This document shows positions 1 through 64,000 of a stretch of 64,000 nt of DNA, in pieces. Position numbers and translations under genes: made by a program. Source of the DNA: an uncultured archaeon (lineage in GTDB: Archaea; Nanobdellota; Nanobdellia; Pacearchaeales; GW2011-AR1); assembly GCA_963845205.1 (NCBI GenBank), contig CAWJRC010000002.1, positions 152,825 through 216,824 on the forward strand. The letters are read 5' to 3'. The notes under the pieces are model-generated. The model saw only the letters and a program-made list of their open reading frames with translations. It made no database searches and was not told the origin of the DNA. Within the stretch, counting starts at the first letter, position 1; the number at the start of each line of letters is the position of its first letter.

Positions 1-66
1 AAAAGGACTTATAAAAAAAGCAGTAGGGATTTCTTTTAAGACAGATTATACTACTAAATAAGCTAA

Positions 67-139
67 AGCGGAGGGTGGGACTCGAACCCACGAATATTCA
101 CTCTGCAGGCGAATGCAGTAGCCGCTGTGCCACCTCCGC
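67..139 (-). tRNA. tRNA-Cys (anticodon GCA)
   Basis: Reverse complement folds as a 73-nt cloverleaf: acceptor GCGGAGG/CCTCCGC, anticodon arm TTCGC-CTGCAGA-GTGAA, T arm GTGGG-TTCGAGT-CCCAC. No encoded CCA. Confidence 0.85.
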
Positions 140-275
140 ATGGTCAAGATTAGAAAACATCATATATAAAATTTGTTAATTCAAAAGATGAATATAAACA
201 TTTAAAAGTTAAGAAAATTTCTAAGATTCAACAGATTCATAGAATTTGTATATTATAAACACCAAGGGAGGAAAA

Positions 276-422
276 ATGGTACAAGCTTATTGTGTTAAAT
301 GTAAAGAAAGTGTAGATATGAAAGATGGAAAAGAAAGTAAGACTGTAAGAGGAACCACAATGATGAAAGGAAAATGCCCTAAATGTGGAACAACCGTCTG
401 CAGAATGATGGGCAAAAAGTAA
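276..422 (+). CDS. Small zinc-ribbon protein, 48 aa (DUF5679-like)
   Basis: Below the ORF-track cutoff. Translates to MVQAYCVKCKESVDMKDGKESKTVRGTTMMKGKCPKCGTTVCRMMGKK with two CxxC pairs. GGAGG lies 4 nt upstream of the ATG (ggaggaaaaatg). Confidence 0.6.
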   Translation: MVQAYCVKCKESVDMKDGKESKTVRGTTMMKGKCPKCGTTVCRMMGKK

Positions 423-508
423 ATTTATTAAATTATTTTTTATTATTCATTTTGTGCAAGGTCATATTTCTCAAAAAGATATAAAAACGGAATTATCTCT
501 TGAGAATT

Positions 509-808
509 ATGGTTATTGTCAAAATTATCCCCTCTTATAGAAATCTGGTTGCAGTTTGTGATTCTGATTTAATAGGGAAAAAATTTGAAGAAGGAGACTT
601 TCAATTAGACATAAAAGAGAATTTTTATGGTAAAGAGGAATTTCCAGAGAATGAGGCGATTGTTATAATGAGAAGGATGCGTAATGAGGATGCAACTTTT
701 AATATTGTAGGGGAGAATTCTATATGCACTGCGTTAAAGGCTGGCATAATTGATAAAGAAGGAATAAAGGAAATTCAGGGGATTCCTTTTGCATTAGTCT
801 TATTATAG
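509..808 (+). CDS. DUF424-family protein (archaeal, unknown function)
   Basis: VAVCDSDLIGKKFEEGDFQLDI..FYG pattern typical of DUF424. The track ORF starts at TTG 500, but ATG 509 sits 29 nt from a tataaaaa box at 480. Confidence 0.55.
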   Translation: MVIVKIIPSYRNLVAVCDSDLIGKKFEEGDFQLDIKENFYGKEEFPENEAIVIMRRMRNEDATFNIVGENSICTALKAGIIDKEGIKEIQGIPFALVLL

Positions 809-941
809 GCCCAAAAAAGATTTATATATCCTCCTTTTCCTAATAAAATATAGGTGGTAAAATTGATTAAAATTAAAAAAATTTTCAATTCAATAAAAAC
901 TAAAATGGAAGAAATAGACCCTTACGGTTTAGGAGAACAAA

Positions 942-1223
942 ATGATAATAGAAATAATAGCAATGCTAGCACTAGGAATACTGACCGATGTATTAGTAAC
1001 TCTTTATTACATATTCGTTGGAAGATTACAAGCGCTCCCTGCGTCATTAATGACAATTTTAATAACTTTGTTGAACTTCTTTATAATTGAGAAGATAGTT
1101 ATTTCTATAAACTGGGTATTGATCCTTGCTTATGCATTCGGTTGTTCTATAGGCTGTTTTTCAATAATCATTCATCAAAAGGATAAGTTAAAGAAGAAAT
1201 TGGAAAAGAAAATAAAAAAATAG
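942..1223 (+). CDS. Small integral membrane protein with a Lys-rich tail
   Basis: Three hydrophobic segments. aggag lies upstream of the ATG. Preferred over the overlapping low-complexity ORF 854..1090. Confidence 0.45.
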   Translation: MIIEIIAMLALGILTDVLVTLYYIFVGRLQALPASLMTILITLLNFFIIEKIVISINWVLILAYAFGCSIGCFSIIIHQKDKLKKKLEKKIKK

Positions 1224-1260
1224 GCTTTTACAACATATTTATAAACAATTTTCCTTTTTT

Positions 1261-1587
1261 ATGAATATGCAAAAAAATCTTGAAGAAAATGAAAATCAGC
1301 CTGTTAGCCGTGCACCATTGCCGAGAGGGGAAGAATCAATTGGTATTATAGAACAAAGACTTGGAGGGAACAAAATGATGGTTGCGTGTCTGGATGGAAA
1401 AACAAGAAATTGCAGAGTTCCTGGTAGGCTTAAAAGAAAACTCTGGCTCCGTCCTGGTGATGTTGTTATTGTAGAACCTTGGGAGCTTGATAAAAACAAA
1501 GGAGACATAATTCTAAAATACAAACCCAATCAGGTTGAATGGTTAAAGAAAAATCAATACCTCAAAACAGAGAAATCCGAGTTTTAA
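1261..1587 (+). CDS. eif1a: Translation initiation factor aIF-1A
   Basis: S1-like OB motif GIIEQRLGGNKMMVACLDGKTRNCRVPGRLKRKLWLRPGDVVIVEPW. The second in-frame ATG at 1267 is 29 nt from tttataaa (1238..1245) and may be the true start. Confidence 0.9.
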   Translation: MNMQKNLEENENQPVSRAPLPRGEESIGIIEQRLGGNKMMVACLDGKTRNCRVPGRLKRKLWLRPGDVVIVEPWELDKNKGDIILKYKPNQVEWLKKNQYLKTEKSEF

Positions 1588-1588
1588 A

Positions 1589-2107
1589 ATGAAAAATATA
1601 TTTTCAGAAAAGGTTTCTAAGATAATCCAGAATAAGAAAAAAATTGAAAAAGAATTAGGCGTGAAAATTTCTGCAAAAGAGAAAGAAGTTTCAATTGAAG
1701 GAGATGTCGAAGAAGAATATGTTGCTGAAAAAGTTATTGATGCTATAAATTTTGGTTTCCCTGTTTATGCAGCACTAATGATAAAAACAGAAGATTTTGT
1801 CTTTGAAGTTTTGAATATAAAGGATTATACACCAAAAAAGGATTATAAAAGAATAAGGGCGAGAATAATTGGCAGTGGAGGTAAAACACTGAAAACATTA
1901 AATGAATTAACAGAATGTTTTTTTGAAATTAAAGAGAATAATATTGGAATAATCGGCTCTCCAGAATATATAAAAAATGCACATGACGCAGTTATTTCTA
2001 TAATTCAGGGTTCAAAACAAGCAAATGTTTATAGTTACCTGGAAAAACATCATGTTCATCCAGTTCTTGATTTGGGATTGAAGGAAAAGAAAAAGTCCAA
2101 AAGATAG
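1589..2107 (+). CDS. KH-domain RNA-binding protein (Dim2/Pno1-like)
   Basis: KH GxxG motif in RIIGSGGKTLKTLNELTE and a second KH-like half. Starts 1 nt after the aIF1A stop, a common archaeal neighbourhood. Confidence 0.7.
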   Translation: MKNIFSEKVSKIIQNKKKIEKELGVKISAKEKEVSIEGDVEEEYVAEKVIDAINFGFPVYAALMIKTEDFVFEVLNIKDYTPKKDYKRIRARIIGSGGKTLKTLNELTECFFEIKENNIGIIGSPEYIKNAHDAVISIIQGSKQANVYSYLEKHHVHPVLDLGLKEKKKSKR

Positions 2108-2139
2108 TTTTAAATATCAAAAAAAATTTTGCTTGATAG

Positions 2140-2212
2140 GTCCCCGTAGCTCAGTTGGTAGAGCACATGACTGTTAATCATGGGGTCGTAGGTTCGAGTC
2201 CTGCCGGGGACG
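2140..2212 (+). tRNA. tRNA-Asn (anticodon GTT)
   Basis: Acceptor GTCCCCG/CGGGGAC, D arm GCTC-AGTTGGTA-GAGC, anticodon arm CATGA-CTGTTAA-TCATG, T loop TTCGAGT. 73 nt. Confidence 0.9.
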
Positions 2213-2221
2213 TTTAAAAAA

Positions 2222-2506
2222 ATGGTAGAAATAAATATTCTTAAAGTGAGAAATTTAATTAAATTATTAAAAGAAGGAAAAGTAGATGAAGTTTATAATC
2301 AAATTTATTCAGAAGCGGAGAAGATTGCAATCCATGAAATGGAACAGTATGAAGCAGAAAAATTATTAGATGATATGATTGACAAAAATGCAGAAAAAGA
2401 ACATATGAAGAACATGTTCAAGTATAAAAGAGAAAGAATAGAATATCACATGAATAAAATGATTGAATTATTAAAGATGACTAAAGAAAAAATAAGTTCC
2501 GATTAA
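2222..2506 (+). CDS. Hypothetical helical protein
   Basis: ORF track only. Charged, helix-like composition. No motif recognised. Confidence 0.35.
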   Translation: MVEINILKVRNLIKLLKEGKVDEVYNQIYSEAEKIAIHEMEQYEAEKLLDDMIDKNAEKEHMKNMFKYKRERIEYHMNKMIELLKMTKEKISSD

Positions 2507-2509
2507 AAA

Positions 2510-2671
2510 TTAAATCTGCCCTGTCTGATTGAACTTAGCCATTAATTTTTCAAGAACAACTTGTGGCGCAAATCCTTTTCTACTGCAAGCCTTTGCGAAA
2601 TCGTCATAAATGTTCTGGGCTATGTTATAATCAAGTTTTCTTTTTTTTGGATCTGGTGGATATGTTCCCAT
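2510..2671 (-). CDS. Small 53-aa protein, possible ribbon-helix-helix fold
   Basis: Below the track cutoff. Translates to MGTYPPDPKKRKLDYNIAQNIYDDFAKACSRKGFAPQVVLEKLMAKFNQTGQI, a strand-helix-helix-like pattern. Its ATG (2671) is exactly 29 nt from the palindromic box at 2693..2700. Confidence 0.45.
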   Translation of the reverse strand: MGTYPPDPKKRKLDYNIAQNIYDDFAKACSRKGFAPQVVLEKLMAKFNQTGQI

Positions 2672-2692
2672 AATAAAAAAACAGGAATATAA

Positions 2693-2700
2693 TTTATAAA
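2693..2700. promoter_or_regulatory. Palindromic TATA box (TTTATAAA) shared by divergent genes
   Basis: Box centre 2696.5 equals the midpoint of minus ATG 2671 and plus ATG 2722. It is 29 nt to each. Confidence 0.55.
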
Positions 2701-2721
2701 TTTAACTGAACTGAACTTAAT

Positions 2722-3762
2722 ATGTCTCGTTCAAAAAAACAGAATATAATCAATCAGGAAAATTTACAAAACCCAAAAGAATTTTTAAGATTTGCCACAC
2801 CAGAACAGATTGCAAACTATCGCGCTGAACGGTTGAAGTGTAATACTCTAGTTGATCTTGGTGCAGGAATTGGCGGTCAGACTGTTGCTTTTTCAAGGAA
2901 ATGCAAAAAGGTCATCGCGATAGAAATTGACAAAACAAAAATAAACCTTCTTTTACAAAATATAAAAAAGCTTAGAATAAAAAATGTGGACGTAATTAAT
3001 GGAGATGCTTTGAACAAAAGCGTTGTCCAAAAAATTTCTAAAGAATCGCCTGATGTAATCTTTATGGATACGGAACGTCCTGAGCAAACAGAAAGAACAT
3101 TAGATAAAATAAGTCCTCCAATAAATAAAATTCTTGAGGTATATTCTAAATTAACATCAAAGATAGCAATAGAAATACCCCCCTTCACAAAAGATATTGA
3201 AAGATTAAAGGAAGAAAATTTTTTTGAACAGGAATTTATCTCTTTAGATAATCAACTGAATAGACTAACCTTATATTTTAATGAATTAAAAACCTGTGAC
3301 AAATCTGTTATTTCATTGCCCTCAAAAGAAAGATTGATAAATTCTAAACAAGAAATGAAGAGTAAAGAAATTTTTTCTGCAGAAGATTTTAAGTATCTAT
3401 ATTCAATAGACCCCGCGATAATATTAGCAGGTTTAATTGACGAGTTATCAAATAAGTTTAACTTAGACTTATTGAAATTGAATAAACCTGTGTTCTTATC
3501 AAATGAATTTGTAAAATCTAATTTTCTAGTCCCTTACAAAATTCTGGAAATTTCTGAAAATAAATTTGAAGGAATAACTAAAACATTAAAACGGATAAAG
3601 GCAGGAAAAGTTGTTCTTAGATATAATGTTGATCCAAAAGATTATTGGAAAACACGGAATCTTTACGAAAAAGATTTAACAGGGAAAAAAGAAGTTAATC
3701 TTTTTATAAATGAAAGAAATAATGAAGCTATTATTTGTGAAAAAGCCCAAACCTTTTTATAA
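2722..3762 (+). CDS. Class I SAM-dependent methyltransferase (probable RNA methyltransferase)
   Basis: Motif I VDLGAGIGGQTVAF, then IAIEID and NGDAL motifs. C-terminal half unassigned. Confidence 0.65.
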   Translation: MSRSKKQNIINQENLQNPKEFLRFATPEQIANYRAERLKCNTLVDLGAGIGGQTVAFSRKCKKVIAIEIDKTKINLLLQNIKKLRIKNVDVINGDALNKSVVQKISKESPDVIFMDTERPEQTERTLDKISPPINKILEVYSKLTSKIAIEIPPFTKDIERLKEENFFEQEFISLDNQLNRLTLYFNELKTCDKSVISLPSKERLINSKQEMKSKEIFSAEDFKYLYSIDPAIILAGLIDELSNKFNLDLLKLNKPVFLSNEFVKSNFLVPYKILEISENKFEGITKTLKRIKAGKVVLRYNVDPKDYWKTRNLYEKDLTGKKEVNLFINERNNEAIICEKAQTFL

Positions 3763-3782
3763 TTTAGATTTCTTTATATCTA

Positions 3783-4352
3783 ATGGAGTTAGATAAGACG
3801 ATTCAGAATAGGAGATGCGTCAGGAAGTTTAGCAAAAAAAAGCCTGATTGGAGAACAATTATCGAATGCATCAATTCTGCACGTTTTGCTCCAATGGCAG
3901 GAAATAATTATACAGTGAAATTTATTCTAATCGATGACGAAGAAAAAATAAAAAAAATTTCGGAATCATGTCAACAGCAATTTATTGCAGATGCAAAATA
4001 CCTTGTGGTTGTATGTTCAAATCCTTCACGTCCTATAAATGCATACGGGAAGATAGGAGAAATTTTCTGTAGACAGCAGGCGGGGGCAGCAATGGAGAAT
4101 TTTTTCTTAAGTATAGAAGAAGCAGGGCTTTCAACTTGTTGGGTAGGTTATTTTGTTGAAGAACAGATTAAAGAAGAATTAAAAATCCCTGATGAAGTAA
4201 ATATTGAAGCAATCTTTCCAATTGGTTATGAAGCTGAAAAACCGAGAACAAGGCATGTAAAAATAGAGTTGGATAGGATTTTATATTTTAATTCTTATGG
4301 CAATACAAAGATGAAACATCCAAAAAAAGTGGATGAAAGAATAATAAAATAA
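3783..4352 (+). CDS. Nitroreductase-family protein
   Basis: N-terminal RRCVRKFSKKKP..ARFAPMAGNNY motif, with CWVGYF near the C-terminus. Confidence 0.75.
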   Translation: MELDKTIQNRRCVRKFSKKKPDWRTIIECINSARFAPMAGNNYTVKFILIDDEEKIKKISESCQQQFIADAKYLVVVCSNPSRPINAYGKIGEIFCRQQAGAAMENFFLSIEEAGLSTCWVGYFVEEQIKEELKIPDEVNIEAIFPIGYEAEKPRTRHVKIELDRILYFNSYGNTKMKHPKKVDERIIK

Positions 4353-4360
4353 AAATAAAA

Positions 4361-4378
4361 TCCCCGGTTTCCCGGGGA
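4361..4378. terminator. GC-rich hairpin between convergent genes
   Basis: tccccgg-ttt-cccgggga inverted repeat in the 61-nt spacer between the nitroreductase stop and the ftsZ stop, flanked by A/T runs. Confidence 0.3.
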
Positions 4379-4413
4379 AAATAGAAAATAAAAAATTAAA
4401 ATAAACTGATTTC

Positions 4414-5496
4414 TTACCAAACTTCAATTCCAAGATCAGACATTTCTTTATGAGCTGGGCGTGATGAAGTGTTTTCTTCAATGTCTCTTCCGAGAACATA
4501 TGGAGATTTGACACCAGTCATTATAGTTATAACTCTTACTTTTCCGGTGAATTCTTTGCTGATTCTTGCTCCGATGATTACATTTGCGTCTGGATTCAAG
4601 TTTTCAGAAACAACTCTGCCTATTAAGTCGAATTCTTCCAATTTCAAATCAGGTCCGCAAGTTACATGTATCAAAGCTCCGGTTGCTCCTTTATAATCCA
4701 CATCGAGTAGAGGATGTGTAAGAGCTTGCTGGCATGCTTCCATAACCTTGTTCTGTGTGTCTGCTTCCCCGATTCCAATAACTGCAACACCGCCGTCTTT
4801 CATTATAGCTGAAACATCTGCGTAGTCGAGATTGATCAAGCTTGGCAATGTAATGGTTTCAACAATACCCTTTACCATTGTGCTTATTAATTCATTAGCA
4901 ACAGCAAAAGCCTGTTCAATTGGCAATTGCCCTGCAATATCAACAAGCCTGTTATTGTCAAGAACAATTGTTGTATCAGTAACTTCTCTTAATTCCTGAA
5001 GTCCGAATTCAGCCTTGTCAAGTCTTGCTCTTTCTGATTCGAAAGGCATTGTGACAACTCCTATAACGACTGCTCCAGATTCTTTAGCAATTTGAGATAT
5101 TACTGGTGCTGCCCCTGTTCCTGTTCCGCCGCCCATTCCTGCTACGACGAATACCATGTCTGCGCTTCCTACCGCCTTTTTCAACTCAGCCAAAGCTTCT
5201 TTTGCAGCTTCTCTTCCTCTCTGAGGCATACCGCCGCATCCAAGTCCTCTAGTCAATTCTTTCCCTATAAGAATTTTCTCATCAGATTTGGTGACACTTA
5301 GGTGAAGTGCATCAGTATTACATGCATATACAGTAGCGCCGTTGATTCCTTTGTTGTAAAGCCAAGTTATTGCATTACTTCCCATTCCTCCTACACCAAC
5401 AACTTTGATGTTAGCTTTTCCAGCTTTCAATTCATCAAAATTAATGCTGTGAGTTGCTGCGTTCTCAATCGCTTCTTTTGCAAAATCTAATACCAT
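4414..5496 (-). CDS. ftsZ: Cell division GTPase FtsZ
   Basis: Tubulin signature GGGTGTGAAPV, plus GVGGMGSNA and NTDALHL. GGAGG lies 10 nt upstream of the ATG. Confidence 0.95.
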   Translation of the reverse strand: MVLDFAKEAIENAATHSINFDELKAGKANIKVVGVGGMGSNAITWLYNKGINGATVYACNTDALHLSVTKSDEKILIGKELTRGLGCGGMPQRGREAAKEALAELKKAVGSADMVFVVAGMGGGTGTGAAPVISQIAKESGAVVIGVVTMPFESERARLDKAEFGLQELREVTDTTIVLDNNRLVDIAGQLPIEQAFAVANELISTMVKGIVETITLPSLINLDYADVSAIMKDGGVAVIGIGEADTQNKVMEACQQALTHPLLDVDYKGATGALIHVTCGPDLKLEEFDLIGRVVSENLNPDANVIIGARISKEFTGKVRVITIMTGVKSPYVLGRDIEENTSSRPAHKEMSDLGIEVW

Positions 5497-5719
5497 TTTT
5501 TTTATTCCTCCCTTGTACTTCTATATTAATCTCGTTATTCGAGACTCGGAAATGTATTTTTCTCTAACGAAATGTTTAAATATTTCACACATTTCCATTT
5601 ATTATTAAAGAAAGAATGCCTCATCAACTAATATCAATTTAATCTACTTGATGTTTAAATTAATATTAAAAAAGTGAGGCATTTTTTATTTAAAAATTCT
5701 TATATTCTCTGGAAAATAG

Positions 5720-6286
5720 TTATTTTATCGCTACTTCCAACTTCCGAATCTTTTCCCAAACTTTTTCTAATTTTTTGTTTGATTCTTCTAGGACGATTTT
5801 CAAAAATTCTTCGCTGACTAAAATCTTTTTATCTTGAATTATTGGAAATTCTAATCTTTCTGTGCTGTTTAATTCAATTGTAAAACCATTTTTTATTCCG
5901 ATAATACCTGATTTTTTCCATCCTGCAATTTTTGCCTTCTCATAAAGTTTTTCAGCATCTTCTAATGTCTTGCAAGAAATATGGAGGATACAAGGTTCAA
6001 ATTTAAATTTTATTTTTTTATTCTTTTTTAAAGCCAAATACAACTTATCTTTCAATTCTTCAAAAGAAATTTTTTTGTGGGAAACAAAAACAAATAAATC
6101 TGCTCCCTTTTTCTCTTGATCAATCATTAAAATAATTCTGCCCGAACATGACGAAGTGGTGTAATAATTTTCCAAAGAATTTATTTTATCGCAGAGTTTT
6201 GCAATCTTTTCATCCCACTTTCCTATTGAAGATTTGTCTGATTTTGAAAGAACATCTTTTTTGCGTTTAGAAAAATCATCTCTCAT
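5720..6286 (-). CDS. taw3: tRNA wybutosine-synthesizing protein 3 homologue (Taw3/TYW3 methyltransferase)
   Basis: TYW3-type motif YYTTSSCSGRI and size of about 190 aa. Overlaps the upstream MBL gene stop by 4 nt. Confidence 0.65.
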   Translation of the reverse strand: MRDDFSKRKKDVLSKSDKSSIGKWDEKIAKLCDKINSLENYYTTSSCSGRIILMIDQEKKGADLFVFVSHKKISFEELKDKLYLALKKNKKIKFKFEPCILHISCKTLEDAEKLYEKAKIAGWKKSGIIGIKNGFTIELNSTERLEFPIIQDKKILVSEEFLKIVLEESNKKLEKVWEKIRKLEVAIK

Positions 6287-6948
6287 TCCTTCTCCAGAAC
6301 CGTGGTGTTAATTCCTTCTTTTTCACATAAACTTACAAACTCTTCAACATCATCATGCCCATCCCTAATTATTCCGTAATGCATTGGAACTGCGATGTTT
6401 GGTTTGATTAATTTAGCTGCTTCTGCGGCTTCTTCTGCATTCATTGTGAATTTCCCGCCTATCGGAAGAAGTGCAATGAATTCTTTTCCTGGCTGTTTAT
6501 AACCTGTAAGTTTCTGCATTTCTGGGATTAAATCGGTATCCCCTGCGTGATAGATTAAAACTCCGTTCATTTTTATTAAATATCCAACCCATCCTTCCCC
6601 TTTTGAATGAAATGTTTTATCAAGGTTATATGCAGGTAATGTCGAAATCTTTAATTCTCCGAATGCAATTTCTTGATTAGGTTCGACTATGTGTATATCC
6701 ACGGGGGTCTGGAATCTTGTTACCTTGCTTTGGCAGTCTGCAGTAAGAACAATTTTAGTCCCTTCTTTTATTATATTCTTTATATCTGCTATGCTGCAAT
6801 GGTCATAATGACTATGTGTGATTAGAATAATATCTGCCTTTTCTGAATTTTCTTTTATGTTATAAGGGTCTATGTAAATGATTTTGTGATTCTTTATTAA
6901 AAAGCCTGAATGTCCAAGCCATTTAATTTCTATTTCCCCTATCTTCAT
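6283..6948 (-). CDS. MBL-fold metallo-hydrolase
   Basis: HxHxDH motif ILITHSHYDHC, with downstream His/Asp ligands (HAGDT, PMHY). Confidence 0.8.
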   Translation of the reverse strand: MKIGEIEIKWLGHSGFLIKNHKIIYIDPYNIKENSEKADIILITHSHYDHCSIADIKNIIKEGTKIVLTADCQSKVTRFQTPVDIHIVEPNQEIAFGELKISTLPAYNLDKTFHSKGEGWVGYLIKMNGVLIYHAGDTDLIPEMQKLTGYKQPGKEFIALLPIGGKFTMNAEEAAEAAKLIKPNIAVPMHYGIIRDGHDDVEEFVSLCEKEGINTTVLEKE

Positions 6949-7014
6949 AAAAAGAAGAACTTTAAATTCCTTTTAAACTTACTGCCCAATAAACTTAATC
7001 TTATGACCAGCCGA

Positions 7015-8331
7015 TTATACTTTTTCAATTCCCCTTGCTATCTGTAGTAGTTTTTGTTCATTAAATTTTTCACATATTATCTGCATTCCTATAGGGATAT
7101 TTTCTATTTTCCCTAAAGGGATGCTTATTGCACAGTCTCCTGAAAGATTAATTGGGCATGTTAGAGCATCATACTGAAACATCTGTTCAATTGGGATTTT
7201 TTCCCCTATTTTGTGAGGGAGTCTTGGAACAGTAGGGCAGATTATGCAGTCAAATTTCCTGAAAGTTTTTTTGAATTCTTCTTCAATCAATTTCCTAGCC
7301 TTTAATGCGAGATGGTAATATCTTCCTTCATTTTCTGCTTTGCTAACCTCACTTCCTGCAATAATTCTTCTTAAAACTTCGCCCCCACAGACTTCTTCAA
7401 TTCTTTTTCCATACCTTCTACCATCAAATTTTCTAGTTGCCGAGAAAAATTCGGTATAAACAATTGGGAAATAAGTAGCAACAGCAAAATCGATATAGTT
7501 CAATTTTATTCTCTTAATTTCCCATTTATACTTTTTTGCTGCTTCAGAAATTTTTTCTTCGAGAATTTTTTGTATCCGTGAATCATGAATTTTGAAATCA
7601 AGAATTCCCACCTTCAAATTTTTTGGAATTTTTTCTATTTCTCTTAAATCAATTTTGCTTCCGATGCTTATAGCATCTCTTTCATCTTTTCCAGTTATTA
7701 CATCAAAAAGCAAAGCTGTATCAGAAACATTTTTTGCTATCGGCCCGATTTGATCAAGACTCATGCTCATATCAATTAATCCGTATCTACTCACAGAAGC
7801 ATAGCTCGGTTTTAATCCAACAACCCCGCAATGACTAGATGGAACTCTTATGCTCCCTCCAGTATCGCTTCCAAGAGACATATCACAAAAGTCTGCAGAA
7901 ACACTTGCACAACTTCCGCTTGAACTTCCTCCAGGTACAAATCCTAATGCTTGGGGGTTATTTGTAGCTCCAAAGGCAGAAGTTTCTCCGCTCCATCCGC
8001 ATGCAAATTCATCACAGTTTACTACCCCAATAATCAATCCATCTTCTTCCTTTATTTTTTCTATAGCACTTGCATCATAAGGACTTTTATAATCTTCAAG
8101 GGTTTTACTCCCACATGATGCGTTTAATCCAAGAACATTTATAACTGCCTTTACAGAAATAATTTTTCCTGCAAGCTTTCCTCCTTTCCCTACTTTTATT
8201 TTCTCATCAATTTTTTTTGCTTCTTCAATTGCATGAGGATTTAATTGTAGAAACGCATTTATTTTTTTGCCTTTTTTGTCATTCTTCTCGATTTCAGAAA
8301 GATAATTTTGAAGCTTTGAAAGGGTCGTCAT
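7015..8331 (-). CDS. gatA: Asp-tRNA(Asn)/Glu-tRNA(Gln) amidotransferase subunit A
   Basis: Amidase signature GGSSSGSCASVSADFCDMSLGSDTGGSIRVP. The track ORF extends to 8355, but ATG 8331 (MTTLSKL) lies 1 nt after the gatC stop. Confidence 0.9.
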   Translation of the reverse strand: MTTLSKLQNYLSEIEKNDKKGKKINAFLQLNPHAIEEAKKIDEKIKVGKGGKLAGKIISVKAVINVLGLNASCGSKTLEDYKSPYDASAIEKIKEEDGLIIGVVNCDEFACGWSGETSAFGATNNPQALGFVPGGSSSGSCASVSADFCDMSLGSDTGGSIRVPSSHCGVVGLKPSYASVSRYGLIDMSMSLDQIGPIAKNVSDTALLFDVITGKDERDAISIGSKIDLREIEKIPKNLKVGILDFKIHDSRIQKILEEKISEAAKKYKWEIKRIKLNYIDFAVATYFPIVYTEFFSATRKFDGRRYGKRIEEVCGGEVLRRIIAGSEVSKAENEGRYYHLALKARKLIEEEFKKTFRKFDCIICPTVPRLPHKIGEKIPIEQMFQYDALTCPINLSGDCAISIPLGKIENIPIGMQIICEKFNEQKLLQIARGIEKV

Positions 8332-8332
8332 T

Positions 8333-8584
8333 TTACCATTTCCTCCTTTCGACAATTATAGAATCATCATTTTTTTCAAGCGCATTTTCAAACATGATTT
8401 CTCTAGACAATTCAAGGGGTTTCCCGTCTTCCTTTCTCTCAAATTTTTCTCTTTCAATAAAAGATTCCTCCGATTTATTATCAATCTCAGAAAGTTTTTT
8501 CGCAAAAGATTGGAGTATAGAACTAACTTGTTTCTTTATTTCTTCCCGTTCTTTCTCAGAGATATTGTGGAATAAAAAGTCCAT
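8333..8584 (-). CDS. gatC: Amidotransferase subunit C
   Basis: 83 aa, directly upstream of gatA. GatC-like layout: SEKEREEIKKQVSSILQSFAKKLSEID, then a C-terminal ..ENALEKNDDSIIV. tttttata box 29 nt upstream. Confidence 0.6.
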   Translation of the reverse strand: MDFLFHNISEKEREEIKKQVSSILQSFAKKLSEIDNKSEESFIEREKFERKEDGKPLELSREIMFENALEKNDDSIIVERRKW

Positions 8585-8614
8585 AGAAATTTTAAGAATA
8601 AAGGATATAAAAAT

Positions 8615-8968
8615 TTAGTTATTCTTTATATGGTCTTTAAGTTGCTGATCTGTATGTGTTTTTTTGAAACCAAATACCGCTTCAAACAATTCTCCATTTT
8701 TCATACCCTCTTTGTAAATTTCTGCAAATTTCTTTCCATATAAATCAATAAATTCTTTAGTTGCTCTTTGTTTTCCAATATCTTGCCCCTCTTTTTCAGA
8801 ATGCATATACTTATAATCATAAATTAACCTCGTCTGTTCAATCTGCCTATTACTCAATCCAGTAGATTCAACTAGATCTCTAAAAAAACACCAATTATTT
8901 TTCTCACAATCAAGTTTATTGCATGGACAATCTTTTGTAAGGTCTTCTAATATTTCTTTGTTTATCAT
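8615..8968 (-). CDS. Hypothetical protein with an N-terminal Cys cluster
   Basis: ORF track. CPCNKLDCEKNNWC cluster. tttaaata box 29 nt upstream of the ATG. Confidence 0.4.
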   Translation of the reverse strand: MINKEILEDLTKDCPCNKLDCEKNNWCFFRDLVESTGLSNRQIEQTRLIYDYKYMHSEKEGQDIGKQRATKEFIDLYGKKFAEIYKEGMKNGELFEAVFGFKKTHTDQQLKDHIKNN

Positions 8969-9021
8969 ATTCTGTTAAAGCATCACTTATATTTAAATGT
9001 TACTATTAAATAGTAGTGGAT

Positions 9022-10305
9022 TTATGGGGTAAGTCTATCTCTATCTCGGGGAAACATTGTTGCTTCTTTTATGTTATCTAATCCGCAAATTATTTGCGTT
9101 ATTCTTTCAAGTCCGATGGCCCAACCTGCATGAGGCGGAGCACCATATCTAAATGAATCAATATAAGATGCAAAATTTTTTGGATTTAATCCTTTTGCCT
9201 TTATCCTTTCAGTTAATAATTCAGGAAGATGGATACGCTGTCCTCCAGAACTTATTTCAACACCCCCATAGAGTGCGTCAAAACCGCAGCTTTCTTTTGC
9301 TTTGGGGTTTGCATCCTTTGGCATAATATAAAACGGCTTGATTGAAGCAGGCCATGAATATGTGAAAATAATGTCTCCAGGGTACATCTCGCAAAGTTTC
9401 TTTTCCTGCTCTGGAGTAAAGTCCTCTCCAATTTTTCCATCAGCTTTTTTTATTGCTTCTTCATAACTTAAATAGATTCCTTTAGGAACTTTCAGATGTT
9501 TAATCCCCAGAACTTCAAGTTCGGTTTTACATTTTTCCAAGACTCTTCCAACAACATATTTAACTGCTTCTTCAAGTTCTTTCATTATTGTTTCTTGATT
9601 TTGAAATGCAGCTTCAATATCAATCATTCTTATCTCATTGATGTGTCTGGTTGTATTGTGTTTCTCTGCTCTCCAGCTTGGTCCTAGCATAAATGCTTTT
9701 TCCATTGAGCATGCAAGCATTTGTTTGTATAATTGAGGTGATTGCGCAAGATAAGCTTTTTTTTCGAAATACTGAACAGGAAATAATTCTGTTCCTCCTT
9801 CAGATGCGGAACTTATTATTCCTGGAGATTGTAGTTCCAAGTATCCTTTATTGTAAAAATGTTCCCTAAAAGAGTGAGCAATTTCATTTTGAATTTTAAA
9901 AATCGCCTGAACTCTTGTGCTGTGAAAATCTAAAAATCTGTAGTCGAGTCTTTTTGGAAGTTCTGTTTTTGAAAAATTTGAAATATCAATCGGCAGAGAT
10001 TCTTCTGCTTCATTTAAGATTTCAAGTTTTGAAGGAATAATCTCTTTACCCCCTGGTGCCTGTTTGGAGTCCTTAATCTCTCCAGTAATTAAAATAACGG
10101 ATTCTCGGGGAATTTTATCCATAACGTCAAATACTTTTTTATCAACACTCTTTTCAGGGGCAGTTATCTGAATTTCTCCAGAGATATCCCTTAAAACAAG
10201 AAATTTTATTTTTCCTAATGCACGGGAATTCTTTACCCATCCCGCAATTTCTGCATTTTTGCTTTTTGAATTAAAAACTTCCGAGATATAAACCCTTTTG
10301 TTCAT
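9022..10305 (-). CDS. aspS: Aspartyl-tRNA synthetase, archaeal type (probably non-discriminating)
   Basis: Class II motifs FRAEKHNTTRHINE, GGQRIH and YGAPPHAGWAIGLERI, with an N-terminal OB anticodon-binding domain. Confidence 0.93.
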   Translation of the reverse strand: MNKRVYISEVFNSKSKNAEIAGWVKNSRALGKIKFLVLRDISGEIQITAPEKSVDKKVFDVMDKIPRESVILITGEIKDSKQAPGGKEIIPSKLEILNEAEESLPIDISNFSKTELPKRLDYRFLDFHSTRVQAIFKIQNEIAHSFREHFYNKGYLELQSPGIISSASEGGTELFPVQYFEKKAYLAQSPQLYKQMLACSMEKAFMLGPSWRAEKHNTTRHINEIRMIDIEAAFQNQETIMKELEEAVKYVVGRVLEKCKTELEVLGIKHLKVPKGIYLSYEEAIKKADGKIGEDFTPEQEKKLCEMYPGDIIFTYSWPASIKPFYIMPKDANPKAKESCGFDALYGGVEISSGGQRIHLPELLTERIKAKGLNPKNFASYIDSFRYGAPPHAGWAIGLERITQIICGLDNIKEATMFPRDRDRLTP

Positions 10306-10376
10306 GTTAATTTCAGAGAAAAAGGATTTATTAGTTTTGTGGTAAGAATTATAAATATTCTTTTGTTAAATAGATA

Positions 10377-10958
10377 ATGAGAGAAAAATCAATTTCGAAC
10401 ATTATTATCTCGGAAATTGTTGGATTCATAATTTTTGTTATTCTGCTCACGATAGCATTTGTTCTTATGGATTATATTAAAAATCCGGTTTATATTGAAA
10501 CAGTGACCTTTTTTCTTAATAATCTTGGATTAGCAATAACAATCTTAGTCATTACTATAATCACAAAAATTTTCTGGAAATTCAATTTTCCCTTTAATGT
10601 TCCAGCACCAATTTTTGGGGCTGTGTTGGGAATTTACATCACAACTTATGCATATAACTTATGGGAATTAATGGAATCACTTATGAATACCGGAATTTCT
10701 ATCCCGATAAATCTTATTTATGCAATAGTTTTTTGGATAGTAATTTTAACTGGATACATTAATATATTCTCGATGAAGAAAAGGAAAGAGATTCAAAAAA
10801 AATTAGAAATAAAATTAAAGAAAAAAGACTGGGTTGAATGGAAAGATGTTGAAAATGAATTTAGGCTTTTCTTATTCAATATAGGTGAGGCAATGAACGA
10901 CTGTTTTGAAAAAGATGAACCTAAAAAAAGAACTACAAAAAAACGAAGAAAAAAATAA
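10377..10958 (+). CDS. Polytopic membrane protein with a Lys/Arg-rich tail
   Basis: Four or five hydrophobic segments. ttataaat box 28 nt upstream. Confidence 0.5.
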   Translation: MREKSISNIIISEIVGFIIFVILLTIAFVLMDYIKNPVYIETVTFFLNNLGLAITILVITIITKIFWKFNFPFNVPAPIFGAVLGIYITTYAYNLWELMESLMNTGISIPINLIYAIVFWIVILTGYINIFSMKKRKEIQKKLEIKLKKKDWVEWKDVENEFRLFLFNIGEAMNDCFEKDEPKKRTTKKRRKK

Positions 10959-10960
10959 AT

Positions 10961-12406
10961 TTATTTTATTACTAACTTCTTTATTATCTCCATCGCTTCT
11001 ACGCCAGAAATTTTTCCTTTCATCTCTTTCATTACTAAACCCATATAGGCATTTTCTGAAAGTCCGGGTTTATTCCTAATAATTTTCATAACTTCTTCTT
11101 CAATGTTCCCTTCTTGTTTTTTGAATTCAGTTGCTTCTTTAATTTCCTTTCCCTGAACGATCCTTTCCATAACTTGTTTAATGTGCTCTTTTGAAAGTTT
11201 TCCATTACTAACATACTCTGCAATAAAGTTTAAAATTTCTCTATTAAGAATTTTCTGAACTTCTTCAGCAGGTTTTTTTTCATGAGCTGCGATTTCCTTA
11301 GGAAAAATTAGCAACATTTTAGCAGCCAAAATAGGTTCATTGAGTATATTCATCAATTCTTTAAATTCCTCAATCTTATTCTGCTTAAACAAAAGTTTTA
11401 TCATTTCTTCATTCAGTCCAACTTTCTCCAGATCTTTTTCAATCTCTTCTCTGAGTTCAGGAAGATTTTTCTTTACTATGTTAGTTAGATCTCTTGAAAT
11501 TTTCAGCAAAGGCAAATCAGTTTCAGGATACATTCTTGCTGCTCCCGGCATTGGTCGAAGAAATTCAGTGCTTCCATCAGGCAGAGCGTTTCTTACTTCC
11601 CCCTTAATCCTTTTTCCCGAATTTAAAATAAATTGTTGCCTCTCAATTTCAGAATTAATTGTTTTGATCATCATGTCCGGATCCTGAAACCCCTTGATTT
11701 CAATTCTTTCACCATTTTTTATTGAAAGATTTATATCCTGCCTTATTGTTCCGATTCCTCTTTTAACCTTACAGCTTCTCAAAATTTTTCCTAAGTATAA
11801 TGCAACTTCTTTAACTTGTTCAGGAGTTTGCATATCAGGAGAAGTTGCGATTTCAATTAGGGGGATTCCAAGCCTATCAAGTCTGTAAATAGTTGAATCT
11901 TTTTTCTTTTCAATTATTCTTGCAGCATCTTCTTCAAGGCAAATACTCTGAATTCCGACCCTGCCTGTTTTTGTAATCAACCATCCATCATGAGCAATTA
12001 GAACAGTTCTCTGAAATCCAGAAGTATTGCTTCCATCAATAACTGTTTTTCTCATAATCTGACTAATTGGAAGAATCTTAGCGTTAAGAAAAATAGCAAT
12101 CTGAAGTGCAATCTCTAAAGCATCCTGATTAATTTCGTAAGGAGGCATTTCGTCTAATTCAACCAAGCATGTTGTGTCATATCCTTCATAAAAAAAATCT
12201 TTTTCCTTCTCAGCTTCGTGTTTTGCAGCTATATCAATCTTGCCCGATTCCCCTGCAACAATATGCAGCTTTCTTTTTATTGTAAAATCAGGTTCATCCT
12301 GTCTTAAAACTGAAGGGCAGTTGCAGAATAATTTTTTTGTATCAAGCTGCTGGTGAATTTCAAGCCCTGATTTAAACCCTACCTTGTTATAATCCATTTT
12401 TTCCAT
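10961..12406 (-). CDS. gatE: Glu-tRNA(Gln) amidotransferase subunit E (compact form)
   Basis: GFKSGLEIHQQLDTKKLFCNCPS, RQDINLSI..IEIKGFQ and RPMPGAARMYPETD motifs, plus a YqeY-like tail. ATG 12406 (MEKMDYNK) is 29 nt from tttaataa; the track ORF starts at 12424. Confidence 0.85.
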   Translation of the reverse strand: MEKMDYNKVGFKSGLEIHQQLDTKKLFCNCPSVLRQDEPDFTIKRKLHIVAGESGKIDIAAKHEAEKEKDFFYEGYDTTCLVELDEMPPYEINQDALEIALQIAIFLNAKILPISQIMRKTVIDGSNTSGFQRTVLIAHDGWLITKTGRVGIQSICLEEDAARIIEKKKDSTIYRLDRLGIPLIEIATSPDMQTPEQVKEVALYLGKILRSCKVKRGIGTIRQDINLSIKNGERIEIKGFQDPDMMIKTINSEIERQQFILNSGKRIKGEVRNALPDGSTEFLRPMPGAARMYPETDLPLLKISRDLTNIVKKNLPELREEIEKDLEKVGLNEEMIKLLFKQNKIEEFKELMNILNEPILAAKMLLIFPKEIAAHEKKPAEEVQKILNREILNFIAEYVSNGKLSKEHIKQVMERIVQGKEIKEATEFKKQEGNIEEEVMKIIRNKPGLSENAYMGLVMKEMKGKISGVEAMEIIKKLVIK

Positions 12407-12437
12407 ACAAATAAAAACAAGCAAGGATTATTAAATA

Positions 12438-12779
12438 TTATGACTGAAAATTCTTCAAAGAACAATTAATTTTCCTATCAAGAGACTGAATTCTGGGCTC
12501 TCCGTCAGAACCTGGAGAGACCAAACAATAAACATTTCCATTCCCAAAAAAGTTCTTATACTTATTAATTTGAGAATTTGCTTTTTTAGAATTTAATGAA
12601 GCTGGACTTGATTTTAATTCCATATAAATTTTCAAATCCCCTTTTTCAGCAAATATATCCACTGCACCTTTTCCAAGAGGAAGAAATTTTTCTGTTTCAA
12701 CTAAAAAATCTCTCTTCAAAAATTCTTTTTTAACTACATTAACTAAATCTGTATGCTTTTTATCCATTTTATATCTCAA
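12438..12779 (-). CDS. PD-(D/E)xK nuclease-fold protein (possible Hjc-like resolvase)
   Basis: GAVDIFAEKGDLKIYMELKS matches D...ExK spacing. About 113 aa. Confidence 0.4.
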   Translation of the reverse strand: MRYKMDKKHTDLVNVVKKEFLKRDFLVETEKFLPLGKGAVDIFAEKGDLKIYMELKSSPASLNSKKANSQINKYKNFFGNGNVYCLVSPGSDGEPRIQSLDRKINCSLKNFQS

Positions 12780-13422
12780 AGCTCATAAAAATTTTCTTAT
12801 TTTTGCCAGGAATTAATTTTAATCTTGGACTTTTAGAAGGGTCATAATCAAATGCTCCGATTTTTGGGGAATAACCATCACAGAGGACAACTTTTCTCGC
12901 AAAACCATCATTTGAAGAATTAAGCCAAAATCCTGCTCTTGAATCGTAAGCAAGAATAAGCTCTAAATCGCATCCAGTAACGTTTTGGCTTCCATGGTCC
13001 CCACAGATTTCTAAAGCAATATCTTTCCCTTTGAAATTAAATTTGTTTTTTGAATTATCCCCTCTTCTGTAAATAAGACAATTTTCTTTTGCTAAACTTT
13101 CTTCCCCATTATCTTTTTCTTTGTGAAAAACTCCAAATAATTCCCCCCTATAAAATAGGGGAGATTCACAAACTATCTCAAAATCATTGATTGGATATGT
13201 TATAGAACCAGGAGCTATTAAGGATTTTGATTTTGAGGATAATAATCTCAATTCTTCATAAACTTCTTCTTTGTATTTTCTATTACTTAATTTTCCCGAA
13301 TTTAAAGATGCGTCTGGACCTATAATAATAGAAGGGTTATCCTTTAAAGCTTCAACTAATTTTGACATAAAAGAATCAAAATCTTCTTCATTTATCTTAT
13401 GATAGATAGCATTAATTTTCAT
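12769..13422 (-). CDS. Carbon-nitrogen hydrolase (nitrilase superfamily)-like protein, Glu-to-Asp variant
   Basis: The layout mirrors the CN-hydrolase E-K-C triad order and spacing: MKINAIYH..SIIIGPD (Asp37 in the PE position), VFHKEKD (Lys101), IALEICGDHG (Cys140). Own tttaaata box 29 nt upstream. Confidence 0.45.
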   Translation of the reverse strand: MKINAIYHKINEEDFDSFMSKLVEALKDNPSIIIGPDASLNSGKLSNRKYKEEVYEELRLLSSKSKSLIAPGSITYPINDFEIVCESPLFYRGELFGVFHKEKDNGEESLAKENCLIYRRGDNSKNKFNFKGKDIALEICGDHGSQNVTGCDLELILAYDSRAGFWLNSSNDGFARKVVLCDGYSPKIGAFDYDPSKSPRLKLIPGKNKKIFMSFEI

Positions 13423-13491
13423 AAAAAAATGAATTTTTTAGTATATTTAAATTCTTCTATTTGTAACTCCTAATTAGTTATAACATTAGAA

Positions 13492-13917
13492 TTAGTCTAT
13501 TTTTACAATATCCCCTAATTTGTCCATTTCAATAAGGTTGCTAGTTTCATTCTTTAAATATTCCTGACATTGATTTTGCGGGAGATTATCTTCTGTGGTT
13601 CTTGGAACGTGAACTATATCAATTGAATAGTTTCCACATGCCCCAATGCACTGGGATGAAAAATTAATTCCTTGATTTCTTATTTGAATATATAGTTCCA
13701 TGCTACATAAAATCACTTGTTCCTGTTTTAACACTTCTTCAGGAGTTGTAGTCGGATTTCCATGTTTAATCCATACTCCCCTATTATCTTTGACCCATGC
13801 GTTTTCATTAATCCCAACAAAGAAGTAAATAAGAGATATTATCAAAATTAAAAAAATGAAAATTCCAACTGAGATAATCCAGCATTTTTTTGTTTTATAT
13901 TTTTTCTTCATATTCAA
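13492..13917 (-). CDS. Membrane-anchored extracytoplasmic Cys-containing protein
   Basis: Basic N-terminus plus one TM segment (WIISVGIFIFLILIISLIYFFVG), then a soluble domain with 5 Cys. Overlaps the gatD 3' end by 23 nt. Confidence 0.5.
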   Translation of the reverse strand: MNMKKKYKTKKCWIISVGIFIFLILIISLIYFFVGINENAWVKDNRGVWIKHGNPTTTPEEVLKQEQVILCSMELYIQIRNQGINFSSQCIGACGNYSIDIVHVPRTTEDNLPQNQCQEYLKNETSNLIEMDKLGDIVKID

Positions 13918-15193
13918 TTCTGTTATTTAGCTCCCCTGCAAAATTTTCAAGCATTTTTTCTTTGATTACTTTTTTGTTTTTATTCCATTCATTATGTCCT
14001 AAAACCCAGCCAAGTTTTACTAGAGCAGTTTCAGCTAACATATCATTAAGATAAATAACCCCCGTATCCAAAATTTCTCTTCCATTGCTATAAACTAATG
14101 GATCAACTCTTCCATAGATACATTGGCTTGTCGCACATATAATAATTCCCTTTTTTTGAACTTCTTTCAATTTTGTTGTCCATGGATTTCTCGCCCTTTT
14201 AGTAGGCGCATGCCCAAGTCCTGAAAGTTCCAAAACAATTCCTTTATATTTATTTTTGACATAATAATCAAGAATATCTGCATTCTGTCCAGGATAAATC
14301 TTAATCAAAGCAACTTTATCTTCAAATTTAGAATCAAGTTTTGCTTTATTTTTATTTCTTAATTTATGTTCAGATATTATTTCAATTTTCTCCGGAAAAA
14401 TTTTTGCGAATGGCTTTGAATTGACAACTTTAAATGCATCTCTCCTTGAAGAATGTAATTTTCTAACTTTTGTTCCGGGCATTGCGTAGCAATAGTCATC
14501 ATTTGAAGATGCATGCCCTACGAGCATGACTTCTGAAATGTCTGAAATAGCAGCTAATGCTGCGCACTGCAAATTAAGATTAGCATCTGAAGATGCTCTG
14601 TCAATGCTTCGCTGACTATAAGTCAATACAACAGGTTTGTTTAAATTTTGAATAAAAAAGCTTAAGGCAGCAGAGGTATAATGCAGGAAATCAGTTCCAT
14701 GAGTTATTATAATTCCTTGAATATTTCCATCATTGAGAAGTTCAACTGCTGTCTTCGCGATTTTCTGCCAGTCTTTGAAGTCCATGTCTTCACTTGCTTT
14801 CATGAAAGGAATTTCGACCTTGGAGATATTTACCTTTTCAAAAATTTCAGGATAAAATTTGAATAAATCTTCGGGGGAAGTAAGCCAGTCAACACCCCCC
14901 TTCCTCGGATTCAATCTAGCAGCAATAGTCCCCCCTGTAATTATAACTGCAACATTCTTTTTTTCAGAATTCTTTTTTATGTCTAGTTTTTCTTTTTCTT
15001 CCTTTTCTCCTTTTTTTAAAACTTCAATTTTAAGAATATCTTTTCGGTTAAATCCAATGTCATATCCCGAATCAAGTTTCAGAAGAACAATCCCCTTTTC
15101 AGTTTCAGGTGTTTCAAGCAAAATACCTTCATAAATTAATTTTGTAAGATGGACTTCAACGTAATCTCCAGGGACTGCAGATGTTTTTTCCAT
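13895..15193 (-). CDS. gatD: Glu-tRNA(Gln) amidotransferase subunit D
   Basis: Asparaginase-like motifs ITGGTIAA and IIITHGTD, with an N-terminal GatD-specific domain. Confidence 0.9.
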   Translation of the reverse strand: MEKTSAVPGDYVEVHLTKLIYEGILLETPETEKGIVLLKLDSGYDIGFNRKDILKIEVLKKGEKEEKEKLDIKKNSEKKNVAVIITGGTIAARLNPRKGGVDWLTSPEDLFKFYPEIFEKVNISKVEIPFMKASEDMDFKDWQKIAKTAVELLNDGNIQGIIITHGTDFLHYTSAALSFFIQNLNKPVVLTYSQRSIDRASSDANLNLQCAALAAISDISEVMLVGHASSNDDYCYAMPGTKVRKLHSSRRDAFKVVNSKPFAKIFPEKIEIISEHKLRNKNKAKLDSKFEDKVALIKIYPGQNADILDYYVKNKYKGIVLELSGLGHAPTKRARNPWTTKLKEVQKKGIIICATSQCIYGRVDPLVYSNGREILDTGVIYLNDMLAETALVKLGWVLGHNEWNKNKKVIKEKMLENFAGELNNRIEYEEKI

Positions 15194-15227
15194 AAGATAA
15201 GTAATTAGAATAGATATAAAAGATTTG

Positions 15228-15563
15228 TTATTTCTTTATAAGAAACTTTTCTAGTTTATGGTAGTGAATTTGCTTAGCCTTTTTTATGTCTTCTGGAATC
15301 TCTTTACCCTCTTTTTTATATTCTTGGACTTTTTCCCAATTTTTTATATCTTCCTGAACTTCTTTTGCAGTTCTATATTCAAGTTTAACATTAATCTCAT
15401 TTTGAGGAAGCATTTTTTCTAATTCCTCTGCTGCTTCTTCTAAACATCTTCCTTGATGATGGTATCCAAAGATCTGTCCATTTTTAGAAATATATCCTCC
15501 TTCATTAGTAATATTTGTCCCGCAACTCTGACAGTAAACTCTTTTTTTTGTAAAAAATATCAT
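15228..15563 (-). CDS. Hypothetical zinc-ribbon-like protein
   Basis: CQSCG...HHQGRC. ATG 15563 (MIFFTKK) is 29 nt from a tttaaaaa box; the track ORF extends to 15575. Confidence 0.4.
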   Translation of the reverse strand: MIFFTKKRVYCQSCGTNITNEGGYISKNGQIFGYHHQGRCLEEAAEELEKMLPQNEINVKLEYRTAKEVQEDIKNWEKVQEYKKEGKEIPEDIKKAKQIHYHKLEKFLIKK

Positions 15564-15637
15564 AAAGAGATACAATAAAAATTCTTTTTAAAGTTTTATA
15601 TACAAAAATTAATAAATTAACATACTCTTTTTCTTTT

Positions 15638-17002
15638 ATGCCAAAAATTGGATTAGAAGTTCATGGATATATCAGTACAGAAAAAAAACTTTTTTGCAGA
15701 TGTAAAACAGTTCATGGACTAAAAGTAGCAAAGCCTAATACCAATATCTGCCCCGTTTGCACTGCACAGCCAGGATCAAAGCCAATGCTTCCAAATAAAG
15801 ATGCAATTGAAAAAGCAATTCAGATTTCTTTAATTTTAAATTGCAAGATAAATTCTAAATTAATATGGCAAAGAAAACATTATGACTGGCCTGACTTGCC
15901 GAAAGGGTATCAAAATACACTTTCAGGTCCCTATGCGTTTCCGGTTGGTGAAAAAGGAGATTTTTTAGGGATAAAAATAAGGGAGGCGCATCTTGAAGAG
16001 GATCCTGCTGCATGGAATCCCAAAACAGGAGAAATAGACTACAATCGTTCTGGATTACCCCTAATAGAAATTGTTACAGAACCAGATTTTTCATCTTCTC
16101 AGGAAGTTGTGGACTGGTTAAAACAGTTGATAACAGCACTGAGTTACATAAAAGCTATCGACAAAAATGCAGGAATAAAATCAGATGTAAATGTCTCTCT
16201 TCCGGAATTAAAGGGAGTAAGAGTTGAGATTAAAAATGTTAATTCACTTAAAAATATCAAAACTGCAATTGAATCTGAAACTGCAAGACAAAAATTAGAA
16301 GGTGTTGCAAAAAAACAGGAAACAAGAAGATTTGATGAAGCAAAAGGTACAACCTTAAAGATGAGGGAAAAAGAACAGGCAGAAGATTACAGATTTATTT
16401 CAGACCCAGACTTGCCTGTAATGAATATTGAAAAATCAAGAGTTGAAAAAATAAAATCTGCTTTGCCTGAAACTCCTCAGATCAAACTGCAAAAACTCAT
16501 AAAAAAATATAAGATAGAAAAAAAATACGCAGAGATCTTGACAAAAAAAATTGAGATTGAAGAATTTTTTGAAAAGATAATAGAAAAAACAGATTCTAAA
16601 CTTGCTTCGCAGTGGGTTACAACTGAACTACTCAGCGTTTTAAATTATAATAAAAAGGATCTTGAAGATGTTGATATTAAACCCGAACATTTTATTGAGC
16701 TTCTTAAACTTATAGAAAATAGGAAAATTACCGAGCTAAAAGCTAAAGATATTTTAAGAAGTTGGAAAGAAAAATCTTTTTCTCCTGAAAGCGAAGCAAA
16801 AAAAAGCTCACAGATTTCTGATACATTAGAAATTGAAAAGATTGCTAAAGAAATTATTAAAGAAAATTCTAAAGCAGTTGAAGATTATAAAAAGGGGAAA
16901 TTAGAATCCTTGAATTTTCTTATTGGAACAGTTATGCAAAAAACAAATAAGCGTGCAGATTTCAAAACAGCTAAGGAAGTTTTAGTTAAATTGATGAAAT
17001 GA
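15638..17002 (+). CDS. gatB: Asp-tRNA(Asn)/Glu-tRNA(Gln) amidotransferase subunit B
   Basis: IGLEVHGYISTEKKLFCRC, NTNICPVCTAQPGSKP and LEEDPA motifs, plus a C-terminal YqeY-like domain. Confidence 0.92.
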   Translation: MPKIGLEVHGYISTEKKLFCRCKTVHGLKVAKPNTNICPVCTAQPGSKPMLPNKDAIEKAIQISLILNCKINSKLIWQRKHYDWPDLPKGYQNTLSGPYAFPVGEKGDFLGIKIREAHLEEDPAAWNPKTGEIDYNRSGLPLIEIVTEPDFSSSQEVVDWLKQLITALSYIKAIDKNAGIKSDVNVSLPELKGVRVEIKNVNSLKNIKTAIESETARQKLEGVAKKQETRRFDEAKGTTLKMREKEQAEDYRFISDPDLPVMNIEKSRVEKIKSALPETPQIKLQKLIKKYKIEKKYAEILTKKIEIEEFFEKIIEKTDSKLASQWVTTELLSVLNYNKKDLEDVDIKPEHFIELLKLIENRKITELKAKDILRSWKEKSFSPESEAKKSSQISDTLEIEKIAKEIIKENSKAVEDYKKGKLESLNFLIGTVMQKTNKRADFKTAKEVLVKLMK

Positions 17003-17071
17003 GCCCGCGAGGATTCGAACCCCGATTAACCGGTCCGAAGCCGGTTGTGCTATCCGTTGCACCACGAGCTC
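17000..17071 (-). tRNA. tRNA-Arg (anticodon TCG)
   Basis: 72-nt cloverleaf on the minus strand: acceptor GAGCTCG/CGGGCTC, anticodon arm ACCGG-CTTCGGA-CCGGT, T loop TTCGAAT. Its 3' end overlaps the gatB stop codon by 3 nt. Confidence 0.85.
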
Positions 17072-17130
17072 TATAAATTAACATAAGCAAACAAAGTTAA
17101 GTTTTTATATATTGTTTGTTTTATAAGAAA

Positions 17131-17994
17131 ATGCCGCTGAAAACACATCACAAGATTATTATTGGAGGAGTTACCTTTCTGTTAATCCTTGTTATAATAG
17201 CAAATAGTATTTTTATGTATTGGGTTTATACTAAAGAGACAATGGATTATGAGGGGTTAACAAGTCAATTAAATCTATTTCAAAATGATACACAGATGAA
17301 AATTAGTAGTTTATCCGCCAGCCTCCTTAACACCCGAAATGGATTAAGTTCTCTTGGTTTGCAGGTAGGTTCAATAAACCAGAATATAACTCAACTTAAA
17401 GCATCAGTAAGTTCAGATTTCTCTGGGATAGTTGAAAATGCGATAAAATCTGTCGTTACAATACAAACTGATGTAGCACAAGGTTCTGGATTTTTCATTG
17501 CTAATGGGGGATATGTTGTCACAAATGCTCATGTGATGCAGGGTGCAACAGAAGCAGAAGTAATAACTTATGACGGAAAACAGCATTCAGTTTCAGAAAT
17601 TGGCGAAGATACAAATATGGATATAATCTTATTGCAGATAAATGATACGGGTTATACTCCTCTAACTTTAGGTGATTCAGATAATGTTCAAATTGGAGAA
17701 AAAGTCATTGCTATCGGAAATCCTCTCGGTCTGCAGTTCTCTGTTTCAGAAGGAATTGTTTCTGCGATTAACAGACCAGGGGAAAATGGATTAAATGTCT
17801 ATATACAAACAGATGCATCATTAAATCCAGGAAATTCTGGTGGTCCGTTATTAGATGTTAATGGGAATGTAATTGGAATAAATAATTTTAAAATTAATGG
17901 GAGTGAGAATATAGGGTTTGCTTTGGAATCAAATTCTATAAAAAGTACAATAAACAGCATTTATTCACAGGAATACCAAAAGGATTTAATATAA
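17131..17994 (+). CDS. Trypsin-like serine protease (S1C/HtrA-like, no PDZ), membrane-anchored
   Basis: Catalytic triad contexts TNAHV, DIILLQI and GNSGGPLL. N-terminal TM segment. ATG 17131 is 29 nt from tttttata. Confidence 0.85.
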   Translation: MPLKTHHKIIIGGVTFLLILVIIANSIFMYWVYTKETMDYEGLTSQLNLFQNDTQMKISSLSASLLNTRNGLSSLGLQVGSINQNITQLKASVSSDFSGIVENAIKSVVTIQTDVAQGSGFFIANGGYVVTNAHVMQGATEAEVITYDGKQHSVSEIGEDTNMDIILLQINDTGYTPLTLGDSDNVQIGEKVIAIGNPLGLQFSVSEGIVSAINRPGENGLNVYIQTDASLNPGNSGGPLLDVNGNVIGINNFKINGSENIGFALESNSIKSTINSIYSQEYQKDLI

Positions 17995-18013
17995 CAAATT
18001 CTGGAGAGAACAA

Positions 18014-18736
18014 ATGAAGATAATAATAAAAATTGGAACAGCAGCAATCTTTGATTCCGAGAAAAAAAAGATTAAAGAATATATTCTAGAAAATCTTGCA
18101 AAAGATATCTCTAAATTTTCAAAAGAAGGAAATGAAATAATACTTGTTACATCGGGGGCAGTAGGTTATGGTAAACAGATAATTTCAGGAAACGGCGAAG
18201 TTGGATTAAAGCAAGCACAGGCAGCGGTGGGGCAAATTAAACTCATGGAGAAATATTCTTTAATTTTTTCAAAATACAATTTGTATGTTGCACAATTTCT
18301 GTTAAATTCAAAGGACTTGCACGAAAAGAACAGGATAGAAAATTTAAAAGAGACTTATAGAAACCTAAAAGGAAAAGCTATTCCAATTGTAAATGAAAAT
18401 GATGTAACTTCAATAGAAGAATTAAAAGTGGGGGATAATGACACTCTTGCTGCGAAACTGTTATTGAATATGAATTTTGATGTTTTGATTATACTTACTG
18501 AAATTGGAGCATTAATAAAAGATAATCATGCCTTAAGAAAATCAAATTTGTTTCGTGTTGAAGATTATGACAAGATGAATATTCCTTCAAAGGGATTTGG
18601 GGGATTAAAATCAAAACTTGATTCTGCAAAGATAATTGTTCATCATAAAAAAAGATGCATGATTGCAAAAGCGGGAGATTCTATAATAGATATTCTTAAT
18701 GGAAAAGCTATTGCTACTGAATTGTATATAAATTAA
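18014..18736 (+). CDS. proB: Glutamate 5-kinase-like amino-acid kinase (no PUA domain)
   Basis: KIGTAAI, LVTSGAVGYG, AAVGQ, PIVNENDV..ELKVGDNDTLAA and GGLKSKL track ProB motifs in order. Confidence 0.65.
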   Translation: MKIIIKIGTAAIFDSEKKKIKEYILENLAKDISKFSKEGNEIILVTSGAVGYGKQIISGNGEVGLKQAQAAVGQIKLMEKYSLIFSKYNLYVAQFLLNSKDLHEKNRIENLKETYRNLKGKAIPIVNENDVTSIEELKVGDNDTLAAKLLLNMNFDVLIILTEIGALIKDNHALRKSNLFRVEDYDKMNIPSKGFGGLKSKLDSAKIIVHHKKRCMIAKAGDSIIDILNGKAIATELYIN

Positions 18737-18774
18737 TTTAAATAGAAATTCTATTAAAATCCGTCAAAGGAATT

Positions 18775-19722
18775 ATGGGATTAGAAAAAACAATCATTGA
18801 TTCTAATAAGGGGATTGGACTTGTGCTTTCTGGAGGAGGAGCAAGAGGATCTTATCAAGCAGGGGCAATAAAAGCATTATCCGAGTCAGGTTTGAAATTC
18901 AATCTAATTGCAGGAACTTCTGTAGGTGCTTTAAATGGTGCTTTTGTTGCAACAGAAAAGATAACCCGGATGATTAATATTTGGGAAAATATAAGTCCCT
19001 CCCAAGTTTTTGGTTTTGATATAAGAACTTTGGGTAATGGTTCTCTCTTGAGTAATAAACCCTTAGAAAAATTAATTAGGAAAGAAATAGATGAAAAATC
19101 TATTCAAAGGATTATTGATTCTTCAATCAAATTAATGATTATATCCTCTAATCTAAAAACTCAACAGGCAATGATTTATCAGAATTTTAGAAATTATGGA
19201 GAAATTATTGATGCTGTCTTAGCTTCTTCTGCAGTCCCTATCGCCTTTCCTTTTCTAAATATTTGCGAAAATGAGGGAACAATGCAATTAATTGATGGAG
19301 GAATTATAGATAACTTCCCTCTTATAAAAGCGATTGAAACGGGTTTATGTAAAAGATTTTTTACTATCTCCCTTTATACTCCTGAATCTAAAAGACCGGA
19401 AGATGGTGAAAAATATAATCATAATTTAATGGGGATTGGAATGAGAACATTAGATACTCTTTACACCAGTTCTTATGTGAGAGAAATAAAAGAAGTAAAA
19501 GAAAAAATAGAATTAGCCAATAGTTTGAAATATAGTATTGGGGGGACTAGAAAATTATATGACCGATATCTTAAAGTTTATGAGGGGGTACAATTTATCG
19601 AAATTAACCCCCAAGATGAACTGCCTTCTGAATTAGAATTTTATTCAAGAAAAACACAAAAGGCTTTAGAAAGAGGTTATGAAGATGCTAAAAAAAAATT
19701 AGAAAATGTTGAGTTAATATAG
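18775..19722 (+). CDS. Patatin-like phospholipase
   Basis: GLVLSGGGARGSYQAG oxyanion motif, GTSVGA nucleophile elbow, DGG catalytic Asp motif. Confidence 0.85.
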   Translation: MGLEKTIIDSNKGIGLVLSGGGARGSYQAGAIKALSESGLKFNLIAGTSVGALNGAFVATEKITRMINIWENISPSQVFGFDIRTLGNGSLLSNKPLEKLIRKEIDEKSIQRIIDSSIKLMIISSNLKTQQAMIYQNFRNYGEIIDAVLASSAVPIAFPFLNICENEGTMQLIDGGIIDNFPLIKAIETGLCKRFFTISLYTPESKRPEDGEKYNHNLMGIGMRTLDTLYTSSYVREIKEVKEKIELANSLKYSIGGTRKLYDRYLKVYEGVQFIEINPQDELPSELEFYSRKTQKALERGYEDAKKKLENVELI

Positions 19723-19767
19723 TCTATTCTTCAAAACATTTATTAAATATATATCATTTTTTCTGTG

Positions 19768-21213
19768 ATGGCTGAGAAATCACAAGAAGGAATAACTGCA
19801 AAGAAAGAAGAAAATTTTTCCGAATGGTATCAACAATTAATTCTTAAAGCAAATTTAGCAGATTATACCTCTGTTTCGGGATGTATTGTTTTTAGACCTG
19901 AATCTTATCAAATTTGGGAAAAAATAGTTGCCGAATGCAATAAAGAGTTTAAAAAAGTAGGAATAAAAAATTGTTACTTCCCCTTATTAATCCCTGAAAA
20001 GGCTTTTGAGAAAGAAAAAGAACATGTTGAGGGTTTTGTTCCTGAAGTCGCATGGGTTACACAAGCAGGAAACACAAAACTTAATGAAAAACTTGCAATC
20101 CGGCCGACTAGCGAAGCAATAATGTACGAATCATATTCAAAATGGATAAGAAGTTGGAGAGATTTACCTTTAAGGTATAACCAATGGAATAATGTAGTAA
20201 GATGGGAGTTCAATAATCCCGTTCCATTTTTTAGAACAAGGGAGTTTTTGTGGAATGAGGGACACAGCGTTTTTGCTACAGAAAAAGAAGCTCTTGGAGA
20301 AGGAAAGCAAATAAGAGAAATTTATGAAAAAGTTGTTGAGCAATTTATGGCACTTCCGGGAATTTATGGGAGAAAAACAGAAAAAGAAAAATTTGCTGGT
20401 GCGATCTTCTCTGAAAAGATACATTATATAATTCCAAATGGAAGGGTTATAGAGGGTCCATGTTTTCATCATGACGGACAGAATTTTGCAAAATCTTATA
20501 ACATAAAATTTTTAGATAAAAAAGGAAAAGAAGAATACGCTTGGCAGAATACATTTGCTATTTCAACAAGGATGCTTGGAACAATGTTCGCAGTTCATAG
20601 CGATGATAAAGGGCTTGTTATTCCTCCTCGCCTCGCAGAGAATAAGGTAGTCATTATTCCGATCTTATTTGATAAAACAAAAGCAAAGGTTCTGAAAGCA
20701 GCAGAAAAGATAAAAAAAGATTTGGAAGAATTTTATCCAATTTTAGATAGCAGCGAAGATTCAACTCCCGGAAGAAAATTTAGTGAATGGGAATTAAAAG
20801 GAATTCCTTTAAGAATTGAAATTGGACCAAAAGATTTAGAAAAAGATTCTGTCACAGTTGTTAAAAGAAATGATTTAAAAAAATCAATTGTCAAAATTAG
20901 TGGATTGAAAAAAGATGTACAGAAGATTCTTGAACAAATTCAAAACGAATTATATAAAAATTCTGAAAAAATTTTGAATTCCAGTATAGAAAAGACGGAA
21001 AATAAAAAAGAACTTATTGAATTGATAAAAGAAAAAAGGGTTGCGATTGTTCCTATGTGTTCATCAGAAAAATGTGAAGATATTTTAAAAGAAGAAACTG
21101 GTGGGGCAAAGACTCTTTTTATCGATCCAAAGAATACTTCCGTAAATGGTAAGAAATGTATAATCTGCGGGAAAAAAGCAGATTACTGGGTTTATGTCGG
21201 AAAGACATATTAA
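19768..21213 (+). CDS. proS: Prolyl-tRNA synthetase (archaeal/eukaryotic type)
   Basis: FSEWYQQLILKANLADY.. N-terminus, class II core, C-terminal Cys-containing domain ending in Y. ATG 19768 lies 29-30 nt from tttattaaa; the track start is GTG 19765. Confidence 0.93.
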   Translation: MAEKSQEGITAKKEENFSEWYQQLILKANLADYTSVSGCIVFRPESYQIWEKIVAECNKEFKKVGIKNCYFPLLIPEKAFEKEKEHVEGFVPEVAWVTQAGNTKLNEKLAIRPTSEAIMYESYSKWIRSWRDLPLRYNQWNNVVRWEFNNPVPFFRTREFLWNEGHSVFATEKEALGEGKQIREIYEKVVEQFMALPGIYGRKTEKEKFAGAIFSEKIHYIIPNGRVIEGPCFHHDGQNFAKSYNIKFLDKKGKEEYAWQNTFAISTRMLGTMFAVHSDDKGLVIPPRLAENKVVIIPILFDKTKAKVLKAAEKIKKDLEEFYPILDSSEDSTPGRKFSEWELKGIPLRIEIGPKDLEKDSVTVVKRNDLKKSIVKISGLKKDVQKILEQIQNELYKNSEKILNSSIEKTENKKELIELIKEKRVAIVPMCSSEKCEDILKEETGGAKTLFIDPKNTSVNGKKCIICGKKADYWVYVGKTY

Positions 21214-21420
21214 AATTTGGCATACTGACTAGTATAAATTTTTTATCATTTTATTACTAGTCAATTCTATTCAATTCATCCTCAAGCCGCAATGTAATCT
21301 CCAATAGCTGGCTTAGTTCTTTTTCTACAATTTCTTTTTCCATCTTTTCTTTTCTTTTTTTCATTTCTTTGTAAACCTCAATCTCAGAAACCCTTCTTGT
21401 CCCAAATATTAACAATAAAA

Positions 21421-21466
21421 CTCAAACCAATTCAGGACCAAAGAAAAATCACTGAATTAATTTGAG
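21421..21466 (-). terminator. 15-bp hairpin plus U-tract (minus-strand terminator or ncRNA 3' end)
   Basis: ctcaaaccaattcag / ctgaattaatttgag. On the minus-strand RNA both mismatch positions become G-U pairs and the stem is followed by uuuuauuguu. On the plus strand they are C-A mismatches. Confidence 0.35.
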
Positions 21467-21587
21467 GGGAATTTAATTGAAGTGTGGACTAGTGCATAGG
21501 TACAAAAATTCCATAAGCTAAAACTAAATCCTCTCTTCATAAAATAAATAGTAAAAGGGGATTTTTATATTTTTCGTAAGAAAGGTT

Positions 21588-22628
21588 CTAAATCTCTTTT
21601 TTGATATTTTCTCTGAATTTTTCTAAATCTTCAACTCTCATCTGACCTCCAACAGCAAATTCATGCCCGCCTGCTGTTGCCCCCTCAAGCCCCTTTACTG
21701 CTTCAAGGATAATATCCCTTACATTTTTCCCTCTAGCAGAAATATTTGCCTTTATTCCCATAATATAAGCTACAACGATTATTTTCTCGGGATATAGGTA
21801 AGTTAATTCATTAGCTAAATCCGCACTTATGCTGGTGTCTCCGGCATATTGAAAAAATAAAAGTTTATCTTCGGTTGCAATCGACTTCGCTTTTTCTATT
21901 AACTTTTCATATTTCCTATAAATCAATTTGAATCTTTGATGCATGTCTTTATTTTTGTTCGTTTCTTCAAGAACTTCATAAGGACTCTTTACTGAAGTCA
22001 AAAATTTTATCATTTTCACTACATTACTTGTTGTGTCTTTGATTGCAAAATAAAACATTCTTGCAACAGTGCCTATCTGCGATTTGTAAAAAACATCAAA
22101 AGCATCTTTTGTTTTAATTGATAAATCGGGGTAATTTTTAATGAAATCTTTGTAAAATTCAGGAATAAACCTGTCTGATACACACCCAACAATAGCAAGC
22201 CACATGTCTTCTTTTTTCCCTGTAATTTTATAACATAAATAGGTTACTGGCTCATTTTTTTTCTTTGTCTTTGTTAAGGCAGAATTATAATAATGAACAA
22301 ATTTTGGAACAATTGTCTGGTCTGTCTTATGGTGATCAATCCATACAACAGGAATGTTAAATTTTTTCACTTCATCGAAAAATTCTTCTGAAACAACTGG
22401 TTTATCTAGAACAAAAATATAATCCGAATTAAGTTCGTTTACTTTACGAAAATATTCAGCATTCATACCTGGATAAGATTTTATTGCGACTCCTTTACCT
22501 CTTCCTAAATATCTTCGTAAAAGCAAAAATGAGCACAGACCATCGGGATCGTTGTCAAAAAAGAATATGGGGTTTTGTGCTTTTTCAAGATGCTCGCGAA
22601 TTTCGGTGACTTGTTTTTTTGTTAACAT
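21588..22628 (-). CDS. DHH/DHHA1-family phosphoesterase (RecJ/NrnA-like)
   Basis: DNDPDG, WIDHHK and GGHEFAVGG motifs in DHH-family order. Confidence 0.8.
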   Translation of the reverse strand: MLTKKQVTEIREHLEKAQNPIFFFDNDPDGLCSFLLLRRYLGRGKGVAIKSYPGMNAEYFRKVNELNSDYIFVLDKPVVSEEFFDEVKKFNIPVVWIDHHKTDQTIVPKFVHYYNSALTKTKKKNEPVTYLCYKITGKKEDMWLAIVGCVSDRFIPEFYKDFIKNYPDLSIKTKDAFDVFYKSQIGTVARMFYFAIKDTTSNVVKMIKFLTSVKSPYEVLEETNKNKDMHQRFKLIYRKYEKLIEKAKSIATEDKLLFFQYAGDTSISADLANELTYLYPEKIIVVAYIMGIKANISARGKNVRDIILEAVKGLEGATAGGHEFAVGGQMRVEDLEKFRENIKKEI

Positions 22629-22652
22629 GAAAATAATAATTTAATAAGATAT

Positions 22653-23651
22653 TTAATGTTTCTCTTTTGCGAAAGTTTCTGCTACCAACAATGGAAATAA
22701 AATTGTTGCATCTCCAAAAATCTTTTCTGAAACTCCGTCAATTCTTATTTTACCCCAAGAAACAGCTTCATCAGGTGAAGCTCCTGCGTCACTTCCATCA
22801 AATTCCTGAGCATTATTGATATAAACTGCATAATCTGCACCATCCCTGTAAAGGTGAGCATTTAGAATGCTATGTTTTATAATTCCGCTTCCTAAAATTA
22901 TAACTCCCGATTTTTCTAACCCAATAGTTGAATCATTAAGATTCTTTGTATCTTCTGCAATATCAATTGAAAAATTTTCATTCCCTTTCTGATATTTAAA
23001 GAAATAAATCATATCCCCCAAACTTCCATCTGTTATAGATGGACAAAAAACAGAAATTTTATTTTTCCACGCCCAATAATAAATGCTGCTCTTGTTGTTT
23101 ATTTTTTCTCCAAGTTTCCAAATTAATTGTGAAGGCAAAATAGGTTTACCTGTTTTTTTCTGTTCTTCATAAAGCTCTTTCAAAACAGGCATCACAAATT
23201 CTTCAAATTTCAAATATCTTGAATTTGGGACAAAAATGTTTCCTATCCGATTTATTGCCTTTTTCCTTAATTCCTTTCCTGAAGCCTTGAAATCTCCAAT
23301 AAGAAAGTCTCCAAGGCATTTTATTATGTCTTCTTCAATTCCCCCTCCAGAAGTTACAATACAGTCAATTTTCTTATTCTCAGCTAAATATCTGAAGACT
23401 TCCCTCAATCCAGAGCTTACCATATTAGAAGTATATCCAAGAAAAATTTTTGCCTTCTTGTCAATCATCATTTGAATAATCTCCTTTGCATGATAAAAAT
23501 TTGAAGCTTGATACCCTGTTGTCTTAAAACTTTCTATAATTTCAGAAAAGTCAACTCCTTTGTCAAAATCATATCCTTTCACAGACTTTCCTTCCGGTTC
23601 AGAGCCTTCTCTAAAAATGTTTTCTTTTGCTGTTTTTTCTTTGTTTAACAT
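22653..23651 (-). CDS. dys: Deoxyhypusine synthase
   Basis: GYTSNMVSSGLREVFRYL..IDCIVTSGGGIEEDIIKC and WGKI motifs. AAGGAG SD upstream. Confidence 0.92.
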   Translation of the reverse strand: MLNKEKTAKENIFREGSEPEGKSVKGYDFDKGVDFSEIIESFKTTGYQASNFYHAKEIIQMMIDKKAKIFLGYTSNMVSSGLREVFRYLAENKKIDCIVTSGGGIEEDIIKCLGDFLIGDFKASGKELRKKAINRIGNIFVPNSRYLKFEEFVMPVLKELYEEQKKTGKPILPSQLIWKLGEKINNKSSIYYWAWKNKISVFCPSITDGSLGDMIYFFKYQKGNENFSIDIAEDTKNLNDSTIGLEKSGVIILGSGIIKHSILNAHLYRDGADYAVYINNAQEFDGSDAGASPDEAVSWGKIRIDGVSEKIFGDATILFPLLVAETFAKEKH

Positions 23652-23754
23652 GGTAATATCTCCTTAATTTTATTTAAAAAAGTATGTATTCCCTTCTTCA
23701 AAAAATACATTGTACAATAAAAATCTTTTTAAATCGAAATTATATAGAAATTTA

Positions 23755-23940
23755 ATGAATAAATGGATTGAAATCTTATTGGGATTAATTTTCCTTAATG
23801 TTGCAATAGCAACCTGGGCTTTGAATATCTGGAGCTTTGGAGATGCTGCTTTGAGTTTCTTCAAAGGCGGATTAGTCTGGTTTGTAATCTTAATAGGAAT
23901 TATTTTTATAATGCTCGGAATCAGCGATTTAAAGGATTAA
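23755..23940 (+). CDS. Small two-TM membrane protein
   Basis: MNKWIEILLGLIFLNVAIATWAL... ATG 23755 is 29 nt from tttttaaa. The antisense ORF 23670..23864 was rejected. Confidence 0.4.
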   Translation: MNKWIEILLGLIFLNVAIATWALNIWSFGDAALSFFKGGLVWFVILIGIIFIMLGISDLKD

Positions 23941-24558
23941 TTATTTAATTAATATTATAAGGCTGCCTTCTATAATCCCTGCAATAATTAGTAATGGAAT
24001 CACTACTAACAGAAAAACCCTTAATGAATCTATAAGATTTTTTTCTACATATCTTATTTTATCTTTCTGAAACCCAAACATGCCTAATTTTAATCCAAGC
24101 CCAAGGGAAATAAAAACTGCAGGAAGCTCAAAAATTCCATGGGGAAAAAGTTTCCATAATGTAATAATCCCTCCATTGTTAACGCTAAGCAGAGAAACAA
24201 AGCCTAGAATATACCCGTTTGCTATCGTAACTACAAGAGGGAAAATCCCAGCTATAATACCAAATATTATCGCAAAAAAGGTGTTTTTAATATTATTTGA
24301 GATAATAAATGCAATTAGCTGTGTCATGGATAACCCTGCTGTTTCATTTACAATCTCTTTTAAGAAACTAATTATTTCATCGTAAAAAAATTTTGGTATG
24401 GGGATGAAAAAACCCACCAGTACGAAAAAGAAAAAAATTCCAATTACAACATAAATAAAATTTTTAGATTCTTTTATATATTCCCAACTTTTCTTGTACT
24501 CTTTAGCGAGGCTGAATCTTTTTTTGGGAGAGACCTTTTTCCCTCTTTTTTTTGCCAT
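23941..24558 (-). CDS. SpoIIM-like (DUF95) membrane protein
   Basis: LFPHGIFELPAVFISLGLGLKLG motif and a multi-TM layout. Confidence 0.65.
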   Translation of the reverse strand: MAKKRGKKVSPKKRFSLAKEYKKSWEYIKESKNFIYVVIGIFFFFVLVGFFIPIPKFFYDEIISFLKEIVNETAGLSMTQLIAFIISNNIKNTFFAIIFGIIAGIFPLVVTIANGYILGFVSLLSVNNGGIITLWKLFPHGIFELPAVFISLGLGLKLGMFGFQKDKIRYVEKNLIDSLRVFLLVVIPLLIIAGIIEGSLIILIK

Positions 24559-24563
24559 AACTA

Positions 24564-25400
24564 TTAACTGAAATACCTGCTTAAATATTTTGTTTTATTC
24601 TTGTACTTTGATCTAAGGTAAAATCCATAAACGATTCCCGCAACTAATCCTCCAAGATGGTCCATATTTCCAATAGGTAGAACAATAAAAATTCCTATGA
24701 TAATAAGGGGGATTATTGCGACTATCGGCAAAATCCAAAAAGAAAGTTCAATAGGTAATGAGATTATTCTTATTCTTGGATTAAAAGAGAATATCGTAAA
24801 TATAGAAACTAAAATATAAATTTCTAATATAAAATCAATTGCTGAGATAACCGAACTTCCTGAAAATAATGTGTCTGCTACTGACTGGATTATTATTGCA
24901 ATTAATGGGCCTGCAATCAAATAAATTTTTTTCTTGGGAATTAAAACTGCCAAAAGCCCCAGCAATCCGAATATAGCTCCCGATGCACCTACTCCCATTA
25001 AAGAAGGATCCCCGAAAATTTTTGCACCTATTCCAAAACCAAAAAATCCAGATAATAAAGAGAGAAAAATTCCTGCAAAAATTCCTGATATTAAATAAAA
25101 CCAGATAAATCTTTTTTTTCCGATTATCTTCTCGACAATACTGCCTACAAAAAATAAGGAAATCATATTAAATAATAAATGAGCGAGGTTTGCATGAACA
25201 AACATACTTGTTATTAGAGTCCAGAGATTTTTACCCTGAAGAATTAATGAAGGAGTTAAAGCAATATAATTGTCTAGATTTGGATAATATAGGCTAACAA
25301 TTGAGGTAATAAAAAAGATTAAGGAATTAATAATAATCAACCATACGGTTATGCTAAAATTGAATTTTTTTCTTTTTTGCAGGCTATAAACTTCGGTCAT
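24564..25400 (-). CDS. Rhomboid-family intramembrane serine protease
   Basis: HANLAHLLFNM, GASGAIFGLLG (catalytic Ser) and a downstream His in a TM segment. Confidence 0.85.
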   Translation of the reverse strand: MTEVYSLQKRKKFNFSITVWLIIINSLIFFITSIVSLYYPNLDNYIALTPSLILQGKNLWTLITSMFVHANLAHLLFNMISLFFVGSIVEKIIGKKRFIWFYLISGIFAGIFLSLLSGFFGFGIGAKIFGDPSLMGVGASGAIFGLLGLLAVLIPKKKIYLIAGPLIAIIIQSVADTLFSGSSVISAIDFILEIYILVSIFTIFSFNPRIRIISLPIELSFWILPIVAIIPLIIIGIFIVLPIGNMDHLGGLVAGIVYGFYLRSKYKNKTKYLSRYFS

Positions 25401-25442
25401 TTTCTTTTTTGTACTAGAAAGTTTTTATATTAATCGCTATCC

Positions 25443-26135
25443 TTATTTTTTCTTTTTCTTCTTAGCTATTTTTTTGACTACAATCTTTTTTTGAATTTTT
25501 TTCTTGGTGGTTTCTTTTTTGGGAACAGTTTTTTTCTTAGCTTGTTTTTTTGTTTTAATTTTTTCTTTTTCTTCTTTTTTCATTTGCCTAACCCTATTCT
25601 TTTCATTTTTTTCTTTTTCTATTTTTATTTCTTCGTCTATTCCTTCAAGTTCCTTTCTGAGCCGGTCAAGATTTTTATTGTACTCTTTTATAACTGCAGT
25701 GTTATCTTTCCTTGTCATAATCTGTCCGCATTCATTGCAAGTAAAATTATGTATCAAAGCATTCTCTTCCGTAAATTCAATATTGCACATTTCACAGGTG
25801 TAAAATTCTTTTGTCTCCCTGCTTTTTATCTGATGGCGAATTTGTTCCATTTTATTCACTGTTTCATTTCTCAAAAATTCCAAACATTTCAAAATTTCAA
25901 TTTTCCAAAAATAAGTATACCATCCTTTTTTCTTGTCTTTCTTCCTTATCGAAGATACAAGCCCATAATCAGAAATTTTATACAAAATATTTCTCGTTTG
26001 GTTGATTGTAAGATCTAATTTTTTTGCGATTATAAATTCATTAATATATTTTTTTCCGTCGAGGAGATTTACCAAAGGTTCTGCTGGCTTTCCTGCAACA
26101 AGTACCATAATGTCTTCAAGAAGTTTTTTGAGCAT
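25443..26135 (-). CDS. tfe: Transcription factor E (TFIIE-alpha homologue) with a poly-Lys tail
   Basis: Winged helix (FIIAKKLDLTINQTRNILYKISDYGLV), a WYTYFW segment and the Zn ribbon CEMC..CNECG. Confidence 0.75.
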   Translation of the reverse strand: MLKKLLEDIMVLVAGKPAEPLVNLLDGKKYINEFIIAKKLDLTINQTRNILYKISDYGLVSSIRKKDKKKGWYTYFWKIEILKCLEFLRNETVNKMEQIRHQIKSRETKEFYTCEMCNIEFTEENALIHNFTCNECGQIMTRKDNTAVIKEYNKNLDRLRKELEGIDEEIKIEKEKNEKNRVRQMKKEEKEKIKTKKQAKKKTVPKKETTKKKIQKKIVVKKIAKKKKKK

Positions 26136-26238
26136 TAATTATCAAAAAAATAGCTAAATAAATATCTTTCGGTTTTATTCTGTAAACATTTTTAAAGTTA
26201 TATTCCATATTATATTTAGCAAAATATATATTTTTAAG

Positions 26239-26778
26239 ATGGCATTATTCAAAAAAAAAGAGAAACCAAAAATGGAGCAACCGCCAAAGTTACCCGATAT
26301 TCCCCAATTGCCAGAATTACCCGAATTTAAAATGGGGGAAGAAGGGTCCTTATCTCAACTTCCGAGTTTTCCAACTGATTCATTAGGAAATAAATTTTCA
26401 CAGAATACTATAAAAGAAGCGGTCGCTGGGAAAAAAGAGAATAAAGAGGTTGGAGCAGATGAATTTGCTGAGGAAAAAGTGCAGATGATGCAAAAACCTC
26501 TTGTAAAAGAAGAAAGAGGAAACAATCAATCATATCCAAAAGTTTCTTCTCAAAAAGAGGAAGGTCCAATTTTCATAAGGATAGACAAATTTGAAGAAGG
26601 TTCTAAAACTTTTGAAGATGTGAGAAGACAGATTACAGATATAGAAGGTATGTTTGAAGATATAAAAGGTGTTCGTGAAAAAGAAGGGAAAGAACTTGAG
26701 TCGTGGGAAGAAGAAATAAAACAAATAAAAGAAAAAATTGAAAGCATAGACAACAACATTTTTTCTAAACTAGAATAA
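26239..26778 (+). CDS. Hypothetical protein: Pro-rich N-terminus, coiled-coil C-terminus
   Basis: PPKLPDIPQLPELPEF, then a charged helical region. No family recognised. Confidence 0.45.
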   Translation: MALFKKKEKPKMEQPPKLPDIPQLPELPEFKMGEEGSLSQLPSFPTDSLGNKFSQNTIKEAVAGKKENKEVGADEFAEEKVQMMQKPLVKEERGNNQSYPKVSSQKEEGPIFIRIDKFEEGSKTFEDVRRQITDIEGMFEDIKGVREKEGKELESWEEEIKQIKEKIESIDNNIFSKLE

Positions 26779-26780
26779 AA

Positions 26781-27134
26781 ATGGAAGAAGAAAATCCTGT
26801 TTATTTCAGATTGGAGTACGATGAATCAGTTGATGCAAAAAAAGATCTTTTATCTTCTGAGGTTTCTTTGCTTAATATTATAAAAATAACAAGGAGATAT
26901 AACTTATTGAGAGCCGATGAAATGAACTTAAAATCTCAGATATATAAAGCAGTGAGAGATTTGGAACTTGCCATTAAAAAAACAAGAAGTTCTTTTCCCT
27001 TTCTAAAAATTCCAGAAACTGCCAAAAGAGAAGAAGTTGTAAAGAAAAAAGAAGTTGTAGTAACAAAGGAGCATTACGATGCTGATTTAGAGGCTCAGTT
27101 AAGAGATATTCAGGCAAGGTTAAGAGCAATATAA
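26781..27134 (+). CDS. Hypothetical helical protein, coupled to the upstream gene
   Basis: Starts 2 nt after the upstream stop. No motif recognised. Confidence 0.45.
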   Translation: MEEENPVYFRLEYDESVDAKKDLLSSEVSLLNIIKITRRYNLLRADEMNLKSQIYKAVRDLELAIKKTRSSFPFLKIPETAKREEVVKKKEVVVTKEHYDADLEAQLRDIQARLRAI

Positions 27135-27174
27135 TCAACAAATAATTTTTAAAATCTCTATTCTTAATAATTAT

Positions 27175-28872
27175 ATGGATCGCAAAAAGTTAATCGAAAA
27201 ATATCTTGATTTTTTTCAATCGAAAGGGCATAAGGTAATCCCCAGCGCAAGTTTAATTCCAGAAAATGATCCAACAGTTCTTTTCACAACAGCAGGAATG
27301 CACCCTCTTGTTCCTTATCTTCTAAGTCAGCCGCACCCGTTAGGAAAAAGATTATGTAATGTTCAAAAATGTATAAGAACAGGAGATATTGATGAAGTCG
27401 GGGACACAGTGCATCACACTTTTTTTGAAATGCTTGGCAACTGGAGTCTTGGAGACTATTTCAAAAAAGAGGCAATAGAATTCAGCTGCGAATTTCTTAC
27501 AAAAACTTTGGAAATTAAAAAAGATGAATTGTCTGTTACCTGTTTCAAAGGAGAAAAGGAAATTCCTAAGGATGAGGAAGCCGCAAAAATCTGGAAAAGT
27601 ATCGGAATTAAAAAAATAAAATTTCTTCCTAAAGAAAATAATTGGTGGGGTCCTGCAGGAAAAACAGGCCCGTGTGGTCCTGACACAGAAATGTTTGTAA
27701 ACGGAATTGAAATCTGGAATGATGTATTTATGCAGTATAATAAAAATTCAGAGGGAAAGTATATCCCCTTAACCCAAAAAAATGTGGACACAGGAATGGG
27801 TGTTGAAAGAATAGTTGCTATACTAAACAATTTAGATGATAACTATCTAACTGATTGTTTTCTTCCAATAATTGAAGAGATAGAAGAAATTTCAGGGAAA
27901 AAGTATTTATCCGAAAAAAACAAAAAACCGATGAGGATTATAGCAGATCATGTAAAAGCTTCTGTTTTTATTATTGCCGATGGAATCGTACCAAGTAATG
28001 TTGAACAAGGATATGTTCTAAGAAGATTAATTAGAAGAGCTGTGAGATATGGAACAGAATTAGGTATGAAAAATTTTATTTCAAGGGTTGCAAAAGAAGT
28101 ATTTGAAATTTATGGGGATTATCTCGAATTAATAAAAAATAAAAAAATAATTCTTGATGAACTAAAAAAAGAAGAAGAAAAATTCGGACTGACTCTTGAA
28201 AAAGGGATGAAGAAGTTCAAAGAATTTATCACAAATTTAGATAAAGTTCTCTCAGGAAAAGAAGCTTTTTTGTTGTATCAAAGTTATGGATTCCCTATTG
28301 AAATGATTGAAGAAGAATGCAAAAAAGCGAAAATAAAGTTTGATATAGAAGGATTTGCAAAAGAACAATGTATACATCAAGAACTTTCAAGAACAGCAAC
28401 GCAAGGAAAATTTAAGTCGGGACTTGCGGACAACTCGGAAAAAACAACAAGGCTTCATACTGCAACACATTTACTTCTTGCAGCATTAAGAGTTGTTCTT
28501 GATGATAAAAATATAATGCAGAAAGGGAGTAATATAACCTCGGAGAGGCTTAGGGTCGATTTTAATTTTTCAAGGCAATTGACAAAGGAGGAATTAAAAA
28601 AAGTTGAAGATTTAGTAAATGCAGAAATTCAGAAAGAATGTGAGGTAACAAGAATGGAAATGTCCCCCAAAGAAGCAAAGAAAAAAGGAGCAATTGGAGT
28701 TTTTGAAAATAAATACGGCGAAAAAGTTTCAGTTTATTCCGTTGGAAATTTTTCAAAAGAAATTTGTGCAGGCCCGCATGTAAAGAATACTTGTGAGTTG
28801 GGGAAATTTCGAATAACTAAAGAAGAATCTTCTTCTGCGGGTGTAAGAAGGATTAAAGCGATTGTGGAATAA
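27175..28872 (+). CDS. alaS: Alanyl-tRNA synthetase, bacterial-type, truncated (no C-Ala domain)
   Basis: FFQSKGHKVIPSASLIP.NDPTVLFTTAGM, HHTFFEMLGNWSLGDYFK and DTGMGVERI. Editing motifs HTATHLL and CAGPHV. Only 565 aa. Confidence 0.9.
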   Translation: MDRKKLIEKYLDFFQSKGHKVIPSASLIPENDPTVLFTTAGMHPLVPYLLSQPHPLGKRLCNVQKCIRTGDIDEVGDTVHHTFFEMLGNWSLGDYFKKEAIEFSCEFLTKTLEIKKDELSVTCFKGEKEIPKDEEAAKIWKSIGIKKIKFLPKENNWWGPAGKTGPCGPDTEMFVNGIEIWNDVFMQYNKNSEGKYIPLTQKNVDTGMGVERIVAILNNLDDNYLTDCFLPIIEEIEEISGKKYLSEKNKKPMRIIADHVKASVFIIADGIVPSNVEQGYVLRRLIRRAVRYGTELGMKNFISRVAKEVFEIYGDYLELIKNKKIILDELKKEEEKFGLTLEKGMKKFKEFITNLDKVLSGKEAFLLYQSYGFPIEMIEEECKKAKIKFDIEGFAKEQCIHQELSRTATQGKFKSGLADNSEKTTRLHTATHLLLAALRVVLDDKNIMQKGSNITSERLRVDFNFSRQLTKEELKKVEDLVNAEIQKECEVTRMEMSPKEAKKKGAIGVFENKYGEKVSVYSVGNFSKEICAGPHVKNTCELGKFRITKEESSSAGVRRIKAIVE

Positions 28873-28912
28873 TCCTTATTTTGTAATAATTTACTAAATT
28901 TAGATCTATGTC

Positions 28913-29944
28913 TCAAAATTGATAATCTGGGAAAGTCTGTAGTCCATACCGCGTTTTTATTTCTTGATACTGAAGATATTGGATGAAATTTATTGTTCCC
29001 TCTTTTTGTGAGGCTTCCCTGATCTCTTGAAGTGTTTTGGCATCTCTATATTCAACTAAATCATTTCCCAACGAAATTCCGGAGGAAATATTTACTATAT
29101 AAGGAGCTGAGGTAAGACTTATTCCTCCGACATATTCATTTTTGTCATCAGTGATTATTGATGGTCCTGTTGTTTCAACAAAACAATAGCTTGAATTTGG
29201 GATACTTTCTGTTGGTGGGCATTTTATTCCAACTGCTGCGTGATTTTCTGGAGCATAATAAAGGAAAGCTGCATCATATCCTATTTTCTGGAGCAAAAAT
29301 ACTAGCAGTTCTGATTTTTCGTTACAATCTCCTTCCATGTCATAAAGAACTTCATAAGGATATCTTTGATAGGGAATCTCTATATCCCCTATATTAACCG
29401 TTTTAGTTGAATTTCCAAAAGGAATATTCTGAACTATGCTAATTGCAATTCTGGCCTGATCTTCTTTTGTTGTAGCGGAATTTTCTATAGCAATAACGAG
29501 GGGCAATAAGAACTCTCTTTGTTCTTTATCATCTATTGTTGCCTGTTCAAATTTTAGAAGAGTCGGATCATCGCTTACATTGATATAACGGGGCAACATT
29601 GAAGTATAATTGTATAATCCTTGATAGACTGTGAAATTAATTTCCCCCTCTTTACCCATAAAAGTATAATTTAAAGTGATATTTTTGGGAGCAATTTGAT
29701 AAACAGATAAACATAGATCATTACTGATTTCTGAAGAATTTAAACAACCACATACCGATGCCTTTTCAATTAAAGTACCGTTTATACAAAGGTAAGGTTT
29801 TATATTTGAACATCCGCCTTCAATTGTTCCATCATTGCAATTGGGAGTGTTATTATTAAAGAAAATGAAATAAGCAGGAATTAAAAGAACTAAAACCAAA
29901 ATTATATAGACTACTATTTTTTCAATCTGCCCCTCTTTAATCAT
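28913..29944 (-). CDS. Membrane-anchored transglutaminase-like protein, Cys-rich stalk, many N-x-S/T sequons
   Basis: N-terminal TM segment, a Cys cluster (CNDGTIEGGCSNIKPYLCINGT..CGC), and a core GDCNEKSELLVFLLQKIGYDAAF...NHAAVGIKC. tttttata box 29 nt upstream. Confidence 0.55.
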   Translation of the reverse strand: MIKEGQIEKIVVYIILVLVLLIPAYFIFFNNNTPNCNDGTIEGGCSNIKPYLCINGTLIEKASVCGCLNSSEISNDLCLSVYQIAPKNITLNYTFMGKEGEINFTVYQGLYNYTSMLPRYINVSDDPTLLKFEQATIDDKEQREFLLPLVIAIENSATTKEDQARIAISIVQNIPFGNSTKTVNIGDIEIPYQRYPYEVLYDMEGDCNEKSELLVFLLQKIGYDAAFLYYAPENHAAVGIKCPPTESIPNSSYCFVETTGPSIITDDKNEYVGGISLTSAPYIVNISSGISLGNDLVEYRDAKTLQEIREASQKEGTINFIQYLQYQEIKTRYGLQTFPDYQF

Positions 29945-29978
29945 TAATGAGATTAGAATGGAAATTATAAAAACTTAA

Positions 29979-30596
29979 CTATCTAAATCTTTTATAATCT
30001 TTATAGGTGTAATTTTTTTCATTGAAAGCGTCATAATTCATATGAACTGCTTCATTACCATTAAATACTGGTTTTTTTCCGTAAAAAGCAATTCCATAAT
30101 TGACTAACTTTTTTTTCCTTCCGTTTATAATCATTAGGTCTCTCCATCTATCTTCAAACTCACTAAAAGTAAGATATGTCCTTACAAAACATGAAGGATC
30201 TTCAAAATAAATTCTTTCTTTGTCAAATCCGATCGGGACAACATAATGTCCGTCATTCCATTCTTTCTGCCAGTCCTTTATATTTTTTTTCCATGCGGGA
30301 ATTCCCAAAAGTCCTTTCCATGCTTGAATTAGGATTATAACTGGAATTTTCTTTTTAATATACTTTTTTATCAAAGGAAGATTCATTTCCCCATCTTTAT
30401 ATTTTAATCCGAATTTCTTTGCTACCTTTTTTAATCCTGCAGGAGAAGTGCCTATTTTCCTATTTGTTCCTGCAATTTTCATCACAGTTTGTTCATTTAT
30501 ATCAATCCCATAATACATCAAAACTCCCTGCATTGCAATTGCTCCGCAGTCATAATAATGATTTTGTCTCAATTCGGGAAACACCATCTTTTTCAT
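29979..30596 (-). CDS. Peptidase C39-like cysteine peptidase domain protein
   Basis: NHYYDCGAIAMQGVLMYYGI (catalytic Cys context) and GHYVVPIGFD (His). Start moved to ATG 30596; the track ORF runs to 30728 and overlaps the leuS 3' end. Confidence 0.55.
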   Translation of the reverse strand: MKKMVFPELRQNHYYDCGAIAMQGVLMYYGIDINEQTVMKIAGTNRKIGTSPAGLKKVAKKFGLKYKDGEMNLPLIKKYIKKKIPVIILIQAWKGLLGIPAWKKNIKDWQKEWNDGHYVVPIGFDKERIYFEDPSCFVRTYLTFSEFEDRWRDLMIINGRKKKLVNYGIAFYGKKPVFNGNEAVHMNYDAFNEKNYTYKDYKRFR

Positions 30597-30627
30597 TTTT
30601 AATATTTGGAAAAATAAGTTTATTAAT

Positions 30628-33084
30628 TTATTCGAGATAAATTGCCGGTCTTTCAGGTTTAGCCTTCTTTGATTTGTTTTCAGGATCATGTTTATTCTTA
30701 TCGTTAACTGCATAGATAAAAACTTCAAGATTTGTTTTCTTTTTTATCATTTCCATGGCATCTCGATAGATATCTTTTTCTTTAGGAATTGTATAAACAA
30801 AAACCTTTTTCTTTTCGCCTAAAATCTTAAGAACATTATTTATGTCCTCTGTAAGCGATTCAATTGCTTTCTCTTGTTTTTCCAGTTTATCCTCGATTTT
30901 TGATTCATCTATCTCTGGCCATTTTTCAATACTGACAAATTTTTTATTACCCATCTTTTCCCAAAGTTCTTCGGCAATATGCGGACAAAAAAGAGAAATT
31001 AATTTTATCAATATTTCATAATCCTCCCTTGAGATTTTCTCTTTGTTTGAAAGGTAATTAATGAATTCTATAATTGCAATTATCGCCTTGGGATATTCAA
31101 AAGTTTCTATATTTTCGGTTACTTTTTTTATTGCTAAATTATATTTATGCATGTCCATTTTGCTAGTTTTAATTTTCCCAATTTTGTCATACAAAGAGAT
31201 AATTCTATTTATAATTCTAAAAGAACCCTCTATTCCTTCATCATTCCATTCCATCTGCTTTTCGGGGGATGCAACAAACATCAAAAATAATCTTGCAGTA
31301 TCTATACCATACTTTTTTGCTATTTCATCTTGAGTTACTATATTGCCTTTGCTTTTGCTCATTTTTGCTCCATCTTTGTAAACAATTCCCTGATTGAGCA
31401 AATTTGTAAATGGTTCATCAAAATTCAAAAATCCCAGATCTCTCAGAGCCTTTGTAAAAAATCTTGAATACATGAGATGACCTACGGCATGTTCTATTCC
31501 TCCGATATATTGATCAACAGGCATCCAATATTCCACCTTTTCTTTATCAAAAGCAAATTTATTATTTTTAGGATCACAGTATCTTAAGAAATACCATGAA
31601 GAATCAACAAATCCTCCCATTGTGTCTGTTTCCCTTCTTCCCTTTCCGCCACATTTCGGGCATTTTACATTTTGAAATTTTTTGCTTGATAAAATTGGAT
31701 TTGTATTACTTCCAAATTTAATATCATCGGGGAGCAAAACAGGCAAATCTTTTTCAGGCACAGGAACAACTCCGCATTTGTCACAATAAATTATTGGAAT
31801 AGGAGTTCCCCAAAATCTTTGCCTTGAAATGAGCCAGTCTCTCAATTTGTAGTTAACAACCCTTTTTCCTAATCTCTTTGATTCAAGAAAATCTGTGACA
31901 TGCTCTTTGGCTTCTTCATTAAATAATCCATTAAAATCTTCCGAGTTAATCAATTTCCCCCCTTCGGTATATGCTTCTGACATTTTTGTAGGATTTAAAT
32001 CAAAATCTTCAGGCTGAATCACGATTTTCATTTTTATTTTATATTTTTTCGCAAATTCAAAATCTCTTTGATCATGGCTAGGAACAGCCATAACCATTCC
32101 ACTTCCGTAATCAGCAACCACAAAATTTCCAGCGTAAACAGGAACTTTTTCTTTAGTCATAGGATTAACTGCATAACTTCCTGTAAAGACCCCTTCTTTT
32201 TCTAATTCTTCCAAATCTTTTTTTGAACCTGATTTAATTTTTTTAATAAATTTTTCAATATCTTTCTTCTGCCCTTTTGTTACAAGTTCCATTAATCTTG
32301 GATGGTGCGCTGATATTACCATAAAGGTCACTCCAAAAATAGTATCGGGACGCGTTGTGAATATCGGCCATTTTTCTCCATTAATCTCAAACAGTATTTC
32401 TGTCCCAAGGGATTTTCCTATCCAGTTTCTTTGCATCGTCTTTAATCTCTCGCTCCAGTTAATGTCATCCAGTCCGTTAAGAAGTTCATCTGCATAAGAA
32501 GTTATCTTAAAAAACCATTGTTCTAAATCTTTAGTAACAACTTCCGTTTCACATCTCCAGCATTTTCCATTTTCAACTTCTTCATCAGCAAGAACAGTTG
32601 TGCATTTAGGGCACCAATTAACTGGAGATTTTTTTCTATACGCAAGTCCTTTTTCAAAGAATTTTATAAAAAAATATTGATTCCATTTAAAATACTCCGG
32701 AGTGTGTGTTGAAATAATTCTACTCCAATCATAACTATTTCCCAATTTCTTTTGGTATTCCATTATTTGTTTTATAGCCTTTTCAGTATATTCTTTTGGA
32801 TTTATTCCTTCTTTTTTCGAAGCATTTTCAGCAGGAAGTCCGAAAGAATCATACCCCATGGGATAAAGAACATTGAACCCATTCATTCTTTTATATCTTG
32901 CAAAAACATCCCCAATTGTATAATTTCTTACATGACCCATATGCAGAAAACTTGCAGAAGGATAGGGGAACATTTCAAGAACATAGAATTTTTTCTTTTT
33001 TCCGTCTTTAACTTCAAAGATTTTTTCCTTCTCCCATCTTGTCTGCCATTTTTTTTCTATCTTTGAGAAATTAAATTCTACCAT
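30628..33084 (-). CDS. leuS: Leucyl-tRNA synthetase, bacterial-type
   Basis: [50 protein letters not shown], DWSR and KMSKSKGN. 818 aa. Confidence 0.93.
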   Translation of the reverse strand: [818 protein letters not shown]

Positions 33085-33106
33085 AAAAAAGTTAGGGATA
33101 ATAAAC

Positions 33107-33116
33107 TTTTAAATAT
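33107..33116. promoter_or_regulatory. Palindromic TATA-like box (tttaaa core) shared by leuS and endA
   Basis: Core centre 33110.5. Midpoint of minus ATG 33084 and plus ATG 33136 is 33110. Confidence 0.5.
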
Positions 33117-33135
33117 TACTTGTCTTTTAAGATAT

Positions 33136-33654
33136 ATGGAAAAGATAAAAGCTTATATTACTGGAGAAATAGTTTCAAGTGCAGATTCAAATGCGTTCTC
33201 TCTTTATGAAAAAAGTCATTTTGGAGAAATGAAAGAGGATAAAATTCAATACTCTATTGCAGAAGCTATGTTTCTTATTAAAAGAGATAAAATGGAAATT
33301 TTTTCGAAAAATAAAAAATTGACAAAAAAGGATTTTATGAGCAAATGTGAAAAGATTGATAAAAAAATTCAAATAAAATATCCTGTCTTTAATGATTTGC
33401 GTGAAAGAGGATATGTTGTAAAAACAGCCTTAAAATTTGGGGCTGATTTCAGGGTTTATGAAAAAGGGGCTAATCCCGGAGAAAAACATGCCAAATGGAT
33501 TGTATTTGCAGAACATGAATCAAGTAGACTAACATGGCATGAATTTTCAGCAAAAAATAGAGTAGCTCATTCCACTAAAAAGAATTTGCTTTTGGCAATT
33601 GTGGATGAGGAAGGAGACATAAGCTATTATGAAGTAAAATGGCTTAAACCATAG
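33136..33654 (+). CDS. endA: tRNA-splicing endonuclease
   Basis: RGYVVKTALKFGADFRVYEKG...HAKWIVF and an LLLAIVD..YYEVKW C-terminus. 172 aa, the size of the homotetramer type. Confidence 0.85.
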   Translation: MEKIKAYITGEIVSSADSNAFSLYEKSHFGEMKEDKIQYSIAEAMFLIKRDKMEIFSKNKKLTKKDFMSKCEKIDKKIQIKYPVFNDLRERGYVVKTALKFGADFRVYEKGANPGEKHAKWIVFAEHESSRLTWHEFSAKNRVAHSTKKNLLLAIVDEEGDISYYEVKWLKP

Positions 33655-33713
33655 CATTTCTAATATCCTTTTTGTATAACAAATTTTATTAATCATTTTA
33701 ATCTTTTTTATTC

Positions 33714-34643
33714 ATGTCACAAGATGCTATGCAAACAAGAGAGAAAATAATCTCTTTTATCAAATTAAAAGGGCCGAGTCTTCCTGTTCAGATTGCAAAA
33801 GAGACAGGATTAAGTATTTTATTCGCATCAGCATTTCTTTCTGAGCTTTATGGTGAAAAAGAAATTAAAATGAGCAATATTAAGGTAGGAAGTTCTTCAT
33901 TATATTTTATTTCTGGTCAAGAGCCTCAGCTTGAAAATTTTTTTAACTTTCTTAAAAACAAAGAAAAGGAAGCATTTCTCCTTCTAAAGGAAAAAAAGAT
34001 TCTGAAAGACTCAGAATTACAGCCTGCAATTAGAGTTGCTTTAAGAGAAATAAAAGATTTTGCTGTTCCATTTGAAAAGAATAATGAAATCTTTTGGAGA
34101 TATTTCTTGATTCCAGAATCACCTGAGATAGAAGTAATTAGAGTTGAAGAAGTTCAAGCAGAAAAAGAGGAACAGATTAATGAAGAAAAGGGTTTGATTG
34201 AAGTATTGCCAGAAAAAATACTTTTAGAAAGTTACAAGGAGGAAGATACAAAAGAAATCATTCAAGAAATTCCAAAGAAAGAAAAAATAAAAAAACCAAG
34301 ACAAGAAAACAAAATTAAAAAACAAACTAAAGGTAAAAAGAAAGATGAGAACTTTTTTAATAAAATAAAAGAATTTTTAGCAAAGAAGGGAATCGAAATT
34401 CTTGATATAAGAGATTTCAAAAATGATGAAGCAATTCTTAAAGTTAAGAAAGAAAAGAAAGAGGAATTATTTTTTGTATTTAACAAAAAGAAGATTACAG
34501 AAAAAGAAATACTTAAATCAGCTAAAAAAGCAGCTGAAGAAAAAATGTTTTATAGTATTTTATCCTTAGGAGAGACCCCTAAAAAATTAGAAGACCTAAT
34601 TTCTGCTTTGAAAAACCTTTCTGAAATAGAGAAAATTGAATAA
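33714..34643 (+). CDS. Winged-helix-like protein with a long Lys/Glu-rich region
   Basis: N-terminal IISFIKLKGPSLPVQIAKETGLSILFASAFLSELYGEKEI resembles a wHTH. Family not recognised. Confidence 0.4.
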   Translation: MSQDAMQTREKIISFIKLKGPSLPVQIAKETGLSILFASAFLSELYGEKEIKMSNIKVGSSSLYFISGQEPQLENFFNFLKNKEKEAFLLLKEKKILKDSELQPAIRVALREIKDFAVPFEKNNEIFWRYFLIPESPEIEVIRVEEVQAEKEEQINEEKGLIEVLPEKILLESYKEEDTKEIIQEIPKKEKIKKPRQENKIKKQTKGKKKDENFFNKIKEFLAKKGIEILDIRDFKNDEAILKVKKEKKEELFFVFNKKKITEKEILKSAKKAAEEKMFYSILSLGETPKKLEDLISALKNLSEIEKIE

Positions 34644-34684
34644 AAGCTAAACTAAGAAAAACACTTAGAAATTTTTTAAAAAAA

Positions 34685-34858
34685 TTAAATGTCTAATGGG
34701 TCATGATACTTGAACCATTCATCCCATTCATCCAATTCAGATTTTTCATGATAACTTTCTTGTAAGGAATAATTTTTATTAACAATTGGTTTTATTCCCT
34801 TCTCATCTGTACCCGGGTTTTCTTTCAAGTTATCCTGCAACATTACTTCTATTACCAT
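34685..34858 (-). CDS. Small acidic 57-aa protein
   Basis: Below the track cutoff. Translates to MVIEVMLQDNLKENPGTDEKGIKPIVNKNYSLQESYHEKSELDEWDEWFKYHDPLDI. Same ggaggaaaaatg initiation context as the ORF at 276. Confidence 0.4.
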   Translation of the reverse strand: MVIEVMLQDNLKENPGTDEKGIKPIVNKNYSLQESYHEKSELDEWDEWFKYHDPLDI

Positions 34859-35091
34859 TTTTCCTCCATGTTATTTAATTGCCAGAACTAATAGTAGGAC
34901 TTCAATCCAACACCAACATAACATAACATAAAAGAATCAAAGCCCTAAAACAGTTTAGTTCAAGAGCTTAATAGACACAGCTAGAACTGAACAATTCAAA
35001 CACGAAACTGACATTCTAATCTGTCTATTCATTAAAAAAGGAATACATTGAAATTTATATATTTTGCGTTTATAACTCCGAAAAAGAAACC

Positions 35092-35099
35092 TTTAAATA
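35092..35099 (+). promoter_or_regulatory. TATA box (tttaaata) for eS17
   Basis: 29 nt upstream of ATG 35121. Confidence 0.5.
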
Positions 35100-35120
35100 A
35101 CTAAAAAAAGAAAAAGTTAT

Positions 35121-35318
35121 ATGGGAAAAATAAAATCCAAGCTTGTAAGACGAGCGGCACGAAATCTATCAAATGAAGGAGTTCCGTTTAGCAACGATTT
35201 TGAAAAGAATAAAAAAATATTGGTGGGTTTGGTCATAAGTAAAAAATTAAGGAACCAAATGGCAGGTTTAACTGCAAAAACTAGAAAGAGAGAAATTGCA
35301 AAGACAAATTCTGTATAA
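35121..35318 (+). CDS. rps17e: Ribosomal protein eS17 (S17e)
   Basis: MGKIKSKLVRRAARNL...FEKNKK...SKKLRNQMAGL matches the archaeal S17e pattern and size. Confidence 0.85.
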   Translation: MGKIKSKLVRRAARNLSNEGVPFSNDFEKNKKILVGLVISKKLRNQMAGLTAKTRKREIAKTNSV

Positions 35319-35372
35319 ACTCATTATTTTAATAGCACAAAGGCTTTTAAATTATTTTTTTCTTGTAATCTC

Positions 35373-35444
35373 GGCTCTGTAGCTCAGTGTCAGAGCGCTG
35401 CTCTCATGAGGCGGAGGTCGGGAGTTAAATTCTCCCCAGAGCCA
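35373..35444 (+). tRNA. tRNA with CAT anticodon (elongator Met or Ile2), atypical elbow
   Basis: Acceptor GGCTCTG/CAGAGCC, D arm GCTC-AGTGTCA-GAGC, anticodon arm CTGCT-CTCATGA-GGCGG, T arm GGGAG-TTAAATT-CTCCC. 72 nt. Confidence 0.8.
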
Positions 35445-35446
35445 TT

Positions 35447-35803
35447 TTATAAGATATTGTTTGAATTTAGTCCGTCTCCCCTTTTCCTCGGCAAAATGTG
35501 CAGATGGAAATGTTTTATGATCTGTCCAGCTACTTCAAAATTATTATTGATAATATTAACACCCTGAGCATTATACTTCTTCATTAAAATTACAGAAGTA
35601 TTTTTTATGCAGTCTAAAAGTTCCTTTCCGGTAATTGAGGGCAAATCAAGAATATTTTCAAAATGTTTTTTTGAAATAACTAAGCTATGCCCTTCAATTT
35701 TTGGGTTTACATCCGGAATAGAAAAGAAATTTGAATTTTCATAAACTCTAATTACAGGGATTTCTCCATTCACAATCTTGCAAAAAATACAATCTTCTTC
35801 CAT
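35447..35803 (-). CDS. HIT-family (histidine triad) nucleotide hydrolase
   Basis: HFHLHILP histidine triad and CIFCKI N-terminus. Confidence 0.88.
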   Translation of the reverse strand: MEEDCIFCKIVNGEIPVIRVYENSNFFSIPDVNPKIEGHSLVISKKHFENILDLPSITGKELLDCIKNTSVILMKKYNAQGVNIINNNFEVAGQIIKHFHLHILPRKRGDGLNSNNIL

Positions 35804-35889
35804 AAGTTTGCGGAAAGCTTAAAATAAAAAACAATAAAATAAAAGATAATTGAACTGCTGAATTTTTTGGATTCAGATAAGAAAAGAAA

Positions 35890-35973
35890 TTATCTTCTTT
35901 TCTTTTTAGTTGTCTTCTTAGCAGTTTTTTTTACCTTTCTTGTTGTTTTTTTAGCCTTTTTTTTAGCTGCCAT
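35890..35973 (-). CDS. Candidate 27-aa poly-basic micro-protein
   Basis: MAAKKKAKKTTRKVKKTAKKTTKKKRR, preceded by gaggtgaaaaatg and followed by the hairpin ctgaat-N7-attcag (35858..35876). Could be a chance ORF in A-rich DNA. Confidence 0.25.
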   Translation of the reverse strand: MAAKKKAKKTTRKVKKTAKKTTKKKRR

Positions 35974-36080
35974 TTTTCACCTCGAATTTTTAATTAATTA
36001 TGTTAAGTAAATGTTGTTTATAAATTTTTGTATAAAAAAGTTGTATAACTTTACAAAAATGCATTTTTATCGACGGAGAT

Positions 36081-37742
36081 TTAACTTATTATTTTTCCAG
36101 CTTTTTCAAATACAATTTTTCCGTCAATTAATTCTCTAAAAATATTTTTCAATTCAGAAATTTTTACTCTTATCTGTTTTTTAGTAGTTCTATCCCTTAT
36201 TGTAACATCTCCTTTTTTCAGAGATTCCTCGTCGACAGTTATGCAAAATGGAGTCCCTGTTTCATCATTTCTTGCATATCTTCTTCCAATACTTCCTGAT
36301 TCATCATAAAGAACATTCCATTCTGTTTTAAGATCATCAAAAATGTTCATACATATTTTTTCAAAATCATCCTTTTTGACAATAGGGAATATGGCTGCTT
36401 TTATTGGAGCAAGTTTAGGATGCAAGTTTAGGACGATATTTTCTCTTTTATTGTCATAATTGTAAGCATCAAACATGAATACTAAAAAGGCTCTTCCTAA
36501 TCCAAGGCTAGGCTCGCAGACAACATGCGGCAAAAATTTTTCTTTTGTCTGCTCATCAAAAAGTTTCAAATCTTTTCCGGAATATTTTTCATGCTGCCTT
36601 AAATCATAATCTGTTCTGTTAGCCATTCCTTCAAGTTCCTTCCATCCAAAAGGAAAGTTATATTCCAAATCCCACGTATCAAGTGCATAATGACTTTTCT
36701 CGTCGGAAACATGCTGTCTTGCTCTAAATTTTGAAGGATTTGCTCCTAGATTTATAAACCATAAAAATTCTTGTTCAAGCCAGTAAGCATGCCAATCTGT
36801 TTTTATTATCCCTTTTTCATAAGCCTTTTTCAAGGTCATTTTCTTAGGCTCCTCTTTTTTTTCCTGCATTTCTGCAGAATAGATTAAAATTTCAGTTTCG
36901 CCTATTTTGTAAGGACATGTTTCATTAGGCTTTATGAAATATTCAATTTCCATTTGCTCAAATTCTCTTACTCTGAATAAAAAATCACGTGGGGCAATTT
37001 CGTTTCTGAAAGATTTTCCAATTTGTGCAATTCCAAAAGGGAGTTTCATTCTTGCGTTCTCATAAACAAATTTAAAATTCGCAAAAATTAATTGAGCTGT
37101 TTCAGGTCTAAGATAAGATTTTATAGAATTTTCTTGTATTGGTCCAACTTGTGTTGTAAACATAGGATTAAATTCCCCTTTATTCTCAAATTCTCCTCCA
37201 CATTTTTCACATTTTGCTTTTCCAACTTCATATTTGTCTATTTTTGTTTTATTTCCGCATTTCTTGCAGACTACTGCGATATCAAGAAAATTTGCAACAT
37301 GTCCTGAAGCTTCCCAAATTTTTGGATTTGTGATTATGCTCCCGTCAATCCCTTTAATGTCTTTTCTTTGCCAGACATGAAATTTCCACCATTCTTTTTT
37401 AAGATTATTATTTAATTCAACTCCTAACGGCCCTAAATCCCAAAAACCTGCAAACCCCCCATATATTTCTGCAGAAGGATAAACAAATCCCTTTCTCTTG
37501 CAAAAAGTTGCCATTTCTTCAATTGAGATATTTGTTTCCTCAATTTCTTTTTTCTTTCCTGGAACTCCTATTTTTTCTTTTTTTTTCATCTTAATTATTT
37601 CCTTCGCTTTTTTTTCAGCTTCTTTTTTGGTTTTTCCTAGATAAGCAATACTTTTGGTTTTTACCTTTCCTTCTATTCTCTTATTTTCATTGAGATAATA
37701 ATAATCTTTTCCATTTATTGTCTTTTTTACAATAAAAGCCAT
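36081..37742 (-). CDS. glyS: Glycyl-tRNA synthetase (alpha2 archaeal/eukaryotic type) with an appended N-terminal basic module
   Basis: The core starts at about residue 72 (EEMATFCKRKGFVYPSAEIYGGFAGFWDLGPLG). Class II motifs and a C-terminal anticodon-binding domain are present. Confidence 0.93.
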   Translation of the reverse strand: MAFIVKKTINGKDYYYLNENKRIEGKVKTKSIAYLGKTKKEAEKKAKEIIKMKKKEKIGVPGKKKEIEETNISIEEMATFCKRKGFVYPSAEIYGGFAGFWDLGPLGVELNNNLKKEWWKFHVWQRKDIKGIDGSIITNPKIWEASGHVANFLDIAVVCKKCGNKTKIDKYEVGKAKCEKCGGEFENKGEFNPMFTTQVGPIQENSIKSYLRPETAQLIFANFKFVYENARMKLPFGIAQIGKSFRNEIAPRDFLFRVREFEQMEIEYFIKPNETCPYKIGETEILIYSAEMQEKKEEPKKMTLKKAYEKGIIKTDWHAYWLEQEFLWFINLGANPSKFRARQHVSDEKSHYALDTWDLEYNFPFGWKELEGMANRTDYDLRQHEKYSGKDLKLFDEQTKEKFLPHVVCEPSLGLGRAFLVFMFDAYNYDNKRENIVLNLHPKLAPIKAAIFPIVKKDDFEKICMNIFDDLKTEWNVLYDESGSIGRRYARNDETGTPFCITVDEESLKKGDVTIRDRTTKKQIRVKISELKNIFRELIDGKIVFEKAGKIIS

Positions 37743-37818
37743 TTATATGTTAGGCACTACTTCCTATTTAAATTTTTTTAAAAAATTTTCTAGAAGTTTA
37801 AAAGAGATTCATCGTGAA

Positions 37819-38229
37819 TTACATCTTGCTTCGCACACTATGCTTTGCACCACAAGCCATGCAATGAATGAATGCTAGTCTGTCCTCTTTTGATAATTCT
37901 GTGTCTGGTTTTCCACATTCCCTACACAAAACAAATTCTTTGGTATACTGTTCTATTTTTTGATTTATCTTTTCACTGGGAACTTTCATATTCAAAACTA
38001 ATCTGTCCCCCTCTCTCTGACCCGAAACTGCCAATTCTCTAAGTATAAATTTCTGGAAATGTTCGGGGTTTCTTCTTATGTGAGAAGCAATTTGGAAGAA
38101 ATTTGTTAATATAGTTTTCTTTCCTTCAAAATGCCCTTCTATTTTAGGAATCTCAAATCTTTCTCCCGAAGTTTCTGGCTTTTTGACTTTGCTGTATGCT
38201 TCATTAAGCAATTGTTCATAAGTTTCCAT
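37819..38229 (-). CDS. eif2b: Translation initiation factor aIF-2 beta
   Basis: YEQLLNEAYSKV, RFEIPK.. and the C-terminal Zn ribbon CRECGKPDT...CMACGA. Confidence 0.9.
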   Translation of the reverse strand: METYEQLLNEAYSKVKKPETSGERFEIPKIEGHFEGKKTILTNFFQIASHIRRNPEHFQKFILRELAVSGQREGDRLVLNMKVPSEKINQKIEQYTKEFVLCRECGKPDTELSKEDRLAFIHCMACGAKHSVRSKM

Positions 38230-38250
38230 GAATTAAATTCTAAAGACAAG

Positions 38251-38258
38251 TTTATAAA
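38251..38258. promoter_or_regulatory. Palindromic TATA box (TTTATAAA) shared by divergent genes
   Basis: Exactly 29 nt to minus ATG 38229 and 29 nt to plus ATG 38280. Confidence 0.55.
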
Positions 38259-38279
38259 TCTTTTAACGATTATTTTTTT

Positions 38280-38540
38280 ATGAGGCATCCGACAAAGGTT
38301 GAGAAATATGAAGGTTCACTTCTTGAACTCGCAAAAGATATAGGAAATTTGAATTATTATCAATTAGCTCATTTTTTAGATTATCTAGCGATAGATTTAG
38401 AACAACAGTCAAAAGCAGATAAAAAAAGAGGAAGAAAACAATTGTCGGGCAAATTAGAAGAAACATCTAAGGAAATTTTTCAGGCAAGAGATGAAATGAT
38501 CTCTATTGCGAATCTTTGCGAAAAACATAAAGAAGAGTAA
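38280..38540 (+). CDS. Hypothetical helical protein
   Basis: ORF track plus a promoter box at -29. No family recognised. Confidence 0.45.
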   Translation: MRHPTKVEKYEGSLLELAKDIGNLNYYQLAHFLDYLAIDLEQQSKADKKRGRKQLSGKLEETSKEIFQARDEMISIANLCEKHKEE

Positions 38541-38560
38541 TCTTAACCTATTTTTTTGGT

Positions 38561-38755
38561 TTAGATTAAATAATAAGGAATAATTGAATAGTCTAAGGGT
38601 TTAGAAGTGGAAGTAAACCTTTCCGGTATTATTCTATAATTTTTTGGAGCTGAAGTTGAAGTTAAATCTTCGCGCAATATTTCAGGAAATGGTTTTAACC
38701 CATTTGATTTGGGGATAATTGTACCTTTCAAATTTTTAATATCTTCAATTGACAT
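38561..38755 (-). CDS. Hypothetical 64-aa protein with an internal tandem repeat
   Basis: Starts 1 nt after the RPA-like gene stop. TSTSAPKNYRIIP and TSTSKPLDYSIIP are repeated. Confidence 0.35.
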   Translation of the reverse strand: MSIEDIKNLKGTIIPKSNGLKPFPEILREDLTSTSAPKNYRIIPERFTSTSKPLDYSIIPYYLI

Positions 38756-38756
38756 T

Positions 38757-39383
38757 TTACCCCAGCCACCTTATTTTTCCCGGGCGAGGTTCAAATATTA
38801 TTCCTTCTTCAAGAAGTTTTTTTATTTCTTGATTTATCATTTCGGGGGAAATTTCTCTTAAGTTCATGATAATAACATCAATTTCAATTCCACCATCTTT
38901 CTCTGCATTTTTTATTATATCAAGAATCTTATCTTTTACAGCAATTATCTGCTCCCTCGCAAGGGGTTTTACATTTTGATTTTTTTCTTTTTCAATTTCA
39001 AGTTTTCTTAAGAGAAGATATCTTATATCCTCTTCCCTCATAATTTCGGGAGATATGTAAGTCTCATTATTAAAATTTCTTAAATTCCCTATGACTAAAA
39101 TAGTCTGTCCCTGGACTATATTCTTAAATTTTTCAACTTCATCTCCAAAGCATTTTATCTTTATCTGCCCGCTTCCATCATCAATCGTAAAAAAAATATA
39201 TTTCCTTTCTCCTGAACTTTCATATTTGTCGGTTACATTTCCTATGATATTTACTCTTATTATCTTTTTATCTCCTAATTCTAAAAGAGAGAATCTTTCA
39301 TTATCAAAAATCGGTTTTCCTAGAAGAACTTCACCAATCCTGAATTTATATGCAATATTTCTTTTAAATTGCCCTTCAGCCAT
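38757..39383 (-). CDS. OB-fold plus winged-helix protein (RPA32/Rpa2-like ssDNA-binding subunit)
   Basis: OB-like core (VNIIGNVTDKYE..YIFFTIDDGSGQIKIKCFGD...ILVIGNLR) with a C-terminal wH-like segment. Immediately downstream of mcm. Confidence 0.55.
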   Translation of the reverse strand: MAEGQFKRNIAYKFRIGEVLLGKPIFDNERFSLLELGDKKIIRVNIIGNVTDKYESSGERKYIFFTIDDGSGQIKIKCFGDEVEKFKNIVQGQTILVIGNLRNFNNETYISPEIMREEDIRYLLLRKLEIEKEKNQNVKPLAREQIIAVKDKILDIIKNAEKDGGIEIDVIIMNLREISPEMINQEIKKLLEEGIIFEPRPGKIRWLG

Positions 39384-39434
39384 AACATGAAAAATTAAAA
39401 CGGATTTTTAAAGATTTAGACATTCGAATAATTG

Positions 39435-41513
39435 TTAATTTGTCCTGCTGACAAATCCACGACGGGGGCTAAAAATATCCCCTGAACTGCTTAATTTATT
39501 TATTGATTCATCGATTTCTTCTTTACTCATTTTTCCTTCAAGCTCTTTTTCAATTTCTTCAAGGGGAATCAATTTTCCAATTCTGCTCTCTAGATCAATT
39601 ATTATATCTCTTACAGTTAAGATTTTCCCTCTTTGAGAACTTGAGAACTTTCCAGAAATTCTGTCTATGTCAAAAGTTTTTGATTCATAATCATATCCAA
39701 CTTGCATTAGATAGTATTTCATAATCTCAATCGCAATTCTTGCATCTTCTCTAGTAACTTTTTTGCTTAACTTAACTTTAGCGGATGCTTCTGCCATTCT
39801 AATCAATGCCTGTAACTGCCTAGCAGAAATAGGAATAGGACGCAAACCACTTTCAACTGCAACAGGCTTATTTCTTAAATCAATATAAAATTTTTTTATT
39901 TCTTCAACTGCTTCATCCGTTAATTCTGGCTTGATTCTTTGTTTTGCATAAGCTACATATTTTCTAAATAATTCACGTGGGATAAACATCCCTTCCCCTT
40001 CTTTTCTGTGTTCATTTAAAACATGCTCTGCAATCATCTCATCTTTTTCCCTGTTTGGAACATCTCTTAAAGTAAAAATAATATCAAAACGGTTTATTAG
40101 TGTAGGAGGCAAATCGATCTGCTGTGCAATCGGCTGGCTGGGGTCGAATCTTCCAAATTTTGGATTTGCTGCTGCTAAAACACTTGTTTCTGCTCTTAAT
40201 GTTGCTTGAACATTTGCTTTGCTAACAGTTATTGTCTGTTGCTCCATTGCTTCATGCATTGCACTTCTATCATTAGGATCCATTTTTTCTAATTCATCGA
40301 CACAAACAAGACCTTTATTTGCAAGAACCATTGCACCTGCTTCAAGACTCCAACCTCTAAGATATTCATCTCTGACAACTGTTGCTGTAAGTCCTGCGCC
40401 TGATGCAGATTTTCCAACTACATATCTCCCCTTTGGGGAAATATTTGCCATAAAACCTAATGTTACCGATTTTGCAACTCCTGGATCTCCTATCAGCAAG
40501 ATATGAATGTCCCCCCTGCTTTTTTGGCCATCTTTATGAACTTTCTGGACTCCGCTAAATAACTGCAGGACAAGAGATTTTTTTATTTCTTCATAACCCC
40601 AGATACTCGGAGTTATGCTTCGTGCGAGGTTCTCAAAAACCATTGGATCTTCTGCAAGCTCAAGAATCTGTCTTTCATCTTCATCACTGATATCCAGTTC
40701 TTCAAAAGTCTCTTCCATGGGGATTACATTATTTGCTTCAAGAGCAAGTTCAAATCTTGTAGATAATCCTCCTGTCTGCAAAGGAATCGGGACTTCTTTT
40801 AAAATTCCTATTACTTTTATCCTGCTTCCAGGAGTTGTTTTCTCTTCCATTTTAGGTTCAACTAAGTCTTCTTTTACAAAGACATTAATCCTTTTTGGCT
40901 GTTCTCCTCCTGACAAAGATTCGGGTGCTTCTTCAACTACAAGGCGTTGAGTGTCAACCATTTCTTTACTTATCAATCTGAAGCCGCCTCTTCTTCCACA
41001 TGAGCATCTAGGTGGTTCGCGAAATTTTCTTTCAATTTGAAGAACAGACATTAATGTCCCGCAACTTGGGCATTCAAATTTTGCATTAACTACTTGAGGA
41101 CGGACGTCTGAAGCTTGTCTTATAATTCCCTCAATTACAATCATTTCATTGAGATTTTTTGAACGGATATTTCTAACTTTTATTTCCTGACCTTTTGGGA
41201 CATTCATTAAACGGACGCGTGCATTTTTTATCAGACCCGATTCTTCTACAGCTAATTCAATAATTCTTAAGGTGTCTTCTGGATCTGAAAGAAGTTCCTC
41301 CGGCAGTTTGTTTGAAAACTCTGTAAGTTTCAGAAAATCAAGACTTACTACATTTGAACCTTTTCTCATTGACTTTCCTAAGTCTTTCTTGTAGAAATCA
41401 AAGAATTTTTTTGCTTCAATTATTAATTCCTCTGTTTTCCCCTTTTCGGATTTCTTTTCTACAGCTCCTGAAGAATTATAAGGCTCCTCATCGAATTGTT
41501 CACTCTCATCCAT
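39435..41513 (-). CDS. mcm: MCM replicative helicase
   Basis: Walker A IHILLIGDPGVAKS, Walker B CVDELEKM, arginine finger SRFD-like NRFDIIF, Zn motif CPSCG...CSCG. Confidence 0.95.
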   Translation of the reverse strand: MDESEQFDEEPYNSSGAVEKKSEKGKTEELIIEAKKFFDFYKKDLGKSMRKGSNVVSLDFLKLTEFSNKLPEELLSDPEDTLRIIELAVEESGLIKNARVRLMNVPKGQEIKVRNIRSKNLNEMIVIEGIIRQASDVRPQVVNAKFECPSCGTLMSVLQIERKFREPPRCSCGRRGGFRLISKEMVDTQRLVVEEAPESLSGGEQPKRINVFVKEDLVEPKMEEKTTPGSRIKVIGILKEVPIPLQTGGLSTRFELALEANNVIPMEETFEELDISDEDERQILELAEDPMVFENLARSITPSIWGYEEIKKSLVLQLFSGVQKVHKDGQKSRGDIHILLIGDPGVAKSVTLGFMANISPKGRYVVGKSASGAGLTATVVRDEYLRGWSLEAGAMVLANKGLVCVDELEKMDPNDRSAMHEAMEQQTITVSKANVQATLRAETSVLAAANPKFGRFDPSQPIAQQIDLPPTLINRFDIIFTLRDVPNREKDEMIAEHVLNEHRKEGEGMFIPRELFRKYVAYAKQRIKPELTDEAVEEIKKFYIDLRNKPVAVESGLRPIPISARQLQALIRMAEASAKVKLSKKVTREDARIAIEIMKYYLMQVGYDYESKTFDIDRISGKFSSSQRGKILTVRDIIIDLESRIGKLIPLEEIEKELEGKMSKEEIDESINKLSSSGDIFSPRRGFVSRTN

Positions 41514-41567
41514 AATTAGAAAACTAAGGGATTATTTATATTAATTTCTATGAGAAAATAGATAAGA

Positions 41568-42020
41568 CTAATCTACTGCATAACCAATAAAAGTACAATT
41601 GAACAAAAAAGCTGTATTACAAGGATAACCTGAAGCATGTTGAGAACATTGGCAACCCCCTACGGGATTAGATCCGCTAATAATACAATTTGAAGGTCCT
41701 CCACTATCATTTCTGACTTCAATCTGTCCATTACATCTAGTTTGGGTAGGACAAGTTGGATCTGTTTCTACAGGGCATTGATAAACCCAGATATCTCCCA
41801 ATTTTTGTGAAGTAGGGCTACAAGTTAAAGTATTTCCGTTCCAACTTACTGCTTCACCAGCAGTACAGCCTGAAGGAACAGAAATCTCATTGAATAAATG
41901 TCCCGGATTTGGAGCAACTCCAGGAGTAAGAGCATATGTGCTAAAAGCAATTGCTGAAACAATCCCTATAATTACAAATAAATAAAGCAGTTTATTTGTT
42001 TTTGTTTTATTTTTTTCCAT
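41568..42020 (-). CDS. Secreted Cys-rich protein, paralogue 3 of a tandem triad (150 aa, 10 Cys)
   Basis: MEKNK.. basic N-terminus, a hydrophobic core ending STYA/LT, then PNPGH..ISVPSGCTAGEAVSWNGNTLTC. C-terminal CTFIGY. Confidence 0.6.
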   Translation of the reverse strand: MEKNKTKTNKLLYLFVIIGIVSAIAFSTYALTPGVAPNPGHLFNEISVPSGCTAGEAVSWNGNTLTCSPTSQKLGDIWVYQCPVETDPTCPTQTRCNGQIEVRNDSGGPSNCIISGSNPVGGCQCSQHASGYPCNTAFLFNCTFIGYAVD

Positions 42021-42021
42021 T

Positions 42022-42432
42022 TTAACTTGTTAGATATCCGAAAGATGTACATGATAATTTAGCACAGTTAGATCCATGATAACATTGAAGATTATTAATA
42101 CTTGAATAATAAAAAAGATGAGTTCCTCCATCACAATAGATTTTGTCATAAGAAATAAGTGAAAATGGAAAGTTGCATTGAGAATAATCTGCTTGACTAG
42201 GACAAAGTCCAATTATAATTGAGCTTAATTGTGGATTATTCTCACAAACTATATTTGTCCCATTCCATATTAAAATTTGGTTAGCTGCGCATCCTGAAGG
42301 CGCACCAATATCATTTAAACTATGTCTGTAAGAGGTGACAGCATAAACTCCTGCGCTTGCAATTACTAATATTCCTAGCATTATTAATACATAAAGCAAT
42401 TTGCTTGAAATCTCTATTTTATTTTTTTCCAT
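42022..42432 (-). CDS. Secreted Cys-rich protein, paralogue 2 (136 aa, 8 Cys)
   Basis: MEKNK.. signal-like N-terminus ending GVYA/VT, then IGAPSGCAANQILIWNGTNIVC. C-terminal CTSFGY. 1-nt gaps to both neighbours. Confidence 0.6.
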   Translation of the reverse strand: MEKNKIEISSKLLYVLIMLGILVIASAGVYAVTSYRHSLNDIGAPSGCAANQILIWNGTNIVCENNPQLSSIIIGLCPSQADYSQCNFPFSLISYDKIYCDGGTHLFYYSSINNLQCYHGSNCAKLSCTSFGYLTS

Positions 42433-42433
42433 T

Positions 42434-42756
42434 TTAATTTACTAAATGTCCTGCCAATAAGCAGCCTCCGTAAGCCGTAATCGTATCTGTTGATTGAGTT
42501 ATTTGAGAACCATCAGGCCCGACGCAATTGTAAATAGGCTGATTTTCTACAGCGGAATTACTGCAGATAAAATCTGTTCCATTTGAAGTTATTGCCTGTC
42601 CTGATGTGCATGGAGCCGGAGGAGCGATTTGAGATGTAGGATGCCCCGGATTTGGAGTTCCGCCCGCTGTTACTGCATAAACTCCTAAAGCCATTAAGGA
42701 AAGGATTATTATTGTTGCAAAAAATAAAACCAGCGATTTTTTAAATTAATTCTCAT
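42434..42756 (-). pseudogene. Paralogue 1 of the triad, reading frame broken at a homopolymer
   Basis: ATG 42756 (attaatat box at -29) reads MRINLKNRWFYFLQQ* and stops. One extra A in the A6 run (plus-strand T6, 42737..42742) would give MRINLKKSLVLFFATIIILSLMALGVYA/VTAGGTPNPGH..APCTSGQAITSNGTDFIC. Confidence 0.55.
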
Positions 42757-42810
42757 TACCCCTTTTTTTTACTCTTCATATTAATCTTAAGTTTAAGGTT
42801 TTTTTAAATG

Positions 42811-43365
42811 TTATCCCTTATAGTTCTTCAATGCTTCTTTGACATTTTTAAGAAGTTGTTTCATGCTATCTTCAAGTTGTTCTTTGTTTTTTGTTCCTGT
42901 ACATACTAGTTTACCATTACTAAAAAGAAGAAATGTTGCATTTGGTTCTATTAATTTGTAAACTAAACCCGGAAATTGTTCTGGTTCATACTCTGTATTC
43001 TGCATCTCCAAAGCTAAAAAATTTAAATTTAATTTTAAATTGATTGTTCCTGATGCGACTATGTTCTGAACTGTTATCTTCGGTTTGGTTGTTATTTTTA
43101 CATTTATTTTTTTTAATTGCTTTATTACCGCATTTATGACTTCCCTTACCTGCGTTGTTGATTTTGTTCCTGTACATACAAGATTTCCAGATGAGAAAAC
43201 AAGAACTGCAGATTTTGGTTCTTTAACTCTTAATACTAAACCTGGAAAAGTTTCAGGATTGTATTCTGTATTTGGCTGTGTTCTTGCTAATTTTGTAAGA
43301 GGAACAGGTTTTCCTAGAGAAGCAGTCGCAACTATATTCTGTATCTTGTAATTGCTATCTGACAT
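42811..43365 (-). CDS. tbp: TATA-box binding protein
   Basis: Two direct repeats with QNIVA..L..L...FPGLV.R...P....L.FSSGK(N)LVCTG.K. Confidence 0.93.
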   Translation of the reverse strand: MSDSNYKIQNIVATASLGKPVPLTKLARTQPNTEYNPETFPGLVLRVKEPKSAVLVFSSGNLVCTGTKSTTQVREVINAVIKQLKKINVKITTKPKITVQNIVASGTINLKLNLNFLALEMQNTEYEPEQFPGLVYKLIEPNATFLLFSNGKLVCTGTKNKEQLEDSMKQLLKNVKEALKNYKG

Positions 43366-43386
43366 GTTTATAAATGGAAAAAATGC

Positions 43387-43394
43387 TTTATAAA
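43387..43394 (-). promoter_or_regulatory. TATA box (palindromic TTTATAAA) of the tbp gene
   Basis: 29 nt from tbp ATG 43365. A second identical box lies at 43367..43374. Confidence 0.5.
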
Positions 43395-43398
43395 GGCT

Positions 43399-43929
43399 TT
43401 GTCGATATCTATTCCTAATCCTTCAGCTTTATTTAGATTAATTTTTTATACTAAAAAAACAAAAAAGATTGTGGTCTCCAAAAGAAAAATTAAGAAGGAA
43501 ATCCTTGATTATCTATTAATTCCCACAAATTGGGAAAAACAAAGAAGAAAAAGGGTTTTAGAGGAGCTAAAAAGAAGAGATATTAAAAATATAATTATCC
43601 TAAATGGGTTTGATAGCGAAGATGATATTCTTTATTTGGGGAAAAAATTGAAGGGGAGAGAAAGAATTGGTTTTGTAACTTTCCCTTTGCATTATTTAGA
43701 ATATAAGGAAATAATAAAAAAGGCGATTAAGGAAGGAAAATTTCCAAATAAAATTAAGATAGAAAATATAAAGACTAAGCAAACCACAAAACAATTTATT
43801 TATGGAGTTTTTGGTTTATTAGATGAAAAACTAAAAAAAAGAAAATTAGATTATTTTCAAAACAGACTTGAGAACCCCCTTATATTTACTATCAGAAAAT
43901 TTTTTAGAAATTGTTTAATAAATAATTAA
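43399..43929 (+). CDS. Hypothetical basic protein (non-ATG start)
   Basis: ORF track. There is no internal Met, so it must start at TTG 43399 or a downstream GTG. No confident family. Confidence 0.35.
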   Translation: MSISIPNPSALFRLIFYTKKTKKIVVSKRKIKKEILDYLLIPTNWEKQRRKRVLEELKRRDIKNIIILNGFDSEDDILYLGKKLKGRERIGFVTFPLHYLEYKEIIKKAIKEGKFPNKIKIENIKTKQTTKQFIYGVFGLLDEKLKKRKLDYFQNRLENPLIFTIRKFFRNCLINN

Positions 43930-43930
43930 T

Positions 43931-45637
43931 TTATCCATACTTCCAATTTCTTTTTTGATTTTCAAATTCTTTTTCTATCTCTTTGATAGTAGTTATATCT
44001 GACGGAGAACGATCAGGACGTAAAGCAGTAAATCTTGGAAATCTTAATGCAAATCCAGAAGAATATGTCGGTGATTTTTGAATTTCCTGATAGGTTATAG
44101 AAATTACTATCTTAGGTTTTATCTTCACATTTTTTCCCTTTTCTTCGGTTATTAACGGCTTTATCTTTTCTGTTAATTCTTCAAAAGAAACTCCTTCTTC
44201 CTTTTTTTCTTTGAATCCTGTTCCAACTTTTCCTATTTCTAGGAATTTATCTTTATCGCGGCATGAAATTATGAAACTTGAAATCCAGCCATGACGTTTC
44301 CCTGTTCCATATTCGCCTCCGGTTATAACTAAATCAAAATCTCTTTCTTCTGGCTTGATCTTTAGCATATGCCCCACCCTACTTCCGGGATTATATTTAG
44401 CGTCCAGATTTTTCATCATTACTCCTTCCTGATTATCCCTTAATGCCTGTCGATAAAACTCTTCAGCCTTTTTTTCATTATCAGTTATTATTTGTTTTGA
44501 GTGGATTATTTTATACGGATGACTTTCAACAATTTTTCTTATAAGTTCTGTTCTTTTTCTGAAAGGTTCATCGAGCATAGATTTTCCATTATAATATAAT
44601 ATGTCAAAAACATTTACTTCTACTGGAAGTTCGTCCTGAAGTTTTCCAATATCATATTTTCTTTTTATTCTTTGGCTTATGCTTTGAAATTGTTTGTACT
44701 CTTTTGTTTTTTTATCAAACCCTACTGCTTCTGAATCGAGAATAGCTGAATTTGCATTTACATATTTTTTAACATAATCAACTACTTCTGGAAATTGTTT
44801 TGTAACATTTTCCAACCTTCTTGTAAACAGCACAACATTATTTCCTTTTTTGTGAATTACTAATCTAAATCCATCATATTTGTATTCTATTGCGCACGGC
44901 TTTCCAACTTTTTCAAAACCTTCCTTTACATTTTTTGCTTTTTGTGCTAGCATTACTTTTATGGGTTTTCCAATTTCAAGTTTTACTTTTCCTAAATCTT
45001 TTATTTTTCCTTTTTTCACAATTTCAAAAACTGCGGCAATATCATTTGTTTTATCTATCGCATCTTGGATCTCTTTTGTATAACCTTGGTCTTTGAAAAA
45101 AGCTTTGGACATCGCATCTCTTATTGTGCTTTCCTGTATTCCAATCCTTAAGTCTCCGATTAATGTTCTAGCAAGATAAAGAGACTCTACAGGAGTTGCA
45201 GAAGTAAGCAGTTCTGTTATCAAGGCCATCTTCTTGTCTATTGTTCCTTTGCCTTCTAAGGCTGGAAGTTTTCTCAAATTTTCCAAAACCTTTTCTGTTG
45301 TTAGAACATGGCTTTGCAATGTGGACTGTTTTTTATTTTTTGTTAATTTCTCCGCTACTTTCCCCAAATCACCTAAGGATTTCCATTCATGAACAACTTT
45401 TTCTTTTTCTGTTCCTGTAGCCTTTGAGATAGCTTTTATCACAAGCTGGCTGCTTATACCTATCTTTCTTTCATCATATTCAGCATAAATATTACCCAAA
45501 AGGAGATAGAGAACTTCTGTATCTGATTCAGAAAGTTCTTTCAAAAATTTTGATAATATATCAGTCTTTTCAAGTCTTTTTGTTGTTTCAGAAAGAGACT
45601 CATATAATTCTGCAAGTTTTAGATATCTCATAATCAC
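43931..45637 (-). CDS. lig: ATP-dependent DNA ligase
   Basis: Adenylation motif CAIEYKYDGFRL, plus EGVMMK and LKIK motifs and an OB domain. The track start is GTG 45637; ATG 45631 is an alternative. Confidence 0.93.
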   Translation of the reverse strand: MIMRYLKLAELYESLSETTKRLEKTDILSKFLKELSESDTEVLYLLLGNIYAEYDERKIGISSQLVIKAISKATGTEKEKVVHEWKSLGDLGKVAEKLTKNKKQSTLQSHVLTTEKVLENLRKLPALEGKGTIDKKMALITELLTSATPVESLYLARTLIGDLRIGIQESTIRDAMSKAFFKDQGYTKEIQDAIDKTNDIAAVFEIVKKGKIKDLGKVKLEIGKPIKVMLAQKAKNVKEGFEKVGKPCAIEYKYDGFRLVIHKKGNNVVLFTRRLENVTKQFPEVVDYVKKYVNANSAILDSEAVGFDKKTKEYKQFQSISQRIKRKYDIGKLQDELPVEVNVFDILYYNGKSMLDEPFRKRTELIRKIVESHPYKIIHSKQIITDNEKKAEEFYRQALRDNQEGVMMKNLDAKYNPGSRVGHMLKIKPEERDFDLVITGGEYGTGKRHGWISSFIISCRDKDKFLEIGKVGTGFKEKKEEGVSFEELTEKIKPLITEEKGKNVKIKPKIVISITYQEIQKSPTYSSGFALRFPRFTALRPDRSPSDITTIKEIEKEFENQKRNWKYG

Positions 45638-45674
45638 CTTAAAGATAATTAGAAATCCAAGTATTTAACTTTAA

Positions 45675-45956
45675 TTACTGGATTAATTCTTTTACTTCTT
45701 TTTTTGCATTTTCTATTTCTTTAGCTTGTTCTTTATCCAACTGTAAAAGCAAGGTTTCAAATTCACCCATATGTGTTTTTTCTTCTTTCGCGATGTCCAT
45801 TAGAACTTTTTTTATATTCTTATTTTTAGCCTTTGAAGCAAGCTGTTCATAAAGACTAACTGCATCAAGTTCCGCAATCATACCCAATCTTATAATCTCT
45901 TTGTCAATTTCTCCTTCAGGAACTTTATCAAGATTTATTGGAGATTCTGATAACAT
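45675..45956 (-). CDS. Small ferritin-like protein (EncFtn/rubrerythrin-like four-helix type)
   Basis: AELDAVSLYEQL ... IAKEEKTHMGEF matches the E...E..H metal-ligand pattern of encapsulated-ferritin-like proteins. 93 aa. Confidence 0.55.
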   Translation of the reverse strand: MLSESPINLDKVPEGEIDKEIIRLGMIAELDAVSLYEQLASKAKNKNIKKVLMDIAKEEKTHMGEFETLLLQLDKEQAKEIENAKKEVKELIQ

Positions 45957-45996
45957 ATTCTATATAATTAATTAAGATTTAAATAACTTTTGCAGA

Positions 45997-46509
45997 TTAT
46001 CTTCCGAATCTTGCTTTTGTTGCAGCAGAAGTCAAACCTCTAGCTGCTCTTTTTTTGTTATTAGATCTACAAATCCAGTTTATTGTTTTATCGTTTTTTA
46101 TTTCTGGTGCACTTGGATTTACTAGAATAACTTCATAGAAATAATTCATTCCATCTTTTCCGATTTGATAAGAGTTTAATACTTCAAGATTTTCGTATTT
46201 TTTTGCAGTTCTTTGTTCTGCAATCCATTTATAATTCATTTGAAGATTTTTTCTTGTATGCATTCTTTTACCTCTTCTTCCTTTGTTTGGACGAGGTCTT
46301 TTATGCCCTCCTCTTTTTATTCTCACTCTTACCACGACGAATCCTTTTTTGTCTTTATAACCAAGAGTTCTTGCTCTGTCCAATCTTAAGGGCTTATCCA
46401 CTTTGGTAAAAACAGAACTATGACGCCATTCGGTCATTCTTTCTCTTAATGTTTTTTCATCGGGCTTCTTCCAAGCCTGCTTCATATAATGATAAAATCC
46501 ATTAGCCAT
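45997..46509 (-). CDS. rpl15e: Ribosomal protein eL15 (L15e)
   Basis: YHYMKQAWKKP... LGYKDKKGFVVVRVRIKRGG..RPRPNKGRR. Confidence 0.9.
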   Translation of the reverse strand: MANGFYHYMKQAWKKPDEKTLRERMTEWRHSSVFTKVDKPLRLDRARTLGYKDKKGFVVVRVRIKRGGHKRPRPNKGRRGKRMHTRKNLQMNYKWIAEQRTAKKYENLEVLNSYQIGKDGMNYFYEVILVNPSAPEIKNDKTINWICRSNNKKRAARGLTSAATKARFGR

Positions 46510-46549
46510 AAATTATTGAGATAAAAATGGTTTTTAAAGGTTATGAAAA

Positions 46550-46623
46550 TGAGACTGCAAGGATTTGAACCTTGGACCCCTGCCTTATCAGAGCAGTGCT
46601 CTACCAAGCTGAGCTACAGCCTC
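46550..46623 (-). tRNA. tRNA-Ile (anticodon GAT)
   Basis: Acceptor GAGGCTG/CAGTCTC, D arm GCTC-AGCTTGGTA-GAGC, anticodon arm CTGCT-CTGATAA-GGCAG, T loop TTCAAAT. 74 nt. Confidence 0.88.
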
Positions 46624-46671
46624 ATACATAGAAAGTAGTGAGAAAGTTATTTAAAAGTTTTTGCAATTCAT

Positions 46672-47334
46672 TTATTTGCCAAATCTTCTTTCTCTGCTTC
46701 TGAACTCTTCTATCGCAGATTTTAAATCCTGTTTCGTGAATTCCGGCCACATTTTGTCAAGAAAAATCCATTCGCTGTAGACTGATTGCCAAGGCAGAAA
46801 ATTGCTTGTTCTTTTTTCTCCGCCTGTTCTTATTATAAAGTCGGGATCATCAGAAAGCCACAAACATCCTTGAAAATTTTTCTCATTTATTTCTTTACCT
46901 TCTTTTATCAATTTCTTAATTGCTGAAATTATCTCACTTCTGCCACTGTAAGCCAAAGCAAAATTTACTATATAATCATTATAATTTTTTGTTTTATTCT
47001 CTATTCTATCCATCATTTTCTGAATATTTTTATTTAGAAGTTTTCTTTCTCCGATAAATCTAATCTTTATTTTATTCTTATCAATTCTCTTGTCATTTTC
47101 AAATTTTTTGAAAAATCTTCCGAAAAGCTTCATGAGAAAATTCACTTCTTCTTTTGAGCGATTAAAATTTTCTATTGAAAAACAATATAATGTAATCTCT
47201 TTTATATTCAGTTCTTTAGCCCAGTCCAGAAGTTCTTCTATCTTTTTAGCTCCTAGCTCATGCCCGTCCCAGGGCTTTTTATCAATGCTTTTTGCAAATC
47301 TTCTGTTTCCATCTAGGATAATTCCGATATGCAT
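46672..47334 (-). CDS. uppS: cis-Prenyltransferase (undecaprenyl/di-trans,poly-cis-polyprenyl diphosphate synthase)
   Basis: HIGIILDGNRRFAK, TLYCFSIENFNR and RTGGEKRTSNFLPWQ motifs. Confidence 0.9.
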   Translation of the reverse strand: MHIGIILDGNRRFAKSIDKKPWDGHELGAKKIEELLDWAKELNIKEITLYCFSIENFNRSKEEVNFLMKLFGRFFKKFENDKRIDKNKIKIRFIGERKLLNKNIQKMMDRIENKTKNYNDYIVNFALAYSGRSEIISAIKKLIKEGKEINEKNFQGCLWLSDDPDFIIRTGGEKRTSNFLPWQSVYSEWIFLDKMWPEFTKQDLKSAIEEFRSRERRFGK

Positions 47335-47335
47335 T

Positions 47336-48007
47336 TTAATTTTTAATATCTAATTCAAGAATTAATTTTCCATTGGAAAGATTATATTTTTTTATTGGAA
47401 GATTGATGGGGATTATCTTTGCATACGCTTTGTTTTTTGAAATGGCCTTTATCTCTATGCTATTCTCCAATTTAATTATAGAAATATCCTCAGTTGATTT
47501 AACTCCCGGCATTTCAATTTCATAAACTACTTTATTTGAAAGTCTTCTTATGTTTGTTTTTGGTTCTTCTCTTTTGAGACTTGAAAAATTCTTTATTTGG
47601 CTATCTGTAAAAAAATTCTGTTTAATTGGCTCTATTTTTTCTTTAGGAATTTTCTGATTGTTTCCCATTTGGGTTACTTTTATTTTAGGCGGACCATCTC
47701 CAAATGTAGATATACTTATACTTATTCCATCTTTTTTCATATCATTTTGTTTCCTAATCTCATTGAAATTATTGTTCATCATTTCTTTATCCAGTTCTTT
47801 ACTAAGATTTTTTATCAAAGAATTGAATAATGTATTGAATCCTAAGGGAAGTTTTACGTTATTTAGAGGCATAAAATCATTTTTACCCAACATACCCCAA
47901 TCTTCATTTTGCCCTTCTTCTAAAATTCTATTTCCGCAATAAGGGCAGAAATCATATTTTTCTTCTATCTTTTTACCACATTTTCCACATTTTTTCTTCT
48001 TAAACAT
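47336..48007 (-). CDS. Zn-ribbon plus Hsp20/alpha-crystallin-like domain protein
   Basis: CGKCG..CPYCG at the N-terminus. The C-terminal VYEIEMPGVKSTEDISIIKLENSIEIKA...NGKLILEL resembles an ACD. Start moved to ATG 48007 because the track ORF runs into tRNA-Gly. Confidence 0.5.
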   Translation of the reverse strand: MFKKKKCGKCGKKIEEKYDFCPYCGNRILEEGQNEDWGMLGKNDFMPLNNVKLPLGFNTLFNSLIKNLSKELDKEMMNNNFNEIRKQNDMKKDGISISISTFGDGPPKIKVTQMGNNQKIPKEKIEPIKQNFFTDSQIKNFSSLKREEPKTNIRRLSNKVVYEIEMPGVKSTEDISIIKLENSIEIKAISKNKAYAKIIPINLPIKKYNLSNGKLILELDIKN

Positions 48008-48062
48008 ATAAAAAATTGTCGAATTTAATTTAAATAACTTTGGTAGGATAAATCTACAAATA

Positions 48063-48133
48063 TGCGCCATTCGGGAATTGAACCCGACTCTAAACCTTGG
48101 GAAGGTTTCATTCTACCGATGAACTAATGACGC
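48063..48133 (-). tRNA. tRNA-Gly (anticodon CCC)
   Basis: Acceptor GCGTCAT/ATGGCGC, anticodon arm AAACC-TTCCCAA-GGTTT, T arm TCGGG-TTCAATT-CCCGA. 71 nt. Confidence 0.85.
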
Positions 48134-48189
48134 ATGATTATTTTTGATAAAACAGCAAATAATTTAAAGGTTATCATAATGAAAATTTT

Positions 48190-48528
48190 ATGAATAGACA
48201 AGTTAGATATAATAACCTCCGTTCAAAGCAGAATCTAGAATGCGATGAATGGTTCTTTTTAATTATTAATCAGAACAGGGAAATTTCAGAGATAAAACAA
48301 AAAATTTATGGCCTATTTTCCCCTATTTTGGAGGAATATTCTACAATTGAAGGGAATGTTCCTGAAACGGGATTAAGATACATCCTTATTGATTTTGAAT
48401 CTGCTAAGAAAGTTGAAGACTATCAAATTAGAGATTTATATCATAAAACTGTAAGGGATGTTGATCTTTATTCAAGAAAAAGAATTGATATTTCAGAATA
48501 TTTATCCCCCTTTGTTGACAAAGATTAA
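48190..48528 (+). CDS. Hypothetical protein
   Basis: ORF track only. Confidence 0.35.
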   Translation: MNRQVRYNNLRSKQNLECDEWFFLIINQNREISEIKQKIYGLFSPILEEYSTIEGNVPETGLRYILIDFESAKKVEDYQIRDLYHKTVRDVDLYSRKRIDISEYLSPFVDKD

Positions 48529-48558
48529 ATTTTTATATTCTTTTTCTGTGGGATTACT

Positions 48559-49983
48559 ATGAAGAAAAAATTTTATGTTACAACCCCGATTTATTATCCT
48601 AATGATATACCTCATATTGGTCATGCTTACACTACAATCGCTGCAGATATAATTTCTAGATGGCATAAAATTTTAGGGTATGATGTATGGTTTTTAACAG
48701 GAACAGATGAGCATGGTAAAAAAATTCAGAATGTTGCTGAAAAAGCAAATAAAACTCCTAAAGAATTTGTTGATGCTTTAGTTCCTAAATTCAAGGAAGC
48801 CTGGAAAAAACTGGATATTCAATATAACCGGTTTATTAGGACTACAGACAAAGATCATGAAAAAAAAGTTCAGGAAATCCTGCAGAAAGTTTATGACAAG
48901 GGGGATATCTATTTAGGAAAATATGAGGGATATTATTGCACAGGATGCGAAGCGTATTACACAGAAAAAGATTTGGAAGATGGCTGCTGCCCGATTCACA
49001 AAACTAAAATTGAAAAGCTGAAAGAACCCAGTTATTTTTTTAAGCTTAGTAAATATCAGAAAAAACTTTTAGATTTTTACAAGAAAAATCCAGAATTTAT
49101 CTCCCCTAAATTTAGACAAAAGGAGATCATAAATCGTGTCGAAGAAGGATTGAGTGATTTGAGCATTTCACGAACAAGCTTTACTTGGGGAATTCAATTG
49201 CCTTTTGACAAAAAACATATTTGCTATGTATGGTTTGATGCTTTGATAAATTATATTTCAGGGGCAAATGGTTTCTGGCCTGCTGATGTTCATTTAGTCG
49301 GAAAAGATATTATCTGGTTTCATACAGTATATTGGCCGGCAATGTTAATGTCTGCAGGGATTGAACTTCCTAAAAAAGTTTTTGCACATGGCTGGTGGAC
49401 ATTAGACAAGGAGAAAATTTCAAAATCACGAGGAAAAGTTATTAATGTTGACGAATTAATTTCAATTGCAGGGGTAGAAGCGGTAAGATATTTCTTATTT
49501 AGAGAAACTCCTTTTGGGGAAGATGGGGATTTTTCTGAAAAAGCGTTGATTGACCGATATAACAATGAACTAGCAGACAAACTTGGAAATTTAATTTCCA
49601 GAGTTGCAGCTTTGGCAGAAAAATATGGAATTGAGAAATCAGATAATAAATTATTAAAAAAACTTAAATTAAAAGAAATTGAAAAGCATTTTGAAAAATA
49701 TGAAATTGACAAGGTGTTAAATGAAATTTTTGCTTTCATTGATAAGTGCAATGAATATATTCAGGGTAAAAAGCCATGGGAAACTCATGATACAAAGGTC
49801 TTGTATGAACTTGCCGATTCGATAAAAGCAATTGGAATTTTGCTTTTCCCTTTCATTCCTTCTACAGGAGAAAAAATTGCCAAACAATTTGGATTTGAAA
49901 TTGATTATGAGGAAATTAAAAAACCTTTGAAAAACAATAAAATTAAAAAATCTGAGATCTTATTCAAGAAGATAGAAAATTAA
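48559..49983 (+). CDS. metG: Methionyl-tRNA synthetase, core (alpha) subunit
   Basis: HIGH variant PHIGHAYT, KISKSRG, and the Zn knuckle CTGCEAYY..CCPIH. It ends without the C-terminal tRNA-binding domain. Confidence 0.92.
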   Translation: MKKKFYVTTPIYYPNDIPHIGHAYTTIAADIISRWHKILGYDVWFLTGTDEHGKKIQNVAEKANKTPKEFVDALVPKFKEAWKKLDIQYNRFIRTTDKDHEKKVQEILQKVYDKGDIYLGKYEGYYCTGCEAYYTEKDLEDGCCPIHKTKIEKLKEPSYFFKLSKYQKKLLDFYKKNPEFISPKFRQKEIINRVEEGLSDLSISRTSFTWGIQLPFDKKHICYVWFDALINYISGANGFWPADVHLVGKDIIWFHTVYWPAMLMSAGIELPKKVFAHGWWTLDKEKISKSRGKVINVDELISIAGVEAVRYFLFRETPFGEDGDFSEKALIDRYNNELADKLGNLISRVAALAEKYGIEKSDNKLLKKLKLKEIEKHFEKYEIDKVLNEIFAFIDKCNEYIQGKKPWETHDTKVLYELADSIKAIGILLFPFIPSTGEKIAKQFGFEIDYEEIKKPLKNNKIKKSEILFKKIEN

Positions 49984-49984
49984 A

Positions 49985-50248
49985 ATGCCATACATAAAAC
50001 AAGAAGACAGAAAGAAATGGGAAAAAACAATAGAGGATATTGTTGATTTAATCAAAATCATTCCTGAAAATAAACGTGAAGGTGAATTGAATTATTTTAT
50101 AAGCACTATCCTTAAAGGATCGTATGAAGCGAATTATTCCAATTATAACAAAGTTATGGGACTTTTGGAATGTGTTAAACAAGAAATGTATAGAAAAGTA
50201 ATCGGTCCTTATGAAGATAAGAAAAGAAAAGAGAATGGAGATATTTAA
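49985..50248 (+). CDS. Conserved-looking 87-aa protein interposed in the split metG
   Basis: ATG 1 nt after the metG stop; its stop overlaps the next ATG (TAATG). GELNYFIS and GPYEDKKRKENGDI motifs. Family name not recalled with confidence. Confidence 0.5.
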   Translation: MPYIKQEDRKKWEKTIEDIVDLIKIIPENKREGELNYFISTILKGSYEANYSNYNKVMGLLECVKQEMYRKVIGPYEDKKRKENGDI

Positions 50249-50583
50249 TGGAAGGAATAATTTCACACGAAGATTTTGAGAAACTTGATTTGCGAGTTGG
50301 AGAAATAATTGAAGTTGAAGATATTGCGGGAGCAGACAAGCTTTACAAACTTACAATTAACATTGGGGAAGAAACAAGAACTGTTTGTGCAGGAGTAAAA
50401 AAATATTACTCCAAAGATGAACTTAAGGGAAAGAAAATTATTCTTCTTGCAAACCTCGCGCCTAGGAAATTGAAAGGGGTTGAAAGTCAAGGAATGATTC
50501 TCGCTGCAGTAAATAAAGATGAAAACGAAATTGTTTTGCTATCGCCTGAAAGTGATATTGAAGTTGGAAGCAAAGTGAGATAA
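50248..50583 (+). CDS. tRNA-binding domain protein (MetRS beta subunit / Trbp111-like)
   Basis: FEKLDLRVGEIIEVEDIAGADKLYKLTINIGEETRTVCAGVKKYY...LANLAPRKLKGVESQGMILAA is the OB-fold tRNA-binding domain. Confidence 0.85.
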   Translation: MEGIISHEDFEKLDLRVGEIIEVEDIAGADKLYKLTINIGEETRTVCAGVKKYYSKDELKGKKIILLANLAPRKLKGVESQGMILAAVNKDENEIVLLSPESDIEVGSKVR

Positions 50584-50592
50584 TAAATAAAA

Positions 50593-51372
50593 TTAATCTT
50601 TACTTAATCTGAATTTTCTCATTATCTTTTTCCAGAAACCTTCCCTTTCTTTTCTTGAATCATATTCGATTTCAAGAAGTTTTGCCGCGATTTCTTTGTA
50701 TGCGAGTGAAGCATTGCTTTGCGGATGTGTATGAACAACCGCATTTTTCATGCTAAGTGCTTCCTGCACAGATTCATCTTCAGGAACCATTCCAAGAATA
50801 GGGACTTCAAGCATTTCTTTAACATTTTCAGGTTTCATTTCCCAATCATTTTTTCTTACTCTTGTAACAATAACCCCCAAAATTGGGCGCTTGTTCTGTT
50901 CTGCAACCTTAATTGCTTTTAACGCATCTGTAATTGCAGGCATTTCGGGATTTGTAACAATAATTAACTCATCAGCCATATTAATCAAAGCAATCGCTTC
51001 ATTTCCCAATCCTGCGGCACTGTCAACGATTATATAATCTGAAATCTTTTTGAAATCTTCCTTAAATTCCTTTATTTTTTCAGGTCTTAATTTATTCAAT
51101 TCCTTTATTGAAAGAGAAGAAGGCATTATTTTTATTCCTGATTCATGTTCGTAAACAGCCTCATAGGCGTCTGCTTTTCCAGCAAGAACATGATTAAGAT
51201 TTATTGGAACTTCAGGAGAATTAAGATGAACCCCCACATTTGGGGTTGTTAGATTCCCATCAATTATCAGTACATCTTTTCCAAAATAATTCATTGCTGC
51301 CCCTAAATTTATAGCTGTTGTTGTTTTTCCGACACCACCTTTGCCTGAGGTTATTACTATTATTTTTTTCAT
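50593..51372 (-). CDS. minD: MinD/ParA-family ATPase
   Basis: Deviant Walker A ITSGKGGVGKTTTAINLG, with DSAAG and TRVR motifs. Confidence 0.88.
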   Translation of the reverse strand: MKKIIVITSGKGGVGKTTTAINLGAAMNYFGKDVLIIDGNLTTPNVGVHLNSPEVPINLNHVLAGKADAYEAVYEHESGIKIMPSSLSIKELNKLRPEKIKEFKEDFKKISDYIIVDSAAGLGNEAIALINMADELIIVTNPEMPAITDALKAIKVAEQNKRPILGVIVTRVRKNDWEMKPENVKEMLEVPILGMVPEDESVQEALSMKNAVVHTHPQSNASLAYKEIAAKLLEIEYDSRKEREGFWKKIMRKFRLSKD

Positions 51373-51393
51373 TTTAAAGTGTAGAAAATGTTT

Positions 51394-51834
51394 CTACGAT
51401 ACAAGAAATTGCTTTACTTTGCTTATAAATTTTTCTAACAATTCAGCGTATTCTTTAAGTTTCTCGAGATTAACATCAATTTCCTTTCCCTGATAAAATA
51501 TTTTTAGTGTTACGTTTTTCCTGAACTCTCCTATCCTTTCTGTTCTTAATTCTTTTATCTTTCTGAACATTTCATACAAATCAATAACCTGCAAGAATTC
51601 TTTATCTTTTTTGAATAGATTTCTAATCTCATTTATTTGTCCAACTGGGTTTGTTGGAATCGAGGAAATTTTCTTTTTCTTTTTTGCATGTTCAAGAATT
51701 TTTTCTATGCTTGTTTCAATCATCTTTCTCCACCTTAGAATAAGATTCATAATTACATCGCACGTTTTTGTGTATTTCAAACTTACATAAAGCAGATGGT
51801 CTGCACTAATTTTTTCTTGAATTATTTCTTCCAT
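51394..51834 (-). CDS. Hypothetical helical protein upstream of minD
   Basis: ORF track. Same strand as minD, 21-nt gap. Confidence 0.4.
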   Translation of the reverse strand: MEEIIQEKISADHLLYVSLKYTKTCDVIMNLILRWRKMIETSIEKILEHAKKKKKISSIPTNPVGQINEIRNLFKKDKEFLQVIDLYEMFRKIKELRTERIGEFRKNVTLKIFYQGKEIDVNLEKLKEYAELLEKFISKVKQFLVS

Positions 51835-52048
51835 AAAACCCCTTTAGAAGTATGATTTAGAATGATGCTTAAGTTTTTATATTTATCTGCAAAGACAATA
51901 ATTTTTATATAGGTCATCCAGTTTAGTAAACTATGAAGTTATCTAAGTTCGAATATAGCACTTTAGGGATGGGGATAAGATAACTTATCTTTACAACCCC
52001 CATAATAAATTTGCTTTAGTTTACGTAAACAAACAAAGTGAATGTGGG

Positions 52049-52285
52049 TTGGAAAGGACCTCTAAAATTATTCAGAGAATGGATAATCTTATTTCTGGCG
52101 GGAAAGACAAGCCAGAATTTAATTTTGAAAAATTTGAATACAAAGGGGAAATAACTTTACCCGATAAAGAATTTGTTGATGCGGTTTTTACATGGATAGG
52201 ATATGAAAATTTGAAGGACAAAGAAAAAAGAACAAAAGAAAAATTTTCTGAGCAAGTTAAATCTTTAGCTGATTTGATTAAGTAA
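52049..52285 (+). CDS. Hypothetical small protein (start uncertain)
   Basis: ORF track, TTG start. No box at the canonical distance. Confidence 0.3.
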   Translation: MERTSKIIQRMDNLISGGKDKPEFNFEKFEYKGEITLPDKEFVDAVFTWIGYENLKDKEKRTKEKFSEQVKSLADLIK

Positions 52286-52289
52286 AACT

Positions 52290-52610
52290 TTAACTCAACT
52301 TCAAAATTGCTTCTGCCAAGTCTCCTGTTTCTTCTAAAGCAATTCTAGCTTCTTTTTCTGAACAGTTTGTTTTTTCCATTACAACTTTAACATCCTCTTC
52401 TGAAAAGCCGGATTCTTCTGAAACATCCCCTGCAATCTGAAAAGTTTCCTGTCCCTGCATTTTTATTTTGGTTACAGAAGGATTGTTTATTATTATTTTA
52501 TTTCCGTCTTCTTTTTCTATTATAACTTTTGAAGCAGGGATTTCATCTTGGGACATTCCGAGCTGCTTCATCATAGCCTGCATTTGTCTTGGGTTAATTC
52601 CTGGAACCAT
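52290..52610 (-). CDS. nac: Nascent polypeptide-associated complex protein
   Basis: NPRQMQAMMKQLGM, a NAC beta-barrel segment and a C-terminal UBA (SEKEARIALEETGDLAEAILKL). Confidence 0.88.
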   Translation of the reverse strand: MVPGINPRQMQAMMKQLGMSQDEIPASKVIIEKEDGNKIIINNPSVTKIKMQGQETFQIAGDVSEESGFSEEDVKVVMEKTNCSEKEARIALEETGDLAEAILKLS

Positions 52611-52626
52611 TTTTATTACTCAATAT

Positions 52627-52785
52627 TTATTTTATAAAAACCTGCAATCCAATTCTAAAAACTAGTATTAAAACTACAAAAACAACTACATGTGTAGGTT
52701 TTAGATTAAACTTACTTTCGTATTCTTCTTTAAATTTAACTAAACCGCCCATTCCTGAAGGGATGTTCATTCCGCTGTCTGCCAT
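52627..52785 (-). CDS. secG: Preprotein translocase subunit Sec61-beta (SecG, archaeal)
   Basis: Below the track cutoff. MADSGMNIPSGMGGLVKFKEEYESKFNLKPTHVVVFVVLILVFRIGLQVFIK has the GL..F/Y motif and a single C-terminal TM. Its ATG is placed symmetrically about the box at 52808..52815. Confidence 0.65.
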   Translation of the reverse strand: MADSGMNIPSGMGGLVKFKEEYESKFNLKPTHVVVFVVLILVFRIGLQVFIK

Positions 52786-52807
52786 AATTAATTTAGATAC
52801 AGATAAT

Positions 52808-52815
52808 TTTTAAAA
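52808..52815. promoter_or_regulatory. Palindromic TATA-like box (TTTTAAAA) shared by secG and valS
   Basis: 30 nt to minus ATG 52785 and 29 nt to plus ATG 52837. Confidence 0.5.
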
Positions 52816-52836
52816 GTTTCTAAGGTATATGTTTTG

Positions 52837-55107
52837 ATGGATATTAAGCAAGAAAAGGAAATTTCTGAATTTTGGCAGAAAGAAAGGATTTACAAGACAG
52901 ATTTGAAAAAGAAAAATATTTTTTCAATTGACACGCCTCCACCAACTGTTTCAGGAAAAATGCATATGGGGCATGCTTCTTCATATTCCCAGCAGGATTT
53001 TATTGCAAGATTTCAGAGAATGAAACAAGGAGTTTTTTACCCATTCGGAACTGATGATAATGGGCTGCCGACAGAAAAACTTGTTGAGAAAATAAATAAT
53101 GTTAAAAGTAGAGATATGACAAGAAAAGAGTTTATTGATTTATGTTTAAAGACCTTGGAAAAGGTAACACCTGATTTTATTCAAGATTGGAAGAATTTGG
53201 GAATTTCTGCGGATTTTAGCATGGCCTATTCAACGTTAGATAAAAAAGTACAGAAAATTTCACAGGAATTTTTTATTGATTTATACAAAAGAGGGGAAGC
53301 TTACAAAAAAGAATTTCCAACCATCTGGTGTCCTGAATGTCAAACTTCAATTGCGCAGGCAGAACTTGAGGACAAAGAGCAGGCAACTTTATTTTCAACA
53401 CTAAAATTTTCATGCAATAATAAAGAACTTTTAATTTCTACTACAAGACCTGAACTTTTGGGCGCGTGCGTTGCTGTTTTTATAAATCCAAAAGACAAAA
53501 GATACAGATGGGCTGTAGGGAAAAAAGTGAAAGTTCCATTATTTGGCTTTGAAGTTCCTGTTATTGAAGATGAATCTGCTGAAATAGAAAAAGGGACCGG
53601 GGCGTTAATGATTTGTTCCTATGGGGATAAGTTTGATGTTGATGCGATAAACAGAAAAAAACTTGTTCCTAAAGTTATCTTGAATAAAGACGGGACTTTG
53701 AAAATTAAAGGATATGAGGGACTGAAGGTAAAAGTAGCTAGGAAAAAAATTCTTGAAGATCTGAAAAAAGAAAATCTGATTAAGGAACAGAAACCGATAA
53801 CAAATGTGGTTAATGTCCATGACAAGTGCGGGACCGAAATTGAATTTTTACTTACGGAACAATGGTTTATCAAAATCCTTGACAAGAAAAAAGCCCTTGT
53901 AAGACAAGGAGAAAAAATAAAATGGTCCCCCGAATTTATGTTTAAACGTTACAAAAATTGGGTTGAAGGACTGGACTGGGACTGGAATATTTCAAGAGAC
54001 AGATATTTTGGGATTCCAATCCCTGTTTGGTACTGTAGAAAATGTAATGAAATAATTCTTCCTGAAAAAAGCGAACTTCCTGTTGACCCTCTTCATGAAA
54101 AAAAGAAATGTCCAAAATGCAATCAGGTTGCAGAAGGAGAACAGAAAGTTCTCGATACTTGGGCAACTTCTTCGCTGACTCCACAGATTGCAAGCTCCCT
54201 TGTGGGGAATAAGATTAAAGTCCCCTATTCATTAAGGCCACAGGCTCATGATATAATCAGGACATGGGCATTTTATACAATAACGCGCTCTTACTTGCAT
54301 GAGAATAGTATTCCCTGGAAAGATATTATGGTTTCGGGAATTGTTACATTAAAAGGAGAGAAAATGTCAAAGAGTAAGGGAAATGTAATCTCTCCTCAAG
54401 AGATTATTGAAAGATATAGCGCTGACACTCTTAGATTCTGGGCTGCTGGTTCAAGACTTGGAGAAGATTTGGATTATCAGGAAAAAGATTTAGTTACCGG
54501 GAAAAAATTCGTTACAAAACTTGAAAATGCATCAAAATTCGTTTTTATGAATCTACATTCTTATACTCCAAAAAAAATAGAACTGGAAGAAACAGACAGA
54601 TTATTCCTTTCACAATTAAACGATTTGATTAGATCATGCACAGAAGATTTTGAGAGTTATGAGTATAATAAAGCTAAATCAGAAATTGAGAATTTTTTTT
54701 GGCATTATCTTTGTGATAATTATCTTGAAATTGTCAAGAACAGAGTTTACAATGGGAATAAAAAAGAAAAGGATTCTGCATTTTATACTCTTTATGAAAG
54801 TTTATTTTCAATTATTAGACTAATCGCACCAATAATGCCCTTTGTAACAGAAAAAATTTATCAAGATTATTTTAGAAAGAATGAAAAAATTAAAAGCGTT
54901 CATATCTCAGGATGGCCTAAAGAATTGCAGATAAAAAAAGAAAAGGATGATAAGAAAGATTTTGATGAAATTTTAAATTTCAATGGTAAAATATGGAAAG
55001 AGAAAAAAGAGAAAGGGAAGAGTTTAAGAGACGAGATTTCTATCAAGATTCCAAAGGAGCTTGAAAGATATAAAAAAGATTTAATCGCAATGCATAATAT
55101 AAAATGA
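52837..55107 (+). CDS. valS: Valyl-tRNA synthetase (compact)
   Basis: TPPPTVSGKMHMGHASSYSQQDFIARFQRM, KMSKSKGN and a CP1 editing region. The track start is TTG 52834. Confidence 0.93.
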   Translation: MDIKQEKEISEFWQKERIYKTDLKKKNIFSIDTPPPTVSGKMHMGHASSYSQQDFIARFQRMKQGVFYPFGTDDNGLPTEKLVEKINNVKSRDMTRKEFIDLCLKTLEKVTPDFIQDWKNLGISADFSMAYSTLDKKVQKISQEFFIDLYKRGEAYKKEFPTIWCPECQTSIAQAELEDKEQATLFSTLKFSCNNKELLISTTRPELLGACVAVFINPKDKRYRWAVGKKVKVPLFGFEVPVIEDESAEIEKGTGALMICSYGDKFDVDAINRKKLVPKVILNKDGTLKIKGYEGLKVKVARKKILEDLKKENLIKEQKPITNVVNVHDKCGTEIEFLLTEQWFIKILDKKKALVRQGEKIKWSPEFMFKRYKNWVEGLDWDWNISRDRYFGIPIPVWYCRKCNEIILPEKSELPVDPLHEKKKCPKCNQVAEGEQKVLDTWATSSLTPQIASSLVGNKIKVPYSLRPQAHDIIRTWAFYTITRSYLHENSIPWKDIMVSGIVTLKGEKMSKSKGNVISPQEIIERYSADTLRFWAAGSRLGEDLDYQEKDLVTGKKFVTKLENASKFVFMNLHSYTPKKIELEETDRLFLSQLNDLIRSCTEDFESYEYNKAKSEIENFFWHYLCDNYLEIVKNRVYNGNKKEKDSAFYTLYESLFSIIRLIAPIMPFVTEKIYQDYFRKNEKIKSVHISGWPKELQIKKEKDDKKDFDEILNFNGKIWKEKKEKGKSLRDEISIKIPKELERYKKDLIAMHNIK

Positions 55108-56192
55108 TAATGTCAATTGATGAACTTAGAGAAAAAGTTGTAGAACTTGAAAGTCATAAAGGGAGGCATACCGAATTAATCAGCGTTTACATCCCTGCTG
55201 ATTACGACGTAAATTCTGTTCAGAGGCAGCTGGAGGCAGAAAAATCAACTGCAAAAAATATTAAGTCAACGACTACCCGAAATGATGTTCTTGATGCCCT
55301 TGACAAGATAATAAGGCATCTTAAAACACTTAAGAAAACCCCCGAAAATGGTCTTGCTTTATTTTCAGGAAATATCTCAAAGGTTGAAGGTCAGACTGAT
55401 TTGCAAATGTGGATTATTGAACCGCCACAGTCATTGAAGACTAGGCTTTACAGATGCGACAAGGAATTTGTTTTAGAACCCCTGAAAACTATGCTTGAAG
55501 TTTCAGAAATTTTTGGATTATTAGTAATGGATAGAAAAGAAGCTACAATCGGAATGCTAGAAGGAAAGAGAATTGAAGTACTTCAAAAAATGACATCAGG
55601 AGTTCCGAGCAAGATTAGAGCGGGGGGACAGTCTTCACAGAGATTCCATAGAATTACAGAAGGATTAACAAAAGAATTTTACAAAAGAATTGCAGATGAG
55701 ATGAAAAAAATATTTTATGAAATGCCTAAGTTGAAAGGGATTTTAGTTGGAGGGCCGATTCCGACAAAGGATGAATTTATTGATGGAGAATATATGCCTA
55801 CAAAACTAAGGGAAAAATTAATAGGTCGAATTGATATTGGAGACAGCGATGAATCAGGATTGAAGGAACTGGTTGAAAAATCAAGAGATATCTTAGTTGG
55901 TCAGGAAATTGTTAAAGAGAAAAAGATTTTGGAGAAATTTTTTGAAACTCTTGGAGAAAAACCCGAGCTGGCCTTTTACAAGGAAGCAGATGTAAGAAAA
56001 GCACTTGAATATGGGGCAGTTGAACTTTTAATTGTTTCAAAAGCATTTGACAAGAACAAAGCTAAAGAACTTACCGAAATGGCTGAAAACATTAACTCAA
56101 AAGTCGAGATGGTTTCTACTGAAACGACAGAAGGGGAGCAGTTCAATAATCTTTCTGGAATAGGCGCTTTGTTAAGATTTAAAGTTAGGTAA
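55104..56192 (+). CDS. prf1: Peptide chain release factor aRF1
   Basis: NIKS motif (TAKNIKSTTTR) and GGQ motif (RAGGQSSQRF). Its ATG overlaps the valS stop (ATGA). Confidence 0.92.
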   Translation: MIMSIDELREKVVELESHKGRHTELISVYIPADYDVNSVQRQLEAEKSTAKNIKSTTTRNDVLDALDKIIRHLKTLKKTPENGLALFSGNISKVEGQTDLQMWIIEPPQSLKTRLYRCDKEFVLEPLKTMLEVSEIFGLLVMDRKEATIGMLEGKRIEVLQKMTSGVPSKIRAGGQSSQRFHRITEGLTKEFYKRIADEMKKIFYEMPKLKGILVGGPIPTKDEFIDGEYMPTKLREKLIGRIDIGDSDESGLKELVEKSRDILVGQEIVKEKKILEKFFETLGEKPELAFYKEADVRKALEYGAVELLIVSKAFDKNKAKELTEMAENINSKVEMVSTETTEGEQFNNLSGIGALLRFKVR

Positions 56193-56254
56193 GTTGCGCC
56201 TTTATTAGAATAGTTCTTCAAAAACTCTTTAAACATTAATTCTCTATTTTTATC

Positions 56255-56806
56255 ATGGCAGATTCTACGAGCAAAACTTTAGATGAAATTGACGAAGCAC
56301 GAGAAAAAGAGGATTTGAAAAAGCTTGAAGCTGTTTTTTTTGTAAGCGGAAGATTTCTTAATATGAAAGAACTGATTTCCTTTACTGATTTAAATCCCAT
56401 AATTTTACAGGAACTGATTGAGAAGTTGCAAGAAAAATATGAAAAGCAGGATTCTGCAGTTGAAATTGTTGAAAAAAATGGGATGTGGAAAATGGATGTC
56501 AGACAAGAATTTTATAATATCATAAACAAGCTTGCAGGAGGGAAATCTGAATTTTCTAAAGCAGAACAAGAAACTTTAGGTATAATTGCATATAAACAGC
56601 CGATAAAGCAATCGGTTATAATCAAAATACGGGGGAATAAGGCTTATGATCATATTAAACTGTTCTTTGATATGGGACTTATTAAAAAGAAAAAAATAGG
56701 ACACACACATGAGCTGTCCCTTTCAGAGGATTTCTATGATTACTTCAGTTTTCAGGGAGATAATTTACAACAAGAATCTTTAAAAATTAATGATTCTGCA
56801 AAGTGA
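56255..56806 (+). CDS. scpB: Segregation and condensation protein B
   Basis: LEAVFFVSGRFL.., plus SKAEQETLGIIAYKQPIKQSVIIKIRG typical of ScpB tandem wH domains. Confidence 0.75.
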   Translation: MADSTSKTLDEIDEAREKEDLKKLEAVFFVSGRFLNMKELISFTDLNPIILQELIEKLQEKYEKQDSAVEIVEKNGMWKMDVRQEFYNIINKLAGGKSEFSKAEQETLGIIAYKQPIKQSVIIKIRGNKAYDHIKLFFDMGLIKKKKIGHTHELSLSEDFYDYFSFQGDNLQQESLKINDSAK

Positions 56807-58031
56807 AATGGATCTTCTTTCTGTGATTTACCTAGGGTATATGTTTTTTTCAATTTATTTTCTGTTCGTTTTTTTATTTTTATATTACAATAATAAGAAA
56901 ACCCTATTTGATTACCCTACTGCAAAGAGAAAATACACAATATCGGTTTTAGTCCCAGCTTTCAATGAAGAAAAAACGATAAAAGAAACAATAGAATCTA
57001 TATTTAACATTGATTACCCAATTAAAGAAGTAATAATTATTAATGATGGTTCAAGCGACAGGACAAAAGAAATTGCGGAAGAGCTTTTAAAAAAATATCC
57101 TAAACTAAAATTGATAAATAAGGCTAATTCAGGTAAAGGAGACTCTCTTAATCAAGGGATTAAAATTGCGAAAGGAGAGTTGGTTGTTGTAGTTGATGCT
57201 GACAGTTATCCGGATAAAGATTCTTTCAAAAAGCTTGTCGGGTATTTTGATGATGAGAAAACAGGGGCAGTTACATGTGTTTTTACTCCGAGAAATGACC
57301 ATAAATTTATTGAAAAAATGCAAGTAATTGAGTATAACATTATCGCATTTACAAGAAGACTCTTTGGATACGTAGATGGGGTTTATGTAACCCCCGGTCC
57401 TCTTGCAATGTACAGAAAAACAGCCCTTGAAGATATCAGTGGATTTGACACAAAGAATATGACTGAAGATATAGAAATTGCATGGCATTTGGTTAAAGCT
57501 GGATACAGCAGAAAAATGTGTCTTGCAACGCATGCGACTACAACTGCTCCAGACAAGTTTAAGGCTTGGTACAGACAGAGAAGGAGATGGAATATAGGGG
57601 GAATTCAATGCATTTCAAAATATAAAAAACAGTTCATGAAAAAGGGGATGCTTGGCATGTTCATTCTTCCTTTATTTATCTTACAATTTTTTCTTGGAAC
57701 TGTAGGGCTTGGAATTTTTTTATACCTTTTTAGCAGAGAAATGATTTCAAATTTTTTATTTGCAACATATTCAATTCCGGCCGGTGTTCCTCTTATTACA
57801 ATGAATAATTTTTATATAACACCCAGTTTTCTAAACTATCTTGGGGTTATCTTATTTGGAGCAGGATTATTTTTTACTTTCCTTGTTCTTTCGATAATGA
57901 AGGGAACAATCATAAAGAAACAGAGCTTATTTGATATACTCTTGTTCTCAATATTCTATCTTTCAGTCTACCCCTTCCTGACTATAACCGCAGTATATAA
58001 TTATTTTAAAAGGGATAATCGCTGGAGATAA
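56790..58031 (+). CDS. Processive family-2 glycosyltransferase, membrane-integrated (PgaC/IcaA/NodC-like)
   Basis: VLVPAFNEE, NDGSSDRT, DADS, TEDIE and QRRRW motifs, with N- and C-terminal TM segments. An alternative ATG 56808 lies just after the scpB stop. Confidence 0.85.
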   Translation: MILQSEMDLLSVIYLGYMFFSIYFLFVFLFLYYNNKKTLFDYPTAKRKYTISVLVPAFNEEKTIKETIESIFNIDYPIKEVIIINDGSSDRTKEIAEELLKKYPKLKLINKANSGKGDSLNQGIKIAKGELVVVVDADSYPDKDSFKKLVGYFDDEKTGAVTCVFTPRNDHKFIEKMQVIEYNIIAFTRRLFGYVDGVYVTPGPLAMYRKTALEDISGFDTKNMTEDIEIAWHLVKAGYSRKMCLATHATTTAPDKFKAWYRQRRRWNIGGIQCISKYKKQFMKKGMLGMFILPLFILQFFLGTVGLGIFLYLFSREMISNFLFATYSIPAGVPLITMNNFYITPSFLNYLGVILFGAGLFFTFLVLSIMKGTIIKKQSLFDILLFSIFYLSVYPFLTITAVYNYFKRDNRWR

Positions 58032-58032
58032 C

Positions 58033-58689
58033 ATGATCCATAATCAAAAACGTATTTTTTTGTATGCATTAATTTTGACTTTGATAGTGTTTAATGTAGG
58101 AATTTTTATGGGTTATATGCTTGAGGCATCAAGAATAGATCAGATCAATAATCTTTCCCTTGATGCAGAACTTGAGCTTATTGATCAGATGAATCAAAGA
58201 GATTCGATGTCAATTTTGAATCTAAGCTGTAGCGAGCTTACTAATGAAAATATACAATTCGGAGATCAAATTTATAGCGAAGCATTACTGCTCCAGAGAT
58301 ATGAAGATGCGAACAGGATAGATGATAATATAGTATTTCAACATAAAAGATTCGACTTGCTTAGAACATTATTCTGGATAAACAGTATGTCAATAAAACA
58401 GAAATGTAATTCTAATTATCATGATGTTATTTATTTTTACCAGTACAATAATCCTTCAATTGAACAGCAATCAAAACAGAAATTCTTTTCAAATTTGCTT
58501 ACAGAAGTAAAAAACCAACTTGGAAACAAAGTCATGCTTATTCCTATTTCTGGAGATAATAATATCTCATCGGTAACGCTTCTTATGGATAATTATAATA
58601 TTACTGAACTTCCTACAATATTAATTGATGAAAAAGTAAAAATTACTAACGTAACAAGCGTTAATGATGTAGAGAAATATCTTCAGTAA
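58033..58689 (+). CDS. Single-pass membrane protein with an extracytoplasmic domain, coupled to the GT2
   Basis: ATG 1 nt after the GT2 stop. One N-terminal TM segment (IFLYALILTLIVFNVGIFMGYML). Confidence 0.5.
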   Translation: MIHNQKRIFLYALILTLIVFNVGIFMGYMLEASRIDQINNLSLDAELELIDQMNQRDSMSILNLSCSELTNENIQFGDQIYSEALLLQRYEDANRIDDNIVFQHKRFDLLRTLFWINSMSIKQKCNSNYHDVIYFYQYNNPSIEQQSKQKFFSNLLTEVKNQLGNKVMLIPISGDNNISSVTLLMDNYNITELPTILIDEKVKITNVTSVNDVEKYLQ

Positions 58690-58740
58690 TATCTTTTTCA
58701 CAACATAAATATTAAAAAAGAGACCTGACTAAATTTTTCA

Positions 58741-59445
58741 ATGAGTGAATGTTTTAGGTGTGGGGTTTCAGGAGAGAATGTTAGGTTATATGATGCTATA
58801 TCTAACAAGGGGATAGTAAAAATTTGTGAGGATTGTTCTGTTATTGAGAGAATTCCTGTTATAAGGAAGCCGACTGAAGAACAGTTAAACAGTGTTCATA
58901 AGTCTGTTTCTGTACGAGACAGGCTTACAAATATGAACAGAGGAAAATTGATGGCGGGGAAAGAAGTAAGCCTTAGACAATTAGTTGATAGAAATTTTAA
59001 AGTAAAGGGAATTTCCCATCCTGATTTAATAGAAAATTTCCATTGGACAATTCAGAGAATAAAAAGAGCGAGAAAAATTACAAGAGAACAATTTGCAAAA
59101 GCTATAGGAGAAAGTGAAGCGACAGTAAGAATGGTTGAACAGGGATTTTTGCCTGAGAATGATTATAGAATAATAAGCAAAATTGAGAGCTATCTTGGAG
59201 TCAGTCTGAGAAAAGCTGGAAGTTCAGGTTTTCCGGAAACTAACCAAGAATCGATAAAAGAACTTCCTAAAAGATTCACTCCTGAAGAAACAAGGCAGAT
59301 TAAAATTTCAGATTTGAAAGAAATGAAAAAAAGACAGGATGAAGGAAAATCAAAATCTGAAGAGGTAAGCTGGGATGAAGAAGGTAGCGAAGATGATGAG
59401 AAATATTTAGATGAACACGAAGAGATTTCTGAAGAGGAAGATTAA
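58741..59445 (+). CDS. MBF1-like transcription factor (Zn ribbon plus HTH_XRE) with an acidic tail
   Basis: CFRCG...CEDC ribbon. HTH is IKRARKITREQFAKAIGESEATVRMVEQGFLPEND. C-terminal DEEGSEDDEKYLDEHEEISEEED. Confidence 0.6.
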   Translation: MSECFRCGVSGENVRLYDAISNKGIVKICEDCSVIERIPVIRKPTEEQLNSVHKSVSVRDRLTNMNRGKLMAGKEVSLRQLVDRNFKVKGISHPDLIENFHWTIQRIKRARKITREQFAKAIGESEATVRMVEQGFLPENDYRIISKIESYLGVSLRKAGSSGFPETNQESIKELPKRFTPEETRQIKISDLKEMKKRQDEGKSKSEEVSWDEEGSEDDEKYLDEHEEISEEED

Positions 59446-59446
59446 A

Positions 59447-59602
59447 ATGGGTTCAAGTTTACAAAATAAAGTTAAAGAATCAAAAATTTCATCATGGCTG
59501 CTTATTAATTGGGCAATTGAGCTTTCCCGTAACAAAACCCTTACATATCAAGAAATTTATAGATATTTCCATTCTAAGAATATAAATGATTATGGAGAAT
59601 AA
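59447..59602 (+). CDS. Hypothetical small protein
   Basis: ATG 1 nt after the upstream stop. The track ORF starts at 59411, inside the upstream gene. Confidence 0.3.
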   Translation: MGSSLQNKVKESKISSWLLINWAIELSRNKTLTYQEIYRYFHSKNINDYGE

Positions 59603-59783
59603 AATGCATGAGTTAAAATATTCAAATACAGGATATAAACCAAAAAAAGCTTCAAAATCTGAACTTGAACGTTTATCTGAAGCTAGAGAGATTATGAGAA
59701 CATGTATGGAGCAGGACTATAAACTGGACCAATCAAGGAAAAGTGATCTGCCTAAAGATTGGCGGAATCGTATCATTTACTAA
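59586..59783 (+). CDS. Hypothetical small protein
   Basis: ORF track. An alternative ATG 59604 follows the upstream stop. Confidence 0.3.
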   Translation: MIMENKMHELKYSNTGYKPKKASKSELERLSEAREIMRTCMEQDYKLDQSRKSDLPKDWRNRIIY

Positions 59784-59843
59784 AGAAATTTATAGATTTT
59801 TCCTTCCAAAAATTTTTATAATCATAAATATTAAAAGAATAAT

Positions 59844-60230
59844 ATGGAAAATGAAGAATTGAAACATTATGTAGAATTTTTTTTTGAAAAGAATTTGGCT
59901 AATTTTTGCTATGAAAATTCTGTCAAAAAAATAGAAAGCAGAGATTCAGAGATTATACTCCCGGAAAATGCATTTGCTTACAGGATTTTTGATAGGCAAG
60001 AAGCAAAGGCAAAAAATGGAGAAGTTCTGAAAGGACAGCCTATAAATTATTCTGGAAAATTTTATATTGGGCGGTTAATTAGTTTAGAAGAAATTAAAAA
60101 AGAATTTCCTTATGAAAAATCATTAGTTGATGTTGTTAAAAGAAATGTTGGAGAAAGAAAAGGAGATAAGGTCATAAAGACGAAATATACCTTCCAAGTC
60201 TTTGAAAAAGGAGACAAAATTTTGGACTGA
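59844..60230 (+). CDS. Hypothetical protein
   Basis: ORF track only. Confidence 0.4.
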   Translation: MENEELKHYVEFFFEKNLANFCYENSVKKIESRDSEIILPENAFAYRIFDRQEAKAKNGEVLKGQPINYSGKFYIGRLISLEEIKKEFPYEKSLVDVVKRNVGERKGDKVIKTKYTFQVFEKGDKILD

Positions 60231-60234
60231 AACA

Positions 60235-60242
60235 TTTATAAA
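60235..60242 (+). promoter_or_regulatory. TATA box (TTTATAAA) for rpoL
   Basis: 29 nt upstream of ATG 60264. Confidence 0.5.
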
Positions 60243-60263
60243 TCTATTTTAAGATTTCTTATT

Positions 60264-60527
60264 ATGGAAATTAAAGTTCTCAAAAATGAAAAAGAAGAAA
60301 TTGAGCTTGAACTCGAAAGCCTTACTATTGCAGAAATCTTAAGAGTTTACCTTAACAAGGATTCTTCTGTAACTTTTGCTGCATGGAAAAGAGAACATCC
60401 AACAAAGAAACCCCTTCTTTTAGTAAAGACAAAGGGAAAGACTGCAAAGAAGGCAATTTACGAAGCTGTTTCTGCAATTACAAAAGATTTGGACAAAATA
60501 GACTCTGAGTTCAAGAAAATGAAATAA
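60264..60527 (+). CDS. rpoL: DNA-directed RNA polymerase subunit L (Rpo11)
   Basis: EIELELESLTIAEILRVYLNKDSSVTFAAWKREHPTKKPLLLVKTKG matches the RpoL/Rpb11 pattern and size. Confidence 0.8.
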   Translation: MEIKVLKNEKEEIELELESLTIAEILRVYLNKDSSVTFAAWKREHPTKKPLLLVKTKGKTAKKAIYEAVSAITKDLDKIDSEFKKMK

Positions 60528-60533
60528 AGCAGA

Positions 60534-60541
60534 TTTATAAA
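60534..60541 (+). promoter_or_regulatory. TATA box (TTTATAAA)
   Basis: 29 nt upstream of ATG 60563. Confidence 0.5.
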
Positions 60542-60562
60542 TTTCAAAAATATACTGTTCCT

Positions 60563-60841
60563 ATGTCAAAAAAAGGGGAAAGAAAAGAAGCTTGGTTTAG
60601 GATTGTTGTTCTTATTGTAAGTGGAATAATATTGTATTTCTGGGGCGGATTAGCTTATCTCCTTGCTATCATAAACTGGTTTATTGTTATATTTACTGGA
60701 AAAAAGAATAAAGATCTTTCAGGGTTCCTTGAATATTGGAATACAGAAAATTATAAGTTTATGAGATATTTAACCTTTGTTTCAAATAAAAGACCTTTTC
60801 CATTTTCTAGAATAGAAAGAATGAGCAAGGTTGAGAAATAA
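60563..60841 (+). CDS. DUF4389-like membrane protein
   Basis: WFRIVVLIVSGIILYFWGGLAYLLAIINWFIVIFTGKK...RPFPF pattern. Confidence 0.55.
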   Translation: MSKKGERKEAWFRIVVLIVSGIILYFWGGLAYLLAIINWFIVIFTGKKNKDLSGFLEYWNTENYKFMRYLTFVSNKRPFPFSRIERMSKVEK

Positions 60842-60887
60842 AATAAACAATAATAATCCTTATTAATTCTGAAAATATTTTCATCTA

Positions 60888-61616
60888 ATGGCAGATAATA
60901 GAATTTCTACAGGAAGTTATGACTTAAACAAATGGCTTTATGGGGGGTATGAAAAAGGGATCATAACTATGATTGCAGGATCACCTGGTTCTGGGAAGAC
61001 TAACATGGCTCTTTTAGCTACATGTAGCCAGGCAAAAAAAGGAAATAAAGTAATTTTTATTGATACTGAAGGGGGATTTTCTTCTGAAAGAGTGAAACAA
61101 ATTGTTGGTGAAAATTTTGAAGAAATCTTGAAAAATATTTTATTATTAAATCCTTCAAACTTTGAAGAACAGAAGAAAGTTTTTACAACTTTAAGTAACC
61201 AACTGAAAAAAGAACAAATAAGCCTTATTGTTGTAGATGGTATGGCCATGCTTTATAGGCTTGAACTTGGCGATGCGAGAAAGGAAGGAGATGAAACTAT
61301 ACGAAATGTTAATCGTGAAGTTGCCAAACAGATGAAAATTCTTGCAGAAATATCAAAGGAACAAAATATTCCTATAATTATAACAAACCAAGTTTATCAG
61401 GGATTTCAATCAGAGGAAGACTGGAAAAAAGGAATCGAGAGAGAGGTGAATATTGTGGGGGGAGATTTATTCCAATACTGGAGTAAATGTATAATTCAGC
61501 TGAGAAATGAAAGAGGAAAAAGAAAAGCAATTCTTTTAAAACACAGAAGTTTGCCTGAAAAAGAATTAGGTTTTGAAATTAGAAATGAAGGGATATTTAG
61601 AAAAGGTTGGATTTAA
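60888..61616 (+). CDS. radB: RadB-type recombinase paralogue (RecA/RadA family ATPase)
   Basis: ISTGSYDLNKWLYGG, Walker A GSPGSGKTN, IFIDTEGGFS, Walker B LIVVDG. No N-terminal HhH domain. Confidence 0.8.
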   Translation: MADNRISTGSYDLNKWLYGGYEKGIITMIAGSPGSGKTNMALLATCSQAKKGNKVIFIDTEGGFSSERVKQIVGENFEEILKNILLLNPSNFEEQKKVFTTLSNQLKKEQISLIVVDGMAMLYRLELGDARKEGDETIRNVNREVAKQMKILAEISKEQNIPIIITNQVYQGFQSEEDWKKGIEREVNIVGGDLFQYWSKCIIQLRNERGKRKAILLKHRSLPEKELGFEIRNEGIFRKGWI

Positions 61617-62056
61617 AGAGATATACACCCAATAAATATATCTTTACTTTTTATATAAGCCTCTTTTCTGTCTCTTAGAATTTTATTAATTGCTTCCTTT
61701 GAATCTTCAACTTCATGATACGCTATCTGCTTTTGTTCTTCCTTACTGAGATGAAATTTTTGGAAATTATTATGATTTTCTTTTGCTAGTTCTTTTTCTA
61801 ATCCCTTATATCTTACTTTGTCCCCCGCTTTATTATTAACTAGTTTTTCTTCTTCCTTAAAAAAATTACGTACTTCCTTATTTATTTCCTTACCCTTTTC
61901 TGTTAATTCAAATTGTAACACTTCTATATAACCATATTCTCTTAAACTAAATCTAGCTATCTCATCAGTTAATTTATCTTTCTTTGGATGATCTTTACGA
62001 TATTCTTCAAAAGAATTGTACTTAACGTTTTTTATTAATTTCATAAGATAATTCAA
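61613..62056 (-). CDS. Hypothetical charged helical protein
   Basis: ORF track. Alternative ATG at 62044. Confidence 0.4.
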   Translation of the reverse strand: MNYLMKLIKNVKYNSFEEYRKDHPKKDKLTDEIARFSLREYGYIEVLQFELTEKGKEINKEVRNFFKEEEKLVNNKAGDKVRYKGLEKELAKENHNNFQKFHLSKEEQKQIAYHEVEDSKEAINKILRDRKEAYIKSKDIFIGCISL

Positions 62057-62130
62057 TGAATTATCTTTTTTAAATATTATATGCCTTTTAGAACAGATTT
62101 ATTTTTAAAGAGATAAAATAGATGTTTTTT

Positions 62131-62532
62131 ATGGGATGGGAAGGAAAAGTAGAACGTTCACCTTTGGAAGGAAATTTTACAGATTGCACTGAAAAAATGA
62201 ATTCGTTATATTTAGAAGTGTTAGAACGTGGAAAAGATTTGTATATTTATGGGTGTAATCCAACTTATGTCGTTGCATTAAATAAAAAAGACAGAAAAGA
62301 AGATGAAAGAGGATTGATACTTGATTTTGAAGATGTTGAAGAATTGCATAAAATGTTTCCGATTTGTTCTCATGCAAGATATGTAGACGCTTCTATCACA
62401 ATAAAAGATAAGAGATTAAGGCCATATACGGGGAAGGAGCATTATCATGCCGCAGAAAAACCAATTGATGTCTCTGATTTAGAAACAATTTTAGAGAAAG
62501 GGGTTATTTTAGTATATAGCGATTTAGTATAA
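62131..62532 (+). CDS. Hypothetical protein
   Basis: ORF track (62122). ATG 62131 is 28 nt from tttttaaa. Confidence 0.4.
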   Translation: MGWEGKVERSPLEGNFTDCTEKMNSLYLEVLERGKDLYIYGCNPTYVVALNKKDRKEDERGLILDFEDVEELHKMFPICSHARYVDASITIKDKRLRPYTGKEHYHAAEKPIDVSDLETILEKGVILVYSDLV

Positions 62533-62606
62533 AACCAACTGAATTTTTCTAATTTTTTATTAGTGACGACAAATTAATTTAAATAAAAAGTTCTTAAAAT
62601 TGTATA

Positions 62607-63809
62607 ATGCAAGATATAAAATTTGAAGTTATAAAGAAAATTAGTGAAGTTGGTTTTAGATATAAGAATTTGGCGAATATTTCAAAATTAGATAGCAATT
62701 CGCCTCCAACGGTTTTTATTGGAAGCAAACTGAAATACCCCCTTGTGAATGTTGGAATTCTTTCTCCTTTAGAGAGAGATGAAAATGCTTGGATTTACGA
62801 TGATTCAAAATATTGGGCTAATAATAATTTTCAGATTAATGACGTTTTGAAATTAAGAAATGGTTTACTCAATTCTAGATTTCAGTCAACTGTGCATGAC
62901 TCAAGAACGAATAAAAAATTTGTACAGATGGCACAGGAAATTGCGATTGCATCAAGACCAGTCGATTTGGAAATTGAATTAAAACATAGATTAAGCATAG
63001 GAAGAAACAAAGATCGAGTTTTGACCCCTCATGGAATGAGTGCGGGGCTGAAGGAAGCAAAGATAACAGGAAATGTTAAGATAAACCAGAATGTTGACAG
63101 AGTTATCAATGATGAAATAAAAGCATCTGAAGGGATGGAAACTTTGTATAAAAAAGGTTTTAATGAATATACATTGAATAAAATCCTTAGCGTTGGGGTT
63201 TTAGGATTGAAGAAGAATAAGAAACTTGTTCCAACAAGATGGAGCATAACTGCGACAGATGACACCTTGGGAAAATTGCTTCTTAAGAGAGTGAGAGATT
63301 ATCCCCCCATCGAGAATCCTGAATTATTCTTTGGGGAATTTCTGGGAAACCAGTATTTAATTATGCTTTTCCCTGGTATCTGGACTTATGAATTGTTTGA
63401 GCTGTATCTCCCGAGAAGCTCATGGAACCCTTCTGAAGAAATCAAAGCGTCTACTGATTATGAGGACTTTCATGGTAGAAAAGAATATGCGTCTGCGACA
63501 GTAGGGGGTTATTATGCTTCACGACTACCAATAATAGAATATTTGAATTCAATAAAGAGACAGGCTTCTATTCTTGTTATAAGGATTGAAACCCCTTCAT
63601 ATTGGGCTGCTTTAGGTGTTTGGGTTGTTAGGGAGAGTGTCAGAAAGGCACTTATGAATAAAATGAAATTTTCGGATGATAATGAATTGAAGGAAAGTAC
63701 AAAAAAAATAGGAAATATAAAATATAATTTTGATATTTCTGAAATTTTAAAAAAAAGCAAATTGTTAAATCAGATAAAAACTCAACGCAAATTGGGTGAA
63801 TGGTTTTAG
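62607..63809 (+). CDS. nreA: Nre-family (DUF650/DUF651) DNA repair protein with a C-terminal PIP box
   Basis: SPPTVFIGSKLKYPLVNVGILSP near the N-terminus. The C-terminal QRKLGEWF fits Qxx(L/I/M)xx(F/Y/W)(F/Y). tttaaata box 29 nt upstream. Confidence 0.6.
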   Translation: MQDIKFEVIKKISEVGFRYKNLANISKLDSNSPPTVFIGSKLKYPLVNVGILSPLERDENAWIYDDSKYWANNNFQINDVLKLRNGLLNSRFQSTVHDSRTNKKFVQMAQEIAIASRPVDLEIELKHRLSIGRNKDRVLTPHGMSAGLKEAKITGNVKINQNVDRVINDEIKASEGMETLYKKGFNEYTLNKILSVGVLGLKKNKKLVPTRWSITATDDTLGKLLLKRVRDYPPIENPELFFGEFLGNQYLIMLFPGIWTYELFELYLPRSSWNPSEEIKASTDYEDFHGRKEYASATVGGYYASRLPIIEYLNSIKRQASILVIRIETPSYWAALGVWVVRESVRKALMNKMKFSDDNELKESTKKIGNIKYNFDISEILKKSKLLNQIKTQRKLGEWF

Positions 63810-63813
63810 AAAT

Positions 63814-64000
63814 TTATTCCAAACTTTCTTCTGATTTTATTTCTGAATTTTCCCGTTCTTTCTTTTCTCGGTATTCTTCTAATCTTTTTTTATTAGATTC
63901 GCATTCGTTATTAAAACAAAAAATCCATGGCCTTTTTCCTTTGCTTAATCTCATTAGCATAGGGAAACCGCAGAATTCGCAAATTTTGTCTGTTTTTTTT
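63814..64000 (-). CDS. Partial CDS (3' end only): topoisomerase-IA-like C-terminal zinc ribbon
   Basis: The reverse strand reads ..KKTDKICEFCGFPMLMRLSKGKRPWIFCFNNECESNKKRLEEYREKKERENSEIKSEESLE*. The CxxC...CxxxC ribbon resembles TopA C-terminal modules. Truncated by the window edge. Confidence 0.35.
   Translation of the reverse strand, partial: KKTDKICEFCGFPMLMRLSKGKRPWIFCFNNECESNKKRLEEYREKKERENSEIKSEESLE

Follow-up and report, generated by a model that had tools for sequence, protein, structure and literature searches.

Divergent genes spaced 51-52 nt apart around a shared TATA box in a DPANN archaeal lineage: candidate bidirectional promoters for leaderless mRNAs

In an uncultured DPANN archaeon and its relatives, divergent genes recurrently have their start codons 51 or 52 nt apart with a TATA palindrome or core midway between them. 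The pattern is real and lineage-wide, and comprises ~10% of all divergent pairs. The distance of 51 nt arises because both promoters, each with its box at positions -29 to -22 relative to the start codon, share one 8-bp palindrome. These spacers are very probably compact bidirectional core promoters of the BRE-TATA-BRE type which would direct the transcription of leaderless mRNAs both ways.

The window, which is the whole 64,000-nt stretch of DNA that was analysed, belongs to an assembly of 695 kb with a G+C content of 32% in five contigs. In total, 864 genes were called by a simple ORF caller based on codon bias, which in every case selects the longest ORF and assigns start codons blind to promoters and TATA boxes. 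Spacing was measured from start codon to start codon (A-to-A) as a proxy for transcription start sites. For comparison, 1.2 Mb of sequence was taken from 80 loci of related genomes. The closest aIF2-beta loci in public genomes come from MAGs that carry the label Pacearchaeota, Woesearchaeota or Nanoarchaeota (DPANN). The number of pairs expected at a given spacing was taken from the remainder of the 30-130 nt range, and P values for the excess are Poisson probabilities. The basal factors TBP and TFB are both encoded in the genome, by one gene each (Table 1).

Four loci in the window had been singled out in a preliminary description as having a palindromic TATA box or its core midway between divergent ATG codons 51-52 nt apart, and every coordinate of these arrangements holds. 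At two of the loci the start codons are 51 nt apart, and at the other two, where the core is TTTTAAA(T/A) and the strand-specific 8-mers lie one base apart, the distance is 52 nt. In the leuS/endA spacer, TTTTAAAT occupies positions -29 to -22 of endA and TTTAAAAG, on the opposite strand, occupies the same positions of leuS; the shift of 1 nt between these 8-mers accounts for the spacing of 52 nt. For valS the longest-ORF start is an in-frame TTG at 52834, and the ATG that follows it lies 29 nt from the box. The pattern CAT-N21-TTTWWAAA-N21-ATG has 2 matches in the window versus 0.04 expected from dinucleotide-preserving shuffles, and CAT-N22-TTTWAAA-N22-ATG has 3 matches versus 0.05 expected from shuffles, two of them being the 52-nt loci. 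The third (42777-42833) was treated as a chance match, as no called gene flanks it and its CAT at 42779 does not share the frame of the gene at 42694. A scan of the 38-kb locus for sigma-70 promoters and terminators did no better than shuffles.

Searches against Pfam confirm the identities of aIF2-beta, LeuRS, EndA and ValRS. The LeuRS product also matches PF13603, the leucyl-tRNA synthetase editing domain (E 7e-65). This domain model is typical of bacterial-type LeuRS, and the match would hint at a horizontally acquired synthetase. Two small ORFs that lacked annotation had been proposed as genes on the strength of the geometry, and both proposals are borne out. One encodes Sec61-beta (archaeal SecG), with a Pfam score of 26.0 bits that is just below the cut-off of 27 (E 1e-5) and an NCBIfam match to PRK01253 (E 2e-5). 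The other, of 53 codons, is present and stop-free in 22 of 61 related genomes across the order at 55-98% identity. Searches of Pfam and NCBIfam with the 53-aa protein (MGTYPPDPKKRKLDYNIAQNIYDDF...) returned no family; a resemblance to ribbon-helix-helix proteins that was noted by eye lacks support from a Pfam or NCBIfam match and is not claimed. The divergent neighbour of the 53-aa gene is usually a SAM methyltransferase gene. The 86-aa gene opposite aIF2-beta is found in the genus alone (5 of 61 genomes, including that of the window), and its product had no match in searches of Pfam and NCBIfam.

Table 1. Coordinates of shared boxes, flanking genes, basal transcription factor genes and examples of the second spacing state. 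Positions are those of the window unless preceded by C2 or C4.
Feature	Position	Strand	Remarks
Shared TATA box TTTATAAA, palindromic	38251-38258	.	-29 to -22 of aIF2-beta (-) and 86-aa gene (+); between CAT 38227-38229 and ATG 38280; A-to-A 51 nt, 21 nt either side
aIF2-beta gene, 136 aa	37819-38229	-	Pfam PF01873, E 1e-35
86-aa gene	38280-38540	+	No family match
Shared TATA box TTTATAAA, palindromic	2693-2700	.	Common to 53-aa gene (-) and methyltransferase gene (+); between CAT 2669-2671 and ATG 2722; 51 nt, box 21 nt from each start codon
53-aa conserved small gene, unknown family	2510-2671	-	Conservation in relatives
Gene with class I SAM methyltransferase domain, 346 aa	2722-3762	+	Profile match
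TATA region cTTTTAAAt	33106-33114	.	leuS/endA spacer; between CAT 33082-33084 and ATG 33136; start-to-start 52 nt
Leucyl-tRNA synthetase gene (leuS)	30628-33084	-	Pfam
tRNA-splicing endonuclease gene (endA)	33136-33654	+	Pfam
Shared TATA box TTTTAAAA, palindromic	52808-52815	.	-30 to -23 of Sec61-beta (-), -29 to -22 of valS (+) from ATG 52837; CAT 52783-52785; distance 52 nt
Sec61-beta (archaeal SecG) gene, 52 aa	52627-52785	-	PF03911 and PRK01253
Valyl-tRNA synthetase gene (valS)	52837-55107	+	Pfam; ATG 52837 preferred
TBP gene (tbp), single copy in genome	42811-43365	-	Two repeats, 99.7 and 97.1 bits
TFB gene, single copy, just outside window	C2:149179-149724		Two cyclin repeats, 91.8 and 78.2 bits
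59-62 nt spacer	C2:293834-293894		Second spacing state
59-62 nt spacer	C4:21391-21451		Second spacing state
59-62 nt spacer	C4:63081-63141		Second spacing state
59-62 nt spacers in relatives			L010, L017, L037, L039, L053

A spike of divergent pairs at 51-52 nt, which had been anticipated from the four loci, is present in the genome itself and in its relatives. Twelve of the 131 divergent pairs in the genome are spaced by 51 nt (8 pairs) or 52 nt (4 pairs) versus 1.66 expected (P 2e-7), and valS/Sec61-beta would be a thirteenth if valS starts at its ATG. Among the relatives, 22 of 213 divergent pairs are spaced by exactly 51 nt versus 2.2 expected (P 4e-15). A control that treated every distance in the same way, admitting each in-frame ATG within 25 codons as a possible start, raised the number at 51 nt to 32 and left 2 each at 50 and 52 nt. 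A lack of enrichment at this spacing would have told against the preliminary description, and the outcome favours it. When the 51-nt spacers are pooled, 18 of 30 have TTTATAAA as their central octamer.

Spacing has a second preferred state at 59-62 nt, with 8 divergent pairs versus 2.3 expected in the genome (P 0.003) and 13 versus 3.0 expected in the relatives (P 2e-5). These spacers have two abutting boxes with an offset of 10 nt (for example, TTTATAAA-AA-TTTATATA), each of which is at positions -29 to -22 of its own gene and overlaps the BRE position of the other promoter. Pairs at 33-37 nt are not claimed as the counterpart of the second class (36 bp) of Warman et al. (bioRxiv 10.1101/2020.01.31.928960). 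Three of the four 36-nt pairs at the aIF2-beta locus (L022, L025 and L028) regain a spacing of 51 nt through an in-frame internal ATG, and the fourth (L005) does not. The 34-nt pair in the window (43365/43399) rests on a TTG start that has no ATG nearby. This TTG is the longest possible start of a 176-aa ORF (43399-43929, plus strand) that is divergent from tbp and lacks an ATG close to its 5' end. The likelier start of this ORF looks to be a GTG at 43471, which has TTTTTATA ~29 nt upstream, so the 34-nt spacing to tbp is probably an artefact. A divergent spacer of 120 nt (48070-48190) contains, on the minus strand, a sequence resembling a tRNA gene (GGGAATTGAACCCGA...), and a tRNA gene there would explain why the spacing is not minimal.

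The promoter of tbp itself has the box TTTATAAA at positions -29 to -22 (43387-43394). A second perfect copy of TTTATAAA, at positions -9 to -2 (43367-43374), covers the point where transcription is expected to start. Conservation of the promoter box, (C)CTTTATAAAG, is high among 30 relatives, and about one-third of these have a second TA-rich box at variable positions between the promoter box and the ATG. It is possible that TBP regulates its own transcription.

Partners of the divergent genes change among relatives. The aIF2-beta gene is paired with different divergent genes, and its spacing is kept at 51 or 61 nt. One family of partners with 27 members (~176-197 aa) is spaced from aIF2-beta by 51 nt in 10 loci, and an internal ATG gives the same spacing in six more. 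The 86-aa family, which is unrelated to the 27-member family, has the 51-nt spacing in the genome of the window and in a single relative, and at least six other groups of partners are at 61 nt. For the 53-aa gene, a CAT at 51 or 52 nt with the same box between occurs in 7 of 12 orthologous loci, in which the left-hand flanking sequences belong to visibly different groups (flanks rather than partner genes were compared). Since partners change while spacing is retained, the geometry has been rebuilt repeatedly. Packing at the minimum distance fits this turnover better than does co-regulation of particular pairs.

The shared box is not peculiar to divergent pairs. The preliminary description had taken the central octamer to be a TATA box, and it proves to be the general box of the genome, positioned at the standard -29 to -22 for both genes of a pair. 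Of the 482 genes that have 40 nt or more upstream, 103 have the motif TTTAWA starting exactly at -29 and 54 have it starting at -27, with 2-6 genes at each other position; the genes in the -27 class have the variant TTTTTAAA. In the relatives TTTAWA starts at -29 in 232 and at -27 in 86 of 971 genes (318/971). The consensus, TTTAWAAA at -29 to -22, precedes about half of all first-in-unit genes, and at the expected position of the BRE (-33 and -32) the frequency of A is 0.63 across the 482 genes.

Genes with this box also have the features expected of leaderless genes. Motifs resembling a Shine-Dalgarno (SD) sequence precede 3.7% of the TATA-class genes versus 35% of operon-internal genes, ATG is the start codon of 139 of 141 TATA-class genes versus 214 of 256 operon-internal genes, and a T immediately precedes the ATG (position -1) in 57% of TATA-class genes. 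The tail of the 16S rRNA has a normal anti-SD sequence (GGATCACCTCC), and SD-led initiation is therefore used inside operons. A fixed distance to the TATA box, rarity of SD motifs and preference for ATG are thus all present at the level of sequence, as the proposal of leaderless mRNAs had implied, and this classic signature suggests that first-in-unit genes are leaderless. In the case of aIF2-beta, for example, a leaderless mRNA probably begins at the ATG at 38229.

Direction at a symmetric box had been proposed to depend on A-rich flanks that serve as BREs on both sides, and the class as a whole supports this. Flanking sequences of the 51-nt class are mirror images of one another, with A at frequencies of 0.83 and 0.73 at -33 and -32 and T at frequencies of 0.73 and 0.67 at -19 and -18. 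One-way promoters with the same TATA box have T at -19 and -18 at frequencies of 0.37 and 0.34 (Fisher P 7e-4 and 3e-3, where the 30 spacers of the class are not independent since orthologous loci account for many of the 51-nt pairs from relatives). Compared with one-way promoters, a BRE-like run of A on both sides of the box is enriched in the 51-nt class only. The match to a BRE at single loci is imperfect, as with the GACAAG upstream of the box for the gene at 38280.

In the mechanism proposed for these spacers, a single TBP would bind the central palindromic octamer and a single TFB would engage the A-rich BRE on either side of it, which would allow a pre-initiation complex to form in either orientation. 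RNA polymerase would then start ~26 nt from the centre of the box, within about a base of the A of each ATG, and both genes would be expressed as leaderless mRNAs. The two orientations would be mutually exclusive at any one moment. By this mechanism, 51 nt (52 nt with a slip of 1 nt) would be the shortest spacer that gives both genes a standard promoter, and genome streamlining would have driven ~10% of divergent pairs to that limit.

Other explanations of the arrangement are far less probable. The shared box might fire one way, with the other gene transcribed from a promoter internal to its neighbour or by read-through, in which case the symmetry would be a by-product of tight packing. Because many one-way promoters also carry TTTATAAA, the palindrome alone is no proof of two-way use; the excess of the octamer in the 51-nt class over one-way promoters is modest (60% versus 39%, or 37/94; P 0.06). 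Against firing in one direction, however, both start codons are at the exact TATA distance that prevails genome-wide, both genes start with ATG and lack an SD motif as leaderless genes do, and the BRE-like run of A is enriched on both sides in this class only. Moreover, the spacers form a sharp peak at exactly 51 nt and not a broad pile-up at short distances, and boxes of this type from Pyrococcus furiosus fire both ways in vitro (PMC6640164). We consider one-way firing unlikely.

It is quite improbable that the central palindrome is instead the operator of a specific transcription factor which co-regulates the pair and is not a basal TATA box. Palindromes between divergent genes are classic operators, and leuS/endA and valS/Sec61-beta are all housekeeping genes with roles in information processing or protein export, as might be expected of co-regulated pairs. 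The same 8-mer, however, is found at -29 to -22 before hundreds of unrelated one-way genes, and the partners of aIF2-beta are exchanged among relatives with the spacing kept. Chance, or an artefact of start-codon choice, has some initial appeal since starts were assigned by a simple rule and TA-rich octamers are common in a genome with 32% G+C. Such an origin is scarcely credible given that shuffled sequences yield 0.04-0.05 matches where 2 and 3 are observed in the window, that the spike departs so far from expectation in both data sets (P 2e-7 and 4e-15), that TATA boxes were ignored when starts were assigned, and that distances neighbouring 51 nt are left unraised by the control with internal ATGs.

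A further reading goes beyond bidirectional promoters as such and is put forward tentatively. The rigid TATA-to-ATG rule may quantise the divergent spacers of Pacearchaeota-type DPANN archaea, at 51 nt with one box and ~61 nt with two abutting boxes that are each the other's BRE, and may place essential housekeeping pairs on a mutually exclusive TBP/TFB assembly that couples their expression in an anti-correlated manner. On this speculative account aIF2-beta, leuS/endA and Sec61-beta/valS would be the dependent pairs. If it were true, the arrangement would represent a lineage-wide design rule and would provide a natural system for the choice of orientation by TFB on a symmetric promoter.

From sequence alone, the pattern gives a clear view of the promoter rules of an archaeal lineage that is uncultured and host-dependent, and it would put the practical minimum for a spacer between divergent leaderless genes at 51 nt. 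It also has uses in annotation. It supports the reality of two small genes (the 53-aa gene and that for Sec61-beta), favours the ATG of valS at 52837 over the TTG at 52834, and makes the internal ATG that gives 51 nt the likelier start for the aIF2-beta neighbours of six relatives.

In leaderless genes of other archaea the distance from promoter motif to start codon is fixed, as was found by dRNA-seq in Haloferax volcanii (PMC4983044), and GeneMarkS-2 models leaderless genes (PMC6028130). The genes described here resemble such leaderless genes in the fixed distance of ~26 nt from box centre to ATG, the lack of an SD sequence and the strong preference for ATG. The words divergent, bidirectional, head-to-head and palindrome do not occur in the text of PMC4983044, and a search of the literature for promoters of DPANN archaea or Pacearchaeota yielded no paper.

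Bidirectional promoters have been described for bacteria, in which overlapping -10 elements give start sites 18 bp apart (10.1101/2020.01.31.928960; Escherichia coli, PMC12825309). As in the spacers described here, a symmetric core serves both strands and the two binding events are expected to be mutually exclusive, but the bacterial elements are sigma70 -10 hexamers with a distance of 18 bp rather than sites for TBP/TFB with a distance of 51-52 nt. In Thermococcus kodakarensis, divergent start sites lie 52 bp apart around a shared TTATAAA, with H. volcanii being similar, and Warman et al. attributed direction to the symmetry of promoter elements (bioRxiv 10.1101/2020.01.31.928960). Those promoters likewise have one symmetric TATA box (TTATAAA there, TTTATAAA here) midway in ~52 bp. 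They were defined by mapped start sites, many of them for antisense or non-coding RNAs, whereas here the geometry is that of start codons, and leaderless mRNAs of protein genes are predicted both ways for ~10% of divergent pairs in an uncultured DPANN archaeon.

In P. furiosus, Gruenberger et al. (2019) described a BRE-TATA-BRE arrangement midway between sense and antisense start sites ~50 bp apart, obtained both transcripts in vitro with starts 49 bp apart, and proposed that symmetric binding of TBP makes bidirectionality widespread in AT-rich archaea (PMC6640164). The features of this type are found in the 51-nt class: a box midway, an excess of distances at ~49-52, a BRE on both sides, and TBP and TFB encoded in the genome. 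The P. furiosus promoters share with it a symmetric TATA box flanked by a BRE on each side over ~50 bp. Their second transcript, however, is mostly an antisense RNA that lacks a function and has the weaker BRE, and their mRNAs mostly have leaders, whereas the spacers described here, defined by sequence, have genes on both sides that are apparently leaderless. The mechanism is thus already known for Thermococcales and Haloferax, having been published in 2019-2021, and the present findings leave the understanding of archaeal transcription unchanged. What appears specific to this case is the new lineage, the prediction that both products are mRNAs of real and mostly essential genes that are apparently leaderless, the share of ~10% of divergent pairs, and the additional state at ~61 nt.

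What the first reader, a model, noticed from the sequence alone, without database searches (positions are those of the whole stretch)
41568..42810. Tandem triad of small secreted cysteine-rich paralogues wedged between mcm and tbp
Three back-to-back minus-strand genes are separated by single nucleotides: 42434..42756, 42022..42432 and 41568..42020. Each begins with a short basic N-terminus and a hydrophobic segment ending in (T/V)YA followed by (L/V)T, like a Sec signal-peptidase site. All three then share the block I-x-x-P-(S/A)-(G/P)-C-x-(A/S)-(G/N)-(E/Q)-x-(V/I/L)-x-(W/S)-N-G-(T/N)-x-x-x-C. Two of them carry PNPGH just before it. Cys counts are even (4, 8, 10), which suggests disulfide-stabilised extracellular domains. 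The two longer copies end in C-T-x-(F/I)-G-Y. I cannot place the block in any named family. The cluster sits inside otherwise pure replication and transcription housekeeping. The copies have diverged strongly in length, as expected for a fast-evolving surface or host-interaction gene family in a reduced, possibly episymbiotic archaeon.
Basis: partly seen in the sequence, partly recalled or inferred. Interest (0 to 1): 0.72.

Follow-up and report, generated by a model that had tools for sequence, protein, structure and literature searches.

The report
Polymorphic secreted protein family in Pacearchaeota
Three adjacent small genes encode exported, disulfide-rich proteins of a large unnamed family from tiny DPANN archaea; the family keeps one N-terminal export signal and "neck" but swaps its outer "head", as cell-surface recognition proteins typically do.

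Summary
The triad is real. The three proteins are significant paralogues (BLASTP 4e-16, 7e-15, 2e-8). They are separated by single nucleotides and have 10, 8 and 4 Cys. One correction: the first gene (42434..42756) is not intact. Its ATG is out of frame, with a one-base shift in a T6 run.

The genes belong to a large family with no Pfam, NCBIfam or PHROG model (1654 representative clusters). Every named source record is a Pacearchaeota, Woesearchaeota or Nanoarchaeota MAG.

Family members share a Sec-type signal with a conserved SNRWLYT…GVGVYA motif. After it comes a ~40-residue neck: PNPGH with an invariant His, then a disulfide-stapled β-hairpin. The C-terminal heads vary widely: small Cys-rich domains, tail-fibre/S74, tail-collar-like (weak Gp10_C match), lectin, Ig and HINT.

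The site between tbp and mcm is a conserved hypervariable slot. Flanking genes are 78-98% identical between relatives, slot genes 27-40%, and heads are replaced outright.

Across the family, Cys counts are even in 206 of 219 members. N-glycosylation sequons are depleted 2-3 fold in the heads only.

Best reading: exported surface-binding or recognition proteins. No function has been tested.

The parts
41568..42020 (-). gA, 150 aa. Signal peptide aa 1-30 (41931-42020), neck aa 31-67 (41820-41930), Cys-rich head aa 68-150 (41571-41819). 10 Cys. Ends NCTFIGYAVD.
   Evidence: Intact ORF. Exact protein is on record in NCBI/ENA/Logan on a 374,879-bp contig. Family HMM E = 2e-24. AF2: helix 9-29 (pLDDT >90) and hairpin 56-60/65-69 (pLDDT ~89), but head pLDDT <50.
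42022..42432 (-). gB, 136 aa. Signal peptide aa 1-31 (42340-42432), neck to the second Cys (42244-42339; SYRH replaces PNPGH, His kept), head 42025-42243. 8 Cys. Ends SCTSFGYLTS.
   Evidence: Intact ORF. BLASTP to gA 4e-16. Family HMM 6e-23. A strain variant (L060) differs at 3 sites, all in the mature part of gB and all protein-changing.
42434..42745 (-). gC main reading frame (open from the stop at 42746-42748; first in-frame ATG at 42694). Rest of the signal peptide down to 42674, neck 42563-42673 with PNPGH at 42641-42652, short head 42437-42562. 4 Cys. Ends GCLLAGHLVN.
   Evidence: Translation. Homology to the signal region of gA/gB continues upstream of the ATG at 42694. Family HMM 1e-21.
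42709..42756 (-). Out-of-frame 5' piece of gC: ATG 42756, MRINLKNRWFYFLQQ, stop 42711-42709. It encodes the family's n-region motif (KNRWFY).
   Evidence: Sequence. The motif matches the family consensus (I/L)N(F/L)SNRWLYT.
42718..42724 (-). Frameshift site: T6 run inside the heptamer T TTT TTG, which is in phase (X XXY YYZ) with the upstream ATG. T7, or a -1 slip, would fuse the two pieces into a 107-aa protein.
   Evidence: Read. Same sequence in assembly L001. The downstream RNA has no unusual structure (z = +0.78).
42005..42039 (-). Gene junction gB/gA: last codons G-Y-L-T-S, stop, one base, then ATG GAA AAA AAT AAA. One copy of a 35-nt direct repeat.
   Evidence: the repeat finder family D3: 86% identity to 42417-42451, spacing 412 nt.
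42417..42451 (-). Gene junction gC/gB: G-H-L-V-N, stop, one base, then ATG GAA AAA AAT AAA. Second copy of the junction repeat.
   Evidence: Marks head-to-tail duplication of a unit of about 412 nt and probable translational coupling (inference).
42799..42808 (-). TTTAAAAAAA just after the tbp stop, 43-52 nt upstream of the gC ATG. Possible archaeal TATA box for the triad (inference only).
   Evidence: Sequence. Not tested.
42811..43365 (-). TBP, upstream border of the hypervariable slot.
   Evidence: PF00352 6.7e-58. 91-98% identical in related loci.
39435..41513 (-). MCM helicase, downstream border of the slot.
   Evidence: PF00493 7e-90 plus MCM_OB and MCM_lid. 78-90% identical in related loci.

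Best explanation
The three genes are co-oriented, probably co-translated paralogues of a large unnamed protein family. In named records the family is seen only in DPANN archaea of the Pacearchaeota/Woesearchaeota/Nanoarchaeota group.

Each protein has three parts:
1. A specialised Sec-type N-terminal signal: a basic n-region with the motif (I/L)N(F/L)SNRWLYT, a hydrophobic core, and a GVGVYA end that fits signal peptidase I. It may instead be kept as a membrane anchor.
2. A conserved neck of about 40 residues: LTPGVAPNPGH with an invariant His, a one-turn helix, and a β-hairpin closed by one disulfide (C-x3-Q-x-L-x-W-x-G-x2-W-x-C). The same hairpin is the repeat unit of giant fibre-like proteins.
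3. An interchangeable head. In this window it is a small Cys-rich domain ending in G-(Y/H)-(L/A)-(V/T)-x.

I infer that the proteins are exported, oxidised to disulfide-bonded form and displayed on or released from the cell. The head would act as a binding or recognition surface for a host cell, another cell or a substrate.

The locus between tbp and mcm is a conserved slot. There the family evolves by tandem duplication, rapid divergence and wholesale head replacement.

Shown: paralogy, family membership, architecture, synteny, hypervariability, even Cys counts, sequon depletion.
Inferred: export, signal cleavage, surface location, binding function.
For: Paralogy: BLASTP 4e-16, 7e-15 and 2e-8.

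Family size: a 72-column profile finds 1654 representative clusters at E<=1e-3 and 477 at E<=1e-10. Almost all listed hits carry the module at residues ~5-77.

Taxonomy: every named source is a Pacearchaeota, Woesearchaeota or Nanoarchaeota MAG.

Conservation: about 2.5-2.7 bits per column across signal and neck, against 0.5 bits after the neck. His41 is invariant; both Cys, N9, R10, Y13 and A30 are >=90% conserved.

Structure models: AF2 gives a TM/signal helix and a confident hairpin in gA. It gives a confident all-β Cys-rich head in the positional orthologue P0018 (pLDDT 85-92).

Head census among 138 representatives: Peptidase_S74 x4, Gly_rich_2 x3, Big_7 x3, TSP1, H_lectin, PT-HINT, a weak sub-threshold Gp10_C (tail-collar-like) match, and Shufflon_N. 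21 of 219 members carry the tail-fibre stalk motif GNVGIG. P0057 matches tail-fibre PHROGs at 1e-38.

Hairpin repeats: 10-32 copies in giant proteins that also carry S74 or DUF2341.

Slot: tbp-[family gene(s)]-mcm recurs in L007, L011, L022, L057 and in part in L016, L024, L051, L055, L056. Flanks are 78-98% identical, slot proteins only 27-40%, and the heads differ (Cys-rich GYLVN type, S74 tail fibre, ISITW type and others).

Extracytoplasmic signatures: even Cys count in 206/219. In heads, NxS is 0.35x and NxT 0.47x of shuffle expectation (z = -9.4 and -7.0). Six control motifs lie at 0.95-1.17x. 48 housekeeping ORFs of this window show no depletion.

Not viral: no relatives among 2.9 million viral contigs.
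Against: - Nothing here measures export, cleavage, location or binding.
- SignalP or DeepTMHMM could not be run. The long h-region and the conserved n-region fit an uncleaved anchor equally well.
- The gA head is not confidently modelled (pLDDT <50).
- The heads of gA, gB and gC do not score above shuffled controls against a profile of the GYLVN-type heads (63, 402 and 21 of 500 shuffles score as high). Their link to that subgroup therefore rests on the terminal pentapeptide and on synteny.
- The N-terminal conservation figures come from hits selected with a profile or pattern that includes the N-terminus, so they are upper bounds.
- Reading the sequon depletion as exposure needs an AglB-type oligosaccharyltransferase. 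None lies in this 64-kb window, and I could not check the rest of the genome.
- gC may be a dead gene.
- No host or ligand is known.
Confidence: 0.55

Rival explanations
1. The proteins are secreted toxins or antimicrobial peptides. A common N-terminal trafficking module would deliver polymorphic Cys-rich warheads against competitors or hosts, as in polymorphic toxin systems or defensin-like peptides.
For: Small, Cys-rich, exported, in tandem and highly polymorphic at the C-terminus. One family member (P0038) carries a pre-toxin HINT domain, PF07591 at 7.7e-8.
Against: There is no room for immunity genes: one nucleotide separates the genes. No recognisable toxin domain was found in 138 representatives. 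The identifiable heads are fibre, collar, lectin, Ig and TSP1 domains, which are binding modules. Conserved placement in a core replication/transcription block is not typical of toxin cassettes.
Confidence: 0.15
2. The proteins are subunits (major and minor) of a surface filament or lattice. The conserved N-terminal region would drive assembly, as in pilins, and the tandem copies would be alternative subunits.
For: The N-terminus is conserved, hydrophobic and helical, the C-terminus is variable, and paralogues lie in tandem. The extreme C-terminus (GYLVN) is conserved in 29 of 219 members, as expected for a strand used in subunit contacts. One relative's head matches the constant region of the R64 PilV tip adhesin.
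Against: There is no class III (prepilin) signal. Gly/Ala at -1 before the hydrophobic stretch is absent in all three window proteins, and [KR]G occurs in only 66 of 138 relatives. PF04021 gives no hit even at E<=10. No assembly ATPase, platform or prepilin peptidase lies among the annotated neighbours. Heads differ too much in size (68-603 aa) for one lattice.
Confidence: 0.15
3. The proteins are remnants of a virus or prophage: receptor-binding (tail-fibre) genes captured by the cell, with no cellular role.
For: Some relatives end in Peptidase_S74 tail-fibre modules and match tail-fibre PHROGs. A few non-significant Foldseek hits are phage tail proteins.
Against: No PHROG matches the N-module or the window proteins. 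There is no relative in 2.9 million viral contigs. No phage gene is nearby, and the slot is syntenic across genomes inside a tbp-mcm-ligase-L15e block.
Confidence: 0.04
4. The similarity is a composition artefact, or the ORFs are not genes.
For: Low-GC genome. The heads are low in sequence complexity and do not align significantly with each other or with the subgroup profile.
Against: Pairwise E-values reach 4e-16. There are hundreds of homologues with an invariant His and two Cys. Synteny is conserved, and gene callers in independent assemblies call the same genes.
Confidence: 0.01

Closest known systems
Tail-fibre / tailspike-type fibres with the Peptidase_S74 intramolecular chaperone domain (PF13884)
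   Same: Family members (P0036, P0057) and the gene in the same tbp-mcm slot in L011 carry a GNVGIG stalk plus an S74-type C-terminus. The Cys hairpin of the neck is repeated 16-19 times in giant proteins that end in S74 (P0004, P0007). The design is modular: a constant shaft and a variable receptor-binding tip.
   Different: The three window proteins have no S74, collar or fibre motif. They have a Sec-type signal, lie in a cellular core-gene block, and have no phage neighbours. Neither the neck nor the window proteins match any PHROG.
PilV shufflon tip adhesin of IncI1 plasmid R64 (Pfam Shufflon_N, PF04917)
   Same: One constant N-terminal part is joined to alternative C-terminal tips that set binding specificity. 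One family member (P0066) has a head region matching PilV residues around GGGFYMSDGSWVR (phmmer 7e-9; Pfam 3.6e-10).
   Different: PilV is a type IV pilin with a prepilin signal, and its tips are switched by Rci-mediated DNA inversion. Here there is no prepilin signal, no invertase and no inverted repeats. Variation comes from duplication and replacement of whole genes. The neck profile does not match PilV.
Conserved-motif signal peptides of Gram-positive surface proteins (YSIRK-G/S, KxYKxGKxW)
   Same: A sequence motif inside the n/h region of a Sec signal peptide is conserved across a family of otherwise diverse surface proteins. This implies a role beyond simple targeting. The comparison rests on general knowledge and was not tested here.
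   Different: The sequence is unrelated, the organisms are archaeal, and no dedicated pathway is known.
CBM5/12 carbohydrate-binding hairpin (PF02839; chitinase A1 ChBD, PDB 1ED7)
   Same: The hairpin (A/S)GQ-x-(L/V)-x-(W/Y)-(N/D)-G-x-x-(W/Y)-x-C resembles the core hairpin TAGQLVTYNGKTYKC. A repeat protein found with the profile (P0101) hits CBM_5_12 at 5e-11.
   Different: It is not significant for the family itself (1ED7 E = 0.92; no Pfam hit for the window proteins at E<=10). Only about 20 residues match, and the disulfide staple is not a CBM5/12 feature.
Unannotated Pacearchaeota/DPANN lineage-specific protein families (Castelle et al. 2021, PMC8204110)
   Same: That survey reports Pacearchaeota-specific modules of families with no predicted function. 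Many DPANN lineage-specific families are predicted to be membrane-bound or extracellular. This family fits that description.
   Different: The survey does not describe this architecture, the neck motif or the tbp-mcm slot, as far as the passages read show.

Membership tests
Sec / signal peptidase I signal peptide | Tripartite n-h-c layout with small uncharged residues at -3 and -1, and no Pro at +1 | tested here: met
   gA: MEKNKTKTNK / LLYLFVIIGIVSAIA / FSTYA | LT. gB...SAGVYA | VT. gC (repaired)...LGVYA | VT. Family: A at -1 in 122/122, V/I/T at -3 in 122/122, L at +1 in 98/122. Judged by rule only; no predictor was run.
Sec / signal peptidase I signal peptide | Actual cleavage and export | not testable with these tools
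   Needs SignalP/DeepTMHMM and N-terminal peptide evidence. The conserved n/h region leaves an uncleaved anchor possible.
Archaeal type IV pilin / class III signal peptide (PF04021) | [KRDE][GA] cleavage site directly before the hydrophobic stretch, and a match to the class III signal model | tested here: not met
   No G/A at the n/h border in gA, gB or gC. [KR]G occurs in the first 12 residues of only 66/138 relatives, and about 10 residues before the hydrophobic core. No PF04021 hit at E<=10.
Lipoprotein or Tat signal | Lipobox Cys at +1, or a twin-arginine motif | tested here: not met
   No Cys before residue 48-52 and no RR in the n-regions.
Tail fibre with Peptidase_S74 chaperone (PF13884) | Pfam match above the gathering score | tested here: not met
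   No hit for gA, gB or gC. Met by 4 of 138 relatives and, on sequence reading, by the slot gene of L011.
CBM5/12 (PF02839) | Pfam match above the gathering score | tested here: not met
   No hit at E<=10. The profile against PDB 1ED7 gives only E = 0.92.
Polymorphic toxin system | Recognisable C-terminal toxin domain and an adjacent immunity gene | tested here: not met
   No toxin domain. Genes are 1 nt apart with no interleaved ORF. Only P0038 has PT-HINT.
Diversity-generating retroelement target | Template/variable repeat pair near the gene | tested here: not met
   No long imperfect repeat involving the triad within 36000-48000, apart from the 35-nt junction repeat. A reverse transcriptase was not searched for across the whole window.
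The unnamed DPANN family described here (signal + PNPGH/Cys-hairpin neck + variable head) | N-terminal module at residues ~5-77 with an invariant His and two Cys | tested here: met
   Family HMM E = 2e-24, 6e-23 and 1e-21 for gA, gB and gC. His and both Cys are present in all three. gB has SYRH in place of PNPGH.
GYLVN-ended Cys-rich head subgroup | Significant alignment of the head to the subgroup profile | tested here: not met
   Scores of 2.2, -0.6 and 5.2 bits were reached by 63, 402 and 21 of 500 shuffles. Only the terminal G-[YH]-[LA]-[VT]-x motif and the slot position are shared with P0018.

The most novel reading that the evidence does not exclude
The conserved signal plus neck is the loading module of a DPANN-specific surface-display system. 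It mounts interchangeable, glycan-free, possibly trimeric receptor-binding heads, in effect cellular tail fibres that ultra-small episymbiotic archaea use to recognise hosts. The invariant His would sit on the oligomer axis. The tbp-mcm slot would be a dedicated cassette-exchange hot spot. The in-phase T TTT TTG tract in the first gene would act as an on/off (phase-variation or -1 frameshift) switch.
Probability: 0.15. Interest if true: 0.85.

Novelty: new variant of a known kind. Interest (0 to 1): 0.6.

Why it matters
Pacearchaeota and Woesearchaeota are abundant, uncultured and have very small genomes. How they recognise and attach to partners is an open question.

This family is large and lineage-typical. 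It is multi-copy: for example, one 581-kb contig yielded two separate loci with three family genes (L031, L047). It sits in a conserved hypervariable slot and bears tail-fibre-like, lectin-like and novel Cys-rich heads.

It therefore gives a concrete, searchable candidate set of recognition determinants. The signal and neck motif can be used to pull the whole repertoire out of any DPANN genome.

The sequon depletion specific to the heads suggests an exposed binding surface kept free of glycans. This signature may help find such proteins in other archaea.

The confident head fold of P0018 has no PDB or BFVD neighbour, which makes it a target for structure determination.

Tried and rejected
- Pfam, NCBIfam and PHROG scans of the three proteins gave nothing, apart from noise on the hydrophobic segment.
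- Sequence searches of the PDB with the neck profile and with a giant repeat protein gave only 1ED7 at E = 0.92.
- Foldseek of the confident P0018 model against PDB and BFVD found nothing below E = 0.48 and no TM-score above 0.21.
- The first AF2 run on gA left the head unmodelled.
- The class III pilin signal, lipobox and Tat motif were rejected on sequence.
- Programmed -1 frameshifting in gC: the heptamer is in phase, but the downstream RNA folds no better than shuffles (z = +0.78). Mutation or slippage at the T-run is the simpler reading.
- DGR-type repeats: none found.
- Viral origin: no relatives in IMG/VR.
- The Shufflon_N hit was traced to the head of one relative (P0066), not to the shared module.
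- Head homology of gA, gB and gC to the GYLVN subgroup is not above shuffles.
- A search for an AglB gene among the large ORFs of the window found only tRNA synthetases, eRF1 and a GT2.
- Three keyword literature searches and two papers read gave no description of this family. Only the general statement in PMC8204110 is relevant.
- The word-indexed protein search with gA alone found only two relatives. The exhaustive profile search was needed.
Full report
**1. What is in the sequence**

On the minus strand, 41568..42020 (gA, 150 aa) and 42022..42432 (gB, 136 aa) are intact ORFs. A third reading frame ends at 42434 (gC). Each stop is followed by one base and the next ATG (TAA-A-ATG).

The two junctions are copies of a 35-nt repeat, 42005-42039 and 42417-42451, 86% identical and 412 nt apart. 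This points to head-to-tail duplication and probably to translational coupling.

The neighbours are TBP (42811..43365) upstream and MCM (39435..41513) downstream. They sit in a block with DNA ligase, L15e, an RPA-like OB protein and aIF2β.

Pairwise BLASTP gives 4e-16, 7e-15 and 2e-8, so the similarity is not chance.

One point fails. The span 42434..42756 is 323 nt and is not an ORF.
- The ATG at 42756 encodes MRINLKNRWFYFLQQ*.
- The rest of the protein is in another frame. The first start codon in that frame (42694) would remove the signal peptide.
- The break lies in a T6 run (42719-42724). T7 would restore a 107-aa protein.
- The run is part of T TTT TTG, in phase as a -1 slippery heptamer. 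The downstream RNA is unremarkable (z = +0.78).
- A second assembly shows the same T6.

I read this as a frameshift mutation or a slippage-prone tract. Programmed frameshifting remains only a formal possibility.

**2. The family**

No Pfam, NCBIfam or PHROG model matches. The word-indexed search found only two relatives.

An exhaustive profile search with the first 72 columns found 1654 representative clusters at E<=1e-3 and 477 at E<=1e-10. Nearly all are proteins of 70-600 aa with the module at residues ~5-77.

The consensus is MKKKRGxxIxIN(L/F)SNRWLYT(L/F)IxLGILAIIGVGVYA | LTPGVAPNPGHLISExAPPSxCxxxQxLx(W/F)xGTxWxC. After this the sequences stop aligning. His41 is invariant. Both Cys, N9, R10, Y13 and A30 are at least 90% conserved.

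Information content is 2.5-2.7 bits per column over signal and neck, and 0.5 bits afterwards. These values are upper bounds, because the hits were selected with the N-terminus in the query.

Every named source record is a Pacearchaeota, Woesearchaeota or Nanoarchaeota MAG. The window's own MCM and TBP are 86% and 97% identical to those of Candidatus Pacearchaeota archaeon RBG_19FT_COMBO_34_9.

**3. Anatomy**

The N-terminus fits a Sec/signal peptidase I signal. It has a basic n-region, a hydrophobic core of about 14 residues, Gly at -6/-4, and V-Y-A at -3..-1 followed by Leu. It is not a prepilin, lipoprotein or Tat signal.

The conserved n/h motif is unusual for a disposable signal. The segment may therefore be retained as an anchor or be read by a dedicated pathway.

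AF2 models the segment as a helix. After it come a one-turn helix following GH and a confident β-hairpin that carries the two Cys.

This hairpin alone occurs 10-32 times in giant fibre-like proteins. Some of these carry DUF2341 and the tail-fibre chaperone domain S74. Some come from Bacteria (Ignavibacteria, Myxococcales). The hairpin weakly resembles the CBM5/12 core hairpin.

The heads are polymorphic.
- 128 of 219 members are at most 200 aa long with at least 6 Cys.
- 21 of 219 carry the tail-fibre stalk motif.
- Pfam finds S74, Gly_rich_2, Big_7, TSP1, H_lectin, PT-HINT, a weak sub-threshold Gp10_C (tail-collar-like) match and, in one member, the constant region of the PilV shufflon adhesin.

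The window's three heads share the terminal G-(Y/H)-(L/A)-(V/T)-x with a subgroup of 29 members. That subgroup includes P0018. Otherwise the window heads do not align with the subgroup above shuffled controls.

P0018's head is modelled confidently as an all-β domain (pLDDT 85-92). It has no neighbour in PDB or BFVD.

**4. The locus is a conserved hypervariable slot**

A family gene lies between, or next to, tbp and mcm in L007/L019, L011, L022 and L057, and in part in L016, L024, L051, L055 and L056.

Flanking proteins are 78-90% (MCM) and 91-98% (TBP) identical to the window's. The slot proteins are only 27-40% identical.

The slot proteins carry different heads:
- GYLVN-type Cys-rich domains (L007, L022, L024, L056);
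- an S74 tail fibre (L011);
- an ISITW-type β domain (L051, L055);
- others (L016, L057).

Copy number in or near the slot ranges from one to three. Tandem arrays occur in about 12 of 56 loci, for example L002 x3, L018 x4 and L020 x3.

A strain variant of this very locus (L060, 99% identical over 907 bp) differs at three sites. All three are in the mature part of gB and all change the protein. This is suggestive, but there are too few sites for a test.

**5. Signatures of an extracytoplasmic life**

Cys counts are even in 206 of 219 members.

N-x-S/T sequons are specifically depleted in the heads.
- NxS: 58 observed against 167 expected (ratio 0.35).
- NxT: 74 observed against 156 expected (ratio 0.47).
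- Controls SxN, TxN, QxS/T and GxS/T lie at 0.95-1.04; DxS/T and NxA/G lie at 1.17.
- The effect holds for both Cys-rich and Cys-poor heads.
- 48 housekeeping ORFs of the window show no depletion (94 observed against 86 expected).

The simplest reading is that the heads meet an N-oligosaccharyltransferase on the outer face of the membrane and are selected to stay glycan-free, as a binding surface might be. I could not confirm an AglB gene, because none lies in this window.

**6. Explanation and rivals**

I favour exported surface-binding or recognition proteins built as signal, neck and swappable head, diversifying in a fixed slot (confidence 0.55).

Rivals:
- Secreted toxins or antimicrobial peptides (0.15). 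One HINT-bearing relative supports this. Against it, there are no immunity genes and no toxin domains.
- Filament or lattice subunits (0.15). The conserved N-terminus, conserved C-terminal strand and tandem copies support this. Against it, there is no prepilin signal and no assembly genes nearby.
- Viral remnants (0.04). There are no relatives in viral contigs and no PHROG match to the module.
- Artefact (0.01).

**7. Novelty**

The general design is familiar: a constant N-terminal part joined to polymorphic C-terminal binding tips, in tandem and fast-evolving. It is known from tail fibres, the PilV shufflon and surface adhesins.

What I found in no database model or paper consulted:
- this signal and neck module;
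- its restriction to DPANN lineages;
- the tbp-mcm slot;
- the sequon-poor heads;
- an apparently new Cys-rich head fold.

Castelle et al. 2021 (PMC8204110) note only that Pacearchaeota have lineage-specific families of unknown function, and that many DPANN lineage-specific families are predicted to be membrane-bound or extracellular.

I rate this a new variant of a known kind, with interest 0.6.

Noticed in passing
window 42718-42724 (-): The frameshift in the first gene lies in T TTT TTG, which is in phase with the upstream ATG as a classical -1 slippery heptamer. A -1 slip gives a complete 107-aa family protein. No downstream RNA structure supports programmed frameshifting.
   Followed up: partly
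Family heads (209 representatives); window ORFs as control: N-x-S/T sequons are 2-3 fold depleted in the head domains. Reversed and related control motifs, and 48 housekeeping ORFs of the window, are at expectation. D-x-S/T is slightly enriched.
   Followed up: yes
window 28913..29944 (-): 343-aa ORF with an N-terminal hydrophobic segment, 9 Cys, 11 N-x-S/T sequons and no Pfam match. It is another probably exported protein, and it is sequon-rich, in contrast to the triad's family.
   Followed up: no
L060 (ERR11523656) against window 41740-42646: A strain variant 99% identical over 907 bp. Its only three differences (N->D, S->N, and a one-codon insertion) all fall in the mature part of gB and all change the protein.
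   Followed up: partly
P0018 (L007 4001-4459): The positional orthologue's Cys-rich head is modelled confidently by AF2 (pLDDT 85-92, all-β). It has no structural neighbour in PDB or BFVD, so it may be a new fold.
   Followed up: partly
P0004-P0007, P0027, P0054, P0115 (not in the window): Giant proteins (1187-5298 aa), some from Bacteria (Ignavibacteria, Myxococcales), carry 10-32 tandem copies of the Cys-stapled hairpin C..GQ.L.WNG..W.C. Pfam and NCBIfam have no model for this repeat.
   Followed up: partly
L005-L012, L040, L055, L056 and family alignments: A second neck variant occurs on the same signal peptide: YGTSxPxxFGHSxxEI... or AATYSPSGAGHPYTEISTC..., sometimes followed by LCxGxDCxTSW. 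The His and a Cys pair are kept.
   Followed up: no
window 38280..38540 (+) and L007 7474..7737 (-): A small ORF of 86-87 aa (MRHPTKVEKYEGS...) between the RPA-like gene and aIF2β is conserved in the related Pacearchaeota contig. It has no Pfam match.
   Followed up: no
window 43399..43929 (+): A 176-aa ORF (TTG start) lies on the opposite strand between DNA ligase and tbp, with no Pfam match. L007 instead has an unrelated 117-aa ORF between tbp and the family gene. The edges of the slot are therefore also variable.
   Followed up: no
L006 and L010: In another lineage the family gene sits next to methionyl-tRNA synthetase and a 224-aa zinc-ribbon-like protein (MFKKxKCxxCG...), with L15e nearby. 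This may be a second conserved neighbourhood.
   Followed up: no
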